Virus record (IMG/VR): IMGVR_UViG_2547132127_000012
Strand: one strand, 5' to 3'
Length of the DNA stretch: 6,836 bases
Source of the DNA: a virus
Taxonomy: Duplodnaviria; Heunggongvirae; Uroviricota; Caudoviricetes
This document shows, piece after piece, positions 1 through 6,836 of this stretch. How positions within the stretch are numbered: position 1 is the stretch's first letter; the number at the start of each line of letters is the position of its first letter. Under the pieces are notes generated by a model that saw nothing but the letters and a program-made list of their open reading frames with translations, had not been told where the DNA came from and searched no databases. Position numbers and translations under genes: made by a program.

Positions 1-819
1 ATGTGTCAGGTATTTGGTGTATCCAGGAGCGGTTATTACAACTGGGTACAGCATGAACCCTCAGACAGAAAACAAAGTGATGAGCGGCTAAAACTGGAGA
101 TTAAGGTGGCACATATCCGCACTCGCGAAACATATGGAACCCGGCGGCTCCAGACGGAGCTGGCAGAGAATGGCATCATCGTTGGTCGTGACCGACTGGC
201 ATGTCTTCGTAAGGAGCTGAGGCTACGCTGTAAGCAGAAACGCAAGTTCAGAGCGACTACGAACCCGAACCACAATCTGCCAGTTGCGCCAAATCTGCTG
301 AACCAGACGTTCGCTCCTACAGCACCAAATCAGGTCTGGGTGGCGGACCTGACGTATGTTGCCACACAGGAGGGATGGTTGTACCTCGCTGGCATCAAAG
401 ATGTTTATACGTGTGAAATTGTCGGCTACGCCATGGGAGAGCGCATGACAAAAGAGCTGACAGGTAAAGCCCTGTTTATGGCGCTCAGGAGCCAGCGCCC
501 ACCTGCCGGGCTAATCCACCACTCTGATCGAGGTTCACAGTACTGCGCATACGATTACCGGGTCATACAGGAGCAGTCTGGTCTGAAAACATCAATGTCG
601 CGTAAAGGTAACTGTTACGACAACGCTCCGATGGAAAGCTTCTGGGGAACGCTGAAAAATGAGAGCCTGAGCCACTATCGTTTTAATAACCGGGATGAAG
701 CCATCTCAGTAATACGGGAATACATTGAGATTTTCTACAATCGTCAGCGTCGTCACTCTCGTCTGGGGAATATCTCCCCGGCAGCCTTCAGGGAAAAATA
801 TCATCAGATGGCTGCTTAA
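1..819 (+). CDS. IS3-family transposase OrfB (DDE integrase-like catalytic domain), IS600-like
   Basis: 272-aa ORF identical to the OrfB of copy 2. Carries IS3-family/retroviral-integrase-like motifs ([26 protein letters not shown]). Family is established knowledge; the IS600 name is from memory of its OrfA/OrfB. Confidence 0.85.
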
Positions 820-862
820 AAAAAGAACAAATGGTAGTGTCCGCTATTGCCAGTACACCTCA
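1..862 (+). mobile_element. IS3-family insertion sequence (IS600-like), copy 1, 3' portion only (window starts inside the element, at the orfB ATG)
   Basis: Bases 1..862 are identical to 3844..4705 of the complete copy (offset 3843). Both copies end ...gtacacctca, then flanking sequence diverges. The left end and orfA lie upstream of the window. Confidence 0.85.
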
Positions 863-1789
863 GTGAAAGAAGCACCGATTGGTATCGAGGTCATCCCCGC
901 GCACGTCACTGAATATCTGAACAAGGTACTGACTGAAACCGATCATGCCAACCCTGATCCGAAAATCGTGGATATTGCCTGCGGTCGCTCCTCTGCCCCG
1001 ATGCCGCAGCGTGTAACAGAAGAAGGAAAACAGGATGATGAAGAAAAACCGCAGCCATCTGGCGCAATGGCAGATGAACAGGCAACGGCTGAAACAATGG
1101 AACCGGATGCAACTGAACATCATCAGAACACGCAGCCGCTGGATGCTCAGTCACAGGTAAATTCTGTTGATGAGAAATATCAGGAACTGCGGGAAGAACT
1201 CCATGAAGCCCGGAAAAACATTCCGCCCAAAAATCCTGTCGATGCAGACAAATTACTGGCTGCCTCTCGCGGAGAATTTGTTGAAGGGATTAGCGACCCG
1301 AATGATCCGAAATGGATTCCCGGTCATCATATCTCCTCAAATGAAGTCAAAAAAACGGAAAATGAAGTGCGACAGACTGAAGATAAACAGCACCAGAACA
1401 GCGAACCGGAGGAGGGAACACCCTGCAATCAGACTGGCGAGGATAACTGCCCTGACTGTGGCGCGGTGATGGGAGACGCAACTTATCAGGAAACTTTTGA
1501 CGAAAAAAAACCAGATGAAGCACAGGAAGAAGAGCCGAAGAAAACGGAAAAAGCTGATGATTTGTTACCGGAGAACGCTGGCAGCGATCAGCATAATGAT
1601 AGCAATAATGAAACTGGCGAAGATGAACTCAACTGGAAAAAACAGGTGTTGATTGCGGCGGTTTACGGTTTATGTGCGAATCCTGCGTGCATAGCCTATG
1701 CGCCTGCAATCCCTGACATCGCAATGATGATTGCCAACAAGCTTGAAAATTTTGGAGTGACCAGTGATGAGCGCTTACCCGATTTTTGA
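863..1789 (+). CDS. Highly acidic (D/E-rich) low-complexity protein, 3' fragment; 5' end probably removed by the IS insertion
   Basis: The frame is open from inside the IS across the junction at 862/863. The first ATG after the junction (1001) has no Shine-Dalgarno, and no plausible start exists between 863 and 1001. Long D/E/Q-rich tract, a Cys cluster (C-x8-C-x2-C, ...[15 protein letters not shown]...), hydrophobic C-terminus. Stop at 1787-1789 overlaps the next gene's start. Identity unknown; I have a vague, unverifiable impression of resemblance to the acidic central region of Rac RecE. Confidence 0.45.
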
Positions 1790-2039
1790 TCGTATTGAAG
1801 AAATGGCATGGGCTCGCCACTACCAGCAGATCGTTCGTGAAGAAAAAGAAACGGAACTGGCGGACGACCTGGAAAAAGGTCTGCCTCAGCACCTGTTTGA
1901 ATCGCTCTGCATCGACCATTTGCAACGCCACGGTGCCAATAAACAGGCAATCAGCCACGCATTTGATGATGATGTTGAGTTTCAGGAGCGCATGGCAGAA
2001 CACATCCGGTACATGGCTGAAACCATTGCCCACCACTAG
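1767..2039 (+). CDS. Hypothetical 90-aa acidic protein, translationally coupled to the upstream ORF
   Basis: GGAG at 1754-1757, 9 nt before ATG 1767. Start overlaps the upstream stop (1787-1789) by 23 nt. No motif recognised. Confidence 0.5.
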
Positions 2040-2068
2040 GTTGATATTGATTTGGAGGACTAAAATCT

Positions 2069-3166
2069 ATGGCGCTTTTTCAACGAGCAATAAACACACA
2101 GGCCTATCTAAAAGCAGGAATTATGGGGTTTGCTGGCGACGGCAAAACCTACACAGCAAGCGAACTGGCTATTGGTCTGGTAATGCTTATGCGGCAACGG
2201 GGAATTGAAGCTGGTAACCGCCCGGTAATGTTTCTGGACACAGAAACAGGCTCTGACTGGGTTAAACCCCGCTTTGATGCGGAAAATATCGAATTATTTA
2301 CGGCAAAAACCCGCTCGTTTGTTGATCTGCTTGAAGCCATTAATGAAGCGGAAAGCAGCGGTTCCGTAATGATCATCGACTCCATCAGTCACTTCTGGAC
2401 CGGATTATGCGACGAGTATGCCAGACGCCGAAACCGTAAACGAGGACTGGAATTTTCAGGCTGGGCGTGGCTCAAACAGGAGTGGCGACGCTTTACCGAT
2501 CGATTTGTTAACAGTCAGGCGCACATTATTATGTGCGGGCGTGCAGGATATGAGTATGACTTTTTCGAAGGTGATGATGGCAAACGCCAGTTGGCAAAAA
2601 CCGGTATAAAAATGAAAGCAGAAACAGAAACCGGTTATGAACCCTCCATCCTGATCCAGATGGAGAAGCAAATGAACATAGAAACCGGTCAGGTGTGGCG
2701 CACCGCCAGAATACTAAAAGATCGCTCCACCCGTATTGATGGACAGGTATTTTCAAACCCAACATTTAAAAACTTTCTTCCTCATATCGAGTTTCTTAAC
2801 CTGGGAGGTGAACACCCCGGCATCGATACCTCACGGGATAACAGTGAATTATTTGCCAACGACGGTACACCGACATGGCTAAAAGAAAAGCGTGCAAAAG
2901 AAATCGCACTTGATGAAATTATCGAGTTGCTCAACAAGCACCATGGGGGCACCAGTAACGACGCCAAACGCGCAAAAGCTGATTTGCTGGAAAAAACATT
3001 CACCTCCCGCTCATGGGAAAGAATCAAAGGTATGGACTGGCCGACAATCAAAGCTGGTCGTAATGCACTATGGATTGAACTGGAAGGCGTTGAATATGCA
3101 TTCCCGGATCCACAAACACAAAACGAAACGCAACAAGCAGGATACGATGAGAATATTCCGGTGTAA
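2069..3166 (+). CDS. RecA-fold P-loop NTPase (AAA_24/Sak4-like topology) with a ~250-aa C-terminal extension of unknown function
   Basis: GGAGG at 2054-2058, 10 nt before ATG 2069. Walker A GFAGDGKT (aa 20-27), acidic strand motif FLDTETG (aa ~55-61), Walker B VMIIDS (aa ~101-106). This Walker A / D-T-E / hhhhDS order is typical of RecA-like and AAA_24 phage ATPases, not ABC or classical AAA+. Family assignment is from motifs, unverified. Confidence 0.8.
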   Translation: MALFQRAINTQAYLKAGIMGFAGDGKTYTASELAIGLVMLMRQRGIEAGNRPVMFLDTETGSDWVKPRFDAENIELFTAKTRSFVDLLEAINEAESSGSVMIIDSISHFWTGLCDEYARRRNRKRGLEFSGWAWLKQEWRRFTDRFVNSQAHIIMCGRAGYEYDFFEGDDGKRQLAKTGIKMKAETETGYEPSILIQMEKQMNIETGQVWRTARILKDRSTRIDGQVFSNPTFKNFLPHIEFLNLGGEHPGIDTSRDNSELFANDGTPTWLKEKRAKEIALDEIIELLNKHHGGTSNDAKRAKADLLEKTFTSRSWERIKGMDWPTIKAGRNALWIELEGVEYAFPDPQTQNETQQAGYDENIPV

Positions 3167-3216
3167 AACCAAGTGCATTTTGAACACGGTTTTTGAAAAT
3201 ATTAATGGAGGTGTTC

Positions 3217-3405
3217 ATGTATAAAATTACAGCCACTATTGAAAAGGAAGGTGGTTCTCCTACCAGCTGGACAAGATATTCAAAATCTAAACTAACGAAA
3301 TCAGAATGCGAAAAAATGCTCTCAGGGAAAAAAGAAGCAGGCGTTTCCAGAGAGCAGAAAGTAAAACTGATAAATTTTAATTGCGAGAAACTTCTGTCCT
3401 CGTGA
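3217..3405 (+). CDS. Hypothetical 62-aa lysine-rich small protein (MYKITATIEKEGG...)
   Basis: GGAGG at 3207-3211, 5 nt before ATG 3217. Lies 50 nt after the ATPase stop in an AT-rich segment and ends 36 nt before the IS left end. I suspect, but cannot verify, similarity to small Rac-prophage proteins of the ydaC type. Confidence 0.5.
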   Translation: MYKITATIEKEGGSPTSWTRYSKSKLTKSECEKMLSGKKEAGVSREQKVKLINFNCEKLLSS

Positions 3406-3441
3406 GTTGCATTATATCAAAATTAGAACTTCATAGCTGAT

Positions 3442-3470
3442 TGAGATAGCCTGAGTTTAACGGACACTCC
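3442..3470 (+). repeat. IS left terminal inverted repeat (imperfect)
   Basis: Matches the reverse complement of 4677..4705 at the terminal TGAG and the internal CGGACACT block. Confidence 0.5.
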
Positions 3471-3505
3471 TTCCTGAAATAGAATGGCATCAGAAGGAGC
3501 TAATA

Positions 3506-3808
3506 ATGAGCAGAAAAACCCAACGTTACTCTAAAGAGTTCAAAGCCGAAGCTGTCAGAACGGTTCTTGAAAATCAACTTTCGATCAGTGAAGGCGCTTC
3601 CCGATTATCTCTTCCTGAAGGCACTTTAGGACAATGGGTTACCGCCGCCAGAAAAGGGCTCGGTACTCCTGGTTCCCGCACGGTGGCTGAACTGGAATCT
3701 GAAATTCTGCAACTGCGTAAGGCGTTAAATGAAGCTCGCCTTGAGCGCGATATATTAAAAAAAGCAACAGCGTATTTTGCACAGGAGTCGCTGAAAAATA
3801 CGCGTTAA
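3506..3808 (+). CDS. IS3-family transposase OrfA (helix-turn-helix DNA-binding protein with C-terminal leucine-zipper-like region)
   Basis: AGGAG at 3494-3498, 7 nt before ATG 3506. 100-aa protein; the slippery heptamer lies near its 3' end. Confidence 0.9.
   Translation: MSRKTQRYSKEFKAEAVRTVLENQLSISEGASRLSLPEGTLGQWVTAARKGLGTPGSRTVAELESEILQLRKALNEARLERDILKKATAYFAQESLKNTR
3757..3763 (+). other. Programmed -1 ribosomal frameshift slippery heptamer (A AAA AAA) producing the OrfAB fusion transposase
   Basis: AAAAAAA then G at 3757-3764. In the orfA frame it reads ttA AAA AAA Gca. A -1 slip moves codon starts from 2 mod 3 (orfA) to 1 mod 3, the orfB frame (ATG 3844). This is the standard IS3-family arrangement. 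Confidence 0.6.
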
Positions 3809-3843
3809 TCGAACAATGGCGACAACAATTTCCCATTGAAGCG

Positions 3844-4662
3844 ATGTGTCAGGTATTTGGTGTATCCAGGAGCGGTTATTACAACTGGGTACAGCATGAA
3901 CCCTCAGACAGAAAACAAAGTGATGAGCGGCTAAAACTGGAGATTAAGGTGGCACATATCCGCACTCGCGAAACATATGGAACCCGGCGGCTCCAGACGG
4001 AGCTGGCAGAGAATGGCATCATCGTTGGTCGTGACCGACTGGCATGTCTTCGTAAGGAGCTGAGGCTACGCTGTAAGCAGAAACGCAAGTTCAGAGCGAC
4101 TACGAACCCGAACCACAATCTGCCAGTTGCGCCAAATCTGCTGAACCAGACGTTCGCTCCTACAGCACCAAATCAGGTCTGGGTGGCGGACCTGACGTAT
4201 GTTGCCACACAGGAGGGATGGTTGTACCTCGCTGGCATCAAAGATGTTTATACGTGTGAAATTGTCGGCTACGCCATGGGAGAGCGCATGACAAAAGAGC
4301 TGACAGGTAAAGCCCTGTTTATGGCGCTCAGGAGCCAGCGCCCACCTGCCGGGCTAATCCACCACTCTGATCGAGGTTCACAGTACTGCGCATACGATTA
4401 CCGGGTCATACAGGAGCAGTCTGGTCTGAAAACATCAATGTCGCGTAAAGGTAACTGTTACGACAACGCTCCGATGGAAAGCTTCTGGGGAACGCTGAAA
4501 AATGAGAGCCTGAGCCACTATCGTTTTAATAACCGGGATGAAGCCATCTCAGTAATACGGGAATACATTGAGATTTTCTACAATCGTCAGCGTCGTCACT
4601 CTCGTCTGGGGAATATCTCCCCGGCAGCCTTCAGGGAAAAATATCATCAGATGGCTGCTTAA
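3844..4662 (+). CDS. IS3-family transposase OrfB (DDE catalytic domain); in vivo made mainly as OrfAB by -1 frameshift
   Basis: 272-aa ORF identical to 1..819; lies in the -1 frame relative to orfA. Confidence 0.9.
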   Translation: MCQVFGVSRSGYYNWVQHEPSDRKQSDERLKLEIKVAHIRTRETYGTRRLQTELAENGIIVGRDRLACLRKELRLRCKQKRKFRATTNPNHNLPVAPNLLNQTFAPTAPNQVWVADLTYVATQEGWLYLAGIKDVYTCEIVGYAMGERMTKELTGKALFMALRSQRPPAGLIHHSDRGSQYCAYDYRVIQEQSGLKTSMSRKGNCYDNAPMESFWGTLKNESLSHYRFNNRDEAISVIREYIEIFYNRQRRHSRLGNISPAAFREKYHQMAA

Positions 4663-4676
4663 AAAAAGAACAAATG

Positions 4677-4705
4677 GTAGTGTCCGCTATTGCCAGTACA
4701 CCTCA
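4677..4705 (+). repeat. IS right terminal inverted repeat (imperfect)
   Basis: Reverse complement aligns with 3442..3470. The same sequence ends copy 1 at 834..862. Confidence 0.5.
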
Positions 4706-4727
4706 GATTATTAAAAATCAACCACAC

Positions 4728-4756
4728 CCGCCAGTATTCTGTATATTTACTGGCGG
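4728..4756. repeat. 9-bp perfect inverted repeat (ccgccagta N11 tactggcgg) between the IS right end and xis
   Basis: 4728-4736 ccgccagta is the reverse complement of 4748-4756 tactggcgg; the 11-nt spacer is AT-rich. No downstream T-run, so not a canonical intrinsic terminator. Confidence 0.5.
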
Positions 4757-4778
4757 TCATATCGTGAGAGGTATGGCA

Positions 4779-5060
4779 ATGAATCTTGTGACACTCAAAA
4801 CGTGGGGAAAACTCAGATATCCGGATAACCCACCATCAATATCAACGCTGAGACGATGGGCAAGGAATGGAAACATTTATCCTGCACCTGCACTACACGG
4901 GAGGAGTTACAGGGTGGTTCCGGAGGCTTTCTATATCAACCCAAATAAGGTTGATACCGATATAACACACCATCAGCCTAATGGGCGACAAGGGAGAGAC
5001 AGTCCGTTAATGGAGAAGTTAAAACATGCAGCGGAAAAAATACGATCCCAATTTGCCTAG
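4779..5060 (+). CDS. xis: Excisionase (lambda Xis-like, winged-helix recombination directionality factor)
   Basis: GAGAGG at 4765-4770, 8 nt before ATG 4779. Product MNLVTLKTWGKLRYPDNPPSISTLRRWARNGNIYPAPALHGRSYRV... resembles lambda Xis (MYLTLQEWNARQRRPRSLETVRRWVRECRIFPPP...). Overlaps int by 35 nt, as in lambda xis-int. The track's longer ORF start (4674) lies inside the IS and is rejected. Confidence 0.7.
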   Translation: MNLVTLKTWGKLRYPDNPPSISTLRRWARNGNIYPAPALHGRSYRVVPEAFYINPNKVDTDITHHQPNGRQGRDSPLMEKLKHAAEKIRSQFA

Positions 5061-6102
5061 AAACTTAACATATCGAAGGAGAGACAAAGCATATTACTGG
5101 CGCAACCCTCTGACGAAAGAAGAATTTACACTAGGTAAAATTTCAAGAAGAGATGCAGTAGCGCAGGCAATTGAAGCAAATCATTATATATACAAAAACT
5201 ACTCTCCTGCTGCCCTAATTGAAAAGCTTAAAGGGGTCGACTCATTTACTATGGCAGGCTGGATTGAACGTTACAAAACGATTCTTATAAGGAGAAAAGC
5301 GTCCAGAAATACTTATAAAACTCGGGTAAATCAACTGGAGACAATAAAAGAAAAATTAGGAGGGGTTTTACTGACAGAAATAACCACTCGCCATATCGCC
5401 GAGTTTCTTGATTTGTGGATTGAAGGAGGGAAAAACACGATGGCAGGATCAATGCGTTCTGTGTTATCTGATATGTTCCGCGAAGCCATTGTTGAAGGAC
5501 GTATATCTCAAAATCCAGTAACGCCAACAAGAGCACCGAAAATAGTAGTTACAAGAGAACGGCTGAAACTAAAGACATACAACTGCATCAGGGAGGCAGC
5601 AGATCAACTTCCGGCATGGTTCCCATTAGCTATGGACTTAGCCCTTGTAACAGGACAACGTCGCGAAGACATAACGAATATGCGGTTCAGTGATATTTAT
5701 GATGATCGTCTCCACATCAGGCAAATTAAGACAGGAATGATGATTGCTATCCCCCTGTCACTCAGCCTTCCTGTCGCTGGTTTACGACTTGGTGCAGTAG
5801 TTGAACAGTGCCGCATGGTAAGTAGGGGGGATTATCTAATCAGTGCCGGGATTAGAAAAAACAGCCCTGACGGCAGCATTCACCCGGACGGCCTGACAAA
5901 GAAATTTGTCGCAGCCAGAAAATTAACAGGTATCCTGTTCAGTGAAAACCCACCAACTTTTCACGAAATCAGAAGCCTGGCTGGACGATTGTACAAAGAA
6001 ATATGTGGAGAAGAATTTGCTCAGCGTCTACTTGGCCACACATCGGAGAAGACAACAAAAATGTATCTTGATGAGAGAGAAAAAACGTACTTACTGCTCT
6101 GA
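5026..6102 (+). CDS. int: Lambda-family tyrosine integrase (site-specific recombinase)
   Basis: GGAG at 5012-5015, 10 nt before ATG. N-terminal arm-binding region ([30 protein letters not shown]) parallels lambda Int. Catalytic motifs present: [10 protein letters not shown] (Arg), [11 protein letters not shown] (His-x-x-Arg), [13 protein letters not shown] (His...Tyr nucleophile). Confidence 0.9.
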
Positions 6103-6118
6103 TTTTAACGTAAATGGA

Positions 6119-6148
6119 TTGTTAAATGTATTTTGGTTGTGATATAAC
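6119..6148 (+). promoter_or_regulatory. Candidate sigma-70 promoter with extended -10, firing toward the sRNA locus
   Basis: -35 TTGTTA (6119-6124), 18-nt spacer, TGa + TATAAC (6140-6148). Predicted start near 6155-6157. Hexamer prediction only. Confidence 0.3.
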
Positions 6149-6180
6149 CAAAAAAGACCGGAATACAGAAATTCGAGTAA

Positions 6181-6200
6181 ATTTCGGGGAATTTCGGGGA
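6181..6200. repeat. Perfect tandem direct repeat, 2 x 10 bp (atttcgggga atttcgggga), with a degenerate third unit just upstream (6171-6180)
   Basis: Read directly. It sits between the int stop and the sdsR 3' end, where lambda-type P' arm Int-binding sites would be expected. Confidence 0.6.
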
Positions 6201-6233
6201 GACGTTTGCAACTAATTGATTTTAAATACAATT

Positions 6234-6267
6234 AAAAAAAGACCGAATACGATTCCTGTATTCGGTC
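6234..6267 (-). terminator. Intrinsic terminator of SdsR (10-bp perfect stem, 7-nt loop, then U7 on the minus strand)
   Basis: gaccgaatac (6241-6250) pairs with gtattcggtc (6258-6267); loop gattcct. A7 at 6234-6240 on the plus strand is U7 on the minus strand directly after the hairpin. Confidence 0.8.
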
Positions 6268-6336
6268 CAGGGAAATGGCTCTTGGGAGAGAGCCGTGCGC
6301 TAAAAGTTGGCATTAATGCAGGCTTAGTTGCCTTGC
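6235..6336 (-). ncRNA. sdsR: SdsR (RyeB) small regulatory RNA, RpoS-dependent, ~102 nt
   Basis: Minus strand reads GCAAGGCAACTAAGCCTGCATTAATGCCAACTTTTAGCGCACGGCTCTCTCCCAAGAGCCATTTCCCTGGACCGAATACAGGAATCGTATTCGGTC then a T-run, which matches my recollection of enterobacterial SdsR. Internal hairpin ggctct...agagcc, terminal terminator, sigma-S-type -10 just upstream. Confidence 0.8.
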
Positions 6337-6339
6337 CCT

Positions 6340-6375
6340 TTAAGAATAGATGACGACGCCAGGTTTTCCAGTTTG
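6340..6375 (-). promoter_or_regulatory. Sigma-S-type promoter of sdsR
   Basis: On the minus strand, -14 to -4 relative to the proposed start (6336) reads TCTATTCTTAA, close to the sigma-S extended -10 consensus TCTATACTTAA including the -13 C. No clear -35, as is usual for sigma-S promoters. Confidence 0.5.
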
Positions 6376-6423
6376 CGTGCAAAATGGTCAATAAAAAGCG
6401 CGGTGGTCATCAGCTTAAATGTT

Positions 6424-6465
6424 AAAAACCGCCCGTTCTGGTGAAAGAACTGAGGCGGTTTTTTT
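6424..6465. terminator. Bidirectional intrinsic terminator between yebY (minus) and the sRNA locus
   Basis: Stem ccgcc (6429-6433) / ggcgg (6454-6458) with extension gttc/gaac, flanked by A5 (6424-6428) and T7 (6459-6465), so hairpin plus U-run is present on both strands. It lies 30 nt beyond the yebY stop. Confidence 0.75.
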
Positions 6466-6494
6466 ATTGGAAATCAAAAGGCTATTTTAGGTAA

Positions 6495-6836
6495 TTAACA
6501 GAGTTTTTCAGCTCGTTCTATAAACGGTGCCAGACTCATTTTTTCGCCGGGATTGTTAGGATCATCAATCTGAATCACCGAAATGGGTTGGGCATTGGTC
6601 TTCCCACTGGCAACTTCCTTTTGTGCGATATCGTTTAAAGGATACTGCACGAGGGTACTTGGGTTGATGACATACAAAGCATTACCCGGTCGGCAAGTCA
6701 GCATTACCTCTTCGCGATTAAACGCCCATTTGTCTTTACCCACTTCAAAACGACTCACGGTTATCACCTGTGGAGCCGCCAGCGCCGCTGCAGAACTGGT
6801 GAGTAACAGAAACGCCAGAATACTTTTTTTCATCAT
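6495..6836 (-). CDS. yebY: Small exported protein with Sec signal peptide ([20 protein letters not shown]|APQ), probably host protein YebY (DUF2511)
   Basis: 113-aa ORF with a typical n/h/c signal peptide and AxA cleavage motif. Its position next to sdsR/ryeA matches my recollection of the E. coli pphA-ryeA/sdsR-yebY neighbourhood. The ATG is at the window edge (6834-6836), so upstream signals are not visible. Confidence 0.8.

Follow-up and report, generated by a model that had tools for sequence, protein, structure and literature searches.

Two IS600 copies in a prophage remnant of Shigella flexneri 5 str. 8401: a probable inversion junction and a simple insertion

IS600 was first described in Shigella sonnei and has expanded across all Shigella species. 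A 2006 publication gave the genome of Shigella flexneri 5 str. 8401 together with its IS content; 6.37% of this chromosome consists of IS elements, and IS600 is among those to which its inversions have been ascribed (PMC1550401). The genome of S. flexneri 301 has 35 copies of IS600, against a population median of 32 (PMC7373316, S1 Table). Two IS600 copies in an IS-rich Shigella genome are thus ordinary, known and already annotated biology, and the locus that we describe here is a textbook case of IS600 expansion decaying prophages and rearranging Shigella chromosomes, with little weight beyond bookkeeping. We compare it with the known IS600 element, with the Rac-type/lambdoid prophages found at ryeA/sdsR-yebY in E. 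coli, with the IS-mediated inversions of Shigella, such as those of Sf8401 vs Sf301 (Nie et al. 2006, PMC1550401; Hawkey et al. 2020, PMC7373316), and with concerted evolution among dispersed IS copies.

The window, by which we mean the whole stretch of 6,836 nucleotides that was analysed, is 100% identical over 6836 bp to S. flexneri 5 str. 8401 (CP000266.1), bearing out the Shigella-like background suggested in the original prediction. It is a piece of a decayed lambdoid prophage of this strain, a 5.3-kb remnant adjoining yebY. The same prediction had reported two identical IS copies in direct orientation. Positions 1-863 do match 3844-4706 base for base (start-to-start spacing 3843), and an exact repeat of this length cannot have arisen by chance. 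Past the repeat, identity drops to 24% over the following 100 bases. In both copies the element ends at ...CACCTCA (862 and 4705), and the 863rd matching base, a G, is a coincidence of two distinct flanks (GTGAAAG and GATTATT). Both copies lie on the + strand, making them direct repeats, with 2579 bp between them (863-3441).

That the repeats are IS copies follows from their identity to annotated elements. Copy 2 (3442..4705, + strand, complete, 1264 bp) is 99.37% identical, over 1264/1264 bp, to elements in L002 and L003 for which PGAP gives 'IS3-like element IS600 family transposase, programmed frameshift', and on this sequence match the element is IS600 (IS3 family, IS3 group, 1264 bp). In copy 2, orfA (3506-3808) matches HTH_Tnp_1 and orfB matches rve, rve_3 and rve_2 (Pfam). 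The orfB frame is open from 3745 to a stop at 4662 and overlaps orfA in the -1 frame; within this overlap a run of seven A residues (A7, 3757-3763) is the predicted site of a programmed frameshift. The left terminal repeat (IRL) of copy 2 starts TGAGATAGCC... and its right end reads ...CACCTCA. When the IS600 IRL (TGAGATAGCCTG...) is set against the reverse-complemented right repeat (TGAGGTGTACTG...), 19 of the first 30 positions match, and these imperfect inverted repeats have TG...CA ends, with the element finishing in ...CCTCA. The copies at this locus thus share with the known IS600 the length of 1264 bp, the HTH_Tnp_1 domain of orfA, the rve/DDE domain of orfB, the A7 run in a -1 overlap and the TG...CA termini. 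Copy 2 has A in place of G at position 5 of its left terminal repeat, which is not an essential difference, and copy 1 has no target duplication of its own, being a recombinant.

Copy 1 is present in the window with its right-hand 862 bp (1..862, + strand; IS positions 403-1264), which are exactly repeated in copy 2. They contain the orfB ORF (1-819, + strand) with the rve/DDE integrase core (Pfam rve, rve_3, rve_2 and HTH_21) and the right terminal repeat, which finishes ...CACCTCA at 862. The left part, 401 bp, lies beyond the left edge of the window (L004 7531-7932), and the full copy was located in CP000266.1. The predicted 100% identity therefore stands for the part inside the window but not for the complete 1264-bp copies, which in the source genome are 99.68% identical and differ at IS positions 5, 307, 313 and 324, all four in the left part of copy 1 outside the window.

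Around these elements the prophage retains the order recE, gam, AAA_24 ATPase, DUF1187/RalA, xis and int, bordered by sdsR/ryeA and yebY, that is seen in the E. coli prophages, and it is 98-99% identical to IS-free ones (L001). IS600 copy 1 truncates a recE-family exonuclease gene of the prophage, whose 3' remnant (863..1789, + strand) is collinear with the gene annotated 'RecE family exodeoxyribonuclease' in E. coli L001, starting at L001 position 3004; a Pfam search gave no match for this remnant. Next on the + strand come gam, for the host-nuclease inhibitor Gam (1764..2039; PF06064, E 3.9e-52, and E. coli annotation), the gene for an AAA_24-family ATPase of the prophage recombination module (2069..3166; PF13479, E 4.3e-15; 'AAA family ATPase' in E. 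coli) and a DUF1187 (ydaC-like) gene (3217..3405; PF06688, E 1.1e-36), to which the RalA antitoxin sRNA is antisense (3223-3401, - strand; Rfam RF02694, 216 bits, full length). IS600 copy 2 parts xis from the remainder of this early-left region. Beyond it lie xis, encoding a prophage excisionase of 93 aa (4779..5060, + strand; Pfam PF07825, gene call and E. coli annotation), and the gene for the lambda-type tyrosine integrase of the prophage remnant (5026..6102, + strand; Pfam Phage_integrase, Phage_int_M and Arm-DNA-bind_1). A search of Rfam (RF00101, 179 bits; RF00111, 118 bits) found the RyeA/SraC and SdsR/RyeB pair on opposite strands (6230..6374, + strand, and 6234-6333, - strand, respectively). 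K-12 chromosome homology restarts at 6233 (BLAST, to K-12 position 1,923,103), which marks the right prophage boundary, and the chromosomal gene yebY (DUF2511; 6495..6836, - strand; Pfam PF10709, E. coli annotation) flanks the prophage. The prophage does not sit at a tRNA gene: a scan of the window returned none. In contrast to its E. coli relatives, only the last 5.3 kb is left here, and everything that once preceded the recE midpoint has been carried elsewhere by an IS600-mediated rearrangement.

We consider it highly probable that the locus holds two separate, old IS600 copies in a prophage remnant, that copy 1 is an inversion junction and copy 2 a simple insertion, and that their identity is due to homogenisation. 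Copy 2 is an ordinary simple insertion into the DUF1187-xis intergenic region. It is flanked on both sides by GAT, a 3-bp target-site duplication (3439..3441 and 4706..4708) of the length usual for IS600, where 4 bp occur occasionally, and the empty site (...CATAGCTGATTATTAAAAATC...; target sequence GCTGATTATT) is intact in three Shigella, L010, L012 and L013, as well as in E. coli L001. Some Shigella lack copy 2 but have copy 1 and the module. In 5,426 complete E. coli genomes, the right junctions of copy 1 and copy 2 found no place with at least 80% query coverage, so both insertions are absent from that set.

The flanks of copy 1 are of a different kind. The original prediction had left its left end and 3-bp flank to be found by extending upstream, and this extension shows ...CAGACGGA on the left and GTGAAAG on the right, that is GGA vs GTG with no target-site duplication of its own, identically in 8 complete genomes. 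To the left of copy 1 lies the 3' half of chromosomal pgrR, to its right the 3' part of the prophage recE, each directly adjoining the element. On the K-12 map the left flank falls in pgrR at 1,392,424, descending, and the chromosome to the right restarts at 1,923,103, ascending; copy 1 thus joins loci that face each other head-to-head at a distance of 530 kb. The half of the pgrR duplication that copy 1 lacks was found elsewhere. A chimeric ORF predicted from the 5' part of pgrR, TCC and the reverse-complemented right end of IS600 has a tail of 23 protein letters that is exactly present in the S. flexneri protein P0242, and the reciprocal junction DNA reads ...GCAGGCGTCC followed by TGAGGTGTACTGGC. 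TCC stands between the pgrR 5' part and the reverse-complemented IS600 in L036-L041, with GGA as its counterpart at the left flank of copy 1. The partner IS600 is inverted and lies about 516 kb from copy 1 (UGYT01000001.1); this junction is seen in other S. flexneri assemblies rather than in 8401 itself. P0242 came from the cluster listing of a search with the N-terminal 144 aa of PgrR (fragment clusters). A search for full-length PgrR homologues gave full-length proteins only, with no Shigella fragment, and four chimeric proteins predicted on E. coli alleles had no exact match in the protein collection.

With one duplication split over two inverted IS600 copies and distant head-to-head flanks, copy 1 is best read as an inversion breakpoint, which accounts for its lack of a target duplication. 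Homologous recombination between inverted IS600 copies would have inverted roughly 0.5 Mb of chromosome and created the copy 1 junction, and the same inversion would have split the pgrR duplication, leaving its TCC half on the inverted element about 516 kb off. This order of events is what we infer from the junctions. On the recE side the predicted reciprocal junction is ...GGTTGCGTCAGTG followed by TGAGGTAGCC; neither it nor the 5' half of recE was found at the partner IS600, whose far flank (GTGTTCTGG...) belongs to another prophage region. A single inversion between two IS copies is therefore insufficient, and at least one further rearrangement is needed. As in the inversions described for Sf8401 and Sf301, IS600 here joins distant K-12 loci, but every S. 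flexneri assembly examined has the copy 1 junction, which makes this rearrangement ancestral and not an 8401-vs-301 difference, and unlike in those cases the other flank of the partner points to more than one event. When the edge of a window cuts an IS copy, sequence differences may go unseen, and so may the role of that copy as a rearrangement junction.

Other explanations of the pair have been weighed against this reading. IS3-family elements transpose by a copy-out-paste-in route and often land nearby, and two copies in direct orientation, 2.6 kb apart and perfectly identical over 863 bp, might suggest that one is the immediate parent of the other through recent replicative transposition, as the original prediction had proposed. 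Perfect identity of two IS copies in one assembly is, however, no evidence of recency, and for this reason orthologous copies in sister strains and other copies of the same genome have to be compared. Both insertions occupy the same sites in 8 independent assemblies (different projects, several complete chromosomes), and the two copies differ from each other at 4 positions in 8401 and at 1-13 positions in each of the 7 other assemblies. Copy-specific markers, A at position 5 in copy 2 and T at position 313 in copy 1, are kept across strains, and a third 8401 copy elsewhere has the same 862 bp. The other assemblies would have to be derivatives of 8401 for recent transposition to be revived, and their differing IS content argues against this. 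We regard recent transposition as largely refuted and very improbable. The shared sites also mean that the duplication is not an assembly artefact, in which one true IS copy would have been doubled, or the whole duplication produced, by mis-assembly. Such errors classically arise at repeats of 1.26 kb, and the expectation that they break short-read assemblies proved correct, as draft contigs end or start at these IS600 ends; a protein of the intervening module is frequently found on 2-5 kb contigs. Against an artefact, the flanks differ, with four distinct and independently supported junctions (pgrR'/IS, IS/recE', DUF1187/IS and IS/xis), the GAT duplication of copy 2 is clean and its empty site is known, and the same architecture with copy-specific SNPs recurs in the independent assemblies. 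Mis-assembly is accordingly even harder to credit.

The layout, IS-cargo-IS in direct orientation, is formally also that of a composite transposon, in which the two IS600 copies and the 2.58-kb module would have inserted as one mobile unit. The target duplications led us to reject this, and we give it next to no chance. The outer flanks form no duplication, with GGA to the left and GAT to the right; copy 2 is bracketed by a GAT pair of its own, and the Shigella with copy 1 and module but no copy 2 do not fit a joint arrival. In IS-free E. coli prophages the supposed cargo is contiguous and collinear with xis-int, and is thus native prophage sequence. An IS600-module-IS600 unit with a shared outer target duplication was not seen at any unrelated locus. 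The direct repeats had been noted as able to delete the module, which would give pgrR'-IS600-xis with the predicted product ...CCCAGACGGA, IS600, GATTATTAAAAATC; no such deletion was seen at the loci retrieved with the ATPase and the integrase, where short-read contigs cannot show one.

The preferred reading, two old insertions later homogenised, leaves the perfect identity of the right-hand parts to be explained. Between 8401 and L005 there is 1 SNP in 14,569 bp of unique flank and there are 8 in 2,528 bp of IS sequence (binomial P about 2e-6), so the density of differences between near-identical strains is about 46 times higher in orthologous IS copies than in the unique sequence flanking them. 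Among the IS600 copies examined, the exact 862-bp sequence occurs only in 8401 loci, and at least 3 copies there carry it; the perfect identity accordingly reflects a homogenisation specific to this genome or assembly. The third copy, which lies about 340 kb off and like copy 2 has 307C, was reached by an exact look-up of the 237-aa OrfB, a search biased towards identical copies. A look-up of the 272-aa OrfB returned IS600 copies of other genomes only, because 8401 calls the 237-aa form.

As for the cause of homogenisation, either non-allelic gene conversion among the IS600 copies of the genome, which number roughly 30, or a consensus filled into the IS interiors when the Sanger assembly of 2006 was made may be responsible. 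Gene conversion had been offered earlier as a source of the identity, and it is possible, but the same pattern fits an assembly-consensus effect, with the 862-bp sequence specific to the 8401 assembly and present in the third copy too. A local conversion between copy 1 and copy 2, favoured by their closeness and erasing differences in the right-hand 860 bp, would agree with the confinement of all 4 differences of the 8401 pair to the left 401 bp, the right 863 bp being free of any (P = (401/1264)^4, about 0.01 if uniform), and with the combination 604T and 816T, which both 8401 copies have and which is missing from the orthologous copies in other strains. In the closest relatives both copies read 604C and 816C, and copy 2 has 767T, 1089G and 1091G. 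The third copy argues against it, since it makes the haplotype genome-wide or assembly-wide and not specific to the pair, and consensus filling also explains the haplotype; we hold a purely local conversion to be unlikely. It is conceivable, though doubtful, that the 862-bp haplotype is real, in at least 3 copies spread over distances of up to about 340 kb and in no other IS600 copy examined, those of a sister strain with 1 SNP in 14.6 kb of flank included. If true, it would imply very rapid genome-wide gene conversion homogenising dispersed IS600 within one S. flexneri lineage. Unlike in established concerted evolution, assembly or polishing of repeats could here give the same pattern, the 8401 haplotype being assembly-specific. 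Mosaic tracts of the kind expected from concerted evolution are likewise present, for example five clustered SNPs at 570-585 in copy 2 of L006 and L011.

By repeat search and direct base comparison, positions 1-863 match 3844-4706 without mismatch on the same strand (spacing 3843), after which identity drops to 24% in the following 100 bases. The right end of the element (...GCCAGTACACCTCA) is at 862 and 4705, just where the original prediction placed it (1-862 and 3844-4705); the shared G at 863/4706 is a chance match between two flanks that differ (GTGAAAG... versus GATTATT...). Between the copies lie 2579 bp (863-3441). The right-hand copy, copy 2, is complete (3442-4705, 1264 bp, + strand), begins with TGAGATAGCC, finishes with CACCTCA and has terminal repeats in which 19 of the first 30 positions agree. 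It carries orfA (3506-3808, +; Pfam HTH_Tnp_1) and, in the -1 frame relative to it, orfB (+, stop at 4662, frame open from 3745; Pfam rve, rve_3, rve_2 and HTH_21), with an A7 run at 3757-3763 within their overlap. The element is IS600: along its whole length copy 2 shares 99.37% identity with E. coli elements to which PGAP gives the annotation 'IS3-like element IS600 family transposase, programmed frameshift'.

The window corresponds to 1,881,364-1,888,199 of the Shigella flexneri 5 str. 8401 chromosome (CP000266.1; 100% across all 6836 bp), and chromosomes with the whole region were reached by exact-protein look-up with its AAA_24 ATPase. The unique DNA represents the right end of a Rac-like lambdoid prophage and is 98.4-98.9% identical to an IS-free E. 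coli prophage across 860-3442 and 4706-6836. From E. coli annotation, Pfam and Rfam we assigned, on the + strand, recE' (863-1789, a prophage recE remnant), gam (1764-2039), the AAA_24 ATPase (2069-3166), DUF1187 (3217-3405), xis (4779-5060) and int (5026-6102), followed by chromosomal ryeA/sdsR (6230-6374) and yebY (6495-6836, -). Between the integrase gene and yebY, RyeA/SraC (+) and SdsR/RyeB (-) both lie within 6230-6374. K-12 homology restarts at window 6233 (K-12 1,923,103), a single base away from the sdsR 3' end as annotated, which places the prophage attachment site at the sdsR 3' end, inside ryeA.

A full-length RalA antitoxin sRNA (Rfam RF02694, 216 bits) is found at 3223-3401 (-), antisense to the DUF1187 gene, its 5' end 41 bp from the left end of copy 2 (3442), which is upstream. 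The toxin gene ralR is missing save its last ~31 nt (window 3194-3224, matching ralR of locus L002 at 6910-6940). In the prophage variant of 8401 the ATPase stands where recT-ralR would be, making RalA an orphan antitoxin. One assembly, CP100042.1 (L007), retains both copy 1 and the module and then loses collinearity at the equivalent of window 3182 (L007 11114 onward), right where the ATPase gene meets the ralR remnant. From there it passes into a sit-like ZnuA/ABC-transporter region that also has phage tail genes, which suggests additional recombination between related prophages.

Copy 2 is a simple insertion. Comparison of the empty site in E. coli, CATAGCTGATTATTAAAAATC, with the filled site of the window, CATAGCTGAT-IS600-GATTATTAAAAATC, identifies GAT as its 3-bp target duplication. 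In three Shigella assemblies (L010, L012 and L013) the copy 1 junction is present and the copy 2 site is still empty, hence copy 2 is younger than that junction. The left terminal repeat of copy 2 has TGAGATAGCC where the majority of the IS600 copies examined have TGAGGTAGCC, a G-to-A change at window 3446 (IS600 position 5); the exceptions are the copy 2 orthologues and one other locus (L048). The copy 2 orthologue keeps this change in seven of eight assemblies. Position 5 falls within the terminal bases recognised by the transposase, and the change may reduce the mobility of copy 2.

Copy 1 is best described as a recombinant junction. Extending upstream to its left end in CP000266.1, a check proposed with the original prediction, yields a full 1264-bp element (7531-8794 of the 8401 locus L004, +; 401 bp left of the window) without its own target duplication, the flanks being ...CCCAGACGGA-IS600-GTGAAAGAAG, with GGA versus GTG. 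On its left, copy 1 abuts the 3' half of a LysR-family gene (Pfam LysR_substrate) that adjoins mppA and ynaI. By BLAST to K-12 this gene is pgrR, cut at K-12 1,392,424 in descending direction; right of the prophage the chromosome restarts at 1,923,103, ascending. Loci 530 kb apart on the K-12 map are joined head-to-head via this one IS600, as is characteristic of an inversion in which two inverted IS copies recombined. If IS600 had entered pgrR with a 3-bp duplication, TCC (GGA in reverse complement) would be expected at the end of the pgrR 5' half, fused there to a reverse-complemented IS600 right end and giving a chimeric ORF with a defined 23-aa tail. Exactly this tail is found on the S. 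flexneri protein P0242 (160 aa), the DNA of whose loci reads ...GATGCAGGCGTCC-TGAGGTGTACTGGC, and in UGYT01000001.1 this partner IS600 is opposite in orientation to copy 1 and ~516 kb away. It is the splitting of the TCC duplication over two inverted IS600 copies that marks copy 1 as a recombinant junction. The recE 5' half was not found at the partner IS600, whose far flank is another prophage region, so at least one more rearrangement is required.

Among other IS600 loci (L026-L035 and L042-L051), nine distinct ones had both flanks visible; about three are bordered by a clean target duplication of 3-4 bp (ATG, ATG, GTCC) and about six are not, so many Shigella IS600 copies resemble copy 1 in having the look of a rearrangement junction. 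Of the eight S. flexneri assemblies that have both copies at these sites, six others than 8401 (L005, at 6598-7901; L006, L008, L009, L011 and L016) have copy 1 itself split, at IS600 position 377, by an IS3-family element of ~1.3 kb with ends TGAACCGCCCCGGG... This element shares 98.5% identity with E. coli elements that carry the annotation 'IS3 family transposase / AL1L pseudoknot'. 8401 lacks the nested element.

The direct repeat of IS copies is confirmed, and the interpretation first put on it is borne out only in part. The 100% identity holds inside the window; the full 8401 copies are 99.68% identical, with four mismatches (IS positions 5, 307, 313 and 324), all left of the window. Recent transposition, which the identity had seemed to suggest, is excluded as a copy-to-copy event by sites common to eight assemblies (CP000266.1, JANXIZ010000001.1, UAUS01000007.1, CP026799.1, UGYR01000001.1, CP084879.1, CP049606.1 and AMKF01000037.1) and by orthologous pairs that differ elsewhere: in the seven non-8401 assemblies the copies show 6, 13, 9, 9, 13, 6 and 1 differences, or 3, 9, 5, 6, 9, 3 and 1 in the window-visible part (IS positions 402-1264), with zero in 8401 only. 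The same eight assemblies, with recurring copy-specific markers (T at position 313 of copy 1 and A at position 5 of copy 2, each in 7/8), exclude the artefactual duplication that had also been proposed. Neither IS junction occurs among 5,426 complete E. coli genomes. A composite transposon was rejected as well: the outer flanks GGA and GAT form no duplication, copy 2 carries its own, and the 'cargo' between the copies is native prophage sequence.

Why, then, are the copies identical in 8401? Locus L005 differs from 8401 by 1 SNP in 14,569 bp of unique flank versus 8 SNPs in the two IS copies together (2,528 bp; binomial P ~2e-6), an excess indicating that a process distinct from point mutation alters IS interiors. 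The IS variants form mosaics also found in other IS600 copies. The pair 604T+816T is on both 8401 copies and not on orthologous copies of other strains, and 767T/1089G/1091G is on the copy 2 orthologues of L005, L008 and L009 and missing from 8401 copy 2. Only three of all fetched loci hold the exact 862-bp string, and every one belongs to 8401: the two window copies plus a third IS600 at ~2.228 Mb (L051, CP000266.1 2,226,485-2,230,198). None of the fetched IS600 copies from other genomes holds it. The identity thus characterises the genome or assembly of 8401 as a whole rather than the pair, and could be caused by non-allelic gene conversion or by IS interiors having been filled with consensus sequence in the 2006 Sanger assembly. 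The L051 copy aligns to IS600 as two overlapping pieces (positions 1-185 and 148-1264), implying a ~38-bp internal duplication near orfA, and has no target duplication (AAC versus GCC flanks).

Direct 1.26-kb repeats can, mechanistically, delete the intervening module. The deletion product, pgrR'-IS600-xis, was not among the places returned, where short-read contigs end at IS ends and cannot show it. The two-copy locus fits the published picture of IS-rich Shigella, and this biology is already known: five IS elements, IS600 among them, have expanded across all Shigella species (PMC7373316), IS600 with 35 chromosomal copies in S. flexneri 301 and a population median of 32 (PMC7373316, S1 Table), and in 8401 IS elements make up 6.37% of the chromosome and inversions are ascribed to them, IS600 included (PMC1550401). 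Reading frames leave the right ends of both window copies. One runs from inside copy 1 in frame into the recE remnant (725-1789, 354 aa, TTG start); another runs from inside copy 2 in frame into xis (4674-5060, 128 aa; native xis 93 aa) and is called as a gene in some assemblies. Both are possible candidates for IS-driven fusion or read-out products.

Follow-up and report, generated by a model that had tools for sequence, protein, structure and literature searches.

A probable remnant of a Rac-like prophage recombination region between two IS600 copies in Shigella flexneri

The Rac prophage of E. coli K-12, integrated at ttcA, is a defective lambdoid prophage that has lost most of its genome and retains the gene order kilR-ydaE-racC-recE-recT-ralR-rcbA/ralA-xisR-intR. 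In the type I RalR/RalA system, the 179-nt antitoxin RNA RalA lies antisense within ydaC, next to the toxin gene ralR (PMC4041452). A prophage of E. coli F2_407_2_2 (locus L012), inserted at the yebY site, carries lambda Red genes instead, in the series RecE-N-like, gam, Bet, Exo, RalR, DUF1187, xis and int. Recombinases of the Sak4 type (HK620 Sak4, PMC5928155; 80alpha-type, PDB 8rc5) are core-only RecA proteins with no extra domains, and a cognate ssb gene adjoins up to 80% of sak4 genes (PMC5928155). Finally, the genome paper of S. flexneri 5b 8401 reported IS-mediated inversions, one of them ascribed to IS600, and inversions of terC in all sequenced Shigella (PMC1550401).

We analyzed a 6,836-nt stretch of DNA (the window) that matches the genome of S. 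flexneri 5b 8401 (CP000266; PMC1550401) with 100% identity over its full length. A first-pass annotation had described positions 863-3441 as a block of four genes, suggestive of one operon, trapped between two identical IS copies. The observation itself was confirmed, but its interpretation stands only in part.

Gene content and synteny of the block

Recombination genes in the window are followed on the same strand by xis, int and the attachment junction, the arrangement by which an early-left region is recognized. The block is syntenic with the kilR-ydaE-racC-recE-recT-ralR-ydaC-xis-int segment of K-12 Rac, in gene order as well as orientation, and with the prophage loci of E. coli FDAARGOS_944 (L001) and of L012. 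The RecE N-terminal region of Rac is 69%, and its ydaC/RalA segment 96%, identical to the counterparts here, and both elements are defective lambdoid prophages with most of the genome lost. We conclude that positions 863-3441 very probably come from a decayed Rac-like lambdoid prophage and represent what survives, at the distal end, of its early-left (PL-type) recombination region; with equally high confidence, its integration site in S. flexneri is placed in the ryeA/sdsR-yebY intergenic region. Rather than forming a four-gene operon of its own, the block belongs to the distal end of a lambdoid early-left transcription unit. The prophage features of the window are as follows.

863-1789, plus strand: 3' remnant (codons 345-652) of a RecE-N-terminal-like gene, recognized by comparison with an intact homolog
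1767-2039, plus strand: gam, RecBCD inhibitor family, 90 codons (PF06064, E = 3.9e-52; phrog_259)
2069-3166, plus strand: AAA_24 ATPase, 365 aa, putative Sak4-like recombinase (PF13479, E = 4.3e-15)
3198-3224, plus strand: vestige of the ralR toxin gene, last 9 codons (tblastn against residues 57-65 of L012 RalR, 8/9 identical)
3217-3405, plus strand: ydaC/rcbA-like DUF1187 ORF, 62 codons (PF06688, E = 1.7e-36; NCBIfam PRK09750; GGAGG at 3206-3210)
3223-3401, minus strand: RalA antitoxin sRNA homolog, full length (Rfam RF02694, model positions 1-179)
4779-5060, plus strand: excisionase gene xis, 93 codons (PF07825; phrog_629; gene calls in L002)
5026-6102, plus strand: lambda-type tyrosine integrase (PF00589, PF22022, PF09003)
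6230-6374, no strand assigned: bidirectional SraC(RyeA)/SdsR(RyeB) sRNA locus (Rfam RF00101, RF00111) containing the prophage/chromosome junction at about 6233
6495-6836, minus strand: yebY, beyond the junction

All four same-strand ORFs (863-1789, 1767-2039, 2069-3166 and 3217-3405) were found as first described, with a 23-nt overlap between ORF1 and gam, a 29-nt gap from gam to AAA_24 and a 50-nt gap from there to the DUF1187 ORF. Direct reading of the sequence likewise bore out Shine-Dalgarno sites on genes 2-4 (GGAG at 1753-1756, GGAGG at 2055-2059 and GGAGG at 3206-3210). Matches to Gam (PF06064), AAA_24 (PF13479) and DUF1187 (PF06688) profiles identify these three as real genes and not chance ORFs. 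A longer xis ORF, 4674-5060, begins inside the IS. Past the junction, chromosomal homology starts at K-12 coordinate 1,923,103 and runs in forward orientation.

The proposed 5' truncation of the first ORF was confirmed. E. coli FDAARGOS_944 has an uninterrupted homolog of 652 codons (L001 5968-7926), of which the window keeps only the last 308; the reading frame is open from the IS junction, and no start codon with a Shine-Dalgarno site follows the junction within 863-1789. Comparison with prophages that lack the IS, by which both the intact gene and the native promoter were to be recovered, delivered the former; the usual place of the promoter is next to the repressor gene, several kb upstream. 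Against the NCBIfam exoVIII model the RecE-like gene scored 380 bits, with a cut-off of 1269, and the match of the remnant, to model positions 339-596 of 877, was likewise below cut-off. The intact protein matches PF06630 and positions 7-622 of 883 of phrog_607, and the 652-aa homolog aligns only with residues 1-585 of K-12 RecE, at 69% identity; the C-terminal PD-(D/E)XK nuclease domain (model positions ~600 to the end) is absent even from this intact homolog. The name "RecE family exodeoxyribonuclease", given to a gene without the nuclease domain, should accordingly be corrected.

In gam, a nonsense change of CAG to TAG at 2037-2039 (C>T at 2037 relative to L001) removes the last 8 residues of the 98-aa allele found in L005, L008, L010 and L011. 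Consistently, the protein covers PF06064 profile positions 1-90 of 98, the missing 8 being those lost to the nonsense codon, which can be seen as a sign of decay. Besides the ATG at 1767, a GTG at 1764 is an alternative start.

In comparison with Rac, the window element lacks the RecE nuclease domain, recT and ralR and has gam and AAA_24 in their place. Its integrase and integration site (ryeA/sdsR-yebY versus ttcA) also differ, and it is cut by IS600.

The AAA_24 ATPase and the RalA locus

AAA_24 occupies the slot held by bet-exo-ralR in sister prophages. L012 shares the position of gam and the flanking genes with the window, but where L012 has bet-exo-ralR (~1.7 kb) the window has the single AAA_24 gene, after which ralR persists only as its last 9 codons. 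This ralR vestige marks the boundary of a module swap.

The core of the AAA_24 protein is RecA-like, with Walker A (GFAGDGKT, residues 20-27) and Walker B (VMIID, residues 100-104) motifs, features that it has in common with Sak4 recombinases. A structure search returned a RecA/Sak4-like fold; a PDB sequence search gave no match, so that only the fold search was informative. The best PHROG, phrog_1366, is annotated "unknown function". At 365 aa, however, the protein is longer than the solved Sak4 chain (~220 aa) because of a helical C-terminal extension, predicted to span ~100-165 aa, of which residues 269-357 form the conserved, confidently modelled part; the core-only definition of Sak4 (PMC5928155) therefore does not apply to it. 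The partner gene differs as well, being ssb for Sak4 and gam for enterobacterial AAA_24: the window contains no ssb gene, and enterobacterial members of the family have Gam upstream instead. In 80 viral loci, gam was directly upstream of AAA_24 in 44 and SSB directly downstream in 7, an arrangement also seen in Achromobacter-type prophages; Bet adjoined it in none. Prophages of beta-proteobacteria place AAA_24 between a cI-like repressor and int, and the inducible Cronobacter phage phiES15 carries gam together with an 84%-identical homolog. Across temperate phages of gamma- and beta-proteobacteria, identity within the family is 60-75%. A PADLOC defence-system scan of all four proteins of the block gave no match.

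Judged by fold and gene context only, AAA_24 is most likely a putative single-strand-annealing recombinase that would replace Bet/Exo or RecT/RecE. More tentatively, and at somewhat less than even chances, it may represent an uncharacterised "long Sak4-like" family whose members replace these pairs alone, in company with Gam in enterobacteria or SSB elsewhere. A conserved AAA_24 family in the Red-recombinase slot is only a mildly novel lead, but one that offers a candidate recombineering enzyme.

The fourth ORF coincides with RalA. The RF02694 match scored 216 bits (gathering score 170), and the window sequence differs from K-12 ralA at 7 of 179 positions (96% identity). An extended -10 element, TGaTATAAT, is present at 3419-3411 on the minus strand, and no element of the block other than RalA retains a promoter-like sequence of its own. 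Apart from its last codons, ralR is missing from the window, as determined by tblastn with L012 RalR; RalA is therefore an orphan antitoxin, and its re-use against another target in Shigella is a related possibility. The DUF1187 ORF shows an excess of variation at third codon positions (13 of 21 variable sites, P = 0.007), which in this small sample is suggestive of coding. When phage genomes were searched for divergent homologs of the protein, 6 records matched, all at >=92% identity. YdaC protein was undetected in K-12 (PMC4041452), which counts against translation. "Gene 4" may be chiefly an antisense RalA sRNA locus, and annotation should show that the DUF1187 ORF conceals a RalA sRNA without its toxin partner.

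The two IS600 copies

The element that flanks the block on both sides is IS600 (PGAP name), with an IS3 family transposase according to NCBIfam (transpos_IS3, profile positions 1-86 and 106-369).

1-862, plus strand: IS600 copy 1, 3' 862 nt (IS positions 403-1264), exact repeat of 3844-4705
1-819, plus strand: orfB reading frame of copy 1, the window beginning inside the element
3439-3441, no strand assigned: left GAT target-site duplication of copy 2 (direct reading; GAT occurs once in L001, at 9577-9579)
3442-4705, plus strand: IS600 copy 2, complete, 1264 bp, with TG...CA ends (ORFs, repeat, PGAP, NCBIfam and target-site duplication)
3506-3808, plus strand: orfA (HTH) of copy 2 (ORF list; NCBIfam)
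3844-4662, plus strand: orfB (DDE/rve) of copy 2, in the other frame (ORF list; NCBIfam)
4706-4708, no strand assigned: right GAT target-site duplication of copy 2 (direct reading and comparison with L001)

Copy 2 ends in TGAGATAGCC...ACACCTCA, imperfect inverted repeats with TG...CA. Its length of 1264 bp, its ends, the orfA/orfB arrangement and the 3-bp duplication all match IS600 and the IS3 family without any difference, making it a textbook instance. Full copy 1 corresponds to L002 7531-8794. Positions 1-863 and 3844-4706 form an exact direct repeat with 0 mismatches; the IS ends at 862/4705, so the G shared at 863/4706 is flanking sequence. The copies had been called 100% identical, which is true of the 863-nt repeat but not of the full copies: in the source genome these differ at IS positions 5, 307, 313 and 324, all of them in copy 1 sequence beyond the start of the window. 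In other strains the copies differ at 3-9 sites even within these 863 nt.

The two copies have different histories. Copy 2 lies upstream of both RalA and xis, 40 nt from the start of the former and 73 nt from the latter, and its empty site is seen in the relatives L001, L008, L010 and L011. It is a simple insertion with its own GAT/GAT duplication. In L008, L010 and L011, copy 1 and the block are present but copy 2 is missing; the block is thus not trapped between an IS pair, copy 2 being a later, independent insertion. Deletion of the block by IS600-IS600 recombination was seen in none of the assemblies examined, in which only 10 places were compared.

Copy 1 has no target duplication, its left flank being GGA and its right flank GTG. 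To its left lies the chromosomal gene pgrR, in inverted orientation, at K-12 coordinate 1,392,424. Given this inverted flank and the lack of a duplication, copy 1 reads as a recombinant joint and not a simple insertion. The regions that it joins are ~530 kb apart in K-12 coordinates and in opposite orientation, which, together with the missing duplication, points to an IS600-mediated inversion. The suggestion that the block had lost its promoter and 5' end to the IS was right insofar as both are absent upstream, where pgrR is found instead, but simple insertion of the IS was not the cause. The same IS600/ORF1 junction was found in 0 of 5426 complete E. coli genomes, which confines the event to the Shigella lineage.

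The reciprocal junction, in which the 5' half of the RecE-like gene would meet the IS600 left end through GTG (GCNTCNGTG joined to the IS600 left end), gave 0 matches in a contig scan, which is uninformative, as each species in the set is represented by a single genome and Shigella probably by none. When the first 344 aa were used as a protein query, no IS-truncated Shigella fragment of the 5' half of gene 1 turned up. Two 357-aa candidates for such fragments, P0008 and P0012, extend beyond the IS site and were discarded as contig-end partials. Possibly the remaining prophage has been deleted, or the joint arose in a more complex way.

Two IS600 copies in direct orientation around a discrete 2.6-kb gene block could also be taken for a composite transposon by which the recombination genes were moved together. 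We consider this extremely improbable: the outer flanks, GGA and GAT, give no unit-wide target duplication, copy 2 has a GAT pair of its own and splits sequence that is contiguous in the uninterrupted homolog, strains with copy 1 and the block but no copy 2 exist (L008, L010, L011), and the cargo is not foreign, being colinear with xis-int-attR of the same prophage. An artefact in the 2006 Sanger genome, either a duplicated IS or a spurious perfect identity of the copies, is very unlikely. The 8401 copies are identical over their last 940 nt, whereas in the same stretch of five other strains the copies differ at 3-9 sites, and consensus collapse could produce such a tract; gene conversion between close direct repeats accounts for it equally well, and the 8401 copies still differ at the 4 positions in their first 324 nt. 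Moreover, the two IS copies with the 2.6 kb between them recur in at least eight independent long assemblies, among them CP026799, CP084879, CP049606, UGYR01, UAUS01, JANXIZ01 and AMKF01, which rules out an assembly duplication. The target-duplication pattern and the recurrence in several assemblies led us to reject both the composite transposon and the assembly artefact.

History and present state of the block

It is unlikely that the block persists as a domesticated module, in which gam/AAA_24 (recombination or anti-RecBCD) or RalA would be useful and expressed either by read-through from copy 1 or from a hybrid promoter. Many Shigella/S. flexneri assemblies carry an exactly conserved AAA_24 protein (155 index blocks), from which a retained function in Shigella might conceivably be argued; in addition, good Shine-Dalgarno sites are kept on genes 2-4, the stretch from the IS600 end to 2210 contains no predicted plus-strand terminator, the extended -10 of RalA is preserved, and inter-repeat deletion is absent from the assemblies examined. 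However, identity among very close strains tells little of selection. An AAA_24 allele without the first 105 aa, and so without Walker A/B, occurs in 67 S. flexneri sequences (P0151), the gene is split in several IMG/VR loci, in this lineage gam ends early at a nonsense codon, and ralR, the target of RalA, is gone. Nor do promoter predictions favor expression: a promoter and terminator scan of 600-4800 found 4 promoter-like sites, with 5.7 expected in shuffled sequence, which is not above chance, and no outward hybrid promoter at copy 1 was apparent in it; the TTGCCA that points outward from the right end of the IS lacks a usable -10 at copy 1. Most likely the block is by now non-functional prophage debris, presumably silent, with transcription amounting at best to weak read-through from IS600 copy 1.

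The decay of the prophage can be pictured as follows. The ancestral order would have been kilR-ydaE-racC-like genes, a RecE-N-like gene (652 aa), gam, AAA_24, ydaC with antisense RalA, xis, int and attR. In the live phage this stretch would have been transcribed from a repressor-controlled early promoter several kb upstream, with Gam blocking RecBCD and AAA_24 acting as an annealing recombinase. IS600 would then have entered the RecE-like gene at codon 345 and recombined with an IS600 in pgrR, inverting ~530 kb (K-12 coordinates) and producing a hybrid IS600, copy 1, that joins pgrR to the 3' half of the RecE-like gene. Such an event would have severed the block from its promoter and from the remaining prophage. 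Later, in a sub-lineage, copy 2 would have inserted into the spacer between ydaC/RalA and xis, duplicating GAT, and gam would have gained its nonsense codon thereafter.

The locus is already known biology, and such decay is ordinary in Shigella; beyond correct annotation it is of minor importance. It neatly illustrates the way in which IS600 reshapes Shigella genomes: between one copy that marks an old rearrangement joint and another that is a later simple insertion, stranded prophage genes are gathering nonsense and truncation mutations.

Source and layout of the block

The window matches CP000266.1 (1,881,364-1,888,199), the genome of Shigella flexneri 5b strain 8401 (PMC1550401), at 100% identity. 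This genome was already published in 2006, and all of the categories met here (IS600, Shigella genome decay, the Rac/lambda recombination region and RalA) are well known. A first-pass annotation, made from the sequence alone, had allowed that the IS pair might be an assembly duplication. This is excluded, since eight or more independent long assemblies show the same IS-block-IS arrangement. The features of the locus are as follows.

IS600 copy 1: ends at 862; its start is cut by the window edge
ORF1 (gene 1, RecE-N-terminal-like): 863-1789, plus strand; open reading frame from the IS junction
ORF2 (gene 2, gam): ATG 1767-2039, plus strand; GTG 1764 is an alternative start; overlaps ORF1 by 23 nt
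ORF3 (gene 3, AAA_24 ATPase): 2069-3166, plus strand; preceded by a 29-nt gap
ORF4 (gene 4, DUF1187): ATG 3217-3405, plus strand; preceded by a 50-nt gap
RalA sRNA homolog: 3223-3401, minus strand; full length (Rfam, 216 bits versus a gathering score of 170)
IS600 copy 2: 3442-4705; complete, 1264 bp, with TG...CA ends

The tight packing of four plus-strand ORFs described earlier is borne out by these coordinates, and a GGAG or GGAGG motif lies 6-10 nt 5' of each of genes 2-4. Three ORFs gave very strong matches to curated families: Gam (PF06064, 3.9e-52), AAA_24 (PF13479, 4.3e-15) and DUF1187 (PF06688, 1.7e-36).

E. coli FDAARGOS_944 carries an uninterrupted homolog within a prophage (locus L001; 99.3% identity over 864-3442), where the order is Rha, YdaE, a racC-like gene, a 652-codon "RecE family" gene, Gam, AAA ATPase, DUF1187, xis and int. 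Comparison with this IS-free relative recovers the intact gene 1 and confirms its truncation at the 5' end: the window keeps codons 345-652, the IS junction directly follows codon 344, and Val345 is encoded by the GTG at 863. The 652-aa protein is 69% identical to K-12 RecE over RecE residues 1-585 and also matches PF06630 and positions 7-622 of 883 of phrog_607; the C-terminal nuclease domain is wholly absent. The window fragment covers positions 339-596 of 877 of the exoVIII model, with a score far under the family cut-off. Judged from its sequence, the intact gene 1 product would not be an exonuclease either.

Of the 17 differences from L001, 13 fall in the 330 nt next to the IS600 copy 1 junction (864-1194 versus L001 7001-7331) and four in the remaining 2250 nt of the block; this clustering suggests a mosaic recombination boundary within the RecE-like gene. 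L001 homology ends 56 nt beyond IS600 copy 2 (window 4762), from where a different xis-int module follows. Within that region, a 128-codon ORF (4674-5060), called excisionase in some annotations, begins inside IS600 copy 2 at 4674; the true xis start is most likely 4779, giving 93 codons. At locus L005 (CP100042.1), the block is broken right after the AAA_24 gene, past locus position 11114 (window 3182). There it adjoins a stretch that carries DUF1233, a sitABCD-like ABC transporter and genes for tail fibres, a further rearrangement.

IS600 copies and chromosomal junctions

The repeat flanking the block is IS600, an IS3-family element, and window 1-863 is identical to 3844-4706. The 100% identity reported for the two copies holds within the window, but the full copies of strain 8401 (7531-8794 and 11374-12637 of locus L002) differ at IS positions 5, 307, 313 and 324, all outside the window, and are identical across positions 325-1264 (last 940 nt). 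In five other strains, copy 1 and copy 2 differ at 3-9 sites in the last 863 nt. The perfect in-window identity is therefore particular to strain 8401 or its assembly, and could reflect either gene conversion between neighbouring copies or a collapsed consensus of the Sanger assembly. Copy 1 of these five strains also carries a nested IS: in several S. flexneri strains (loci L003, L004, L006, L007 and L009; ~6600-7900), it is split after about position 377 by another IS3-family element of ~1.3 kb in opposite orientation, absent from 8401.

A GAT stands at either end of copy 2 (3439-3441 and 4706-4708), the homolog without the IS reads ...GCTGATTATTAAAA... with a single GAT at this site, and the copy is absent altogether from loci L008, L010 and L011. 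Copy 2 arose later, by simple transposition into the spacer between ydaC/RalA and xis. The flanks of copy 1 are unlike, GGA on the left and GTG on the right. Its junction is common to all Shigella loci examined, including those without copy 2, and it is hence the older event. To its left lies non-prophage DNA: pgrR, broken at K-12 1,392,424, then mppA, ynaI, ynaJ, uspE, fnr and ogt, the whole stretch being inverted with respect to K-12. Right of the prophage, the chromosome begins at K-12 1,923,103 (the sdsR 3' end, inside ryeA) and runs forward through yebY, copD, copC and holE. This prophage/chromosome junction (6230-6374) is within the bidirectional SraC(RyeA)/SdsR(RyeB) sRNA locus, both Rfam models being matched full length there; the locus is reportedly a known hot spot for phage DNA insertion.

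Flanks of this kind point to recombination between a pair of IS600 copies in inverse orientation. One copy would have lain in pgrR and the other in the RecE-like gene, and their recombination would have inverted ~530 kb around the terminus. Such an inversion fits the published account of 8401, in which IS-mediated inversions, one assigned to IS600, are described and terC inversions are noted in all sequenced Shigella (PMC1550401). The reciprocal junction was not found by a DNA pattern scan of genome contigs (one genome per species, probably none from Shigella) or by a protein search with the N-terminal part of gene 1. The proposal that the block lost its promoter and 5' end to the IS stands as to truncation and promoter loss, but the mechanism becomes a rearrangement joint followed by a later, independent insertion.

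RalA and the present state of the block

Gene 4, a ydaC/rcbA-type DUF1187 ORF, had been read as one gene of a probable operon. The plus-strand ORF is real, but that reading needs revision, with the RalA homolog (96% identical to K-12 ralA) lying antisense within it. RalA serves as antitoxin to the RalR DNase in K-12 Rac, where it is encoded entirely within ydaC on the opposite strand and where YdaC protein went undetected (PMC4041452). In contrast to K-12, the ralR toxin gene is missing here save for its last 9 codons, which leaves RalA as an orphan type I antitoxin. Its extended -10 (TGaTATAAT, 3419-3411, minus strand) is conserved with K-12, and IS600 copy 2 lies just 40 nt upstream of the RalA start. 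The DUF1187 ORF may be translated as well: of 21 sites that vary among its available alleles, 13 fall at third codon positions (P=0.007). However, no divergent protein homologs were found in phage genomes.

The early promoter of relatives, several kb upstream beside the repressor gene, is lost to the block. A promoter scan within the block gave no promoter-like signal above chance, and at copy 1 the outward TTGCCA hexamer of the IS right end is not paired with a usable -10. The block may still be weakly transcribed by read-through from the IS600 promoter, since no plus-strand terminator is predicted before 2210.

In gam, a CAG codon has become TAG (2037-2039) through a C>T substitution at 2037, which shortens Gam from 98 to 90 residues by removing the last 8; relatives L005, L008, L010 and L011 encode the 98-aa form. 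The nonsense codon occurs in strains carrying IS600 copy 2, and not in these four loci. A S. flexneri AAA_24 allele (P0151, 67 member sequences) lacks the first 105 residues, and with them Walker A and B. The gam nonsense codon and this shortened allele are signs of decay. In several IMG/VR loci (L058 and L074 among them) the AAA_24 gene is split by insertions; these splits and the P0151 shortening look like independent decay events. No block protein matched any PADLOC defence family.

In our reading, the block is prophage debris, stranded and most likely non-functional. That it persists across strains (10 genomic places compared) is most simply explained by short evolutionary time and a low deletion rate between the 1.26-kb repeats, not by selection. 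Overall, the initial observation is borne out and, in its interpretation, truncation and promoter loss are upheld; the mechanism, the degree of identity between the two copies and the view of gene 4 had to be amended.

The AAA_24 ATPase

Gene 3 encodes a 365-aa AAA_24 ATPase whose Walker A (GFAGDGKT) and Walker B (VMIID) motifs are invariant in 35 homologs. An AlphaFold model (pLDDT 83) comprises a RecA-like core and a helical C-terminal region. In PHROG, the protein matches phrog_1366 (7e-80), annotated as unknown function, and more weakly a Sak4-like family (1.4e-8).

In E. coli F2_407_2_2, the yebY site is likewise occupied by a sister prophage, with the order kilR, ydaE, a hypothetical gene, RecE-N-like, Gam, Bet, Exo, RalR, DUF1187, xis, int, yebY. 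The AAA_24 gene therefore occupies the exact position of bet-exo-ralR, which it replaces here, and the 9-codon ralR remnant (3198-3224) is the scar of this swap. Among 5426 complete E. coli genomes, the AAA_24 version of the block was found in only 10.

As a family, the protein is widespread, with 60-75% identity in Pseudomonas, Achromobacter, Roseateles, Aquabacterium and other genera; such identity between Enterobacteriaceae and Burkholderiales or Pseudomonas is unusually high conservation for a phage protein. Beta-proteobacterial prophages carry the gene between a cI-like repressor and integrase, homologs also occur in viral contigs of roughly 40 kb, and phiES15, a UV-inducible phage of Cronobacter, encodes an 84%-identical homolog adjoining gam. 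In Achromobacter-type prophages, ssb lies directly 3' of the AAA_24 gene with overlapping stop and start codons (L014/L015 6001-7583; L013, L016).

Across 80 viral loci, Gam is directly upstream in 44 and SSB directly downstream in 7, and none has Bet within 4 kb. The Sak4 proteins act as ATP-dependent annealases, and their genes mostly adjoin an ssb gene (PMC5928155). Given this context and precedent, the AAA_24 protein is, by analogy, most likely a putative Sak4-like recombinase. It differs from Sak4 in being more than a core-only protein and in having no adjacent SSB gene at this locus. The uncharacterised long Sak4-like AAA_24 family is the only forward-looking lead from the locus.

What the first reader, a model, noticed from the sequence alone, without database searches (positions are those of the whole stretch)
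863..1789. Extremely acidic, low-complexity ORF with a Cys cluster: DNA-mimic-like composition, 5' end lost to the IS
The product is dominated by D/E/Q/N/P/T and carries C-x8-C-x2-C ([15 protein letters not shown]) before a short hydrophobic tail. Highly acidic phage proteins in early regions are often DNA mimics (Ocr, ArdA, Gam-like inhibitors). Alternatively it may be the acidic linker of a large RecE-type protein whose catalytic part is absent here. Either way the gene is probably a fragment.
Basis: partly seen in the sequence, partly recalled or inferred. Interest (0 to 1): 0.45.

Follow-up and report, generated by a model that had tools for sequence, protein, structure and literature searches.

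The report
IS600-truncated recE-like pseudogene fragment
The acidic ORF is the orphaned back half of a RecE-like prophage gene in Shigella flexneri, cut off from its front half by an IS600-mediated rearrangement; it is a dead remnant, not a new DNA-mimic protein.

Summary
The ORF at 863-1789 is real: 308 codons, pI 4.4, net charge -39, a Cys cluster and a hydrophobic tail. It is not an independent gene.

- **Source.** The window matches Shigella flexneri 5 str. 8401 exactly.
- **Parent gene.** The ORF equals residues 345-652 of a 652-aa "RecE family" gene that is intact in IS-free E. coli prophages. Its first 253 residues are 74% identical to K-12 RecE 328-585.
- **No nuclease.** Homology stops just before RecE's nuclease domain. 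A conserved ~55-aa two-helix tail replaces it. The tail is found only in this family and, in every context read, is followed by an overlapping gam gene.
- **Truncation.** The IS600 copy upstream has chromosomal pgrR on its other side and no target duplication. The 5' half was therefore removed by an IS-mediated rearrangement, probably an inversion.
- **Expression.** I found no promoter-like site and no Shine-Dalgarno-like motif, and the breakpoint lies inside a folded helical domain.
- **Fold.** AlphaFold gives mostly disordered acidic linkers around three islands: a helix motif, a degenerate zinc ribbon and the tail. In intact alleles these islands have dN/dS of about 0.1.

Its alternative, a RecE acidic linker lacking the catalytic part, is essentially right. 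Nuclease-less RecE relatives are already noted in the literature. This is ordinary and of low interest.

The parts
1..862 (+). Right-hand part of an IS600 copy (orfB 1-819, right terminal repeat ending ...CACCTCA at 862). The window starts inside the element.
   Evidence: Identical over all 862 nt to the second copy at 3844-4705. E. coli hits are annotated IS3-like IS600 transposase. In the source genome its left flank is a pgrR fragment, and the flanks (GGA / GTG) do not form a 3-bp target duplication.
863..1789 (+). 3' fragment (308 codons plus stop) of a nuclease-less recE-family gene; a pseudogene remnant.
   Evidence: Equals residues 345-652 of the intact 652-aa ORF in E. coli FDAARGOS_944. 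74% identical to K-12 RecE 328-585, E 1e-122. NCBIfam NF007259 positions 339-596, 379.7 bits against a cutoff of 1269. phrog_607.
863..997 (+). Residues 1-45: the last two helices of the parent's central helical domain, severed from the rest by the IS.
   Evidence: In the AF2 model of P0004, residues 1-260 form a confident helical domain (10-residue block means mostly 79-95, apart from a loop at 123-135). The breakpoint corresponds to P0004 residue 213. In the fragment model, helices 12-24 and 33-39 have pLDDT of only 62-68.
1148..1315 (+). Residues 96-151: conserved helix ([19 protein letters not shown]) plus the motif [25 protein letters not shown].
   Evidence: Many invariant or near-invariant columns. 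This is the only confident part of the fragment model, pLDDT 73-84. dN/dS is 0.14-0.16 between the three divergent pairs of intact alleles; the closely related L001/L004 pair is uninformative here (dS 0.013).
1424..1498 (+). Residues 188-212: degenerate zinc-ribbon-like motif C-x7-C-x2-C followed by [12 protein letters not shown].
   Evidence: K-12 RecE and 85 of 120 homologs have CxxC-x7-CxxCG. This allele and the intact L001 allele lack the first Cys. dN/dS 0.10-0.16. AF2 confidence is low.
1622..1786 (+). Residues 254-308: C-terminal tail that replaces the RecE nuclease domain. Predicted helix-turn-helix hairpin, hydrophobic.
   Evidence: Homology to RecE ends at residue 253 (ETGE). The tail has no similarity to RecE 586-866: score 21 against a shuffled mean of 25.5. 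phmmer over 1.84 billion representatives gives 7 hits, all at the C-terminus of the protein; those I read are RecE-like proteins or short ORFs matching this same gene's 3' end. Helices 255-272 and 274-295. dN/dS 0.06-0.14.
1764..2039 (+). gam (host-nuclease inhibitor), overlapping the fragment's 3' end by 26 nt (23 nt from the ATG at 1767); shortened by a CAG>TAG nonsense change (91 aa against 99 aa).
   Evidence: Pfam PF06064, E 3.9e-52. The intact version is in L001. gam follows the tail-bearing ORF in every context examined.
2069..3166 (+). AAA_24 / Sak4-like ATPase gene. It occupies the position that bet and exo hold in sister prophages.
   Evidence: PF13479, E 4.3e-15. phrog_1366, and a weak match to phrog_124 'Sak4-like ssDNA annealing protein'. 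Sister loci carry gam-bet-exo.
3442..4705 (+). Complete second IS600 copy (1264 bp), a simple insertion between the DUF1187 gene and xis. Target duplication GAT at 3439-3441 and 4706-4708.
   Evidence: Junction sequences compared with the empty site in L001. This copy is absent from S. flexneri locus L011.

Best explanation
**What it is.** The ORF is the non-functional 3' remnant of a recE-family gene. It sits in a degraded Rac-like prophage next to yebY in Shigella flexneri 5 str. 8401.

**The parent gene.** It is intact at 652-691 aa in some E. coli prophages and in Shigella phage 75/02 Stx, and it is the first gene of the phage recombination (Rec) module. It has these parts in order:
- RecE's N-terminal Exonuc_VIII domain;
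- a central helical domain;
- a long acidic, mostly disordered region containing a conserved helix motif and a small zinc-ribbon motif;
- a conserved ~55-residue two-helix tail in place of RecE's PD-(D/E)XK nuclease domain.

The tail's coding sequence overlaps the start of gam. After gam come either bet-exo or a Sak4-like ATPase.

**What happened in Shigella.** An IS600 element landed at codon 344/345, inside the central folded domain. Recombination with another IS600 copy in pgrR then separated the 5' half and the rest of the prophage from this piece, most likely by an inversion of about 0.5 Mb.

**Consequence.** The remaining piece has no promoter or ribosome-binding site of its own and starts in the middle of a domain. 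It is best read as an untranslated or unstable pseudogene.

**Shown:**
- homology, breakpoint, flanks and domain layout;
- absence of a nuclease domain;
- purifying selection on three islands in intact alleles.

**Inferred:**
- inversion rather than another type of rearrangement;
- lack of expression;
- that in the intact protein the acidic region is a flexible tether carrying short docking or metal-binding modules for an accessory role in phage recombination.
For: **Source.**
- Exact match of the whole window to CP000266.1.

**Parent gene and RecE homology.**
- IS-free E. coli relatives at 98.8-99.3% nucleotide identity encode an intact 652-aa ORF whose residues 345-652 equal the fragment.
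- Fragment residues 1-253 align to K-12 RecE 328-585 at 74% identity, E 1e-122. Homology stops at ETGE, before the nuclease domain PF12684 at 615-850.
- NF007259 matches positions 339-596 only.

**The tail.**
- It is conserved in three subtypes.
- It is restricted to this family among 1.84 billion representative proteins.
- dN/dS in intact alleles: tail 0.06-0.14, zinc ribbon 0.10-0.16, helix motif about 0.15 in the divergent pairs, linkers mostly 0.6-0.9.
- gam follows immediately in all contexts read.

**The rearrangement.**
- The IS600 left flank is pgrR, with no target duplication.
- Gene order runs ogt...pgrR' (descending in K-12 terms) joined to yebY...yebF (ascending).

**Expression and fold.**
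- No promoter-like site and no Shine-Dalgarno-like motif at candidate starts.
- AF2: fragment mean pLDDT 53.5, with 152 of 308 residues below 50. The breakpoint lies inside the confident helical domain of the parent model.

**Annotation and literature.**
- RefSeq annotates the relatives as 'RecE family exodeoxyribonuclease'.
- PMC12315714 notes nuclease-less 'RecE-2' proteins in lambdoid Rec modules.
Against: - The 308-codon frame is still free of stops in the six S. flexneri loci that could be compared base by base, with at most 2 substitutions. Some pipelines call it as a gene. This is expected for a recent clonal event and is not evidence of function.
- The frame is open upstream into IS600 to a TTG at 725. 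IS3-family ends can drive outward transcription (general knowledge), so some translation cannot be excluded.
- The other inversion junction, carrying the 5' half, was not recovered.
- Lack of expression was not tested with any expression data.
Confidence: 0.9

Rival explanations
1. The ORF encodes a stand-alone acidic DNA-mimic or anti-restriction protein (Ocr/ArdA/Gam-like) of the prophage early region.
For: - Extreme acidity: pI 4.38, net charge -39.
- Location in the early-left recombination/anti-nuclease region, next to gam.
- Acidic disordered tails of DNA-binding proteins can compete with DNA (general knowledge).
Against: - It is a 3' fragment of a 652-aa gene and has no start of its own.
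- It is 74% identical to RecE 328-585.
- No Pfam (E<=0.1) or PADLOC (E<=0.01) match to any mimic or anti-defence family.
- The acidic stretches are the fastest-evolving parts, with dN/dS mostly 0.6-0.9, and are predicted disordered. Known mimics present a rigid charge array instead.
Confidence: 0.04
2. The truncated ORF is still expressed, through read-out transcription from IS600 and an internal or TTG/GTG start. It would then supply a functional C-terminal module (zinc ribbon plus tail) that works with the downstream Gam and Sak4-like ATPase.
For: - The frame is intact in the six S. flexneri genomes compared.
- It is open into the IS to TTG 725.
- The downstream AAA_24 gene is intact, and the tail's coding sequence overlaps gam as in functional phages.
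- The retained islands are the selected parts of the parent.
Against: - No promoter-like site and no Shine-Dalgarno-like motif.
- gam itself has acquired a nonsense codon in most of these genomes.
- The rest of the prophage has been separated from this piece.
- The first 45 residues are a broken piece of a folded domain.
- Sequence conservation is explained by the clonal recency of S. flexneri.
Confidence: 0.06
3. The fragment derives from a true RecE exonuclease whose nuclease domain was deleted secondarily in this lineage. On this view the tail is meaningless read-through sequence created by a deletion that fused recE to DNA upstream of gam.
For: - PGAP flags the intact E. coli allele as 'incomplete; missing C-terminus'.
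- The joint lies exactly where the nuclease, DEDDh and tail variants diverge (ETGE).
Against: - The tail exists in three diverged subtypes with an invariant core. Its dN/dS is 0.06-0.14 while dS is 0.7-1.7.
- It occurs in 106 of 5426 complete E. coli genomes and in Shigella phage 75/02 Stx, deposited as a complete phage genome.
- PGAP itself accepts the 665- and 690-aa versions as intact proteins.
Confidence: 0.05

Closest known systems
RecE (exodeoxyribonuclease VIII) of the Rac prophage, E. coli K-12 (866 aa; NCBIfam NF007259; Pfam PF06630 + PF12684)
   Same: - The fragment aligns to RecE 328-585 at 74% identity, and the intact parent aligns to RecE 1-585 at 69%.
- Same position in a Rac-like early-left operon: after the ydaE/racC-like genes and before xis-int.
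- Same acidic region, conserved helix motif and Cys motif.
- This is the part of RecE whose function is recorded as unknown (PMC11611040).
   Different: - No PD-(D/E)XK nuclease domain; a 55-aa tail takes its place.
- Followed by gam and a Sak4-like ATPase (or bet-exo) instead of recT.
- The zinc motif has 3 rather than 4 Cys.
- The window copy additionally lacks residues 1-344.
'RecE-2' nuclease-less RecE relatives of lambdoid phage Rec modules (Genome Res 2025, PMC12315714)
   Same: RecE-related, lacking a nuclease domain, encoded in the early-left recombination module, role unknown. The tail-bearing 652-691 aa proteins found here fit that description.
   Different: The paper calls its examples 'distantly related' to Rac RecE, whereas this allele is 69-74% identical over the shared region. 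Its supplementary tables were not available, so I could not check whether the same proteins are meant. The paper does not describe the conserved tail or its linkage to gam.
RecE-linker fused to a DnaQ-like DEDDh 3'-5' exonuclease (PF16473; 534-539 aa E. coli / E. albertii prophage proteins)
   Same: They share the acidic region, helix motif and 4-Cys zinc ribbon, at 57-58% identity over 79% of the fragment. They diverge at the same ETGE joint.
   Different: They carry a DEDDh exonuclease after the joint instead of the tail. They lack the PF06630 N-terminal domain. In the one context read they are followed directly by xis-int, with no gam or annealase.
Acidic DNA-mimic proteins (lambda Gam, T7 Ocr, ArdA)
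   Same: Strongly negative net charge and an early-region location.
   Different: No sequence relationship. Predicted disorder instead of a rigid mimic surface. Part of a large multidomain protein rather than a small dedicated inhibitor. A genuine Gam is encoded immediately downstream.

Membership tests
RecE / exodeoxyribonuclease VIII (NF007259 equivalog) | Whole-protein score at or above the curated cutoff (1269 bits) | tested here: not met
   The fragment scores 379.7 bits (model positions 339-596). The intact parent scores 872.5 bits (positions 1-596). K-12 RecE scores 1830 bits.
RecE / exodeoxyribonuclease VIII | C-terminal PD-(D/E)XK nuclease domain (PF12684; RecE residues ~564/606-866) | tested here: not met
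   No PF12684 hit in the fragment or in the intact 652-aa relative; it is present in K-12 RecE at 615-850. The tail has no similarity to RecE 586-866.
RecE / exodeoxyribonuclease VIII | N-terminal Exonuc_VIII domain (PF06630) | tested here: not met
   Absent from the window ORF. Present at residues 2-182 of the intact relative. It was lost from this locus through the IS600 breakpoint.
RecE / exodeoxyribonuclease VIII | Homology to the RecE central/acidic region (residues 328-585) | tested here: met
   74% identity, E 1e-122; phrog_607 E 4.7e-69.
RecE / exodeoxyribonuclease VIII | Cognate annealase gene recT immediately downstream | tested here: not met
   Downstream genes are gam and an AAA_24/Sak4-like ATPase. 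K-12 has recT.
Nuclease-less RecE-like ('RecE-2') Rec-module proteins | RecE-related sequence, no nuclease domain, encoded in a lambdoid early-left Rec module | tested here: met
   for the intact parents; the description is in PMC12315714. Identity with the paper's own set could not be checked.
DNA-mimic proteins (Gam PF06064, Ocr, ArdA) | Sequence membership in a known mimic family | tested here: not met
   Zero Pfam families at E<=0.1 for the fragment; no PADLOC hit at E<=0.01.
DNA-mimic proteins | Folded, rigid scaffold presenting a DNA-like array of carboxylates | tested here: not met
   The acidic stretches 46-61, 65-73 and 160-253 have pLDDT below 50 and no secondary structure. A prediction only.
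DNA-mimic proteins | Binding to and inhibition of a DNA-binding enzyme | not testable with these tools
   Requires biochemistry.
Four-Cys zinc ribbon (CxxC...CxxC) | Four metal-ligand cysteines | tested here: not met
   The window and L001 alleles have C-x7-C-x2-C, three Cys. K-12 RecE and 85 of 120 homologs have CxxC-x7-CxxCG. Metal binding itself is not testable here.
IS600 (IS3 family) simple insertion | 1264-bp element flanked by a 3-bp target duplication | tested here: not met
   The copy abutting the ORF has flanks ...GGA (pgrR) and GTG... (recE'), with no duplication. The second copy at 3442-4705 does meet it, with GAT/GAT.

The most novel reading that the evidence does not exclude
The tail-bearing, nuclease-less RecE-like protein may be a distinct accessory factor of lambdoid recombination modules rather than a nuclease.

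- Its conserved C-terminal helical hairpin is always encoded overlapping gam. It may dock onto Gam, RecBCD or the partner annealase, or anchor the protein at the membrane.
- Its long acidic disordered region may act as a DNA-like decoy or tether.
- On this reading the Shigella fragment, which keeps exactly the selected islands, might still be made at a low level from IS600 read-out transcription.
Probability: 0.1. Interest if true: 0.5.

Novelty: already known. Interest (0 to 1): 0.15.

Why it matters
For this window it matters little. It is one more IS-disrupted prophage gene in Shigella flexneri, a genome known for IS expansion and pseudogenisation. Recognising it prevents mis-annotating it as a hypothetical acidic protein or as a DNA mimic.

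The useful by-product concerns the parent family.
- The roughly 585-residue N-terminal part of RecE has a function still recorded as unknown, although full-length RecE improves linear-linear recombineering (PMC11611040).
- That part exists in nature as a separately selected protein without any nuclease domain.
- It ends in a conserved family-specific tail and is always coupled to gam.
- This gives a natural separation-of-function allele for asking what the RecE N-terminal region does.

Tried and rejected
- **Exact scan of genome contigs** with the 50-nt IS/ORF junction: 0 hits. That collection appears not to hold this junction. The source was found instead through the exact AAA_24 protein.
- **Junction searches in complete E. 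coli genomes:** no genome shares either IS600 junction.
- **tblastn of the 57-aa tail against phages:** 'No match'. This is a false negative, because phage 75/02 Stx encodes a tail about 70% identical. It was probably caused by the low-complexity filter and the short query.
- **Pfam, PHROG and PADLOC on the tail or fragment:** nothing beyond RecE-type PHROGs.
- **PDB sequence search with the 652-aa parent:** no hit at E<=1.
- **Search for the missing 5' half in Shigella** using the N-terminal 344 aa: only contig-end partial proteins, none with an IS600 junction.
- **Transmembrane reading of the tail:** considered because the hydropathy score is 1.72. Judged unproven because a third tail variant carries D/E residues in the second half and AF2 gives a helix-turn-helix of modest confidence.
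- **Antisense ORFs at 860-1154:** no homology or RNA-family support.
- **Supplementary tables of PMC12315714:** not held.

Full report
**1. Observation**

The frame at 863-1789 is open for 308 codons and ends in TGA. It stays open upstream into the insertion sequence as far as a TTG at 725.

- The translated product has pI 4.38, 67 D+E against 28 K+R (net -39), and 47.7% D/E/Q/N/P/T.
- Cys188, Cys196 and Cys199 lie in [15 protein letters not shown].
- A hydrophobic stretch occupies residues about 258-297, with a best 19-residue hydropathy score of 1.72.
- None of the in-frame start codons has a Shine-Dalgarno-like motif upstream.
- No sigma-70-like promoter was found between 600 and 2200, where shuffles give 1.5.
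- Rfam finds nothing on either strand in this interval.

The description is therefore confirmed apart from the Cys spacing.

**2. Where the window comes from**

The AAA_24 protein encoded at 2069-3166 occurs with identical sequence in several Shigella flexneri genomes. The whole 6836-nt window matches S. flexneri 5 str. 8401 (CP000266.1) exactly.

The window is the left arm of a Rac-like prophage remnant beside yebY. In order it contains:
- the partial IS600 copy;
- the acidic ORF;
- gam;
- the AAA_24/Sak4-like ATPase gene;
- a DUF1187 gene;
- the second IS600 copy;
- xis and int;
- the RyeA/SdsR sRNA locus;
- yebY.

**3. What the ORF is**

Megablast against complete E. coli genomes finds IS-free prophages that are 98.8-99.3% identical over 863-3442. 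The overlapping gene there is annotated 'RecE family exodeoxyribonuclease'.

In E. coli FDAARGOS_944 the frame is a continuous 652-codon ORF starting MSTKPLFLLRK. The window ORF corresponds to its residues 345-652. It differs at 13 codons, all within the first 111.

- Against K-12 RecE (866 aa), the intact protein aligns over RecE 1-585 at 69% identity. The fragment aligns to RecE 328-585 at 74%, E 1e-122.
- Homology ends at the shared ...SDETGE. RecE continues into its PD-(D/E)XK nuclease domain (PF12684, 615-850). This protein continues with a 55-residue tail unrelated to that domain: local score 21 against a shuffled mean of 25.5.
- NCBIfam's exodeoxyribonuclease VIII model matches positions 339-596 only, far below its cutoff.

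Its first suggestion, a DNA mimic, has no support from Pfam or PADLOC.

**4. The nuclease-less form is a real gene, not a local accident**

Tail-bearing proteins of 652-691 aa are intact in several places:
- E. coli R1, at the same yebY site;
- E. coli O104:H4 2011C-3493;
- Shigella phage 75/02 Stx, deposited as a complete phage genome.

The tail DNA occurs in 106 of 5426 complete E. coli genomes. A full HMMER scan of 1.84 billion representative proteins with the tail alone returns seven hits, every one at the C-terminus of the protein; those I read are RecE-like proteins or short ORFs matching this same gene's 3' end.

Three tail subtypes share an invariant core, W-K-x-Q-x-x-IAA-x-x-GLCANPA...IP-x-x-A-x-MIAN.

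Pairwise Nei-Gojobori estimates between four intact alleles give:
- tail: dN/dS 0.06-0.14;
- Cys motif: 0.10-0.16;
- helix/[10 protein letters not shown] block: 0.14-0.16 in the divergent pairs;
- acidic linkers: mostly 0.6-0.9.

The segments are short, so the values are noisy, but they agree across pairs.

In every context I read, gam starts inside or at the end of the tail codons. It is followed by bet plus a lambda-type exo, or by the AAA_24/Sak4-like ATPase (window).

A third architecture fuses the same acidic region to a DnaQ-like DEDDh exonuclease (PF16473) at the same ETGE joint. ETGE is thus a module boundary where three different C-terminal units have been exchanged.

**5. Structure**

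AlphaFold2 on the fragment, with 89 aligned homologs, gives mean pLDDT 53.5. Of 308 residues, 152 are below 50.
- Confident parts are only helix 96-118 plus 128-135 and the adjoining motif (pLDDT 73-84).
- The tail forms two helices, 255-272 and 274-295 (pLDDT 53-65).
- The Cys motif is not modelled confidently.

A model of the longer homolog P0004 shows a confident all-helical domain over its residues 1-260. The IS breakpoint maps to residue 213 of that domain. The fragment therefore begins with two orphan helices of a broken fold.

**6. How the gene was broken**

The IS600 copy abutting the ORF ends at 862 (...CACCTCA).

- In the source genome its other end abuts a fragment of the chromosomal regulator gene pgrR. 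The flanks are ...GGA and GTG..., so there is no 3-bp target duplication.
- To the left, the order is ogt, fnr, uspE, ynaJ, ynaI, mppA, pgrR'. This is the reverse of the K-12 order around 1.39-1.40 Mb.
- To the right, the order yebY...yebF follows the K-12 order around 1.92-1.93 Mb.

A head-to-head join of this kind is what recombination between two inverted IS600 copies produces, so an inversion is the likeliest event (inference). I could not recover the reciprocal junction.

The second IS600 (3442-4705, 1264 bp) is a simple insertion with a GAT duplication. The empty site is visible in E. coli, and the copy is absent from one S. flexneri genome. In that genome gam is also still full length. 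Decay of the module is therefore stepwise and ongoing.

**7. Mechanism and function**

For the window feature, the mechanism is gene inactivation. It has lost its start, its promoter, its first 344 codons and the integrity of its central domain. It is best treated as a pseudogene (confidence about 0.9).

Its intact frame in the six S. flexneri genomes compared, with at most 2 substitutions, is what a recent clonal event predicts.

For the intact parent, the region covered by the finding is a flexible acidic tether. It carries three constrained modules: a helix motif, a small Cys motif that is a 4-Cys zinc ribbon in most relatives, and the terminal helical hairpin. The most likely role is an accessory or scaffolding one in phage double-strand-end processing, for two reasons:
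- it always heads a Rec module;
- full-length RecE, but not the nuclease domain alone, boosts linear-linear recombination (PMC11611040).

This last step is inference.

**8. Comparison with what is known**

- The N-terminal region of RecE is recorded as being of unknown function (PMC11611040).
- A 2025 survey of lambdoid Rec modules reports 'RecE-2' proteins related to RecE but lacking a nuclease domain, roles unknown. It also reports DnaQ-like nucleases in Rec modules (PMC12315714).
- RefSeq already labels these genes RecE family, sometimes as pseudogenes for 'missing C-terminus'.

The fragment is therefore already explained. The tail's strict family restriction, its purifying selection and its linkage to gam are details I did not find described. 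They concern the parent family, not this window.

**9. Verdict**

- Observation: confirmed.
- DNA-mimic reading: rejected.
- RecE-linker-fragment reading: accepted, with the refinement that the parent allele is naturally nuclease-less.
- Novelty: already known.
- Interest: low (0.15).

Noticed in passing
window 3223-3401 (-), overlapping the DUF1187 gene at 3193-3405: A full-length RalA antitoxin sRNA (Rfam RF02694, 216 bits) is present, but the ralR toxin gene that precedes DUF1187 in sister prophages (L004, L019) is absent. The AAA_24 gene ends at 3166. It looks like an orphan antitoxin.
   Followed up: partly
window 1764-2039: gam carries a CAG>TAG nonsense change that removes the last 8 codons (91 aa here; the E. 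coli relative L001 reads 99 aa from the same GTG start). In some S. flexneri genomes (L008, L011) gam is still called at full length (98 aa). This suggests stepwise decay of the module.
   Followed up: partly
window 1-862 and 3442-4705: Two IS600 copies in direct orientation, identical over the 862 nt that can be compared, bracket 2.6 kb (recE'-gam-AAA_24-DUF1187). This is a composite-transposon-like arrangement that is also primed for deletion by IS-IS recombination.
   Followed up: partly
L005 7380-7540 (left of the window) with window 863: The first IS600 joins the 3' part of chromosomal pgrR to the prophage recE fragment without a target duplication. Gene order relative to K-12 indicates a large IS600-mediated inversion between about 1.39 and about 1.92 Mb (K-12 coordinates).
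   Followed up: partly
window 2069-3166: A 365-aa AAA_24 ATPase (phrog_1366; weak match to Sak4-like annealase phrog_124) sits where bet and exo lie in sister prophages. This gives a gam + Sak4-like Rec module with no recognisable nuclease. There is no NCBIfam or PADLOC family for it.
   Followed up: partly
window 6230-6374: The convergent sRNA pair SraC/RyeA (+) and SdsR/RyeB (-) lies between the prophage integrase gene and yebY, marking the chromosomal side of the attachment site.
   Followed up: no
window 4674-5060: The mechanically listed 128-aa xis ORF begins inside the right end of IS600. The Excisionase domain starts at residue 39, and other assemblies call a 93-aa product, so the real start is probably the ATG at about 4776-4782 (MAMNLVTL).
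   Followed up: no
L001 4969-6643 (E. coli FDAARGOS_944): PGAP marks the intact 652-codon nuclease-less allele as a pseudogene ('missing C-terminus'), yet accepts the 665- and 690-aa versions in other genomes as proteins. The inconsistency probably comes from comparison with full-length RecE.
   Followed up: yes

Follow-up and report, generated by a model that had tools for sequence, protein, structure and literature searches.

The window, a stretch of 6,836 nucleotides, very probably holds a leftover left-arm recombination segment of a lambdoid or Rac-like prophage with the order recE'-gam-ATPase-ydaC/RalA-[IS600]-xis-int, in which the small ORF at 1767-2039 is gam, an ATPase occupies the recombinase slot, the small ORF at 3217-3405 is ydaC/rcbA with the antisense sRNA RalA, and ralR has been replaced (Table 1). 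The host of this prophage remnant appears to be Shigella flexneri, and the integration site adjoins yebY and the ryeA/ryeB sRNA locus. The recE-family fragment at the head of the segment matches positions 339-596 of 877 of the NCBIfam exodeoxyribonuclease VIII model (E 3e-113, under the cut-off) as well as phrog_607, and its RefSeq relatives are labelled 'RecE family exodeoxyribonuclease', partial. The earlier note expected both small ORFs to be left unannotated; however, RefSeq annotates both in relatives, and gene callers find both in flexneri-type assemblies. They are already known as prophage genes of named families; public databases list the identical proteins, and Rfam has a family for the antisense RNA. 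The gam/ydaC finding is, overall, an ordinary one.

Table 1. Features of the prophage segment and their positions in the window.
Feature	Position	Strand	Basis or remark
recE-family ORF fragment	863..1789	+	5' end removed by IS600; without nuclease domain
gam, lambda GamS-type RecBCD inhibitor, 90-aa allele	1767..2039	+	PF06064, phrog_259, PDB 5mbv/2uuz
Former last 7 gam codons and native stop (VDIDLED*), now untranslated	2040..2063	+	In-frame translation; 98-aa Gam of loci L001/L003
AAA_24 ATPase, 365 aa, RecA/Rad51-type core and C-terminal helical domain	2069..3166	+	PF13479, phrog_1366, AF2, Foldseek
ralR remnant, last 10 codons (..ENINGGVHV*)	3194..3224	+	K-12 ralR-ydaC homology starts at 3194
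ydaC/rcbA ORF (DUF1187), 62 aa, basic	3217..3405	+	PF06688, NF007283, coding tests
RalA sRNA gene, RalR/RalA type I antitoxin, complete, antisense within ydaC	3223..3401	-	Rfam RF02694
40 nt upstream of RalA, left before IS600, with TGATATAAT (hexamer 3416-3411)	3402..3441	-	Read from sequence
IS600, simple insertion, 1264 bp	3442..4705	+	Between ydaC/RalA and xis; 3-bp target duplication GAT

The first small ORF starts with an ATG at 1767, which has GGAG 9 nt on its 5' side, and ends with a TAG at 2037-2039. Its product was described as acidic, which is borne out by a pI of 5.08 and by 19 D+E vs 9 K+R in 90 aa. The coupling to the upstream ORF holds as well, since the start overlaps the end of that ORF (1789) by 23 nt, with an in-frame stop 3 codons upstream of the start; the upstream ORF is the recE-family fragment cut by IS600. 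Judged by its Pfam Gam match, the ORF is not a chance ORF: PF06064 gives 175 bits (cut-off 25; E 3.8e-52), with residues 1-90 covering positions 1-90 of the 98-position profile. By phmmer, residues 1-90 align with PDB 5mbv/2uuz (E about 1e-46), and 72/90 residues (80%) are identical to GamS. From residue 1 onwards the protein aligns with lambda Gam (GamS; PDB 2UUZ, 5MBV) without a gap and retains both the N-terminal helix region and the acidic character; both genes have the same short GamS-type start, and both head the set of recombination genes. In contrast to lambda gam, the gene in the window stops at residue 90 and not at 98, is followed by a RecA-fold ATPase and not by bet-exo, and is preceded by a recE-family ORF and not by kil.

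Lambda Gam is a dimeric DNA mimic which inhibits RecBCD (Wilkinson et al. 2016, PMC5218532). As the gam product is 80% identical to the Gam protein of the RecBCD-Gam structure, we infer that it would likewise bind and inhibit RecBCD as a dimeric DNA mimic, and the acidity of the ORF would then be the DNA mimicry of Gam. By homology to lambda GamS, the dimer would fill two places in RecBCD, the DNA-binding site and the channel for 3'-ssDNA; linear phage DNA would thereby be protected, and the phage recombinase could act.

The gene ends at residue 90 because of a C-to-T change at 2037, which turned CAG into TAG and removed the last 8 residues; the complete 98-residue GamS is not encoded. Relatives have CAG at this site, where their frame continues for 8 more codons until the TAA at 2061-2063, and this native stop ends 5 nt ahead of the ATPase ATG in the window and in the relatives alike. 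The TAG allele is present in all six flexneri-type loci read (L093-L098). CAG is present in L001, L003, L005, L006, L019, L099, and L100, and neither the five E. coli-type relatives checked nor a second gam-ATPase copy has the TAG.

The product of the gene between the two small ORFs matches PF13479 (AAA_24) with 56.5 bits (cut-off 27; E 4e-15). Its best PHROG is phrog_1366, a family of unknown function (E 7e-80), while the match to phrog_124 ('Sak4-like') reaches only E 1.4e-8 and covers residues 9-167. In the AF2 model (pLDDT 84), residues from about 233 to 340 form an additional helical domain, and a Foldseek search of the PDB places one chain of the RAD51-paralogue XRCC3 complex and KaiC at the top (E about 1e-7); a sequence search of solved structures gave no match for the ATPase. 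Sak4 of phage HK620 is a core-only RecA-like single-strand annealing protein of about 25.6 kDa (PMC5928155, PMC2896510), and an SSB gene is located directly downstream of sak4 (PMC5928155). Like this protein, the ATPase has a P-loop fold of the RecA/Rad51-paralogue type, belongs to Pfam AAA_24, and is set in a temperate-phage recombination module beside a RecBCD-control gene; some of its relatives, in two Achromobacter-type loci, also have an SSB gene directly downstream. However, with its extra C-terminal domain it has 365 aa against ~225 aa for the core-only proteins, its best PHROG is 1366, and it falls outside the Sak4 sequence family; in addition, the window lacks an SSB gene. As read from sequence and predicted fold, the ATPase appears to be distantly Sak4-like, with a RecA/Rad51-type fold. 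Since the PHROG that it matches best has no assigned function and it is 140 residues longer than the characterised core-only Sak4, position and fold are what point to a recombinase role, for which strand annealing would be the activity. The family comprises about 2000 clusters at 90% identity, and its members are 60-75% identical across proteobacterial classes. Such a widespread, uncharacterised phage ATPase family is a better target than either small ORF.

The boundaries of the cassette with the ATPase are seen by comparison with related modules. At the same yebY site, E. coli R1 carries recE'-gam-bet-exo-ralR-ydaC (DUF1187)-xis-int, and the gene order in K-12 is recE-recT-ralR-rcbA. The window has the same early-left operon slot and the same flanks as lambda Red (gam-bet-exo) and Rac RecET, and E. 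coli R1 is 83-97% identical to it on both sides of the cassette. In contrast, nothing in the bet-exo-ralR version corresponds to the cassette itself (2066-3193), which holds one RecA-fold ATPase where the others have an annealase/exonuclease pair, and no exonuclease gene is present. It appears that the cassette has replaced bet-exo together with all of ralR but its last 31 nt. The window is a clear case of how lambdoid recombination modules exchange cassettes, with gam and a RecA-fold ATPase for gam-bet-exo and with the break inside ralR. The ATPase would fill the recombinase slot in place of Bet/Exo or RecT; given this place, Gam and the ATPase would form one functional module, in which the target of Gam would be a host nuclease and not the ATPase.

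The earlier note proposed another relationship: the acidic and the basic protein would be partners dedicated to the ATPase, whether as regulators, as inhibitors, or as toxin/antitoxin-like proteins. On this reading the three genes would make up one system. The three genes are contiguous and co-oriented, the trio is ~99% conserved in 10 E. coli genomes and in flexneri-type assemblies, and Gam lies immediately ahead of the ATPase in four other enterobacterial contexts; the order kil-gam-ATPase is found in Salmonella, Atlantibacter, and the Cronobacter phage phiES15. However, the first ORF is 80% identical to lambda Gam, the target of which is RecBCD, and gam is equally at home beside bet-exo. 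The ATPase of phiES15 is 84% identical to that of the window but its Gam only 41%, and therefore the two genes have been exchanged independently. Moreover, gam adjoins the ATPase only in Enterobacteriaceae (lambdoid phages), where such adjacency is expected of a Red-like recombination module. In 11 loci from beta-, alpha-, and gamma-proteobacteria with the ATPase at 64-75% identity, neither gam nor DUF1187 is adjacent.

For the basic protein, the neighbourhoods of 85 DUF1187 loci were surveyed: 51 have RecT-RalR-DUF1187, 26 have RalR-DUF1187, and 3 have Gam-ATPase-DUF1187. The normal companion of DUF1187 is ralR/recT (77/85 loci), and DUF1187 is not beside any of the ATPase relatives examined outside E. 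coli/Shigella, including those of Salmonella, Atlantibacter, and Cronobacter. The junction of the ATPase cassette is, in addition, a recombination scar inside ralR. The dedicated-partner proposal is largely refuted by these co-occurrence data and is highly improbable. A part of it survives, as both ORFs are genuine and conserved prophage accessory genes, the first belongs to an inhibitor family, and the second lies in a toxin/antitoxin locus; co-conservation with the ATPase likewise applies to gam within Enterobacteriaceae, but not to gam elsewhere nor to DUF1187 (3/85 loci). For the ORF at 3217-3405, this is the outcome that the earlier note had named as refuting its proposal. The idea of an oppositely charged pair acting on the NTPase does not hold.

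The second small ORF runs from an ATG at 3217 to a TGA at 3403-3405 and is small, basic, lysine-rich, and located in an AT-rich stretch behind a strong Shine-Dalgarno sequence, just as it had been described: the product has a pI of 9.55 and 11 Lys, GGAGGT lies 5 nt 5' of the ATG, and the local GC content is 0.365-0.375 vs about 0.47 in the ATPase. The suggested comparison with ydaC/ralR-type small proteins of the Rac prophage led to the correct family, DUF1187/ydaC. PF06688 gives 125.4 bits (cut-off 20.7; E 1.1e-36) and NF007283 gives 133.7 bits (cut-off 92), and on the DUF1187 match the ORF is not a chance ORF.

On the opposite strand, wholly inside this ORF as in K-12 (PMC4041452), lies RalA, which matches model positions 1-179 of 179 of RF02694 with 216.1 bits (gathering score 170; minus strand, 3401-3223) and has 7/179 mismatches to the K-12 sequence. 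The identification rests on the covariance model, as the predicted fold has a thermodynamic z-score of -0.18, i.e. no signal. RalA of K-12 is a 179-nt Hfq-dependent sRNA, encoded inside ydaC on the opposite strand, which blocks ralR translation by a short seed (Guo et al. 2014, PMC4041452). The window retains the seed CUGCUUCUUUUUU, which the predicted fold leaves unpaired; one base differs from K-12 (GGG for GGT), at the border of the 16-nt seed as published, and the target sequence of the seed is AGUGAAAAAGAAGCA. In the short stretch left between RalA and IS600, TGATATAAT is a putative RalA promoter; K-12 has TACAAT at the same place, and a consensus scan did not call TGATATAAT.

Compared with ydaC (rcbA)/RalA of the K-12 Rac prophage (PMC4041452), the nucleotide identity is 94% over 3194-3442 and the protein is 92-95% identical, RalA has its full length, the ralR stop overlaps the ydaC ATG in the same way, and the place just upstream of xis-int is the same. 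The window differs in that ralR codons 1-54, and hence the toxin, are absent, in that IS600 lies 40 nt upstream of RalA, and in that the upstream neighbour is the ATPase and not recT. A tblastn search of RalR against the window found residues 57-64 only, at 3198-3221, and an intact ralR beside ralA is absent. The ydaC/rcbA gene is a separate module, normally located behind the DNase toxin gene ralR and translationally coupled to it. The ralR remnant holds the Shine-Dalgarno sequence of ydaC, which ydaC has thus retained after the cassette swap. Since the swap removed the body of ralR, RalA is, at this locus, an antitoxin without a toxin gene; a cassette exchange has deprived a type I antitoxin of its toxin. 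The locus does not offer a toxin/antitoxin-like protein partner of the kind proposed earlier: its antitoxin is the RNA encoded opposite ydaC, and the toxin gene is deleted.

It may be asked whether the ORF at 3217-3405 encodes a protein at all. Guo et al. 2014 concluded that ydaC makes no protein: His-tagged YdaC was not detected in K-12, and mutation of the ydaC start codon or an early stop left the antitoxin activity unaffected (PMC4041452). By this reasoning the antisense RalA, which is complete in the window, would be the sole functional product, and the ORF would be incidental. However, polymorphic sites in ydaC are distributed over the codon positions as 6/5/22, so that position 3 accounts for 22 of 33, and the frame has 27 synonymous vs 10 non-synonymous alleles (binomial P = 4e-11). 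The dN/dS ratio is 0.09-0.20 where computable, and homologues in Citrobacter, Salmonella, and Klebsiella give a pN of about 0.23 vs a pS of 0.7-0.9. The ydaC frame is the sole frame open in all six diverged lineages; it remains open in Citrobacter, Salmonella, Klebsiella, and one further lineage at 61-67% nucleotide identity, where synonymous sites are saturated. Overall, these comparisons indicate that the ydaC/DUF1187 frame is clearly under purifying selection.

The sRNA does not extend as far as the frame. The Rfam model scores 41 bits in Salmonella, while Citrobacter, Klebsiella, and L090/L091 give no match. No ralR:RalA seed is above chance either: pairing of ralR with anti-ydaC in Citrobacter or Salmonella does not exceed that of shuffles, a comparison in which the 14-nt run of K-12 itself is equalled in 16/200 shuffles because the sequence is A-rich. 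DUF1187 is also found without ralR. In addition, the K-12 experiments indicate that the YdaC protein is dispensable for antitoxin activity, rather than that it is never made. Therefore, it is rather unlikely that RalA is the only product of the locus. The chances are about even that ydaC/rcbA is a true gene for a small basic protein, older and more widely conserved than the antisense RalA, and that in E. coli/Shigella the locus has two functions, one strand encoding the sRNA and the other a protein frame under selection. The coding selection on ydaC is a modest new point against the no-protein conclusion of the RalR/RalA paper. As the comparative data contradict the published non-coding status of ydaC, the reading of the ralR-ralA-rcbA locus and of the 'fewer chromosome breaks' phenotype of rcbA is affected. 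A protein frame on the antisense strand (frame -2) was considered as well and rejected; although open across the ORF in the window, it is interrupted by stops in K-12, Citrobacter, Salmonella, and L090.

On the reading of a locus with two functions, the persistence of both the YdaC frame and RalA after replacement of the toxin gene suggests a role of YdaC and/or RalA that is independent of ralR. The AF2 model of the ydaC product (pLDDT 81) has a beta-beta-alpha-beta order; a sequence search of solved structures gave no match for DUF1187, and a literature search for rcbA/DUF1187 gave only unrelated uses of the string. One possibility, in line with weak structural echoes of T7 Gp2, phi29 p6, and p56, is that YdaC may be made by the phage to inhibit a nucleic-acid enzyme of the host. 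The likeness of DUF1187 to such small phage inhibitors (T7 Gp2, p56, phi29 p6, Dmd) is too weak for use in assigning a function from structure.

IS600 and deletions would have reduced the prophage to this segment, which is flanked by two IS600 copies, the second of them equally oriented and ending at 862. Homology with un-interrupted relatives ends at 3442 and restarts at 4706, and 'IS3-like element IS600' is the RefSeq annotation of this element type. Everything upstream of recE' is lost, including the native pL promoter, the repressor and regulators, and the replication and lysis genes. A scan of 1600-3520 for consensus promoters and terminators gave a number of sites not above the shuffled expectation, none of them placed to drive the sense genes. 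Under these circumstances gam, the ATPase, ydaC, and RalA might be inert cargo, a dead prophage fragment which drifts to loss without present function in the host. The loss of all upstream genes between two IS600 copies and the nonsense mutation in gam are in line with such decay, as are sister assemblies with a 3' frameshifted ATPase (384 aa, L094) or a split integrase (L093). In the second gam-ATPase copy, IS600 abuts gam codon 2, and another IS with IS3-family-type ORFs follows straight after the ATPase. However, the ATPase, ydaC, and RalA are all intact in the window, and RalA retains its own putative promoter. The exact 90-aa Gam allele is found in 643 blocks of the assembly collection, from which the arrangement appears stable across the lineage, although recent common ancestry explains this count equally well. 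The probability that the segment is inert falls a little short of even. This question concerns present activity, and either answer is compatible with the identification of gam and of ydaC/RalA.

The two small ORFs that flank the ATPase gene, one acidic and one lysine-rich, are both real, with the coordinates and sizes described in the earlier note; as their matches to the Pfam families Gam (175 bits, E 3.8e-52) and DUF1187 (PF06688; 125 bits, E 1.1e-36) show, neither ORF is open by chance. The observation is thus confirmed, and its interpretation is partly supported. All elements fall into described families and are already annotated in relatives; the RefSeq labels are 'host-nuclease inhibitor Gam family protein', 'AAA family ATPase', and 'DUF1187 family protein', so that neither ORF is lost to size filters as had been expected.

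Features of the window and their coordinates
Feature	Coordinates	Strand	Remarks
IS600 copy 1, end part	1-862		
recE-family fragment	863-1789		
ORF1, gam	ATG 1767 to TAG 2037-2039		90 aa
ATPase	2069-3166		between ORF1 and ORF2
ORF2, ydaC/rcbA	ATG 3217 to TGA 3403-3405		62 aa
RalA sRNA	3401-3223	minus	Rfam RF02694, 216 bits, model positions 1-179; wholly inside ORF2
IS600, complete	3442-4705		target duplication GAT (3 bp; 3439-3441, 4706-4708)
excisionase and lambda-type integrase	about 4776-6102		int 5026-6102
SraC/RyeA (179 bits) and SdsR/RyeB (118 bits) sRNAs	6230-6374	both	directly past integrase, before yebY
yebY		minus	beyond sRNAs

ORF1 (pI 5.08; 19 acidic and 9 basic residues) has a GGAG 9 nt upstream of its start, which overlaps the end of the upstream ORF by 23 nt. 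It matches phrog_259, 'gam-like host nuclease inhibitor', and its residues 1-90 align without gaps with the lambda GamS chains in PDB 5MBV and 2UUZ (E about 1e-46), with 72 of the 90 residues identical. Judged by its sequence, ORF1 is a gam gene. GamS is a dimeric DNA mimic, the acidic surface of which fills the duplex-binding site of RecBCD, while its N-terminal helix blocks the 3'-ssDNA channel (PMC5218532). The acidity of ORF1 would therefore reflect DNA mimicry. The proposal of inhibitor-type partners holds in that Gam is an inhibitor; however, its target is a host nuclease.

Codon 91 of the window allele is TAG, whereas it is CAG in E. coli relatives and in a second Shigella/E. coli copy; the CAG form reads on as VDIDLED to a TAA located 5 nt before the ATPase start. 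The T is present in all six flexneri-type copies of the locus that were read. With 90 residues, compared to 98 in lambda GamS, the window Gam is incomplete. The second gam-ATPase copy lies at another chromosomal place (about 3640-5100 in loci from E. coli ECMA0423 and S. flexneri SFBU1023). There, an inverted IS600 end adjoins gam codon 2, by which the start codon and Shine-Dalgarno sequence are lost; at its 3' end this copy is intact, with CAG. The ATPase follows, and then a second insertion sequence with IS3-family-type ORFs, without ydaC. Since the window copy carries TAG and the second copy has no start, the two gam copies of the examined S. flexneri assemblies have suffered different kinds of damage.

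ORF2 (pI 9.55; 11 lysines) is preceded by GGAGGT 5 nt upstream and lies in DNA of 36.5-37.5% GC, compared to about 47% in the ATPase gene. The suggested ydaC/ralR lead proved correct: ORF2 belongs to the ydaC family (it also matches NCBIfam NF007283), its protein shares 92-95% identity with RcbA, as RefSeq names the homologue in the K-12 Rac prophage, and RalA is encoded antisense to it.

Gam lies directly upstream of the ATPase in Salmonella, Atlantibacter, and Cronobacter phage phiES15, the last with a Gam only 41% and an ATPase 84% identical to those of the window. No Gam was found beside the ATPase relatives of 64-75% identity in Pelomonas, Pseudomonas, Rhizobium, Candidimonas, Achromobacter, and others. 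The gene after the ATPase differs every time (a 46-aa ORF, DUF1317, a 102-aa ORF, or SSB), and DUF1187 occupies this place only in the E. coli/Shigella mosaic. Among 85 DUF1187 loci, RalR is immediately upstream in 77 and Gam-ATPase in three, which refutes ORF2 as a charged partner of the ATPase. Based on these neighbour patterns, Gam and the ATPase make up one functional module of the Red type, in which Gam would target the host nuclease, and DUF1187/RalA is an unrelated neighbour that recombination inside ralR brought beside the ATPase. For ORF1, the dedicated-partner model gives way to the well-known relationship between Gam and recombinases.

The ATPase takes the slot of bet-exo or recT in relatives. 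At the same yebY site, E. coli R1 has the order recE'-gam-bet-exo-ralR-DUF1187-xis-int and shares 83% identity with window 860-2065, 93% with 3194-3442, and 97% with 4706-6836; since identity continues on both sides, the segment 2066-3193 is a clean replacement. Pfam places the ATPase in AAA_24, and its PHROG is phrog_1366 (unknown function); a Sak4-like PHROG is matched weakly. In the structure model (pLDDT 84), a RecA-type core precedes a C-terminal domain of helices; among PDB entries, this core is matched best by KaiC and by a chain of the RAD51-paralogue XRCC3 complex. It thus resembles Sak4 in fold and context, but falls outside the Sak4 sequence family. The family is very large (1991 clusters at E <= 1e-5), strongly conserved (60-75% identity between Enterobacteriaceae and beta/alpha-proteobacteria), and uncharacterised. 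In Achromobacter-type prophages, an SSB gene begins at the ATPase stop codon.

The RalA match exceeds the RF02694 gathering score of 170, and its placement agrees with Guo et al. 2014 (PMC4041452). In their account, RalA is an Hfq-dependent RNA of 179 nt, encoded inside ydaC on the opposite strand; by pairing over 16 nt with the transcript of the neighbouring gene ralR, it keeps the DNase toxin RalR from being translated. In the window, ralR-ydaC homology starts only at 3194; the ralR remnant is the last 10 codons (ENINGGVHV*), which hold the ydaC Shine-Dalgarno sequence and the overlapping stop/start, and no further RalR-like segment is present elsewhere in the window. The antitoxin is therefore present without its toxin gene, and the locus is not a RalR/RalA toxin-antitoxin system. 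RalA differs from that of K-12 at 7 of 179 positions, one at the seed edge, and keeps 40 nt upstream with a TGATATAAT motif, a putative promoter, before the second IS600 copy, a simple insertion. In another lineage, E. coli O157:H7 RV06 (2837-3212 of its locus), ydaC/RalA is likewise kept and the toxin gene damaged: ralR is truncated, annotated at only 49 aa, and the downstream DUF1187 ORF is intact. One E. coli protein is an in-frame ralR::ydaC fusion, in which residues 1-44 of RalR run on directly into YdaC, starting at 'EAGVSREQK', apparently by deletion between a short direct repeat common to both genes, the same repeat that supplies the RalA seed.

Guo et al. 2014 concluded that ydaC encodes no protein (PMC4041452); in their experiments, YdaC was dispensable for antitoxin activity and undetected from a tagged plasmid construct. 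Comparative sequence data, however, point the other way. Across 28 different E. coli-type sequences, the three codon positions hold 6, 5, and 22 polymorphic sites (P = 9e-5), and 27 alleles are synonymous and 10 non-synonymous (P = 4e-11), although synonymous changes make up only 22% of those possible. Homologues from Citrobacter braakii, Salmonella enterica, Klebsiella oxytoca, and one further lineage (61-67% DNA identity) are near saturation at synonymous sites (pS 0.7-0.9; pN about 0.23), with dN/dS of 0.09-0.20 where computable, and the ydaC frame alone, of six, is open in all lineages. The RalA model gives 41 bits or nothing in these diverged lineages, although, being built on E. coli-type sequences, it may miss a diverged RalA; no ralR:RalA seed above chance was found in those tested, and three of the diverged lineages have DUF1187 without a ralR neighbour. 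Therefore, the protein frame appears to be more widely conserved than RalA, which may be a later addition confined to the E. coli/Shigella lineage. The point to carry forward is the evidence for ydaC/rcbA as a protein-coding frame that is under selection and overlaps the RalA gene. An antisense frame (minus strand frame 2, 3217-3402) was rejected as a gene, as it is not conserved: it is stop-free over all of ydaC in the window and K. oxytoca, but stop codons interrupt it in K-12, Citrobacter, Salmonella, and one further locus (L090).

The window covers the decayed end of a prophage. In the assembly collection, 643 blocks list the exact ORF1 protein. The layout is identical at all six chromosomal places shown, one of which is CP000266 (Shigella flexneri 5 strain 8401), and host genes and IS elements adjoin it on the left in each; the closest ATPase cluster bears the NCBI name Shigella flexneri. 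Compared with an intact E. coli relative, the window locus lacks the early promoter and the genes for repressor, replication, and lysis. Of the 877 positions of the exonuclease VIII model, the recE-family gene covers only 339-596, and its last 55 aa or so are an unrelated tail. It thus has no nuclease domain, and this also holds for the 665-aa form of a relative that no insertion interrupts (1990-3987 of its locus); what is conserved next to gam is the N-terminal/middle region of RecE. The prophage sits at the bidirectional SraC/RyeA-SdsR/RyeB locus, as in E. coli R1 and Salmonella relatives. Two same-orientation IS600 copies flank the 2.6-kb recE'-gam-ATPase-ydaC segment and could allow its deletion or mobilisation. 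Decay is still under way: in one sister assembly a 3'-end change extends the ATPase call to 384 aa, into the ydaC start, and in another the integrase is broken into ORFs of 130 and 220 aa.

What the first reader, a model, noticed from the sequence alone, without database searches (positions are those of the whole stretch)
2069..3166. RecA-fold ATPase with a long uncharacterised C-terminal domain: core of a candidate undescribed prophage module
The 365-aa protein has clean Walker A (GFAGDGKT), a D-T-E strand and Walker B (VMIIDS) in RecA/AAA_24 (Sak4-like) order, but about 250 residues follow that I cannot place in any family. It sits in the int-proximal accessory region of a lambdoid prophage, where recombination modules and also superinfection-exclusion, defense and anti-defense genes are found. 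Two readings are open: (a) a Sak4-like annealing ATPase replacing the usual RecT/Red-beta, or (b) the NTPase of an uncharacterised defense or anti-defense system. The C-terminal domain is the part most likely to be new.
Basis: partly seen in the sequence, partly recalled or inferred. Interest (0 to 1): 0.7.

Follow-up and report, generated by a model that had tools for sequence, protein, structure and literature searches.

The report
Long Sak4-like phage recombinase ATPase
The gene encodes an uncharacterised, longer relative of the phage Sak4 (RecA/Rad51-fold) DNA-annealing recombinases; it sits where recT would be in a decayed Rac-like prophage, so it is most likely an ordinary recombination gene and not a new defence system.

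Summary
The ORF (2069-3166, 365 aa) and its Walker A, DTE and Walker B motifs are real. It has a strong SD site and about 2,000 homologues.

The "250 unplaced residues" is an overstatement:
- The part that is really unassigned is a helical domain of about 115 aa (233-345) plus a disordered acidic tail.
- That domain matches no Pfam family, PDB sequence or specific fold. In 674 library hits it is found essentially only behind this ATPase core.

Context favours recombination:
- The window is a Rac-like prophage arm. The RecE nuclease domain, recT and ralR have been replaced by gam plus this gene, followed by rcbA, xis and int.
- In relatives the gene always lies between repressor and integrase. 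It is often translationally coupled to SSB, NinB/Orf or an endonuclease.
- Inducible phage phiES15 has kil-gam-ATPase and no other annotated annealase.
- There are no PADLOC hits and no defence neighbours.

Verdict: a C-terminally extended, uncharacterised branch of the Sak4/AAA_24 recombinases. It is a new variant of a known kind and of moderate interest. An SSB-tip-like D-[DE]-[IV]-P tail motif is the most intriguing loose end.

The parts
2055..2060 (+). Shine-Dalgarno site GGAGGA, 8 nt upstream of the ATG
   Evidence: read directly in the sequence
2069..3166 (+). CDS of the 365-aa AAA_24 / Sak4-like RecA-fold ATPase
   Evidence: ORF. Pfam AAA_24 56.5 bits. phrog_1366 6.9e-80 and phrog_124 'Sak4-like' 1.4e-8. 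99% identical to proteins named 'AAA family ATPase' in Shigella and E. coli.
2069..2758 (+). RecA/Rad51-type ATPase core, residues 1-230
2126..2149 (+). Walker A motif GFAGDGKT (residues 20-27)
   Evidence: G20, F21, A22, G23, G25, K26 and T27 are invariant in 31 homologues
2237..2245 (+). D57-T58-E59 at the end of strand 2; E59 is the presumed catalytic glutamate of the RecA superfamily
   Evidence: invariant; the catalytic role is inferred from knowledge of the RecA superfamily
2366..2383 (+). Walker B strand VMIIDS (residues 100-105)
   Evidence: D104 and S105 are invariant
2600..2647 (+). Conserved but disordered loop KTGIKMKAETETGYEPS (residues about 178-193), candidate L2-like ssDNA-binding loop
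   Evidence: K181, M182, E185, E187, T188, E191, P192 and S193 are invariant, yet pLDDT is below 50 for 183-189. The DNA-binding role is an inference.
2765..3103 (+). Family-specific helical C-terminal domain (residues 233-345), function unknown
3104..3163 (+). Disordered acidic tail ending ...GYDENIPV, resembling the SSB tip DDDIPF
   Evidence: pLDDT below 50 for 350-365. [DE][DE][IVLM]P occurs in the last 20 aa of 29 of 110 homologues, against 2.2 +/- 1.5 in shuffled tails.
1767..2039 (+). gam (RecBCD inhibitor), cut 8 codons short by a premature TAG
   Evidence: Pfam Gam E 3.9e-52. The window has TAG where E. coli FDAARGOS_944 has CAG.
863..1789 (+). Remnant of a RecE-family gene that lacks the nuclease domain; its 5' part is cut off by IS600
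   Evidence: NCBIfam PRK09709, positions 336-596 of 877. The intact version in L001 aligns only to Rac RecE residues 1-585 of 866.
3217..3405 (+). rcbA (ydaC)-like DUF1187 gene
   Evidence: Pfam DUF1187 E 1.7e-36. 95% identical to the Rac 'double-strand break reduction protein' RcbA.
3437..4708 (+). IS600 inserted between rcbA and xis. A second copy, cut by the window edge, lies at 1 to about 862.
   Evidence: 99.4% identical to annotated IS600. Direct repeat 1-300 / 3844-4143. Identical orfB at both sites.
4773..6102 (+). Excisionase (within 4773-5060) and tyrosine integrase (5026-6102) at the prophage end, next to chromosomal yebY
   Evidence: Pfam Exc, Phage_integrase and Arm-DNA-bind_1. 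yebY.

Best explanation
The protein is the strand-annealing recombinase of the prophage's recombination (Rec) module. It belongs to an uncharacterised, C-terminally extended branch of the Sak4/AAA_24 group of RecA/Rad51-fold phage recombinases.

Proposed mechanism, inferred by analogy with HK620 Sak4 and phage 52A Sak4:
- After induction, Gam blocks RecBCD and so protects linear phage DNA ends.
- The ATPase binds ATP through its Walker A and B motifs and the catalytic Glu59.
- It oligomerises on ssDNA and pairs complementary single strands. This supports recombination-dependent replication, repair and the formation of mosaics.
- The roughly 115-aa helical C-terminal domain and the acidic D-E-x-I-P tail are proposed to be partner-interaction or autoregulatory elements, for example contacts with SSB or with other protomers.

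Shown here: the family, the fold, motif conservation, genomic position and the module swap. Inferred: annealing activity, ATP dependence, oligomeric form and the role of the C-terminal domain.
For: 1. Family. Pfam AAA_24, which the SSAP literature equates with Sak4 (PMC8093625), scores 56.5 bits against a cut-off of 27. phrog_124 'Sak4-like ssDNA annealing protein' gives E 1.4e-8.

3. Motifs. Walker A, DTE and Walker B are invariant, as are the basic residues R211, K217 and R219 of the beta-hairpin.

4. Module swap. In the intact E. coli version the locus is Rac-like: racR-like, DUF1391, ydaE, recE... Its RecE aligns only to Rac RecE residues 1-585. Then gam and the ATPase replace the nuclease domain, recT and ralR, and homology resumes at rcbA with 95% identity.

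5. Inducible phage phiES15 has kil-gam-ATPase(84% identity)-DUF7740-Dam-xis-int. It has no other annotated annealase and carries RusA.

6. Across 51 non-redundant loci the gene lies between repressor and integrase. Often-coupled genes immediately downstream include SSB in 6 loci, a 160-aa protein ending in DGDIPF, NinB/Orf and an EndoVII/HNH endonuclease. Gam lies upstream in 5 loci. No RecT, Erf or Bet was seen nearby.

7. The nearest other phage relatives (hhalign probability 98%) sit in exonuclease-ATPase-SSB modules and are annotated as recombinases: HC6, Murka and a Vibrio phage. A mycobacteriophage relative of this type is reported to be a DNA-stimulated ATPase (PMC10194130).
Against: - No member of this subfamily has been tested. 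Its best PHROG, 1366, is labelled 'unknown function'.
- There is no detectable pairwise or profile similarity to HK620 Sak4 itself, and no PDB sequence hit even with a profile.
- The protein breaks the original 'core-only, under 290 aa' Sak4 criterion (PMC2896510).
- An adjacent recognisable SSB occurs in only about 7 of 51 loci and not in this window, whereas up to 80% is reported for sak4 genes (PMC5928155).
- Foldseek's top hits were hexameric KaiC, and the mycobacteriophage relative is reported as a hexamer with a pore (PMC10194130). A ring ATPase is therefore not excluded.
- In this window the module is decayed: IS600 insertions, a truncated recE and a gam with a premature stop. Present-day function in this host is uncertain.
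Confidence: 0.7

Rival explanations
1. It is a RecA-fold ring ATPase with a different DNA transaction role, such as a helicase, translocase, replication-restart or helicase-loading factor of the early operon, and not an annealase.
For: Foldseek's best PDB hits are hexameric KaiC. The mycobacteriophage AAA_24 relative (31-33% identity over the core) is reported as a DNA-stimulated ATPase hexamer with a central pore (PMC10194130). Some longer family members carry AT-hook tails, or a SWIM-like zinc finger, that could anchor them to dsDNA.
Confidence: 0.13
2. It is a Rad51-paralogue-like accessory factor that modulates the host RecA, RecFOR or SSB pathways. It would act as a mediator or regulator and would not itself anneal DNA.
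For: Its closest folds include the RAD51 paralogues RAD51D, XRCC3, XRCC2 and RAD51C. It pairs with Gam, and in one locus with NinB/Orf, a known recombination mediator. Its SSB-tip-like acidic tail could engage proteins that bind SSB.
Against: HK620 Sak4 showed no functional interaction with RecA and anneals DNA on its own (PMC5928155). phiES15 has no other annotated annealase to assist. The swap with recT argues for equivalence to an annealase.
Confidence: 0.1
3. It is the NTPase of an uncharacterised anti-phage defence, superinfection-exclusion or anti-defence system carried as a prophage moron.
For: It lies in a prophage region where such genes do occur. The C-terminal domain is unassigned, and many neighbouring small ORFs are of unknown function.
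Against: No PADLOC model hits the protein or its neighbours. No defence-type families appear among about 320 neighbouring ORFs scanned. The gene is co-directional with, and often translationally coupled into, the early-left operon, whereas a moron would be expressed from the prophage. Conservation is strong and full-length.
Confidence: 0.04

Closest known systems
Sak4 family of phage 'core-only RecA' single-strand annealing recombinases (lactococcal phi31 Sak4; HK620 HkaL/Sak4; S. aureus phage 52A Sak4, PDB 8RC5)
   Different: It is 365 aa against about 220-245 aa. It carries an extra helical domain of about 115 aa and an acidic tail, so it fails the 'core-only, under 290 aa' criterion (PMC2896510). 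No direct sequence similarity to HK620 Sak4 is detectable. It falls in a separate PHROG, 1366. Most loci, including this window, have no recognisable adjacent SSB.
Long AAA_24 'recombinase' proteins in exonuclease-ATPase-SSB modules of virulent and temperate phages (E. coli phage HC6, Xanthomonas phage Murka, Vibrio phage 1.186.O) and the mycobacteriophage cluster F AAA-ATPase (SimranZ1 gp65 type)
   Same: The ATPase core is homologous: 30-35% identity and hhalign probability 98%. Lengths are similar at 296-345 aa, so these too have C-terminal extensions. Their context is recombination, next to exonuclease VIII/PDDEXK and SSB.
   Different: Their C-terminal regions do not align with this family's domain. 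In Enterobacteriaceae this family pairs with Gam and has no nuclease gene.
RecT of the Rac prophage and Red-beta of lambda (Rad52-like annealases)
   Same: The genomic slot and presumed role are the same. In a Rac-type backbone this gene, together with gam, replaces recT and the RecE nuclease domain. In phiES15 it follows gam, as bet does in lambda.
   Different: The fold is unrelated: a RecA-type ATPase against a Rad52-like, ATP-independent ring or filament. The C-terminal domain shows no similarity to Red-beta or its C-terminal domain (hhalign probability 0.2%).

Membership tests
Sak4 / AAA_24 phage recombinases | Match to Pfam AAA_24 (PF13479) above the gathering threshold | tested here: met
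   56.5 bits against a cut-off of 27, residues 14-187. HK620 Sak4 itself scores 30 bits.
Sak4 / AAA_24 phage recombinases | RecA/Rad51-type ATPase core with Walker A, a catalytic Glu and Walker B | tested here: met
Sak4 / AAA_24 phage recombinases | 'Core-only' architecture: under 290 aa with no extra domain (Lopes et al. 2010, PMC2896510) | tested here: not met
   365 aa, with a helical domain at 233-345 and a tail
Sak4 / AAA_24 phage recombinases | Gene located in the phage recombination module | tested here: met
   recE'-gam-ATPase-rcbA-xis-int here. The gene lies between repressor and int in relatives.
Sak4 / AAA_24 phage recombinases | Adjacent cognate SSB gene (up to 80% of sak4 genes, PMC5928155) | tested here: not met
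   There is no SSB in the window. In relatives, PF00436 SSB is directly downstream in 6 of 35 viral loci, plus one protein with a DGDIPF tail, and in 0 of 16 genome loci. The association recurs but in a minority of loci.
Sak4 / AAA_24 phage recombinases | ATP-dependent ssDNA binding, single-strand annealing and recombineering activity | not testable with these tools
   Needs biochemistry or genetics. No member of phrog_1366 has been characterised.
Canonical RecA / UvsX recombinases | Pfam RecA match and a RecA-type C-terminal (or Rad51-type N-terminal) DNA-binding domain | tested here: not met
   No RecA family hit at E <= 0.1. The C-terminal domain matches no solved fold specifically.
DnaB-like replicative helicases | DnaB N-terminal domain plus DnaB_C ATPase | tested here: not met
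Known anti-phage defence system NTPases (PADLOC-DB v2) | Match to a defence-system protein model and defence-type neighbours | tested here: not met
   No PADLOC hit for the protein or its three neighbours. No defence families among the neighbours.
Red-beta C-terminal-domain-like HTH appended to some SSAPs (PMC8093625) | C-terminal domain homologous to the Red-beta CTD (PDB 6M9K) | tested here: not met

The most novel reading that the evidence does not exclude
The family-specific helical domain and the acidic D-[DE]-[IV]-P tail could form a built-in SSB-tip mimic with its receptor. The tail would resemble DDDIPF, and the invariant residues K300, R314, W316, R331 and W335 of the domain would form a pocket that binds the SSB C-terminus. 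This would let a RecA-fold annealase work without a phage SSB, or tap the host SSB interactome, by binding host SSB or by tail-to-domain contacts between protomers. That would be a previously undescribed way of coupling a Rad51-like recombinase to SSB.
Probability: 0.2. Interest if true: 0.6.

Novelty: new variant of a known kind. Interest (0 to 1): 0.35.

Why it matters
If this family is confirmed as an annealase, it would add a widespread long-form branch to the Rad51-like phage recombinases. The branch has about 2,000 close homologues, and the C-terminal domain defines 674 clusters spread across Proteobacteria, Chloroflexota, Planctomycetota and Bacteroidota. Current annotation labels these proteins only 'AAA family ATPase' or 'unknown function'. 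Surveys that use the under-290-aa Sak4 rule would therefore score such phages as lacking a recombinase.

The natural swap of Gam plus this ATPase for the RecE nuclease domain plus RecT shows how Rec modules are exchanged between prophages.

In practical terms, a compact Gam-plus-ATPase pair that may not need its own SSB could be a candidate recombineering tool. The new C-terminal domain and the SSB-like tail give a concrete handle on how RecA-fold annealases are coupled to SSB.

It does not open a new category of biology.

Tried and rejected
- **Defence reading.** A PADLOC scan of the ATPase and its neighbours gave nothing. Neighbour scans gave no defence families.
- **Identifying the C-terminal domain.**
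  - Pfam at E <= 10 returned only noise.
  - A profile search of PDB sequences returned one E 1.2 hit.
  - hhalign against lambda Red-beta and against the C-terminus of the phage HC6 relative gave probabilities below 1%.
- **Direct link to HK620 Sak4.** BLASTP and hhalign were not significant. The link therefore rests on the shared Pfam family and on structure.
- **PDB sequence searches** with the single protein and with the family profile gave no hits.
- **NCBIfam** has no model for the protein.
- **Domain fusions as functional clues.** Ten longer proteins were scanned. They have only the AAA_24 core plus low-complexity tails. AT-hooks and one SWIM-like finger were seen by eye.
- **Does the acidic tail motif replace an adjacent SSB gene?** There is no clear anticorrelation. 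L067 has both, and L005, L054 and L060 carry a variant 'NLIPE' tail with SSB.
- **Is phiES15 classified in the 2025 survey of lambdoid Rec modules?** This could not be checked, because its supplementary tables are not held.

Full report
**1. The observation**

The window contains an ATG-initiated ORF at 2069-3166 on the + strand, encoding 365 aa. GGAGGA lies 8 nt upstream of the start.
- Walker A GFAGDGKT, residues 20-27
- FLDTE, residues 55-59
- Walker B VMIIDS, residues 100-105

All three are invariant in an alignment of 31 homologues that share 59-88% identity with the window protein.

The ORF is clearly a real gene:
- Pfam AAA_24 gives E 4.3e-15 and 56.5 bits against a cut-off of 27.
- PHROG 1366 gives E 6.9e-80 over residues 2-304, and PHROG 124 'Sak4-like ssDNA annealing protein' gives E 1.4e-8.
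- 1,991 database proteins match at E <= 1e-3. Most are full-length, about 355-380 aa, and 60-75% identical, from beta- and gamma-proteobacteria.

The sequence is 99% identical to 'AAA family ATPase' proteins of Shigella and E. coli. Only 10 of 5,426 complete E. coli genomes carry the whole gene. A Shigella flexneri chromosome holds a 99% match.

**2. How much is really unplaced**

The claim that about 250 residues after Walker B are unplaceable does not hold.
- The AAA_24 match already covers residues 14-187.
- The AlphaFold2 model built on the family alignment has mean pLDDT 84. It shows a RecA-type alpha/beta core up to about residue 230.
- After the core come helices at 233-242, 269-291, 297-311, 316-320 and 324-339, and then a disordered tail with pLDDT below 50 from residue 350.
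- Foldseek aligns about 230 columns of the model to KaiC C1 domains, which belong to the RecA superfamily.

The part that is really unassigned is therefore a helical domain of about 115 aa and a tail of about 20 aa.

**3. The C-terminal domain**

I modelled residues 226-350 separately (pLDDT 78) and searched for matches:
- Pfam gave nothing.
- A profile search of PDB sequences gave nothing.
- hhalign against lambda Red-beta gave probability 0.2%. [quoted passage not shown]

A profile of the domain searched against 1.84 billion cluster representatives found 674 proteins at E <= 1e-3. The match is nearly always at positions about 220-360 of proteins 350-500 aa long. Eight of ten longer proteins that I scanned have the AAA_24 core N-terminal to it. 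The domain is therefore specific to this ATPase family. Some long members end in AT-hook-rich tails (RGRP repeats), and one begins with a SWIM-like zinc finger. Both features suggest association with DNA.

Distant full-length relatives of 32-42% identity occur in metagenome-assembled genomes (MAGs) from Planctomycetota, Chloroflexota and Cytophagales.

**4. Genomic context in the window**

Reading left to right on the + strand:

| Coordinates | Feature | Evidence |
|---|---|---|
| 1 to about 862 | IS600 orfB, cut by the window edge | |
| 863-1789 | RecE-family fragment | NCBIfam PRK09709, positions 336-596 of 877 |
| 1767-2039 | gam | Pfam E 3.9e-52 |
| 2069-3166 | the ATPase | see section 1 |
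| 3217-3405 | DUF1187 gene, 95% identical to Rac RcbA/YdaC | |
| 3437-4708 | complete IS600 | |
| 4773-5060 and 5026-6102 | xis and int | |
| 6495-6836, - strand | chromosomal yebY | |

In an E. coli genome without the IS elements, the order is: racR-like repressor, DUF1391, Rha, ydaE, RecE ('missing C-terminus'), gam, ATPase, DUF1187, xis, int. Rac in K-12 has racR, ydaG, ydaF, sieB, kilR, ydaE, racC, recE, recT, ralR, rcbA, xisR, intR.

The RecE of the E. coli version aligns with Rac RecE residues 1-585 of 866 at 69% identity and then diverges. From established knowledge of RecE, residues from about 588 to 866 form the exonuclease domain. The RecE nuclease domain, recT and ralR have therefore been replaced by a short unrelated tail, gam and this ATPase. 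This is a natural swap of an exonuclease-plus-annealase pair for an anti-RecBCD-plus-ATPase pair. HK620 has the same logic: Sak4, SSB and Abc2 with no nuclease.

**5. Context in relatives**

- The inducible Cronobacter phage phiES15 has kil, gam, the ATPase (84% identity, start overlapping the gam stop), DUF7740, Dam methylase, xis and int. It has no other annotated annealase in its 53 genes and carries RusA.
- In Achromobacter-type prophages the gene is directly followed by SSB, with overlapping stop and start.
- In Pseudomonas and another proteobacterial contig it lies between the repressor and int, among small early genes.
- I called ORFs around 35 non-redundant viral-contig loci and 16 bacterial-genome loci and scanned about 320 neighbours against Pfam:
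  - The commonest identifiable downstream family is SSB (6 loci) and the commonest upstream family is Gam (5 loci).
  - Others are integrases, DNA methylases, HTH and S24 repressors, NinB, RusA, HNH, DnaB and helicases.
  - No RecT, Erf or Bet appeared in the listed families (the full upstream table, and the first 25 families of the other two tables). No defence-type families appeared either.
- Individually scanned genes immediately downstream, most of them overlapping the ATPase stop, include a NinB/Orf recombination mediator and an endonuclease VII/HNH protein. A 160-aa protein ending in DGDIPF, the SSB tip, follows the most distant relative.
- PADLOC has no hit for the ATPase or its neighbours.

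**6. Nearest other relatives**

tblastn against phage genomes finds core-only similarity of 28-33% over residues 4-200 in 377 phages. hhalign probabilities are 98% for three examples:

| Phage | Annotation and length | Context |
|---|---|---|
| E. coli phage HC6 | 'recombinase', 345 aa | near SSB |
| Xanthomonas phage Murka | 'recombination and repair protein', 321 aa | between exonuclease VIII and SSB |
| Mycobacteriophage | AAA-ATPase, 296 aa | |

A Vibrio phage protein (334 aa) lies after a PDDEXK exonuclease. Its core similarity rests on the tblastn match alone (28.8% identity).

Gp65 of mycobacteriophage SimranZ1, a member of the cluster F group of AAA-ATPases, is reported as a DNA-stimulated ATPase forming hexamers (PMC10194130). 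These relatives also exceed 290 aa, but their C-terminal regions do not align with this family's domain.

**7. Comparison with what is known**

- Sak4 was defined as a 'mini-Rad51' or 'core-only RecA' of under 290 aa (PMC2896510).
- HK620 Sak4 binds ssDNA and anneals it in an ATP-dependent way. [quoted passage not shown]
- Phage 52A Sak4 forms Rad51-like filaments (PMC11846896).
- Pfam AAA_24 is used as the Sak4 family in SSAP surveys (PMC8093625).
- A 2025 survey of lambdoid Rec modules recognises one Rad51/RecA-type annealase type beside seven Rad52-like types. It also notes 'RecE-2' proteins that lack a nuclease domain (PMC12315714).

The present protein meets the family, fold and position criteria. 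It fails the 'core-only' criterion and, in this window, the SSB-adjacency criterion. It shows no direct sequence similarity to HK620 Sak4.

I therefore file it as working like a Sak4-type recombinase. It belongs to the AAA_24 superfamily but is a distinct, uncharacterised long-form branch.

**8. The tail**

The last 15-20 residues are disordered and acidic. The mean net charge of the last 25 residues is -4.7. The window protein ends in ...GYDENIPV.

[DE][DE][IVLM]P occurs in the last 20 residues of 29 of 110 full-length homologues, against 2.2 +/- 1.5 in shuffled tails and almost never elsewhere in the proteins. Many others have looser versions such as SDVP, TDVP, NLIPE or DDDIPE. 42 of 110 end in -AA.

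This resembles the SSB C-terminal tip DDDIPF. The homologues are related, so the counts are not independent events, although the surrounding tail sequence is otherwise very variable. I could not show that the motif substitutes for an adjacent SSB gene. This is the basis of the 'novel case'. It remains a hypothesis.

**9. Verdict**

A further 0.1 goes to a closely related accessory or mediator role. Option (b), defence, is not supported (about 0.04). A ring helicase or translocase role remains a minority rival (about 0.13).

The finding is a new variant of a known kind. It is interesting mainly because the family-specific C-terminal domain and the SSB-like tail are uncharacterised, and because annotation pipelines and length-filtered Sak4 surveys miss this family. 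Interest is 0.35.

In this particular genome the module is decaying. It has two IS600 copies, a truncated recE and a gam with a premature stop. The ATPase ORF is still intact.

Noticed in passing
window 2037-2039 (gam, 1767-2039): gam carries a premature TAG where E. coli FDAARGOS_944 has CAG. This removes the last 8 residues (QVDIDLED) and widens the gam-ATPase gap from 5 to 29 nt. It is a sign of decay in this prophage.
   Followed up: yes
window 1 to about 862 and 3437-4708: Two direct copies of IS600 bracket the recE'-gam-ATPase-rcbA segment. The left copy, cut by the window edge, truncates recE. The right copy sits between rcbA and xis. The arrangement looks like a composite transposon, and recombination between the copies could delete the segment.
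   Followed up: partly
window 863-1789; L001 7132-9090: The RecE-family protein here keeps only the part equivalent to Rac RecE residues 1-585 and has no nuclease domain. It ends in an unrelated tail of about 55 aa finishing ...SDERLPDF, which also looks like an acidic SSB-tip-like ending. This matches the 'RecE-2' class of unknown role mentioned in PMC12315714.
   Followed up: partly
window 3217-3405: The small gene downstream of the ATPase is 95% identical to Rac RcbA (YdaC), annotated 'double-strand break reduction protein'. It is another DNA-break-related function in the same operon.
   Followed up: yes
window 3104-3163 and homologues P0001-P0120: The ATPase family has acidic, disordered C-terminal tails with a recurrent D-[DE]-[IV]-P motif resembling the SSB tip. 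42 of 110 homologues end in -AA, which is reminiscent of ssrA/ClpXP-type C-terminal degrons.
   Followed up: partly
P0243, P0257, P0254 (distant family members): Some long relatives carry several AT-hook motifs (RGRP/KRGRPRK) in extended low-complexity tails. One has an N-terminal SWIM-like CxC...CxH zinc finger.
   Followed up: no
L079 7113-7310; L116 1915-2397: Small genes immediately downstream of distant ATPase homologues end in ...LQPLPF and ...DGDIPF. The second looks like a divergent SSB that PF00436 does not recognise, so SSB adjacency may be under-counted.
   Followed up: no
window 5026-6836: The prophage integrase abuts chromosomal yebY. The E. coli prophage carrying the same gam-ATPase-rcbA block is integrated next to ybhA/modC with a different integrase. 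The Rec block has therefore moved between prophages with different integration modules.
   Followed up: partly

Follow-up and report, generated by a model that had tools for sequence, protein, structure and literature searches.

A single transposition of a Shigella flexneri IS600 into a rac/Qin-like lambdoid prophage, of which an IS-rearranged stump of about 4.1 kb remains today, is with a probability of about 85% what the 6,836-bp stretch of DNA analyzed here (the window) records. The window was 100.000% identical to GenBank acc. no. CP000266.1, which the genome paper (PMC1550401) identifies as the S. flexneri 5b strain 8401 (Sf8401) chromosome. Its surviving phage DNA, located at 863–3441 and from 4706 to about 6250, comprises a truncated recE-like gene (recE'), gam, a gene for an AAA_24 ATPase, rcbA together with the small RNA RalA, xis, int, and the attachment site attR. 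An earlier note on this DNA had proposed that the IS element upstream of xis leaves the prophage excision-defective. That the element cannot leave its site is borne out, and it is immobile as a phage whatever the transcription state of xis. The cause, however, is a different one: since no early promoter lies upstream and no attL occurs within 10 kb, the failure to excise is not due to a block by IS600.

The complete IS600 copy upstream of xis

The IS element next to xis (copy 2) and its immediate flanks were annotated as follows.

3439–3441, target-site duplication GAT, left (flank inspection and empty-site alignment)
3442–4705, + strand, IS600 copy 2, complete
3506–3808, + strand, orfA of IS600 copy 2 (HTH_Tnp_1, PF01527)
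3844–4662, + strand, orfB of IS600 copy 2 (rve domain, PF00665)
4706–4708, target-site duplication GAT, right (flank inspection and empty-site alignment; a single GAT in relatives)

Copy 2 aligned over 1264/1264 bp with the IS600 of S. flexneri pCP301 at 99.8% identity, and IS600 copies on other Shigella plasmids likewise matched window 3442–4705 at 99.8%. As a member of the IS3 family with a length of 1264 bp, it reaches from its left inverted repeat, beginning at 3442, to its right one, ending at 4705; it starts with TGAGATAGCC and finishes with GTACACCTCA. These terminal repeats are imperfect, with TGAG at the start and CTCA at the end, and comparison of the left end (TGAGATAGCC...) with the reverse-complemented right end (TGAGGTGTAC...) revealed agreement in about 19 of the 29 outermost positions. 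A slippery A AAA AAA G was detected at about 3757–3764, where a −1 shift would give an OrfAB product of 385 aa. With the IS3 transposase model NF033516 of NCBIfam (cutoff 160), the modelled product reached 409 bits, and the same "programmed frameshift" transposase product is found in the RefSeq annotation of relatives. Both ORFs are intact, and the element is oriented in the same direction as xis–int. Overall, copy 2 displays every sequence-level feature by which IS600 and the IS3 family were judged, namely identity, the orfA/orfB frameshift, the inverted repeats, and the 3-bp duplication. Compared with the IS600 reference, it has the same orfA/orfB arrangement, −1 frameshift site, imperfect TG...CA repeats, and 3-bp duplication. 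Nothing of substance differed; the fifth position of its left inverted repeat is A in place of G. The earlier note had placed the insertion at 3442–4708; its start is correct, whereas the IS proper stops at 4705 and position 4708 takes in the right GAT.

Because a 3-bp match of the flanks has a chance of 1/64, GAT/GAT alone could be fortuitous, and the empty site was therefore taken as the direct proof. For this purpose, the IS-less join of window 2900–3441 and 4709–5200 was used as a query, which gave a single ungapped alignment with each of five complete E. coli chromosomes at 97.6–98.7% identity. In these five IS-free genomes, the uninterrupted site reads ...CATAGCTGATTATTAAAAATC... with exactly one GAT, so that copy 2 arose by simple transposition, its target being the spacer of 109 bp that separates rcbA/ralA from xis, and 3 bp were duplicated. 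The comparison with IS-free relatives, which the earlier note had suggested as a check, thus confirmed its view of a complete IS flanked by GAT/GAT that resulted from a simple transposition and not from a recombinant junction. The idea that GAT/GAT is a coincidence and copy 2 itself a recombinant between two IS600 copies, which could draw on the 1/64 chance and on the truly recombinant nature of the neighboring copy 1 (see below), is practically refuted by the contiguity of the copy 2 flanks around that one GAT.

Distribution of the insertion

Five further complete chromosomes matched the window across its whole length at 99.6–99.85% identity and carried the same IS, and the insertion upstream of xis was present in 6/6 complete S. 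flexneri-type chromosomes. The IS junctions were letter-identical in the source genome and four further complete chromosomes, while the left junction of one draft assembly differed by a few bases. All draft contigs with an identical Int or Xis either showed the IS or broke at its end, as expected from repeat-induced assembly breaks. Among 5,426 complete E. coli genomes, none carried IS600 at the xis-proximal site. Three high-coverage E. coli matches, considered as the same insertion, were rejected, as their IS600 is located in recT, i.e., at a different site. The xis-proximal insertion is fixed in this S. flexneri lineage and is not recent in the population sense; the former description of the transposition as recent found no support, as all six complete S. 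flexneri-type chromosomes have it in common.

IS600 was found repeatedly beside prophage genes, including recombination and integrase genes, among the loci retrieved, and its amplification in several STEC lineages has been described (PMC9397093). For Sf8401, the available part of the genome paper reports 278 IS elements, amounting to 6.4% of the chromosome, several IS-mediated inversions, and IS-driven rearrangements that interrupt phage sequences in Shigella (PMC1550401). The cryptic prophage remnants of S. flexneri described in that part of the paper resemble the present locus in being IS-bounded phage fragments, with one IS forming the junction of a large rearrangement; the remnant at sdsR/ryeA–yebY is not singled out there.

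Remnant phage genes

To the left of copy 2, the following genes were identified.

863–1789, + strand, recE' (RecE family, exonuclease VIII), 3' 308 codons, cut by IS600 copy 1 (PRK09709, PHROG 607)
1767–2039, + strand, gam, host-nuclease inhibitor of the Gam family (PF06064, E 3.9e-52)
2069–3166, + strand, AAA_24 ATPase (PF13479, PHROG 1366)
3217–3405, + strand, rcbA/ydaC homolog, DUF1187 (PF06688, E 1.1e-36; aligns with RcbA of the K-12 rac prophage)
3223–3401, − strand, RalA small RNA, type I antitoxin, antisense in rcbA (Rfam RF02694)

The product of recE' matched NCBIfam PRK09709 (exodeoxyribonuclease VIII) at profile positions 339–596 and is collinear with residues 339–646 of the uninterrupted gene in a relative (L001). 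In comparison with the same relative, gam is shorter by eight codons (TAG here, CAG there). For the ATPase gene, annotated as "AAA family ATPase" in relatives, a weaker match to the Sak4-like PHROG 124 (E 1.4e-08) was also detected. RalA gave a full-length match to RF02694 (216 bits; gathering score 170), in line with the K-12 annotation, where ralA sits within rcbA. The toxin gene ralR is absent, and similarity to ralR-bearing prophages starts only at about window position 3194. With gam, the AAA_24 ATPase, and rcbA/ralA on its left, the IS does lie between early-left genes and xis–int, as had been stated before.

On the other side of copy 2, the integration module follows.

4728–4777, + strand, two predicted hairpins in the xis leader (MFE −22.9 kcal/mol, z-score −3.1)
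4779–5060, + strand, xis, lambda-Xis-type excisionase of 93 aa (PF07825, E 2.6e-14; PHROG 629)
5026–6102, + strand, int, tyrosine integrase of 358 aa, intact ORF (PF00589, PF22022, PF09003; PHROG 7244, E 1e-128)

The start codon of xis, annotated as an excisionase gene in relatives, is the ATG at 4779. It agrees with the RefSeq start in a relative, and the previously noted distance of 73 bp between the IS end and xis proved correct. The xis gene lies immediately upstream of int and overlaps it by 35 nt. The lambda-type Int revealed all three domains, i.e., the arm-binding (PF09003), core-binding (PF22022), and catalytic domain (PF00589), and its protein sequence is identical in six complete genomes and occurs on many assemblies of the Shigella type. 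Its translation contains the contexts GQRRED, HEIRS, and GHT...Y, which we take to be the catalytic motifs. With both ORFs intact and these contexts kept, xis and int may, as far as can be judged from their sequence, retain residual activity. Comparison of int with a relative resulted in 12 synonymous and 10 nonsynonymous differences, which are too few and too confounded to speak on selection.

In the xis leader, predicted hairpin 1 consists of a 9-bp palindrome (CCGCCAGTA...TACTGGCGG), while predicted hairpin 2 spans the ribosome-binding site and start codon of xis. Both are undisturbed by the IS and are conserved in IS-free relatives, but not in the rac prophage of K-12.

The gene order of the left arm corresponds to that of the Rac prophage of K-12 (intR-xisR-rcbA/ralA-ralR-recT-recE), and its rcbA/ralA module is homologous to that of the window at the nucleotide level. 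This homology, however, extends only about 20 bp rightward beyond the IS target. The Xis and Int of the window are of the lambda Xis/Int type, with Xis unrelated to XisR of Rac, and the attachment sites differ as well. Moreover, ralR and recT of Rac are missing in the window, where gam and the AAA_24 ATPase gene take their place. With lambda, the window shares the overlapping xis–int pair at the distal end of a leftward early gene string, whereas the pL region is gone from this genome and relatives have no annotated N.

Attachment site and flanking chromosome

At the right edge of the phage DNA, we identified the attachment site and the adjoining chromosomal genes.

6230–6374, + strand, SraC/RyeA small RNA, 3' part of the 272-nt K-12 annotation (Rfam RF00101, 179 bits)
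6233–6264, attR core (aligned with attB of K-12 and attL of a relative)
6234–6333, − strand, SdsR/RyeB small RNA (Rfam RF00111, 118 bits)
6495–6836, − strand, yebY, chromosomal flank of the attachment site (PF10709; annotated as yebY in relatives and in K-12)

The core common to attR, attB of K-12, and attL of the intact relative is ACGATTCCTGT. In attR it overlaps the 3' (terminator) end of sdsR/RyeB and lies within SraC/RyeA. Prophage integration has a hot spot at ryeA/ryeB, as documented in PMC7380047, which summarizes Balbontin et al. 2008, and in PMC3333887. For Salmonella phage PhiW104, PMC7380047 describes an att core that likewise covers the last bases of sdsR/ryeB inside ryeA, with int adjoining attR as here; PhiW104 is, however, a different phage of a different host, and the window keeps only the attR side.

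A search for a second att core, allowing up to 5 mismatches, within 10 kb on either side of attR in six S. flexneri-type genomes resulted in no hit. Thus, the directly oriented attL/attR pair that belongs to an Int/Xis module is lacking within this distance.

Intact relatives and loss of phage genes

An IS-free version of the locus was found in E. coli FDAARGOS_943, where a prophage of about 48 kb is located between yebY and pphA. It runs from attL through ipaH3 and the genes for tail/baseplate, head, terminase, lysis, and replication to an immunity region of the DicA/YdaS-YdaT type, followed by Rha, YdaE, RecE-like, Gam, AAA_24, RcbA, Xis, Int, and attR. In such intact relatives, a long series of co-directional genes begins at the immunity region and closes with xis–int. 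An intact relative also carries other, disabling IS insertions. In addition, a deposited phage genome of 47.5 kb (PP818812.1) revealed an int with 97% identity and the same overall layout, which indicates that related phages with this integration module exist as complete genomes. An N gene was not annotated in any of the relatives.

Within 10 kb in the S. flexneri loci, the immunity region, the early-left promoter, the genes for lysis and structural proteins, and attL are all missing. Only recE', gam, the AAA_24 ATPase gene, and rcbA are located between the two IS600 copies, and pgrR', mppA, and ynaI follow beyond copy 1. Contiguous immunity/early promoter, replication, lysis, and morphogenesis regions, as in a complete prophage, do not accompany int–xis at this locus.

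The pgrR junction at IS600 copy 1

The phage DNA ends on the left at a further IS600.

1–862, + strand, IS600 copy 1, 3' 862 bp (orfB at 1–819, right end at 862), corresponding to window 3844–4705

This second, partial IS copy at the edge of the window is the real clue to the locus. Window 1–862 is identical to 3844–4705, and the two copies are co-oriented. In the source genome, copy 1 is full-length; its left flank (...CAGACGGA) lies within pgrR, and its flanking triplets (left, GGA; right, GTG) form no target duplication. To the left follow pgrR' (the C-terminal 155 codons), mppA, and ynaI with 98.9% identity to E. coli. Copy 1, located 2.6 kb upstream of copy 2, is a recombinant junction, at which recE' is joined to pgrR of the chromosome. 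Since this pgrR–IS600–recE' junction recurs in six independent assemblies, an assembly error is unlikely.

In K-12, pgrR (+), mppA (+), and ynaI (−) are located at 1.392–1.396 Mb, and pphA (−), ryeA/sdsR, and yebY (−) at 1.922–1.924 Mb; the pgrR region is 0.53 Mb away from the yebY locus and on the opposite relative strand. The yebY side of Sf8401 is collinear with K-12, while ynaI (+), mppA (−), and pgrR' (−) beside copy 1 are inverted. A single IS600-mediated inversion appears to be the simplest explanation of this junction. A single crossover by homologous recombination between two IS600 copies of opposite orientation, one in pgrR and one in the recE-like gene of the prophage, would invert about 0.53 Mb together with the left part of the prophage and would yield exactly the pgrR–IS600–recE' arrangement. 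After such an inversion, the immunity region with the early promoter and the genes for replication, lysis, and structural proteins would lie far off, as would attL, which would in addition be turned around relative to attR.

The predicted reciprocal junction (5' part of recE–IS600–5' part of pgrR) was not found by protein, pattern, or OrfA-context searches. A protein search with the N-terminal 144 aa of PgrR revealed no truncated product of the S. flexneri type. Using the N-terminal 337 aa of the RecE-like protein, we obtained a hit (P0125) on a 3.7-kb contig that stops 7 nt before the IS point; with no IS sequence on it and an identity of just 95%, this contig is uninformative on the reciprocal junction. 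A further hit of this search (P0122, 474 aa), named S. flexneri, spans the insertion point and lies on contigs of about 1.7 kb. Finally, an exact-pattern scan of a genome-contig collection detected neither the predicted reciprocal junction nor the left junction of the window itself, and as the latter is missing from that collection, its negative result for the former is uninformative. The genomic contexts of IS600 OrfA came mostly from one larger genome and included no locus of the Shigella type.

Possible effects of the insertion on xis–int

No intrinsic terminator was predicted on the xis–int (+) strand of copy 2. On this strand, two promoter-like sites were detected, a candidate promoter in the left end of the IS (3457–3485, TTAACG-17-TAGAAT) and a hybrid of a right-end −35 with a −10 in the flank (4690–4718, TTGCCA-17-AAAAAT); compared with 2.7 (sd 2.0) in shuffled sequence, two sites represent no excess. 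As the IS is co-directional, has translated ORFs, and lacks a predicted + strand terminator, a polar block of xis–int would be expected to be weak even in an intact prophage. Lambda N-modified transcription is said to read through polar IS insertions, a classical observation reportedly going back to Adhya, Gottesman and de Crombrugghe in 1974. With no N annotated in the relatives, this precedent cuts neither way.

It could be argued that IS600 inserted near xis when the prophage was still whole, lowered its excision, and by trapping it opened the way to the later IS-mediated rearrangement and decay; the mechanism of the earlier note would then hold for the past, though not for the present. The insertion was found in all related S. 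flexneri genomes examined and must be old in that lineage, and the data give no order for the two IS600 events; had the insertion near xis preceded the other event, excision may have been lowered at that time. On the other hand, no genome was found to carry the insertion in an otherwise intact prophage (0 of 5,426 complete E. coli genomes have it), and there is no evidence that xis–int of this phage type depends on read-through. The disabling IS insertions in an intact relative indicate that decay needs no such lock. In the rac prophage of K-12, xis expression is controlled by RpoS and excision is influenced by H-NS (PMC4632033). This regulation was dropped as direct evidence, since the Xis of the window is unrelated to XisR, but it speaks against this course of events to the extent that it cautions against assuming lambda rules. 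Altogether, we regard an early lock of this kind as rather unlikely.

Activation in place of a block, with IS600 supplying transcription of xis–int from a promoter of its own in the left repeat or from the hybrid promoter at the right repeat, is doubtful. The two promoter-like sites on the xis strand and the lack of a predicted + strand terminator in the IS would be compatible with it. IS3-family elements such as IS911 provide a precedent, as the circle-junction promoter makes use of an outward-facing −35 that lies in their right inverted repeat. However, such sites were no more frequent than in shuffled sequence, AAAAAT is a poor −10, and the predicted leader hairpins cover the start codon of xis.

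A block by the IS of read-through from the early promoter into xis–int of an otherwise complete lambdoid prophage, i.e., the model of the earlier note, is very improbable. Its position between early-left genes and xis–int and the long co-directional string in intact relatives would fit such a block. However, the immunity region and early promoter needed for it are gone, as the phage DNA stops 2.6 kb to the left at the pgrR junction, no attL occurs within 10 kb, and the IS is itself co-directional with xis–int, with translated ORFs and no terminator predicted on that strand. Slightly less credible still is a scenario in which the orphan but intact xis–int, unchanged across S. flexneri genomes, would be transcribed from IS600 and, by site-specific recombination of attR with an attL displaced by about 0.5 Mb and inverted, would flip a large chromosomal segment, or would be of use to incoming phages or satellites with sdsR/ryeA as their target. 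Under the preferred reading, a single transposition into a prophage of which only a stump is left, the xis-proximal IS600 seems to be functionally neutral today.

Implications for Shigella prophages

The locus represents what is already known, namely ordinary IS-driven prophage decay in Shigella, in a genome published in 2006. Were the model of the earlier note true, it would describe routine prophage domestication in a genome consisting of 6% IS elements. The case illustrates that the inference of a "locked-in" prophage from a short window can mistake the cause, and that IS600 both peppers and rearranges the prophages of Shigella. The value of the present analysis lies mainly in a correct annotation.

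Probable division of the prophage, and its relatives

IS600 copy 1 lies at the window edge (1-862) and was found in full at 4574-5837 of locus L005. This copy lacks a target duplication, its left flank being GGA and its right flank GTG, and it fuses chromosomal pgrR-mppA-ynaI, a segment that in K-12 is inverted and 0.53 Mb distant, to the truncated recE-like gene. The arrangement points to an inversion via IS600 that divided the prophage. The complete IS600 copy 2 carries A at position 5 of its left inverted repeat (window 3446; TGAGA...), where copy 1 has G. In one draft assembly (L004, 8405-8425), the left junction of copy 2 revealed G at position 5 together with a few further base changes, and these differences are possibly sequencing errors.

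In the intact relative prophage of FDAARGOS_943, the type III effector gene ipaH3 adjoins attL (L013 23721-26044), and the S. flexneri remnant is probably a leftover of an ipaH-delivering phage. The FDAARGOS_943 prophage harbors its own IS600 in the lysozyme gene and an IS1 in a tail-fiber gene; the strain itself, labelled E. coli, looks EIEC/Shigella-like. A further relative, PP818812.1, is named 'Actinobacillus phage vB_Apl-pPE4'; its integrase DNA is 97% identical to this Shigella/E. coli int and its gene set (RecE, RecT, Kil, DicA, YdaT) is rac/Qin-like. Its host assignment looks doubtful.

Orphan RalA and the edge of rac homology

One small RNA was annotated in the rcbA region (window 3194-3441):

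3223-3401, minus strand, RalA antitoxin small RNA, full-length, inside rcbA

Of the toxin gene ralR, only roughly the last 10 codons are present, and RalA is here an orphan type I antitoxin, as it likewise is in the IS-free relatives. A distance of 41 bp separates the RalA 5' end from the left end of IS600, which is upstream of it and just past a -10 box of the TGnTATAAT type. Nucleotide homology to K-12 rac, comprising the rcbA/ralA module, runs past the IS600 target site on its right-hand side for about 20 bp and then ends, and a different module with lambda-type xis-int starts, placing a mosaic joint at window position about 4709-4730.

Gam and the xis leader

In gam, a TAG stop codon at window 2037-2039 replaces CAG of the E. 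coli relative, leaving Gam 8 residues shorter. The xis leader (window 4728-4777) revealed two predicted hairpins with an MFE of -22.9 kcal/mol and a z-score of -3.1, the first being a 9-bp palindrome, CCGCCAGTA(11 nt)TACTGGCGG, and the second spanning the ribosome-binding site and start codon of xis. Since the IS-free relatives keep both, these predicted structures may serve as an operator or in the control of translation.

Attachment site and the SdsR/RyeA locus

About 75 bp into the phage side of attR, a weaker second core-like sequence, AAAAAAGACCGGAATACAG, was detected (window 6160-6178); it may represent a binding site for Int or a remnant of a previous integration event. The attachment core itself is located inside RyeA (window 6230-6374) and overlaps the SdsR terminator. 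Taking the extent of ryeA from the 272-nt K-12 annotation, its promoter and first c. 40 nt belong to the attL (pphA) side and are thus cut off from the remaining ryeA in this genome. By analogy with Salmonella PhiW104 lysogens, for which a shift in the SdsR/RyeA balance has been reported, this separation could have shifted the balance of the two small RNAs here as well.

Follow-up and report, generated by a model that had tools for sequence, protein, structure and literature searches.

Gene content of the window

The window, that is the whole stretch of 6,836 nucleotides that was analysed, presents 100% identity with Shigella flexneri 5 str. 8401. The following protein-coding genes, insertion sequences and prophage sRNA were annotated in it:

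1-862, plus strand: IS600 copy of which only the right part falls inside the window, forming the left limit of the prophage remnant (identity to the second copy 99.4-100%)
860-1789, plus strand: recE (exodeoxyribonuclease VIII), reduced to a fragment from the interior of the gene (NCBIfam PRK09709, matched over 338-596 of the 877 profile positions, under the full-length cutoff)
1764-2039, plus strand: gam, host-nuclease inhibitor (Pfam Gam, 175 bits)
2069-3166, plus strand: prophage early-region gene for an AAA_24 ATPase (Pfam AAA_24, 56.5 bits; gene order shared with an intact E. coli prophage)
3193-3405, plus strand: DUF1187 ORF (Pfam DUF1187, 124.8 bits)
3401-3223, minus strand: RalA antitoxin sRNA, opposite the DUF1187 ORF (Rfam RalA, 216 bits)
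3442-4705, plus strand: complete IS600 of 1264 bp between DUF1187 and xis (target duplication GAT at 3439-3441 and 4706-4708)
4779-5060, plus strand: xis, excisionase of 93 aa, overlapping the start of int (Pfam Exc, 53.4 bits; a 93-aa gene is called in relatives)
5026-6102, plus strand: int, full-length lambda-type tyrosine integrase of 358 aa (Pfam Arm-DNA-bind_1, Phage_int_M and Phage_integrase)
6495-6836, minus strand: yebY, chromosomal gene (ORF; annotated in RefSeq at the matching place of all E. coli genomes)

The integrase harbors three domains, namely an arm-binding N-domain, a core-binding domain and a catalytic domain (PF09003 with 28 bits against a cutoff of 22, PF22022 and PF00589), and its residues 8-353 were aligned with the lambda Int structures 5j0n and 1z1b (E = 1.9e-71). 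The catalytic R-K-H-R-H-Y set is complete, as VTGQRR, IKTG, FHEIRS, LLGHTS and KMYLD align with lambda R212, K235, H308/R311, H333 and Y342. The end-to-end Int alignment, the arm-binding N-domain, the catalytic residues and the overlap of xis with the start of int are all shared with lambda and HK022, although Int identity is ~39-41%.

A preliminary description of this DNA had placed a lambdoid prophage at the sdsR/ryeA locus. The integration junction was recovered, but the prophage is not intact here: S. flexneri retains a remnant of ~6 kb in the order recE' - gam - AAA_24 - RalA/DUF1187 - IS600 - xis - int, broken by two IS600 copies. Within the window ±10 kb, the phage genes are restricted to recE', gam, AAA_24, DUF1187/RalA, xis and int, along with the two IS600 copies, and the regulatory, replication, lysis and morphogenesis genes that an intact lambdoid prophage has between two att sites were not found in that region. 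The elements were identified as IS600 from the RefSeq annotation of near-identical copies in relatives. The left element, of which a full copy is available in locus L007, lacks a 3-bp target duplication (GGA versus GTG) and thus marks a recombination joint. The genes of the left flank in S. flexneri gave no NCBIfam match above equivalog cutoffs; from the K-12 gene order, we take them to be pgrR'-mppA-ynaI. Concerning the E. coli relatives, intact prophages of 42-48 kb with the full gene set are established between pphA and yebY, and the T3SS effector gene ipaH3 lies at their attL end. The early-region genes recE, ydaE, kil and RalA/DUF1187 and the lambdoid layout are in common with the Rac prophage of E. 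coli K-12, whereas ralR itself appears to be absent here. The integrase of Rac is a different one, and its integration site is ttcA.

The integration junction

Base-level alignment with a K-12-like empty site ends abruptly, with no similarity left of ~6228-6233. The BLASTN-type comparison of 6103-6836 with prophage-free E. coli, which the preliminary description had proposed, places the break in identity at 6233, and the segment is not colinear with the empty chromosome. The DNA upstream of the RyeA body had been suspected to be of phage origin, and it is indeed phage-derived, since this similarity is lost and the arm matches a phage attP. The segment 6233-6836 was matched in 5,426 of 5,426 complete E. 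coli genomes, but the int side was matched as well in only 228 of them (~4%), which carry the present int at the sdsR site. In 5,191 of the 5,426 genomes pphA is joined directly to sdsR and the counterpart of 6103-6232 is absent. This refutes the view that 6103-6836 is ordinary chromosome with the real prophage junction elsewhere, to which we give practically no credence. The junction comprises the following features:

6103-6232: phage-derived arm of attR, equivalent of lambda P' (no similarity to the empty site; 97-100% identical to the attP of phage PP818812)
6155-6167, plus strand: core-like element AGACCGGAATACA within the arm (AGACCG..A....A invariant across Int lineages of 100%, 73% and 51% identity)
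6169-6199, plus strand: three tandem repeats AAATTCGAG / AATTTCGGG / AATTTCGGGG at ~10-11 bp spacing (invariant blocks in the arm alignment across Int lineages)
6209-6221, minus strand: IHF consensus AATCAATTAGTTG (WATCAANNNNTTR), placed like lambda H' (sole match in locus L003 versus 0.24 expected)
6233-6259: 27-bp common core of attB, attP, attL and attR, TAAAAA[A/G]AGACCGAA[T/C]ACGATTCCTGT (four-way comparison)
6249-6259: strand-exchange interval, containing the 7-nt terminator loop at 6251-6257 (two diagnostic SNPs and arm divergence at 6260)

The common core covers the last ~26 nt of SdsR (within 6333-6234), and the four att sites display the expected reciprocal pattern. At the positions equivalent to 6239 and 6248, attL has the host G and C and attR the phage A and T, while the arms diverge at 6260; this partition agrees in two complete attL/attR pairs, one further attL and the attR of the window. 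The two SNPs and the divergence of the arms therefore confine strand exchange to 6249-6259, the exact cut sites within the core being predicted. The attL junction sequence is ACGATTCCTGTTTTCGTCAAC. One E. coli attR (locus L014) has the host-type C at a diagnostic site; its assembly has other single-base indels in the region, and the exception may be an assembly error or an attP variant.

A second copy of the core had been expected at the other prophage end. It was found at attL beside pphA in three E. coli lysogens, but not within 10 kb in S. flexneri. As neither attL nor pphA was found within that distance, site-specific integration in the S. flexneri lineage is something that we infer from the identical E. 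coli junctions. The same core also follows int in Salmonella ZC-S1_prp (19/19) and in Flyfo Tbat2_3 (17/19); the Int of a Salmonella prophage with this core is 73% identical. The free phage genome PP818812 bears int and attP at 97% identity. Searching genome contigs with Int led to two near-identical loci only, both apparently error-prone assemblies, and so offered no view across genera; the protein-level phage search was more informative on Int relatives.

The absence of a local attL, together with the IS600 recombination joint at the left edge of the remnant, could also mean that int came to lie beside sdsR merely by an IS600-mediated rearrangement in Shigella. This is very improbable and is refuted by 228 E. 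coli genomes that have the identical int-sdsR junction, accompanied by matching attL sites and free of IS elements in the vicinity; moreover, the junction sequence equals the attP of the free phage as far as the core. The window is thus, very probably, the attR (right-hand junction) of a decayed lambda-like prophage, whose lambda-type Int uses the Rho-independent terminator of sdsR (ryeB) as its att site.

The features of the arm are kept across Int lineages down to 51% identity. The repeats at 6169-6199, conserved over ~10 bp, are candidate arm-type Int binding sites. Five of the six matches to WTTCGRG in 4.2 kb of phage DNA cluster in a 233-bp stretch about attP that takes in both arms, and they all lie on one strand; the last repeat unit of the arm occurs in one or two copies among S. 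flexneri strains. A Salmonella relative has AATCAATGGGTTA at the place of the IHF consensus. Functions in integration would be attributed to the repeats and to the putative IHF site by their sequence and position. Like in lambda and HK022, int adjoins an arm with three tandem repeats and an IHF consensus, followed by the core; unlike in them, attB is the terminator hairpin of an sRNA instead of the gal-bio site, and the arm repeats have another sequence. The region around the core-like element (6149-6176) was also considered as a backup terminator for SdsR read-through and was rejected, as its minus-strand fold reaches -6 kcal/mol (z = -1.1).

SdsR and RyeA at attR

Two overlapping sRNA genes are located between the arm and yebY:

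6234-6333, minus strand: complete sdsR (ryeB), with the last ~15 nt (6234-6248) phage-derived (Rfam 118 bits, gathering score 38, model positions 1-100 of 100)
6240-6268, minus strand: hybrid SdsR Rho-independent terminator, whose 5' arm is host DNA and whose 3' arm and U7 tail are phage DNA (11-bp stem, then T7 run)
6260-6462, plus strand: host-derived body of ryeA (sraC), roughly RyeA +68 to +270 (K-12-identical but for 2 SNPs)
6424-6465: terminator hairpin at the RyeA 3' end (fold, centroid -20 kcal/mol, then U7 run)

The convergence of int (5026-6102, plus strand) on the 3' end of SdsR (6333-6234, minus strand), noticed in the preliminary description, is borne out at a distance of 131 bp. 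Its further proposals, namely that the SdsR terminator is intact at the junction and that the phage provides a replacement 3' end, also held: the terminator has an 11-bp stem of -15.8 kcal/mol and a U7 tail, and the two diagnostic SNPs partition between attL and attR. Since strand exchange falls in 6249-6259, the 3' stem arm and the U-tail of SdsR are supplied by the phage. SdsR folds into three hairpins and the terminator (z = -4.4), and the energy of the hybrid terminator equals that of K-12, compared with -4.8 kcal/mol for attP alone. The attP and attL versions of the hairpin fold no better than shuffles, so only the 3' half of the terminator is carried by the phage; for the same reason these hairpins were rejected as terminators of phage late genes or of pphA.

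The final ~26 nt of sdsR are present in the phage attP as a 27-bp copy. In the mechanism that we propose, recombination in or beside the 7-nt terminator loop would restore a complete SdsR with a phage-borne 3' stem arm and U-tail, following the logic of phages that enter the 3' ends of tRNA genes. Like the phages and islands that restore tRNA/tmRNA 3' ends, int is transcribed toward the 3' end of the RNA gene, the RNA is regenerated at attR, attP has only the 3' part of the gene with an unstable hairpin of its own, and crossover takes place within a dyad-symmetric stem-loop. In contrast to them, the phage here targets a regulatory sRNA of the Hfq type, whose gene is overlapped by an antisense gene, so that integration would leave SdsR unaffected, but would affect RyeA and the downstream pphA. 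After integration, the prophage of S. flexneri 5 str. 8401 has decayed to ~6 kb, the IS600 recombination joint truncating its left side.

The Rfam RyeA model matched 6230-6374 (plus strand, 179 bits). In K-12, RyeA +1 corresponds to about SdsR +141, the RyeA 3' end lies at +261 to +270, and pphA is transcribed mostly through read-through from the sdsR promoter. The equivalent of RyeA +1 is window position ~6193 and host DNA begins only at 6233, ~40 nt downstream of the K-12 RyeA start; the native RyeA promoter and 5' end are therefore absent. As ryeA starts ~40 nt beyond the SdsR 3' end, integration would carry off its sigma-70 promoter and first 40-67 nt to attL, so that the phage P' arm and int would now precede the ryeA body, and pphA would likewise be cut off from the sdsR promoter. 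Less RyeA, more SdsR and less pphA would be the expected regulatory outcome, and a rewiring of the RyeA/SdsR pair by integration would be plausible on published K-12 and Salmonella work. The hairpin at 6424-6465 probably also serves yebY on the other strand.

Two sources of RyeA-sense RNA in lysogens have to be weighed. Transcripts of int, or driven by IS600, might read through into the ryeA body and end at the RyeA terminator; a plus-strand terminator was not detected between the int stop codon and 6424, and the plus strand of 6103-6232 is without significant structure (z = -1.5). However, the simple terminator scan also overlooked the terminator of RyeA, and int expression is usually low in a repressed or decayed prophage, so that we regard this source as possible but somewhat doubtful. 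Still less likely is a replacement sigma-70 promoter in the arm (TTTGCA-16 nt-TACAAT, 6205-6232), giving a 5'-truncated RyeA from ~6239 that would remain fully complementary to SdsR. The match is 9/12 and lies exactly where needed, and the ryeA of Salmonella lysogens is described in the review PMC7380047 as modified and less transcribed, not abolished. Nevertheless, two such sites were found in the scan against 1.1 expected by chance, the hexamers are not kept in the Int lineages of 73% and 51% identity, and the copy of E. coli FDAARGOS_943 reads TGCAAT, with the key A at position 2 lost. The match also overlaps the AT-rich IHF consensus, which accounts for its promoter-like appearance; being at chance level and unconserved, it was retained only as an unlikely alternative.

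A more speculative consequence, which we consider improbable, would follow from the terminator scan. If no terminator separates int from the ryeA body, the integrated int mRNA would gain a ~230-nt 3' extension perfectly complementary to SdsR, and int mRNA would be degraded by sigma-S-induced SdsR and RNase III in lysogens alone. Lambda sib retroregulation, which is confined to the non-integrated phage, would have its mirror image here. If true, prophage stability would be tied to a host stationary-phase sRNA, and int transcription would titrate SdsR.

Relation to PhiW104 and significance

Integration at ryeB/ryeA has already been described in Salmonella. The att site of PhiW104 of Salmonella enterica DT104 is the last ~23 bp of ryeB, inside ryeA (Balbontin 2008, J Bacteriol 190:4075, as cited in PMC7380047), and its lysogeny is summarized there as altering ryeA by replacing the RyeA 5' portion, with RyeA down and RyeB up. 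The core of the window (6233-6259) covers the same bases, i.e., the sdsR terminator, and here too phage DNA stands in place of the promoter and 5' portion of RyeA. The differences are that the present host is Shigella/E. coli, that the prophage is an IS600-truncated remnant, and that two positions of the phage core do not match the K-12 attB. The present case is consequently clear but ordinary: its principle has been in print since 2008, and the current understanding is unchanged.

The preliminary description had also mentioned ryeA/sdsR as a reported insertion hot spot. Such literature exists, but the site is filled in only ~4% of complete E. coli genomes, and by essentially one integrase lineage; sdsR in E. 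coli is therefore a dedicated att site and not a promiscuous hot spot.

What the locus offers is a base-resolution Shigella/E. coli example of a phage with the terminator of a regulatory sRNA as its att site, where insertion would keep SdsR, decapitate its antisense, antitoxin-like partner RyeA and uncouple the downstream phosphatase gene pphA. The presence of ipaH3 at the attL end of the intact relatives ties this att site to virulence gene acquisition in Shigella/EIEC. As the junction is found in ~4% of complete E. coli genomes and in S. flexneri, the SdsR/RyeA/pphA regulation described in K-12 may not transfer to these strains.

Integrase and attachment core at the sdsR 3' end

The int ORF (5026-6102, plus strand) comprises 358 codons and encodes a full-length lambda-type integrase, with arm-binding, central and catalytic domains by Pfam. 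Its residues 8-353 align with the lambda Int structures 5j0n and 1z1b (E = 1.9e-71), the catalytic R, K, HxxR, H and Y being kept. The recombination system belongs to the lambda/HK022 Int-Xis family, from whose known members it has diverged (39-41% identity). As the preliminary description stated, int is convergent on SdsR, whose 3' end lies 131 bp from the int stop.

Genes around the junction
4779-5060: excisionase gene (xis), 93 aa, overlapping the int start
6333-6234, minus strand: SdsR (Rfam, 118 bits, full model)
6230-6374, plus strand: RyeA/SraC, curated part (Rfam, 179 bits)
6836-6495, minus strand: yebY, beyond the sRNA locus

Each of the 5,426 complete E. coli genomes matches window positions 6233-6836, but only in 228 does the match extend left into int. 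Alignment with a K-12-like empty site located the identity break at ~6228-6233, with similarity absent on the left and near-identity on the right. The other prophage end, carrying the same core, was found in three E. coli lysogens, and four attachment sites were compared.

Attachment sites
attB: K-12-like empty site, ...ggcttttaacagataaaaagAGACCGAACACGATTCCTGtattcggtccaggg...
attP: phage record PP818812 (int 97% identical), ...ttttaaatacaattaaaaaaAGACCGAATACGATTCCTGttttcgtcaacaaac...
attL: E. coli lysogens OkiPb01676, FDAARGOS_943 and TUM1881, attB left flank with attP right flank
attR: window and E. coli lysogens, attP left flank with attB right flank

The common core is 27 bp long (6233-6259, TAAAAA[A/G]AGACCGAA[T/C]ACGATTCCTGT) and holds the last ~26 nt of SdsR. 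Its polymorphic positions 6239 and 6248 are phage-type at attR and host-type at attL in both complete attL/attR pairs, with which the third attL and the window attR are consistent, and the arms part at 6260; partition and divergence together place strand exchange within 6249-6259. This interval includes the 7-nt terminator loop (6251-6257), a candidate overlap region, with inverted-repeat stem arms on either side as candidate core-type Int sites. One E. coli attR (L014, a genome-contig representative) has C at 6248, a caveat rather than a contradiction because its assembly has other single-base indels in the stretch. Scattered single-base indels inside sdsR (e.g., GACCAACATGATTCC) occur at 4215-4330 of both L014 and a second representative, L013; they are probably long-read errors left uncorrected, and sRNA variants taken from assemblies of this kind could be false.

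SdsR positions 6234-6248 (3' stem arm and U-tail) are phage DNA. With its 11-bp stem and U7 tail, the resulting hybrid terminator folds at -15.8 kcal/mol, equal to the K-12 terminator with its one G-U pair and interrupted UCUUUUU tail, while the complete SdsR folds into the expected hairpins and its promoter region is identical to K-12. The attP and attL hairpin versions fold no better than shuffled sequence; thus the phage brings no more than the 3' half that SdsR needs to be rebuilt, following the logic of tRNA-targeting phages. Both the replacement 3' end and the intact terminator had been anticipated; the SNP partition between attL and attR adds, at the sequence level, the proof of phage origin.

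The phage arm

The int-adjacent phage arm (6103-6232) is the equivalent of lambda P'. It was aligned across three Int lineages, namely the window, Salmonella ZC-S1_prp (73% Int identity) and Flyfo siphovirus Tbat2_3 (51%), and the core, three tandem repeats and a core-like element are invariant among them.

Arm features
6169-6199: three tandem repeats, consensus WTTCGRG, ~10-11 bp spacing, candidate arm-type Int sites
6209-6221, minus strand: IHF consensus AATCAATTAGTTG, predicted site between repeats and core

The 4.2 kb of phage sequence scanned contains six WTTCGRG matches, five of which cluster in a 233-bp stretch surrounding attP and fall on both arms. The IHF consensus is the only match in the 4.2 kb scanned, and one occurs at the equivalent place in the Salmonella relative. 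The predicted lambda-like anatomy extends the earlier account. The 10-bp unit AATTTCGGGG (6180-6199) is present in two copies in the window, E. coli and the free phage, and in a single copy at the equivalent place in several S. flexneri strains (L005, L006, L011), a copy-number difference affecting a candidate arm-type Int site in an attR that is now stranded. At 6149-6176, ~85 bp to the left of the true core, stands AAAAAAGACCGGAATACAGAAATTCGAG, a degenerate duplicate of the att core with its hairpin; the AGACCG-AATA segment of this duplicate (6155-6167) is invariant down to 51% Int identity, and folding gave no stable hairpin for it.

Site occupancy, intact relatives and the Shigella remnant

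Of the 5,426 E. coli genomes with complete sequence, 5,191 keep the pphA-sdsR interval uninterrupted, and among the ~235 in which it is broken, 228 carry int of the window lineage; therefore, in E. coli this is a dedicated att site of one integrase lineage with ~4% occupancy, and the proposed insertion hot spot holds as a concept published for Salmonella. IS elements account for two further interruptions listed: one is an ISApl1 insertion, and in the other the match overlaps an annotated IS1. The ISApl1, at the SdsR 3' end of one E. coli strain (NZ_CP051158.1, locus positions 6310-7284), cuts sdsR off from pphA and from the ryeA promoter, no phage being involved.

The closest known system is the Salmonella case of Balbontin et al. 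(2008), which, as represented in a review and citing papers, has the same att site, ryeA consequence and hot-spot concept. Additionally, ryeB (sdsR) in Salmonella is listed as a known phage target (Bobay et al., 2013), and the S. flexneri locus has been drawn with a variable 3' neighbor (Frohlich et al., 2012). No description of the att site of the E. coli/Shigella integrase lineage was found in the searchable literature.

Near-identical early regions occur in intact 42-48 kb E. coli prophages bounded by pphA and yebY; the early genes of these prophages are Rac/lambda-like and their baseplate genes are of myovirus type. In E. coli FDAARGOS_943 (NZ_CP065615.1), rich in IS600/IS1 and of EIEC/Shigella-like appearance, the T3SS effector gene ipaH3 (locus positions 21721-23436) is the last prophage gene before attL (~24019-24037) and pphA, and hence a phage with ipaH may be the ancestor of the S. 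flexneri remnant. Record PP818812.1 is titled 'Actinobacillus phage vB_Apl-pPE4' (host label Actinobacillus pleuropneumoniae); in int and attP it shares 97% identity with the E. coli/Shigella element, its core is that of an enterobacterial sdsR, and the label looks doubtful.

In S. flexneri 5 str. 8401 (CP000266.1, ~1,881,364-1,888,199) the whole window recurs with 100% identity.

Phage and IS content
Phage-derived genes in the window: internal recE fragment, gam, AAA_24 ATPase gene, DUF1187 with RalA sRNA, xis, int
3442-4705: complete IS600, simple insertion, target duplication GAT

The left-edge IS600 lacks a target duplication and adjoins unrelated chromosomal genes, and is therefore a recombination joint; neither attL nor pphA was found within 10 kb in the S. 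flexneri locus. Of the lambdoid prophage proposed here, the lambda-type int and phage genes stand, but the copy is a stranded, IS600-truncated remnant rather than an intact prophage. Otherwise the preliminary description was correct in observation and interpretation, and the exact 27-bp core, the crossover interval and this truncated status are added to it.

In a S. flexneri locus with left flank (L007), the left IS600 (4574-5838) has the recE fragment on one side and a truncated LysR-family gene on the other; beyond the latter are genes for an oligopeptide-binding protein and then a MscS-like channel. By K-12 gene order we take these to be pgrR'-mppA-ynaI, ~0.5 Mb from sdsR; if this is true, IS600 would have mediated a large inversion or deletion. 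The RalA antitoxin sRNA (3401-3223, minus strand; Rfam, 216 bits) lies opposite the DUF1187 ORF (3193-3405). DUF1187 starts at 3193, too close to the AAA_24 stop codon (3166) to leave space for the ralR toxin gene, which is annotated at the corresponding position in E. coli OkiPb01676, and the window RalA may be an orphan.

Consequences for RyeA, SdsR and pphA

RyeA is a ~270-nt sigma-70 transcript, whose +10 lies at SdsR +132 in a promoter construct (Choi et al., 2019, PMC6610125), placing its +1 at about SdsR +141, which corresponds to ~6193 on the window scale. Host sequence starts at 6233 (RyeA +41) and is unambiguous from 6260 (RyeA +68); thus the junction lacks the native promoter of ryeA together with its first 40-67 nt, in keeping with the suggestion that the sequence upstream of RyeA is prophage-derived. 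In E. coli lysogens this promoter and 5' part are located at attL, directed into phage tail genes. A terminator scan with folding detected no plus-strand terminator between int and the RyeA terminator, which makes it possible that int transcripts read into the ryeA body. At 6205-6232, TTTGCA-16-TACAAT resembles a promoter and might in theory produce a truncated RyeA, but such matches occur at chance level, and this one shares bases with the IHF site and is not conserved.

According to Choi et al. (2019, PMC6610125), sdsR transcription is subject to interference from ryeA transcription, and most pphA expression comes from transcripts that start at the sdsR promoter and read through. From these K-12 data, integration would be expected to lower RyeA, raise SdsR and lower pphA. 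The first two changes agree with Salmonella phage PhiW104, whose att is the last 23 bp of ryeB and for which a review (PMC7380047) reports that ryeA transcription falls and ryeB rises. The uncoupling of pphA, expected on the same K-12 grounds, would be a further consequence of integration beyond those previously proposed for this junction.

Follow-up and report, generated by a model that had tools for sequence, protein, structure and literature searches.

Phages enter the 3' ends of tRNA and tmRNA genes and restore those ends as they do so (Williams 2002, as cited in PMC3603311). In Salmonella, the ryeA/ryeB locus is an integration hot spot. According to later summaries (PMC7380047; also PMC3603311) of the work of Balbontin et al. 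2008 (J Bacteriol 190:4075), the attachment site of PhiW104 is the last 23 bp of ryeB, and phage remnants likewise occur at those last 23 bp. A study of genomic islands (PMC10111431) has RyeB in the name of one island, Cfr111.52.RyeB.

The DNA analysed here, referred to as the window, is a stretch of 6,836 nucleotides from a virus of the Caudoviricetes (IMG/VR record IMGVR_UViG_2547132127_000012). By the sequence of its attachment region, the window is a new E. coli/Shigella member of the known ryeB-site class, with what appears to be a textbook lambda-type P' arm. Its target matches the one given in the summaries for PhiW104, the last 23 bp of ryeB, which are the terminator of that gene and lie internal to ryeA; AAGAGACCGAATACGATTCCTGT, the segment common to the Salmonella-type attP (ZC-S1_prp), is exactly 23 bp long. 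With PhiW104, as here, the ryeA promoter is displaced on integration. The two systems differ in host, which is E. coli/Shigella-like here, and in phage lineage. The likeness to integration at tRNA and tmRNA 3' ends is that a small RNA gene has the core in its 3' stem-loop and gets this end back from the phage copy. In the present case, however, the gene entered encodes a regulatory sRNA that has an antisense partner, and sdsR is restored while the promoter of ryeA is displaced.

We read positions 6103-6267 as the int-proximal junction (attL, P'-C'-O-B) of a lambdoid prophage in the intrinsic terminator of sdsR (ryeB), formed through lambda-type site-specific recombination, and put the probability of this reading at roughly 0.85. 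The features of the region, in window coordinates, are the following.

4674-5060, plus strand: xis (excisionase), longest ORF; Pfam PF07825 Exc, E 6e-14.
5026-6102, plus strand: int, lambda-family tyrosine integrase of 358 aa, transcribed toward the att core.
6103-6149, plus strand: Int-distal stretch of the long-class P' arm; contains aaatgtattttggttgtgatataa at 6124-6148.
6150-6167, plus strand: motif copy 1, A6 followed by GACCGGAATAC(A), a direct copy of C'; 85 bp from C' and adjoining the arm repeats distally.
6168-6178, plus strand: P'3-like candidate arm-type unit GAAATTCGAGT, first described as a degenerate third unit; column fixed in the alignment of 24 lineages.
6179-6189, plus strand: P'2-like candidate arm-type unit AAATTTCGGGG, in a perfect tandem pair with the P'1-like unit.
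6190-6200, plus strand: P'1-like candidate arm-type unit AATTTCGGGG(A), second member of the perfect tandem pair; ends 9 nt before the IHF consensus.
6209-6221, minus strand: H'-like candidate IHF site, AATCAATTAGTTG, a sequence match to the consensus WATCAANNNNTTR.
6234-6250, plus strand: motif copy 2, A7 (the SdsR U-run) and candidate core half-site C' GACCGAATAC (C' at 6241-6250); phage-supplied.
6251-6257, no strand: terminator loop GATTCCT, the probable 7-bp overlap (strand-exchange) region.
6258-6267, plus strand: host DNA forming the candidate core half-site B, GTATTCGGTC; opposite in orientation to C' (6241-6250), with which it makes a perfect 10-bp inverted repeat.
6234-6333, minus strand: sdsR (ryeB) sRNA gene; the att core makes up its last ~26 nt; full-length match to Rfam RF00111 with 118 bits.
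6230-6374, plus strand: body of the antisense RNA ryeA (SraC); Rfam RF00101, 179 bits.

Left of about 6233 the window is phage DNA, and right of that point it is host DNA. All 5426 complete E. coli genomes searched have a match to the right-hand part of the window, int is carried by 228 of the 5426, and in each sampled genome without int the match begins at query position 1234, which corresponds to window position 6233. In K-12, which is free of a prophage at this locus, the gene order is pphA - ryeA/sdsR - yebY and the empty site is cagataaaaagaGACCGAACACGATTCCTGTattcggtcc. Empty sites have neither the first copy of the motif nor the tandem repeats. The corresponding gap in NZ_CP065615.1 holds a lambdoid prophage of about 47 kb that is 98% identical to the window from int to yebY. 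Its far junction, next to pphA, reads ...aaaaagaGACCGAACACGATTCCTGTtttcgtcaac, and there the core is the same as in the window, GACCGAAYACGATTCCTGT. A preliminary description, made from the letters of the window, had proposed a lambda-type attL with its core over the 3' end of the host gene, sdsR. That proposal is borne out by host homology that starts at 6233 and by the presence of the core at the far end of this 98%-identical relative as well. The two outcomes that the preliminary description had named as refuting it, a far end with no copy of the motif and empty sites with both copies and the 10-mers, are thus the opposite of what is seen.

Because the far end of the window's own prophage falls beyond the window, the matching attR is observed in close relatives only. 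Ten more viral-contig junctions have a left flank of 100 nt identical to K-12; attR-type junctions make up 9 of the 10 IMG/VR loci in this group with K-12-identical left flanks, all with the C allele at the marker position discussed below. The attP form is represented by PP818812.1 (97% identical), OK490361.1 and OL617042.1, which join the P' arm of the window to the right flank of the far end or its equivalent. OK490361.1 and OL617042.1 are circular records, the phages concerned being the Salmonella phage ZC-S1_prp and a bat-faeces phage (OL617042.1). Excision would re-form attB (...GACCGAAYACGATTCCTGTATTCGG...; ...AAAAAGAGACCGAACACGATTCCTGTATTCGG...) and attP. The window's own prophage is degraded, with IS600 at 3443-4705 and a second IS600 copy at the window start.

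The segment common to attP, attB, attL and attR is GACCGAA(Y)ACGATTCCTGT, with an A-run before it. It is found in the window, at the K-12 empty site, at the far end of the 98%-identical prophage and in the attP of free phage. The core coincides with the terminator hairpin of SdsR, which has 10-bp arms and a 7-nt loop; the core occupies 6241-6259 and the U-run 6234-6240. T at 6248 is the phage allele, found at int-side junctions, while the attB of K-12 and the far-side junctions of E. coli have C. At the position of half-site B, free-phage attP has GTTTTCGTCA instead. Given the C/T marker at 6248 and the divergence of attP from attB from 6260 onward, the crossover must lie within 6249-6259. By analogy with lambda, the 10-bp arms of the terminator would be inverted core-type Int sites, C' contributed by the phage and B by the host. 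The loop GATTCCT would then be the 7-bp overlap for strand exchange, a choice suggested by symmetry and, again, by the arrangement in lambda.

Rfam places SdsR at 6333-6234 and RyeA at 6230-6374, and motif copy 2 therefore comprises the U-run of the SdsR terminator and one of its arms; a terminator prediction also covers motif copy 2. The second copy had been described initially as the U-run and 5' stem arm of this terminator. The assignment to U-run and stem arm stands, but the label 5' holds only when the hairpin is viewed on the plus strand; because SdsR lies on the minus strand, the arm in motif copy 2 is the 3' arm for SdsR itself. The phage copy provides the U-run and the 3' stem arm, and sdsR therefore remains intact. 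With the phage-supplied arm, a U-G pair becomes U-A and the seven U residues are uninterrupted; the predicted stability of the hairpin is the same with phage or host arm, -15.8 kcal/mol for both. In the annotation of K-12, ryeA begins 38 nt upstream of the 3' end of sdsR, where the window has phage DNA instead, and the native promoter of ryeA is on the opposite side of the prophage. A promoter scan returned TTTGCA-16-TACAAT at 6205-6232 alone, a count not above that in shuffled sequence.

The repeats themselves are as first reported, with the duplicated motif, the tandem 10-mers and the third unit having exactly the sequences and coordinates given for them. Motif copy 1 is AAAAAAGACCGGAATACA at 6150-6167 and motif copy 2 is AAAAAAAGACCGAATACG at 6234-6251; the two have the exact 11-mer AAAAAAGACCG in common, followed by a 1-nt indel and then by AATAC. 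Between them, ATTTCGGGGA occurs twice as a perfect tandem at 6181-6200, which Tandem Repeats Finder returns as 6180-6200 with a period of 10 and 100% matches, and a degenerate third unit is found at 6168-6178. We compared the region 6103-6270 with 2000 dinucleotide-preserving shuffles of itself. Exact direct repeats of 11 nt or more turned up in 25 of the 2000 shuffles, and a tandem run of the observed length in 4 of the 2000. Neither AAAAAGACCG nor ATTTCGGGGA has another occurrence in the 6836-base window.

The core was sought in viral contigs as an exact pattern, which gave 120 loci with about 100 distinct left flanks. From these flanks an ungapped alignment anchored on the core was built, with 24 lineages that differ from one another at more than 20 of 100 positions. 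Three tandem units of 10-11 bp occupy the same columns in all 24 lineages (about 25 diverged relatives). Two lineages, L054 and L118, have lost one unit and have two instead of three. The units are homogeneous within a phage and differ between phages: TTCGGAC three times, TTCGAGG three times, TTCGTG three times or TTGGTGG three times. Variable residues in the N-terminal domain of Int go with these unit classes, but loosely. The P'3-like position, degenerate in the window, is a full repeat unit in relatives, as in Salmonella phage ZC-S1_prp, which has GAAATTCGAG / GAAATTTCGAG / GAATTTCGAG. The TTTCG columns of the P'2-like and P'1-like units rank among the most conserved of the P' arm. P arms have two to three similar units in the same orientation at about 115-150 bp from the core; P-arm and P'-arm units of one phage are similar, not identical. 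Some of the P'/P pairs taken from viral contigs may derive from tandem prophages.

The IHF consensus WATCAANNNNTTR has one exact match in the whole window, where 0.42 would be expected by chance. The match sits between the arm units and the core, and its YAAnnnnTTGATW columns are conserved across lineages. Based on the conserved columns, the presence of units in the P arm, and an order, orientation and spacing like those of lambda, the units at 6168-6200 are assigned as candidate arm-type sites P'3 to P'1, probable targets of the N-terminal domain of Int, and 6209-6221 as a candidate IHF site resembling H'. IHF would bend the DNA at 6209-6221 so that arm-bound Int could reach the core. The suggestion that the tandem repeats are arm-type Int sites, made at the outset, thus gains from their fixed position in about 25 relatives, from the repeats of the P arm, from the PF09003 domain of Int and from a P'1-P'3/H' spacing like that of lambda. 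That the 10-mers might instead be a chance array or a slippage microsatellite, with no part in recombination, gains something from the variation in unit number just noted for L054 and L118. We regard it as scarcely credible, in view of the rarity of an equally long tandem run among the shuffles, the placement of the array at one site in 24 diverged lineages with units that co-vary within each phage, the related units in P arms, and the lambda arm-binding domain of Int.

Int is an enzyme of the lambda/HK022 family with an arm-binding N-terminal domain, and a lambda-type Xis is encoded just upstream. Pfam identifies the lambda Arm-DNA-binding domain PF09003 (residues 4-61, 28 bits against a cut-off of 22), together with PF22022 for the central and PF00589 for the catalytic domain. 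By tblastn over 97-98% of its length, the protein shows 41.5% identity with the Int of HK022, 38.6% with that of lambda and 35% with that of phage 21. The window shares with lambda and HK022 this level of full-length identity (38.6-41.5%), the three-domain layout including the arm-binding domain, and an Xis from the same Pfam family. The 3' end of xis overlaps the start of int; relatives annotate a 94-aa version of xis, at about 4779-5060, and in NZ_CP065615.1 it is annotated as excisionase.

The order of elements is also that of lambda: int stop codon, three tandem arm units, IHF site, core, with the IHF consensus in the same orientation. In lambda, P'1 is followed by 8 nt, CAACAAATTGATA, 21 nt and C'; in the window, the last unit is followed by 9 nt, CAACTAATTGATT, 19 nt and C'. 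The arm units read AWTTTCGRG here, as compared with C/AAGTCACTAT in lambda. The systems differ in target, an intergenic site between gal and bio for lambda and an sRNA terminator here, and in the sequence of the core. The P' arm is about 15 bp longer here than in lambda or HK022 and contains a copy of C' at -84/-85, a position whose equivalent in lambda and HK022 lies inside the int coding sequence and has no copy of C'.

The distance from the int stop codon to the core is 138 nt in the window, and two classes of relatives can be told apart by this distance, 134-140 nt in the class of the window and 84-93 nt in a short class. In the short class, int has its stop codon where the window has a TATAA element. 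A repeat of 12 nt of the real int end (6059-6070 compared with 6124-6135) lies within aaatgtattttggttgtgatataa at 6124-6148, which is probably a relic of an older int 3' end.

Motif copy 1 lies inside phage-only DNA, is absent from empty sites, and is present in the attP of PP818812.1, OK490361.1 and OL617042.1. A sequence resembling GACCGAATAC occurs at an offset of -84/-85 from C' in 25 of 26 lineages, where matches to GACCGAATAC average 7.6 of 10, compared with 2.5 elsewhere; the copy in lineage L088 is perfect, 10 of 10. OL617042.1 has the copy too, with an Int about 51% identical and a different core loop. The conserved part of the motif is CCG(G)AATAY, while its first three bases drift (GAC, GGC, TGC, TAC, AAC, CGC). 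Phages of the common E. coli short-arm class have a weaker, degraded version, GACAGGATAT. A second, unrelated Int family that uses the same core, with arm repeats AACAGGA, is without motif copy 1. Variants within the motif occur in the population (L042 and L124). Across 61 junctions of the window's type, a very closely related sample, variants are more numerous in the spacer than in motif copy 1. A look for co-variation of the motif with the host half-site, at seven loci, gave a mixed result in hosts whose half-site B is GTATCCGGTC, with GACCGGATAT in L212 and GACCGAATAT in L032 and L210. In one natural prophage, L065, exactly the 85 bp between the two copies are deleted, and the arm and IHF sites are gone. 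A search of E. coli genomes for such motif-to-core deletions returned full-length scores for normal lysogens also, where two matching pieces are joined. Scans for more distant relatives gave two near-identical loci among genome contigs and, by alignment to viral sequences, mostly relatives 68-99% identical; the comparison therefore covers Ints that use this core or one close to it. In the literature on ryeB-site integration, covered here through summaries of Balbontin et al. 2008, we found no description of a phased copy of C'.

As for what motif copy 1 is, the preliminary description had raised the possibility of a relic core, left in the chromosome here by a previous integration or by a tandem one. 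The copy is indeed close to the left half of the core, with an 11-nt exact match and five more bases; repeated use of the ryeB site is reported (PMC7380047); and the K-12 'empty' site itself seems to retain a relic of an int 3' end. Against this, motif copy 1 is phage DNA and part of the attP of free or circular phage, and so is neither a second junction nor a scar of tandem integration at the locus. Its absence from empty sites, an offset held at -84/-85 in those 25 of 26 lineages despite different arm repeats and int 3' ends, and flanks with no host-like or P-arm-like sequence, unlike a real junction, count against a relic as well. We therefore give up the relic core, which is very improbable. 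Motif copy 1 is rather a built-in part of the P' arm, and could at most go back to a very old duplication within the phage lineage. Such an ancient duplication of the terminator or core in an ancestor of the attP family, functionless and kept by descent or occasional gene conversion, is possible, if somewhat doubtful. It would suit the drift of the first three bases, the degraded form in the commonest E. coli short-class phages, and the variants in L042 and L124; by inspection, copy 1 with the first arm unit also looks like an inverted core that has lost 5 nt (GACCGAATACAGGA[ATCGT]ATTCGG). A sequence without function fits less well with conservation above that of the spacer from arm unit to core and about equal to that of arm unit 1, with an exact phase kept between lineages that share only about 50% identity in Int, and with the perfect copy in L088.

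Our leading guess, of low confidence, is that motif copy 1 serves as an accessory site for Int binding or as an architectural one. More specifically, and this we think unlikely though worth stating, the copy of C' may be a working part of the recombination apparatus that is missing in lambda, either a fifth, accessory core-type Int site or a pseudo-core for the deletion of arm sites. The copy stands eight helical turns out, at the outer edge of the P' arm, and abuts the outermost arm site; as an accessory site, it would help to assemble or regulate the intasome. As a pseudo-core, it would let Int remove the arm sites and so trap the prophage in the chromosome, an outcome that the 85-bp deletion of L065 might illustrate. 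Action at the level of RNA is improbable; motif copy 1 would then be a minus-strand back-up terminator that shields int from read-through from SdsR or the late operon, or the 5' end of a phage-driven RyeA-like transcript. The minus-strand complement with its U6 could base-pair with the SdsR terminator at the 5' arm and the loop, the similarity running into the loop (GAATACAGAAAT compared with ATTCCTGTATTC, 92% complementary). Minus-strand 6130-6275 is predicted to fold with a long-range helix followed by U6, at -32.6 kcal/mol and z = -3.8, with no shuffle as stable, and the motif has a TGnTATAAC element 7 nt upstream of it. The helix is thus predicted, but neither the short class nor OL617042.1 has the U-run that a terminator requires (the A-run of the motif), and we rejected the back-up terminator. 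In other lineages the TATAA element is where int has its stop codon, so that coding explains it; with the promoter scan at the level of shuffles and nothing above chance, TGnTATAAC was also rejected as a replacement promoter for ryeA. The second, unrelated Int family uses the same core with no such copy, which again argues against a role in RNA.

Two other candidates were considered for the motif and set aside. A hairpin of motif copy 1 and arm unit 1 as the int terminator depends on the dyad CCGAAT-N6-ATTCGG, which is limited to units of the TTCGG type; neither the window nor the common E. coli short class has it. The motif as a fourth arm-type unit, direct or inverted, shows no co-variation with the units; in L089 the units are TTGGTGG and the motif is still GACTGAATAT.

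For annotation, the analysis fixes the boundary between phage and host, together with candidate core, arm and IHF sites, for a common E. coli/Shigella prophage family at an sRNA hot spot. The phased C'-like copy poses a small question of att-site architecture. In the lysogen, SdsR has a phage-supplied 3' end and ryeA is severed from its native promoter. A transcript that reads through from sdsR into pphA has been described in K-12 (PMC6610125). The phage-supplied end of SdsR and the loss of the ryeA promoter may matter for SdsR/RyeA regulation and for this K-12 sdsR-pphA read-through.

Two IS600-type copies interrupt the prophage. They are 100% identical over 863 bp, with an orfA that carries an HTH_Tnp_1 domain and an orfB of 272 amino acids. 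Those copies and the other features located in the window are as follows.

1-862: IS600-type copy at the start of the window, cutting the prophage short within its recE region
3443-4705: IS600-type copy, its insertion point some 75 bp ahead of where xis is annotated to begin
3223-3401, minus strand: full-length RalA antitoxin sRNA (Rfam RF02694, 216 bits)
3193-3405, strand opposite RalA: ORF of 70 amino acids overlapping the RalA sRNA
6205-6232, plus strand: promoter-like element TTTGCA-16-TACAAT, overlapping the IHF site and directed into the ryeA body

Because of the two insertions, one of which truncates it, the prophage in the window is a degraded remnant. Its source genome is probably Shigella-like. 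The 70-residue ORF could be the ralR toxin gene; a RalA module is typical of Rac-like prophages. In lysogens, transcription from the promoter-like element could yield a RyeA that is shortened at its 5' end, but a promoter scan found matches of this kind no more often than in shuffled sequence.

Possible traces of older integrase genes are present both in the window and at the K-12 site. Region 6124-6148 of the window, aaatgtattttggttgtgatataa, repeats the 3' end of the real int gene, AAATGTATCTTG at 6059-6070, and the TATAA within it coincides with the int stop codon position of short-arm relatives, in which int ends nearer the core. The region looks like the leftover of an older int gene, since replaced by the present one. 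In K-12 (NC_000913.3; about 2995-3059 of locus L001), upstream of ryeA, 54 nucleotides that include the ryeA -10 element (TGTTATGGT) align at 37 of 54 positions with the last int codons of short-arm phages such as L016. The alignment score of 21, for subsequences chosen by eye, compares with 8.3 +/- 1.6 under the null, and none of 2000 shuffles reached it. The K-12 site, though called "empty", thus seems not to be untouched, and an old int 3' end may be the origin of the native ryeA promoter region.

In one natural prophage of the window's type, IMGVR_UViG_2728369554_000022 (locus L065), a deletion has removed precisely the 85 bp that separate motif copy 1 from the core (junction at about 8500-8580, reading gtgatataaccaaaaaa|GACCGAATACGATTCCTGTattcgg). 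The prophage is left without any arm-type unit and without the IHF site, a loss that should lock it in place. The same SdsR-terminator core also serves a further, unrelated family of integrases, whose N-terminus reads MAIRKLNTGKW... and which occurs at loci L039, L048, L049, L066 and L213-L215. The arm repeats of this family differ: their sequence is AACAGGA, inverted copies lie on the opposite side, and the C' copy is absent from the arm at these loci.

Record PP818812.1, named "Actinobacillus phage vB_Apl-pPE4", matches the window's E. coli/Shigella prophage at 97% identity over int and attP. The target of that attP is the sdsR terminator of enterobacteria, so the stated Actinobacillus host looks doubtful. 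The related, full-length prophage of NZ_CP065615.1 ends, just short of its far att junction, with ipaH3 (24721-26436 of locus L003), which encodes a type III effector; in Shigella-like strains, virulence cargo is therefore carried at the att site in the sdsR terminator.

Follow-up and report, generated by a model that had tools for sequence, protein, structure and literature searches.

The window, the whole stretch of 6,836 nucleotides analysed here, is the int-proximal junction of a degraded, IS-riddled Rac-like lambdoid prophage in the sdsR terminator of Shigella flexneri, and its positions 2026-6836 are 100% identical to S. flexneri 5 str. 8401 (CP000266.1). On one side of the junction lies int, whose product has Pfam Phage_integrase and Arm-DNA-bind domains; on the other lies sdsR (RyeB), a small RNA gene downstream of yebY. 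Leftward of int the prophage remnant contains xis, an IS600-type IS3 element, ralR/RalA (RalA, further left in the window, is also placed by Rfam), an AAA_24 gene, a recE fragment and a second copy of IS600. The exact int protein is encoded beside yebY in S. flexneri genomes, and homologues with 38-80% identity adjoin sdsR in 28 other species. The features discussed below are collected in Table 1.

Table 1 Features of the prophage junction and of the sdsR locus, in window coordinates.
Feature	Position	Strand	Basis
int, tyrosine integrase of the Rac-like prophage remnant, 358 aa	5026-6102	+	ORF list; stop codon 6100-6102
Candidate -35, TTGTTA (4 of 6 consensus positions)	6119-6124	+	sequence
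Candidate extended -10, TGTGaTATAAC	6138-6148	+	sequence, PWM, conservation
Pseudo-core CAAAAAAGACCGGAATAC, a diverged copy of the real core with its A-run	6149-6166		direct repeat
Predicted RyeA/SraC start	6154-6157	+	6-9 nt downstream of the -10
Predicted RyeA/SraC transcript, antisense over all of sdsR	6155-6465	+	5' end predicted; 3' ends from K-12 +261 to +270
Arm-type repeats: GAAATTCGAG, then two tandem AATTTCGGGG (6180-6189, 6190-6199)	6168-6199		sequence
Alternative promoter-like site, TTTGCA-16-TACAAT	6205-6232	+	standard scan; PWM rank 7
IHF consensus site AATCAATTAGTTG (WATCARNNNNTTR)	6209-6221	-	pattern match
Attachment-site core, 3' half of the sdsR terminator	6234-6259		window compared with free-phage attP, the OkiPb01676 pphA-side junction and K-12
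sdsR (RyeB) small RNA gene	6235-6336	-	Rfam RF00111; 5' and 3' ends carried over from K-12 RACE data
RpoS-type sdsR promoter	6340-6370	-	sequence, published -10 mutagenesis, conservation
Bidirectional intrinsic terminator, common to RyeA (+) and yebY (-)	6424-6465		fold, K-12 3' ends
yebY	6495-6836	-	ORF list

The attachment site at the sdsR terminator

Three comparisons show that the arm between int and sdsR, from 6103 to about 6248, is phage DNA. Rightwards of 6233 the window is matched by every one of 5426 complete E. coli genomes, but the int side by only 228 of them. The free phage PP818812 carries an uninterrupted attP whose int-proximal arm is 98% identical to window 6090-6259 and is followed by tttcgtcaac, the start of the other arm. 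The reciprocal junction is found in the intact lysogen OkiPb01676, where a prophage of ~41 kb lies between pphA and sdsR: on the pphA side the K-12 ryeA promoter is unchanged and is followed by agagaccgaaCacgattcctgt and then by phage DNA (tttcgtcaac...). The sequence-only reading of this stretch had raised the possibility that a plus-strand promoter candidate within the arm is prophage-derived, and its location in DNA that is part of a free-phage attP and absent from most E. coli genomes bears this out. Alignment of the window, the attP, the OkiPb01676 junction and K-12 also places the phage/host boundary: phage sequence extends to T6248 or beyond, recombination took place somewhere within 6249-6259, and from 6260 at the latest the DNA is that of the host. 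The phage supplies the last 14-25 nt of sdsR. The K-12-type left flank is separated from sdsR, the site being occupied, in ~236 genomes.

The sdsR 3' end has the anatomy of a tyrosine-integrase junction, with an adjacent int, a core common to both prophage ends and attP, arm-type repeats and an IHF site. The arm-type repeats are probable Int arm-binding sites, as predicted from their sequence; similar repeats occur in the other attP arm (L003 21150-21172; L004), and int-less remnants have largely lost them (0.9 hits vs 3.7 where int is present). The 10-bp repeat is present in one or two copies among S. flexneri genomes. At the position of the IHF site, the motif YAANNNNTTGATW recurs in related arms. 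The pseudo-core belongs to a direct repeat (6142-6166 vs 6226-6250, 72% identity) and is kept in arms that still have int. An 8-bp inverted repeat in the arm (6131-6138/6146-6153) was considered as a terminator and rejected, its stem being AT-rich, without a U-run and not conserved.

The sdsR and RyeA/SraC transcripts

A conserved regulator that depends on RpoS, SdsR acts on porins, TolC and MutS and is toxic when unopposed; RyeA is its cis-antisense antagonist. In the window sdsR matches RF00111 with 118 bits against a gathering score of 38 (6333 to 6234), and its terminator hairpin folds with -15.8 kcal/mol. The start at 6336 is that mapped in K-12 (PMC6610125), transferred through a gap-free match of L001 1501-1768 to window 6233-6500, a block with 98.5% identity to K-12-type genomes. 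Relative to this start, TCTATTCTTAA on the minus strand (6350 to 6340) occupies exactly -14 to -4, so the sequence-only reading, which had taken this element to fit RpoS dependence, was exact in its coordinates. The promoter consists of a -35 TGGAAA (6370 to 6365), T at -14 (6350), C at -13 (6349), a -10 TATTCT (6348 to 6343) and a TAA discriminator (6342 to 6340). It shows all of the features listed for sigma-S selectivity by Frohlich et al. (2012, PMC3333887), namely -13C, -14T, -8C, an A/T-rich discriminator and a 16-bp spacer. Of 118 species loci, 54 have exactly this 11-mer, and -13C is nearly universal. In K-12 the sdsR start has been mapped and the -10 (AGAATA on the plus strand) inactivated by mutation (Choi et al. 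2019, PMC6610125), and RpoS-dependent transcription of sdsR is reported for both Salmonella and E. coli (PMC3333887, PMC6610125). The minus-strand element is the published, mutationally validated RpoS-type sdsR promoter and was already established.

Opposite sdsR, the plus strand matches the SraC_RyeA model (RF00101) with 179 bits at 6230-6374, and the RNA would end, as SraC_RyeA does, at the yebY-proximal terminator. The sequence-only reading had expected an antisense transcript to run into a bidirectional terminator, and the hairpin at 6424-6465 is one: it folds with -20.6 kcal/mol (z -2.85), has an A-run on its left and a U-run on its right, and the K-12 RyeA 3' ends map onto 6456-6465.

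The 5' part of RyeA is another matter. Comparison with the prophage-free locus, which that reading had suggested, shows that homology to K-12 begins at 6233, and direct reading of window 6103-6232 finds neither the K-12-type ryeA promoter (CTGGAC...TGTGTTATGGT) nor its 5' leader. An exact search of the fetched loci with the 29-nt K-12 promoter/leader matched only five E. coli loci. In K-12 the ryeA -10 (TATGGT, changed to CTCGAG by Choi et al., PMC6610125) and start lie 37-50 nt to the left of the point that matches window 6233. The window lacks both this promoter and the first 37 nt of RyeA, and what is left is a RyeA body deprived of the promoter it once had. In the intact lysogen the K-12-type promoter is unchanged but lies ~41 kb away.

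A start just downstream of the plus-strand candidate would give a RyeA of 302-311 nt vs 261-272 nt in K-12, i.e. ~40 nt longer, and the candidate -10 sits 40 bp upstream of the K-12-equivalent position. Published northern blots provide a comparison: Frohlich et al. (2012, PMC3333887) report that SraC of Shigella and Salmonella is ~35 nt longer than that of K-12 and peaks earlier in growth, and they mention a 'potential -10 box' ~35 nt further upstream than in K-12. S. flexneri carries exactly the window sequence, and we infer that this box, as described in their text, is TATAAC. Their long Shigella SraC is probably the transcript predicted here. The main text of that paper treats the promoter as varying between species and draws no link to a prophage attachment arm. 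A start-site paper on K. pneumoniae gives SraC as Rfam coordinates only, without a start site.

A conserved candidate promoter in the phage arm

The elements of the plus-strand candidate lie where the sequence-only reading had placed them, with TTGTTA, TG and TATAAC all within 6119-6148 and TTGTTA, from 6119, only 17 nt after the int stop codon (6100-6102). Its notation N18-TGaTATAAC gave the right span and was 3 nt off if read literally; the 18-bp spacer separates TTGTTA from TATAAC (6143-6148), and TRTG occupies -17 to -14, with TG at 6140-6141. The -10 has T, A, T, A and A at -12 to -8 and C rather than T at -7. No base of the sigma-70 -10 hexamer is more strongly conserved than this T; with C in its place, the promoter may be weak, or conservation of the module may serve something else. 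A standard promoter scan did not list the site because it requires T at -7. In our own approximate sigma-70 matrix the candidate scores 10.7 bits and ranks second among 13,618 sites in the window, above the 7.3 bits of the experimentally validated K-12 ryeA promoter. Sequence by itself was insufficient to set it apart, since 185 of 2000 dinucleotide-preserving shuffles of the 31% G+C arm score equally (9%, p ~0.09); it is conservation that raises the candidate above chance. A minus-strand TAACAT, considered as a -10 pointing into int, was discarded: the window reads TAACAA there, without a matching -35.

To describe conservation we scanned one genome per species, which gave 120 sdsR loci. A gap-free module, GTAAA-N4-WTGTTA-N-TGTGRTATAAS, lies 73-94 bp from the core in 26 loci of 25 species and is also present in 27 distinct phage arms; as the species loci are related by descent, these counts overstate independence. 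Throughout these 25 species and 27 unique phage arms the -35 position reads WTGTKW (ATGTTA, TTGTGA or TTGTTA) at a fixed, ungapped spacing. In the 26 loci the -35 block and TGnTATAA carry much information and the spacer almost none, and across the module family (A1), which is defined by its -10 anchor, TGnTATAA is nearly invariant while the spacer is variable. Two blocks held at a fixed distance across a free spacer are the pattern expected of a promoter, so that the module is promoter-like in its sequence conservation. It is found in five of the six unique true attP sites in IMG/VR, and 65 of 71 int-adjacent IMG/VR junctions have either this motif or a K-12-type one at the same distance. The best plus-strand promoter score peaks 80-90 bp upstream of the core (116 species).

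Several lines of evidence suggest that the arm, and in it this module, now promotes RyeA. We consider it likely that the phage arm supplies an outward-facing extended -10 sigma-70 promoter that starts near 6155 and now transcribes RyeA/SraC; we infer both the firing of the conserved module and the position of its start. A block that lies inside attP between int and the arm-type sites, is followed at once by a pseudo-core copying the real core, has, unusually for a sigma-70 -10, a C at -7 in 25 of 27 unique phage arms and fails as a significant site by sequence might have an architectural role, binding Int or a host or phage accessory factor, with the antisense RNA coming from elsewhere. The behaviour of remnants without a recombinase makes this unlikely. 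In 16 int-less remnants pairwise identity is 71% over the 32 nt upstream of TG, 55% over the next 32 nt upstream and 57% over the arm, which would be unexpected of a recombination site that has no recombinase, whereas each of the same three segments has 69-74% identity in int-bearing loci; because the family loci were chosen by TGnTATAAn, retention of the -10 is ascertained and only the upstream block is an unbiased test. The module thus outlives the recombination function, which argues for a function at the level of the host. The profile of two fixed blocks with a free spacer also counts against a binding element, and so does the size of Shigella SraC, as reported from northern blots (PMC3333887), which fits a start just downstream of the block.

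Transcripts without a dedicated promoter, processed from read-through of int or of the upstream IS600/prophage, would be compatible with the fact that no plus-strand intrinsic terminator was found between the int stop and the sdsR region, and with the 5' monophosphate of K-12 RyeA (PMC6610125), a sign that processing happens at the locus. This origin is improbable, in that it leaves a spacing-constrained module unexplained in loci that have no int or upstream gene so oriented; prophage int transcription is, moreover, normally low. The Shigella band is also described as discrete, anticorrelated with SdsR and regulated by growth phase like a sigma-70 transcript (PMC3333887). Similarly doubtful is a start near 6239, where the sdsR terminator has its A-run, from the core-proximal TTTGCA-16-TACAAT. 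This site has A at -11 and T at -7, ranks seventh in the window and is the only plus-strand hit of the standard scan in 5900-6600, but it is not conserved, related arms reading TACAAG, ATAAGA and similar where it overlaps the IHF site, and it would yield a RyeA ~44 nt shorter than that of K-12 when the Shigella SraC is reported to be ~35 nt longer (PMC3333887). With no conservation and the wrong transcript length, it is unlikely to be the main promoter.

Integration exchanged the final 14-25 nt of sdsR for a phage copy and at the same time cut off the resident ryeA promoter together with the first 37 nt of RyeA. With the arm promoter as the preferred reading, the module, TTGTTA-18 bp-TGTGaTATAAC, would then drive a RyeA/SraC ~40 nt longer than in K-12, most likely in place of the severed promoter. 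Its transcript would first cross the arm-type Int sites, IHF site and core, then pass antisense over sdsR and end at the terminator common with yebY, and its 5' leader of ~78 nt would differ from that of K-12 in containing the arm sites. The two starts, ~6155 (+) and 6336 (-), would converge at a distance of 181 bp, vs 141 bp in K-12. In K-12 sigma-70 transcription of ryeA is reported to interfere with sdsR, and the paired RNAs to be cut by RNase III (PMC6610125, PMC3333887); a similar mutual antagonism would be expected here, the two promoters interfering in transcription and RNase III cutting the RyeA-SdsR duplex. The sequence-only reading had suggested that the prophage controls the antisense partner of a host regulatory RNA. 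Phage-derived DNA does stand at that position, but the element is an IS-riddled remnant, and a fixed phage-derived promoter is the better description.

Other elements at the sdsR hot spot

That prophage integration in ryeB/sdsR remodels ryeA is already published (Balbontin 2008; Frohlich 2012), and the present locus is a further instance. In Salmonella, PhiW104 and other islands are reported to integrate in the last 23 bp of ryeB (sdsR) (Balbontin 2008, J Bacteriol 190:4075; PMC7380047), and lysogeny by PhiW104 is described as altering the 5' part of ryeA, lowering RyeA, with less ryeA transcription, and raising RyeB (PMC7380047). The resemblance is close: the target is the 3' half of the sdsR terminator, internal to ryeA; the integrases are homologous; and phage DNA takes the place of the 5' part of ryeA, with changed RyeA/RyeB levels, the levels being those reported for PhiW104. 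Because PhiW104 lowers RyeA, phage-supplied 5' ends are not full substitutes and need not equal the resident one. The hosts differ, Salmonella for PhiW104 and Shigella/E. coli here, where the element is a Rac-like prophage that in Shigella is degraded by IS600. The same arm module is nevertheless present with 83% identity in the Salmonella prophage ZC-S1_prp, our Salmonella comparison consisting of subsp. diarizonae and this one prophage.

Phages and islands in tRNA genes carry att sites that copy the displaced gene segment, so that the target stays functional. The sdsR element resembles them in that the segment restored is half of the sdsR terminator. It departs from that paradigm in that both strands are transcribed, so the phage would also have to supply an antisense promoter and 5' end.

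The K-12 ryeA promoter has much in common with the candidate. It is an extended -10 promoter (TGTGtTATGGT) with a poor -35, read by the sigma-70 holoenzyme in vitro (PMC6610125); it is convergent with the sdsR promoter; its RNA ends at the terminator common with yebY; and it too comes from an integrase-proximal arm. The sequences are unrelated, however, as TATGGT derives from the last codons of a dead int, whereas TATAAC lies in a 45-bp non-coding module downstream of a live one, and the distance between start and junction is 37 nt in K-12 vs ~78 nt here.

Across species the sdsR-adjacent integrases form one family (38-80% identity), and three solutions are seen at one position. The first is the stand-alone module of the window. 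Another is TGGTATAA, drawn from the int codons Leu-Val-stop, and the K-12 type is TGTTATGGTTTAG, from Tyr-Val-Met-Val-stop. In K-12 the ryeA promoter region, its reading frame destroyed, aligns with the final ~20 codons of integrases that are intact in other genera; the 'prophage-free' K-12 locus is thus itself an older remnant, and the textbook ryeA promoter is a fossil integrase 3' end. This origin is possibly new, no statement of it having been found in the literature searched, though Balbontin 2008 may have one.

A general scheme would follow, and we regard the case for and against it as evenly balanced. Elements integrating in the sdsR terminator may carry a selected replacement antisense promoter in the int-proximal arm, in the form either of the 45-bp module or of a promoter built from int codons (L-V-stop, CTGGTATAA; Y-V-M-V-stop, TATGTTATGGTTTAG). 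Many ryeA promoters of Enterobacteriaceae, including that of K-12, would then be exapted leftovers, and RyeA a recurrently phage-supplied, antitoxin-like sRNA partner. It is this pattern of replacement and exaptation that merits further work. Were the RyeA promoter exchanged at each occupation of the hot spot, the timing and level of SdsR would be strain-specific and set by mobile DNA, which if true would be relevant to stress-induced mutagenesis, envelope composition and drug efflux. Promoters within or behind int would also give a concrete example, open to testing, of phage repair on both strands of a bidirectional RNA locus. For this Shigella genome the consequence is narrower: the prophage attachment arm most likely explains the longer, earlier-peaking SraC that has been published.

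Origins of the ryeA promoter sequences

In a comparison of the K-12 locus (L001, 1395–1460) with retrieved loci L013, L046, L054, L072, L117 and L120, the experimentally defined promoter of the antisense RNA gene ryeA in K-12, with a -10 of TATGGT, lines up with the final ~20 codons (...KKYLDARGAEYVMV*) of intact integrases from other genera that target sdsR. The reading frame of this integrase-like stretch is destroyed in K-12. Judged from this alignment, the "native" K-12 ryeA promoter is a fossil 3' end of int.

In the candidate RyeA promoter of the phage arm, position -7 of the conserved TGnTATAAn (window 6143–6148) is C in 25 of the 27 unique phage-borne modules, which were drawn from L134–L253. 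In host remnants that lack int it is C, G or A; T was never found there in either set, which is odd for a sigma-70 -10. Window 6142–6166, which holds the candidate -10 followed by an A-run/GACCGGAATAC, forms a direct repeat (72%) with 6226–6250, which holds TACAAT and the real attachment-site core. The repeat may be what is left of an earlier junction that the phage arm took up.

The attachment arm and the sdsR terminator

The arm repeat AATTTCGGGG (window 6180–6199) occurs in one or two tandem copies across S. flexneri genomes with identical integrase (L126, L127 and L132 compared with L128, L130, L131 and L133), and the difference in copy number displaces yebY by 10 bp. The free phage PP818812 (L004) is named "Actinobacillus phage vB_Apl-pPE4"; its integrase and attP match the arm of the Shigella/E. 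coli prophage at ~98% identity, and the target of its attP is the enterobacterial sdsR terminator. From these sequences, Actinobacillus looks doubtful as its host.

The half of the sdsR terminator that comes from the phage (window 6234–6248, compared with L001 1502–1516) forms A-U in place of the G-U pair of K-12 and gives an unbroken U7 tail instead of UCUUUUU, and the predicted hairpin energy is equal for the two versions at -15.8 kcal/mol. The two could differ in termination efficiency and hence in read-through. In S. flexneri SFBU1023 (L101) the terminator is GACCAACATGATTCCTGTATTGGGTC, with several changes, and CCAGGAAATGG is one G short; these differences could reflect either genuine mutation or sequencing error at homopolymers.

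The early-left region of the prophage

Two copies of an IS600-like element of the IS3 family break up the early-left region. An extended -10, TGATATAAT, lies at 3419..3411, directly upstream of the RalA 5' end (region 3223–3440), and was also detected in the window scan by the rough sigma-70 matrix that scored the candidate RyeA promoter.

Features of the left part of the prophage remnant (window coordinates)
Feature	Position	Strand	Remarks
IS600-like element, first copy	1–863		orfB 1–819
recE fragment	725–1789		early-left region
AAA_24 gene	2069–3166		early-left region
RalA antitoxin RNA	3401..3223	minus	Rfam, 216 bits; opposite ralR
IS600-like element, second copy	3442–4700		orfA 3506–3808, orfB 3844–4662
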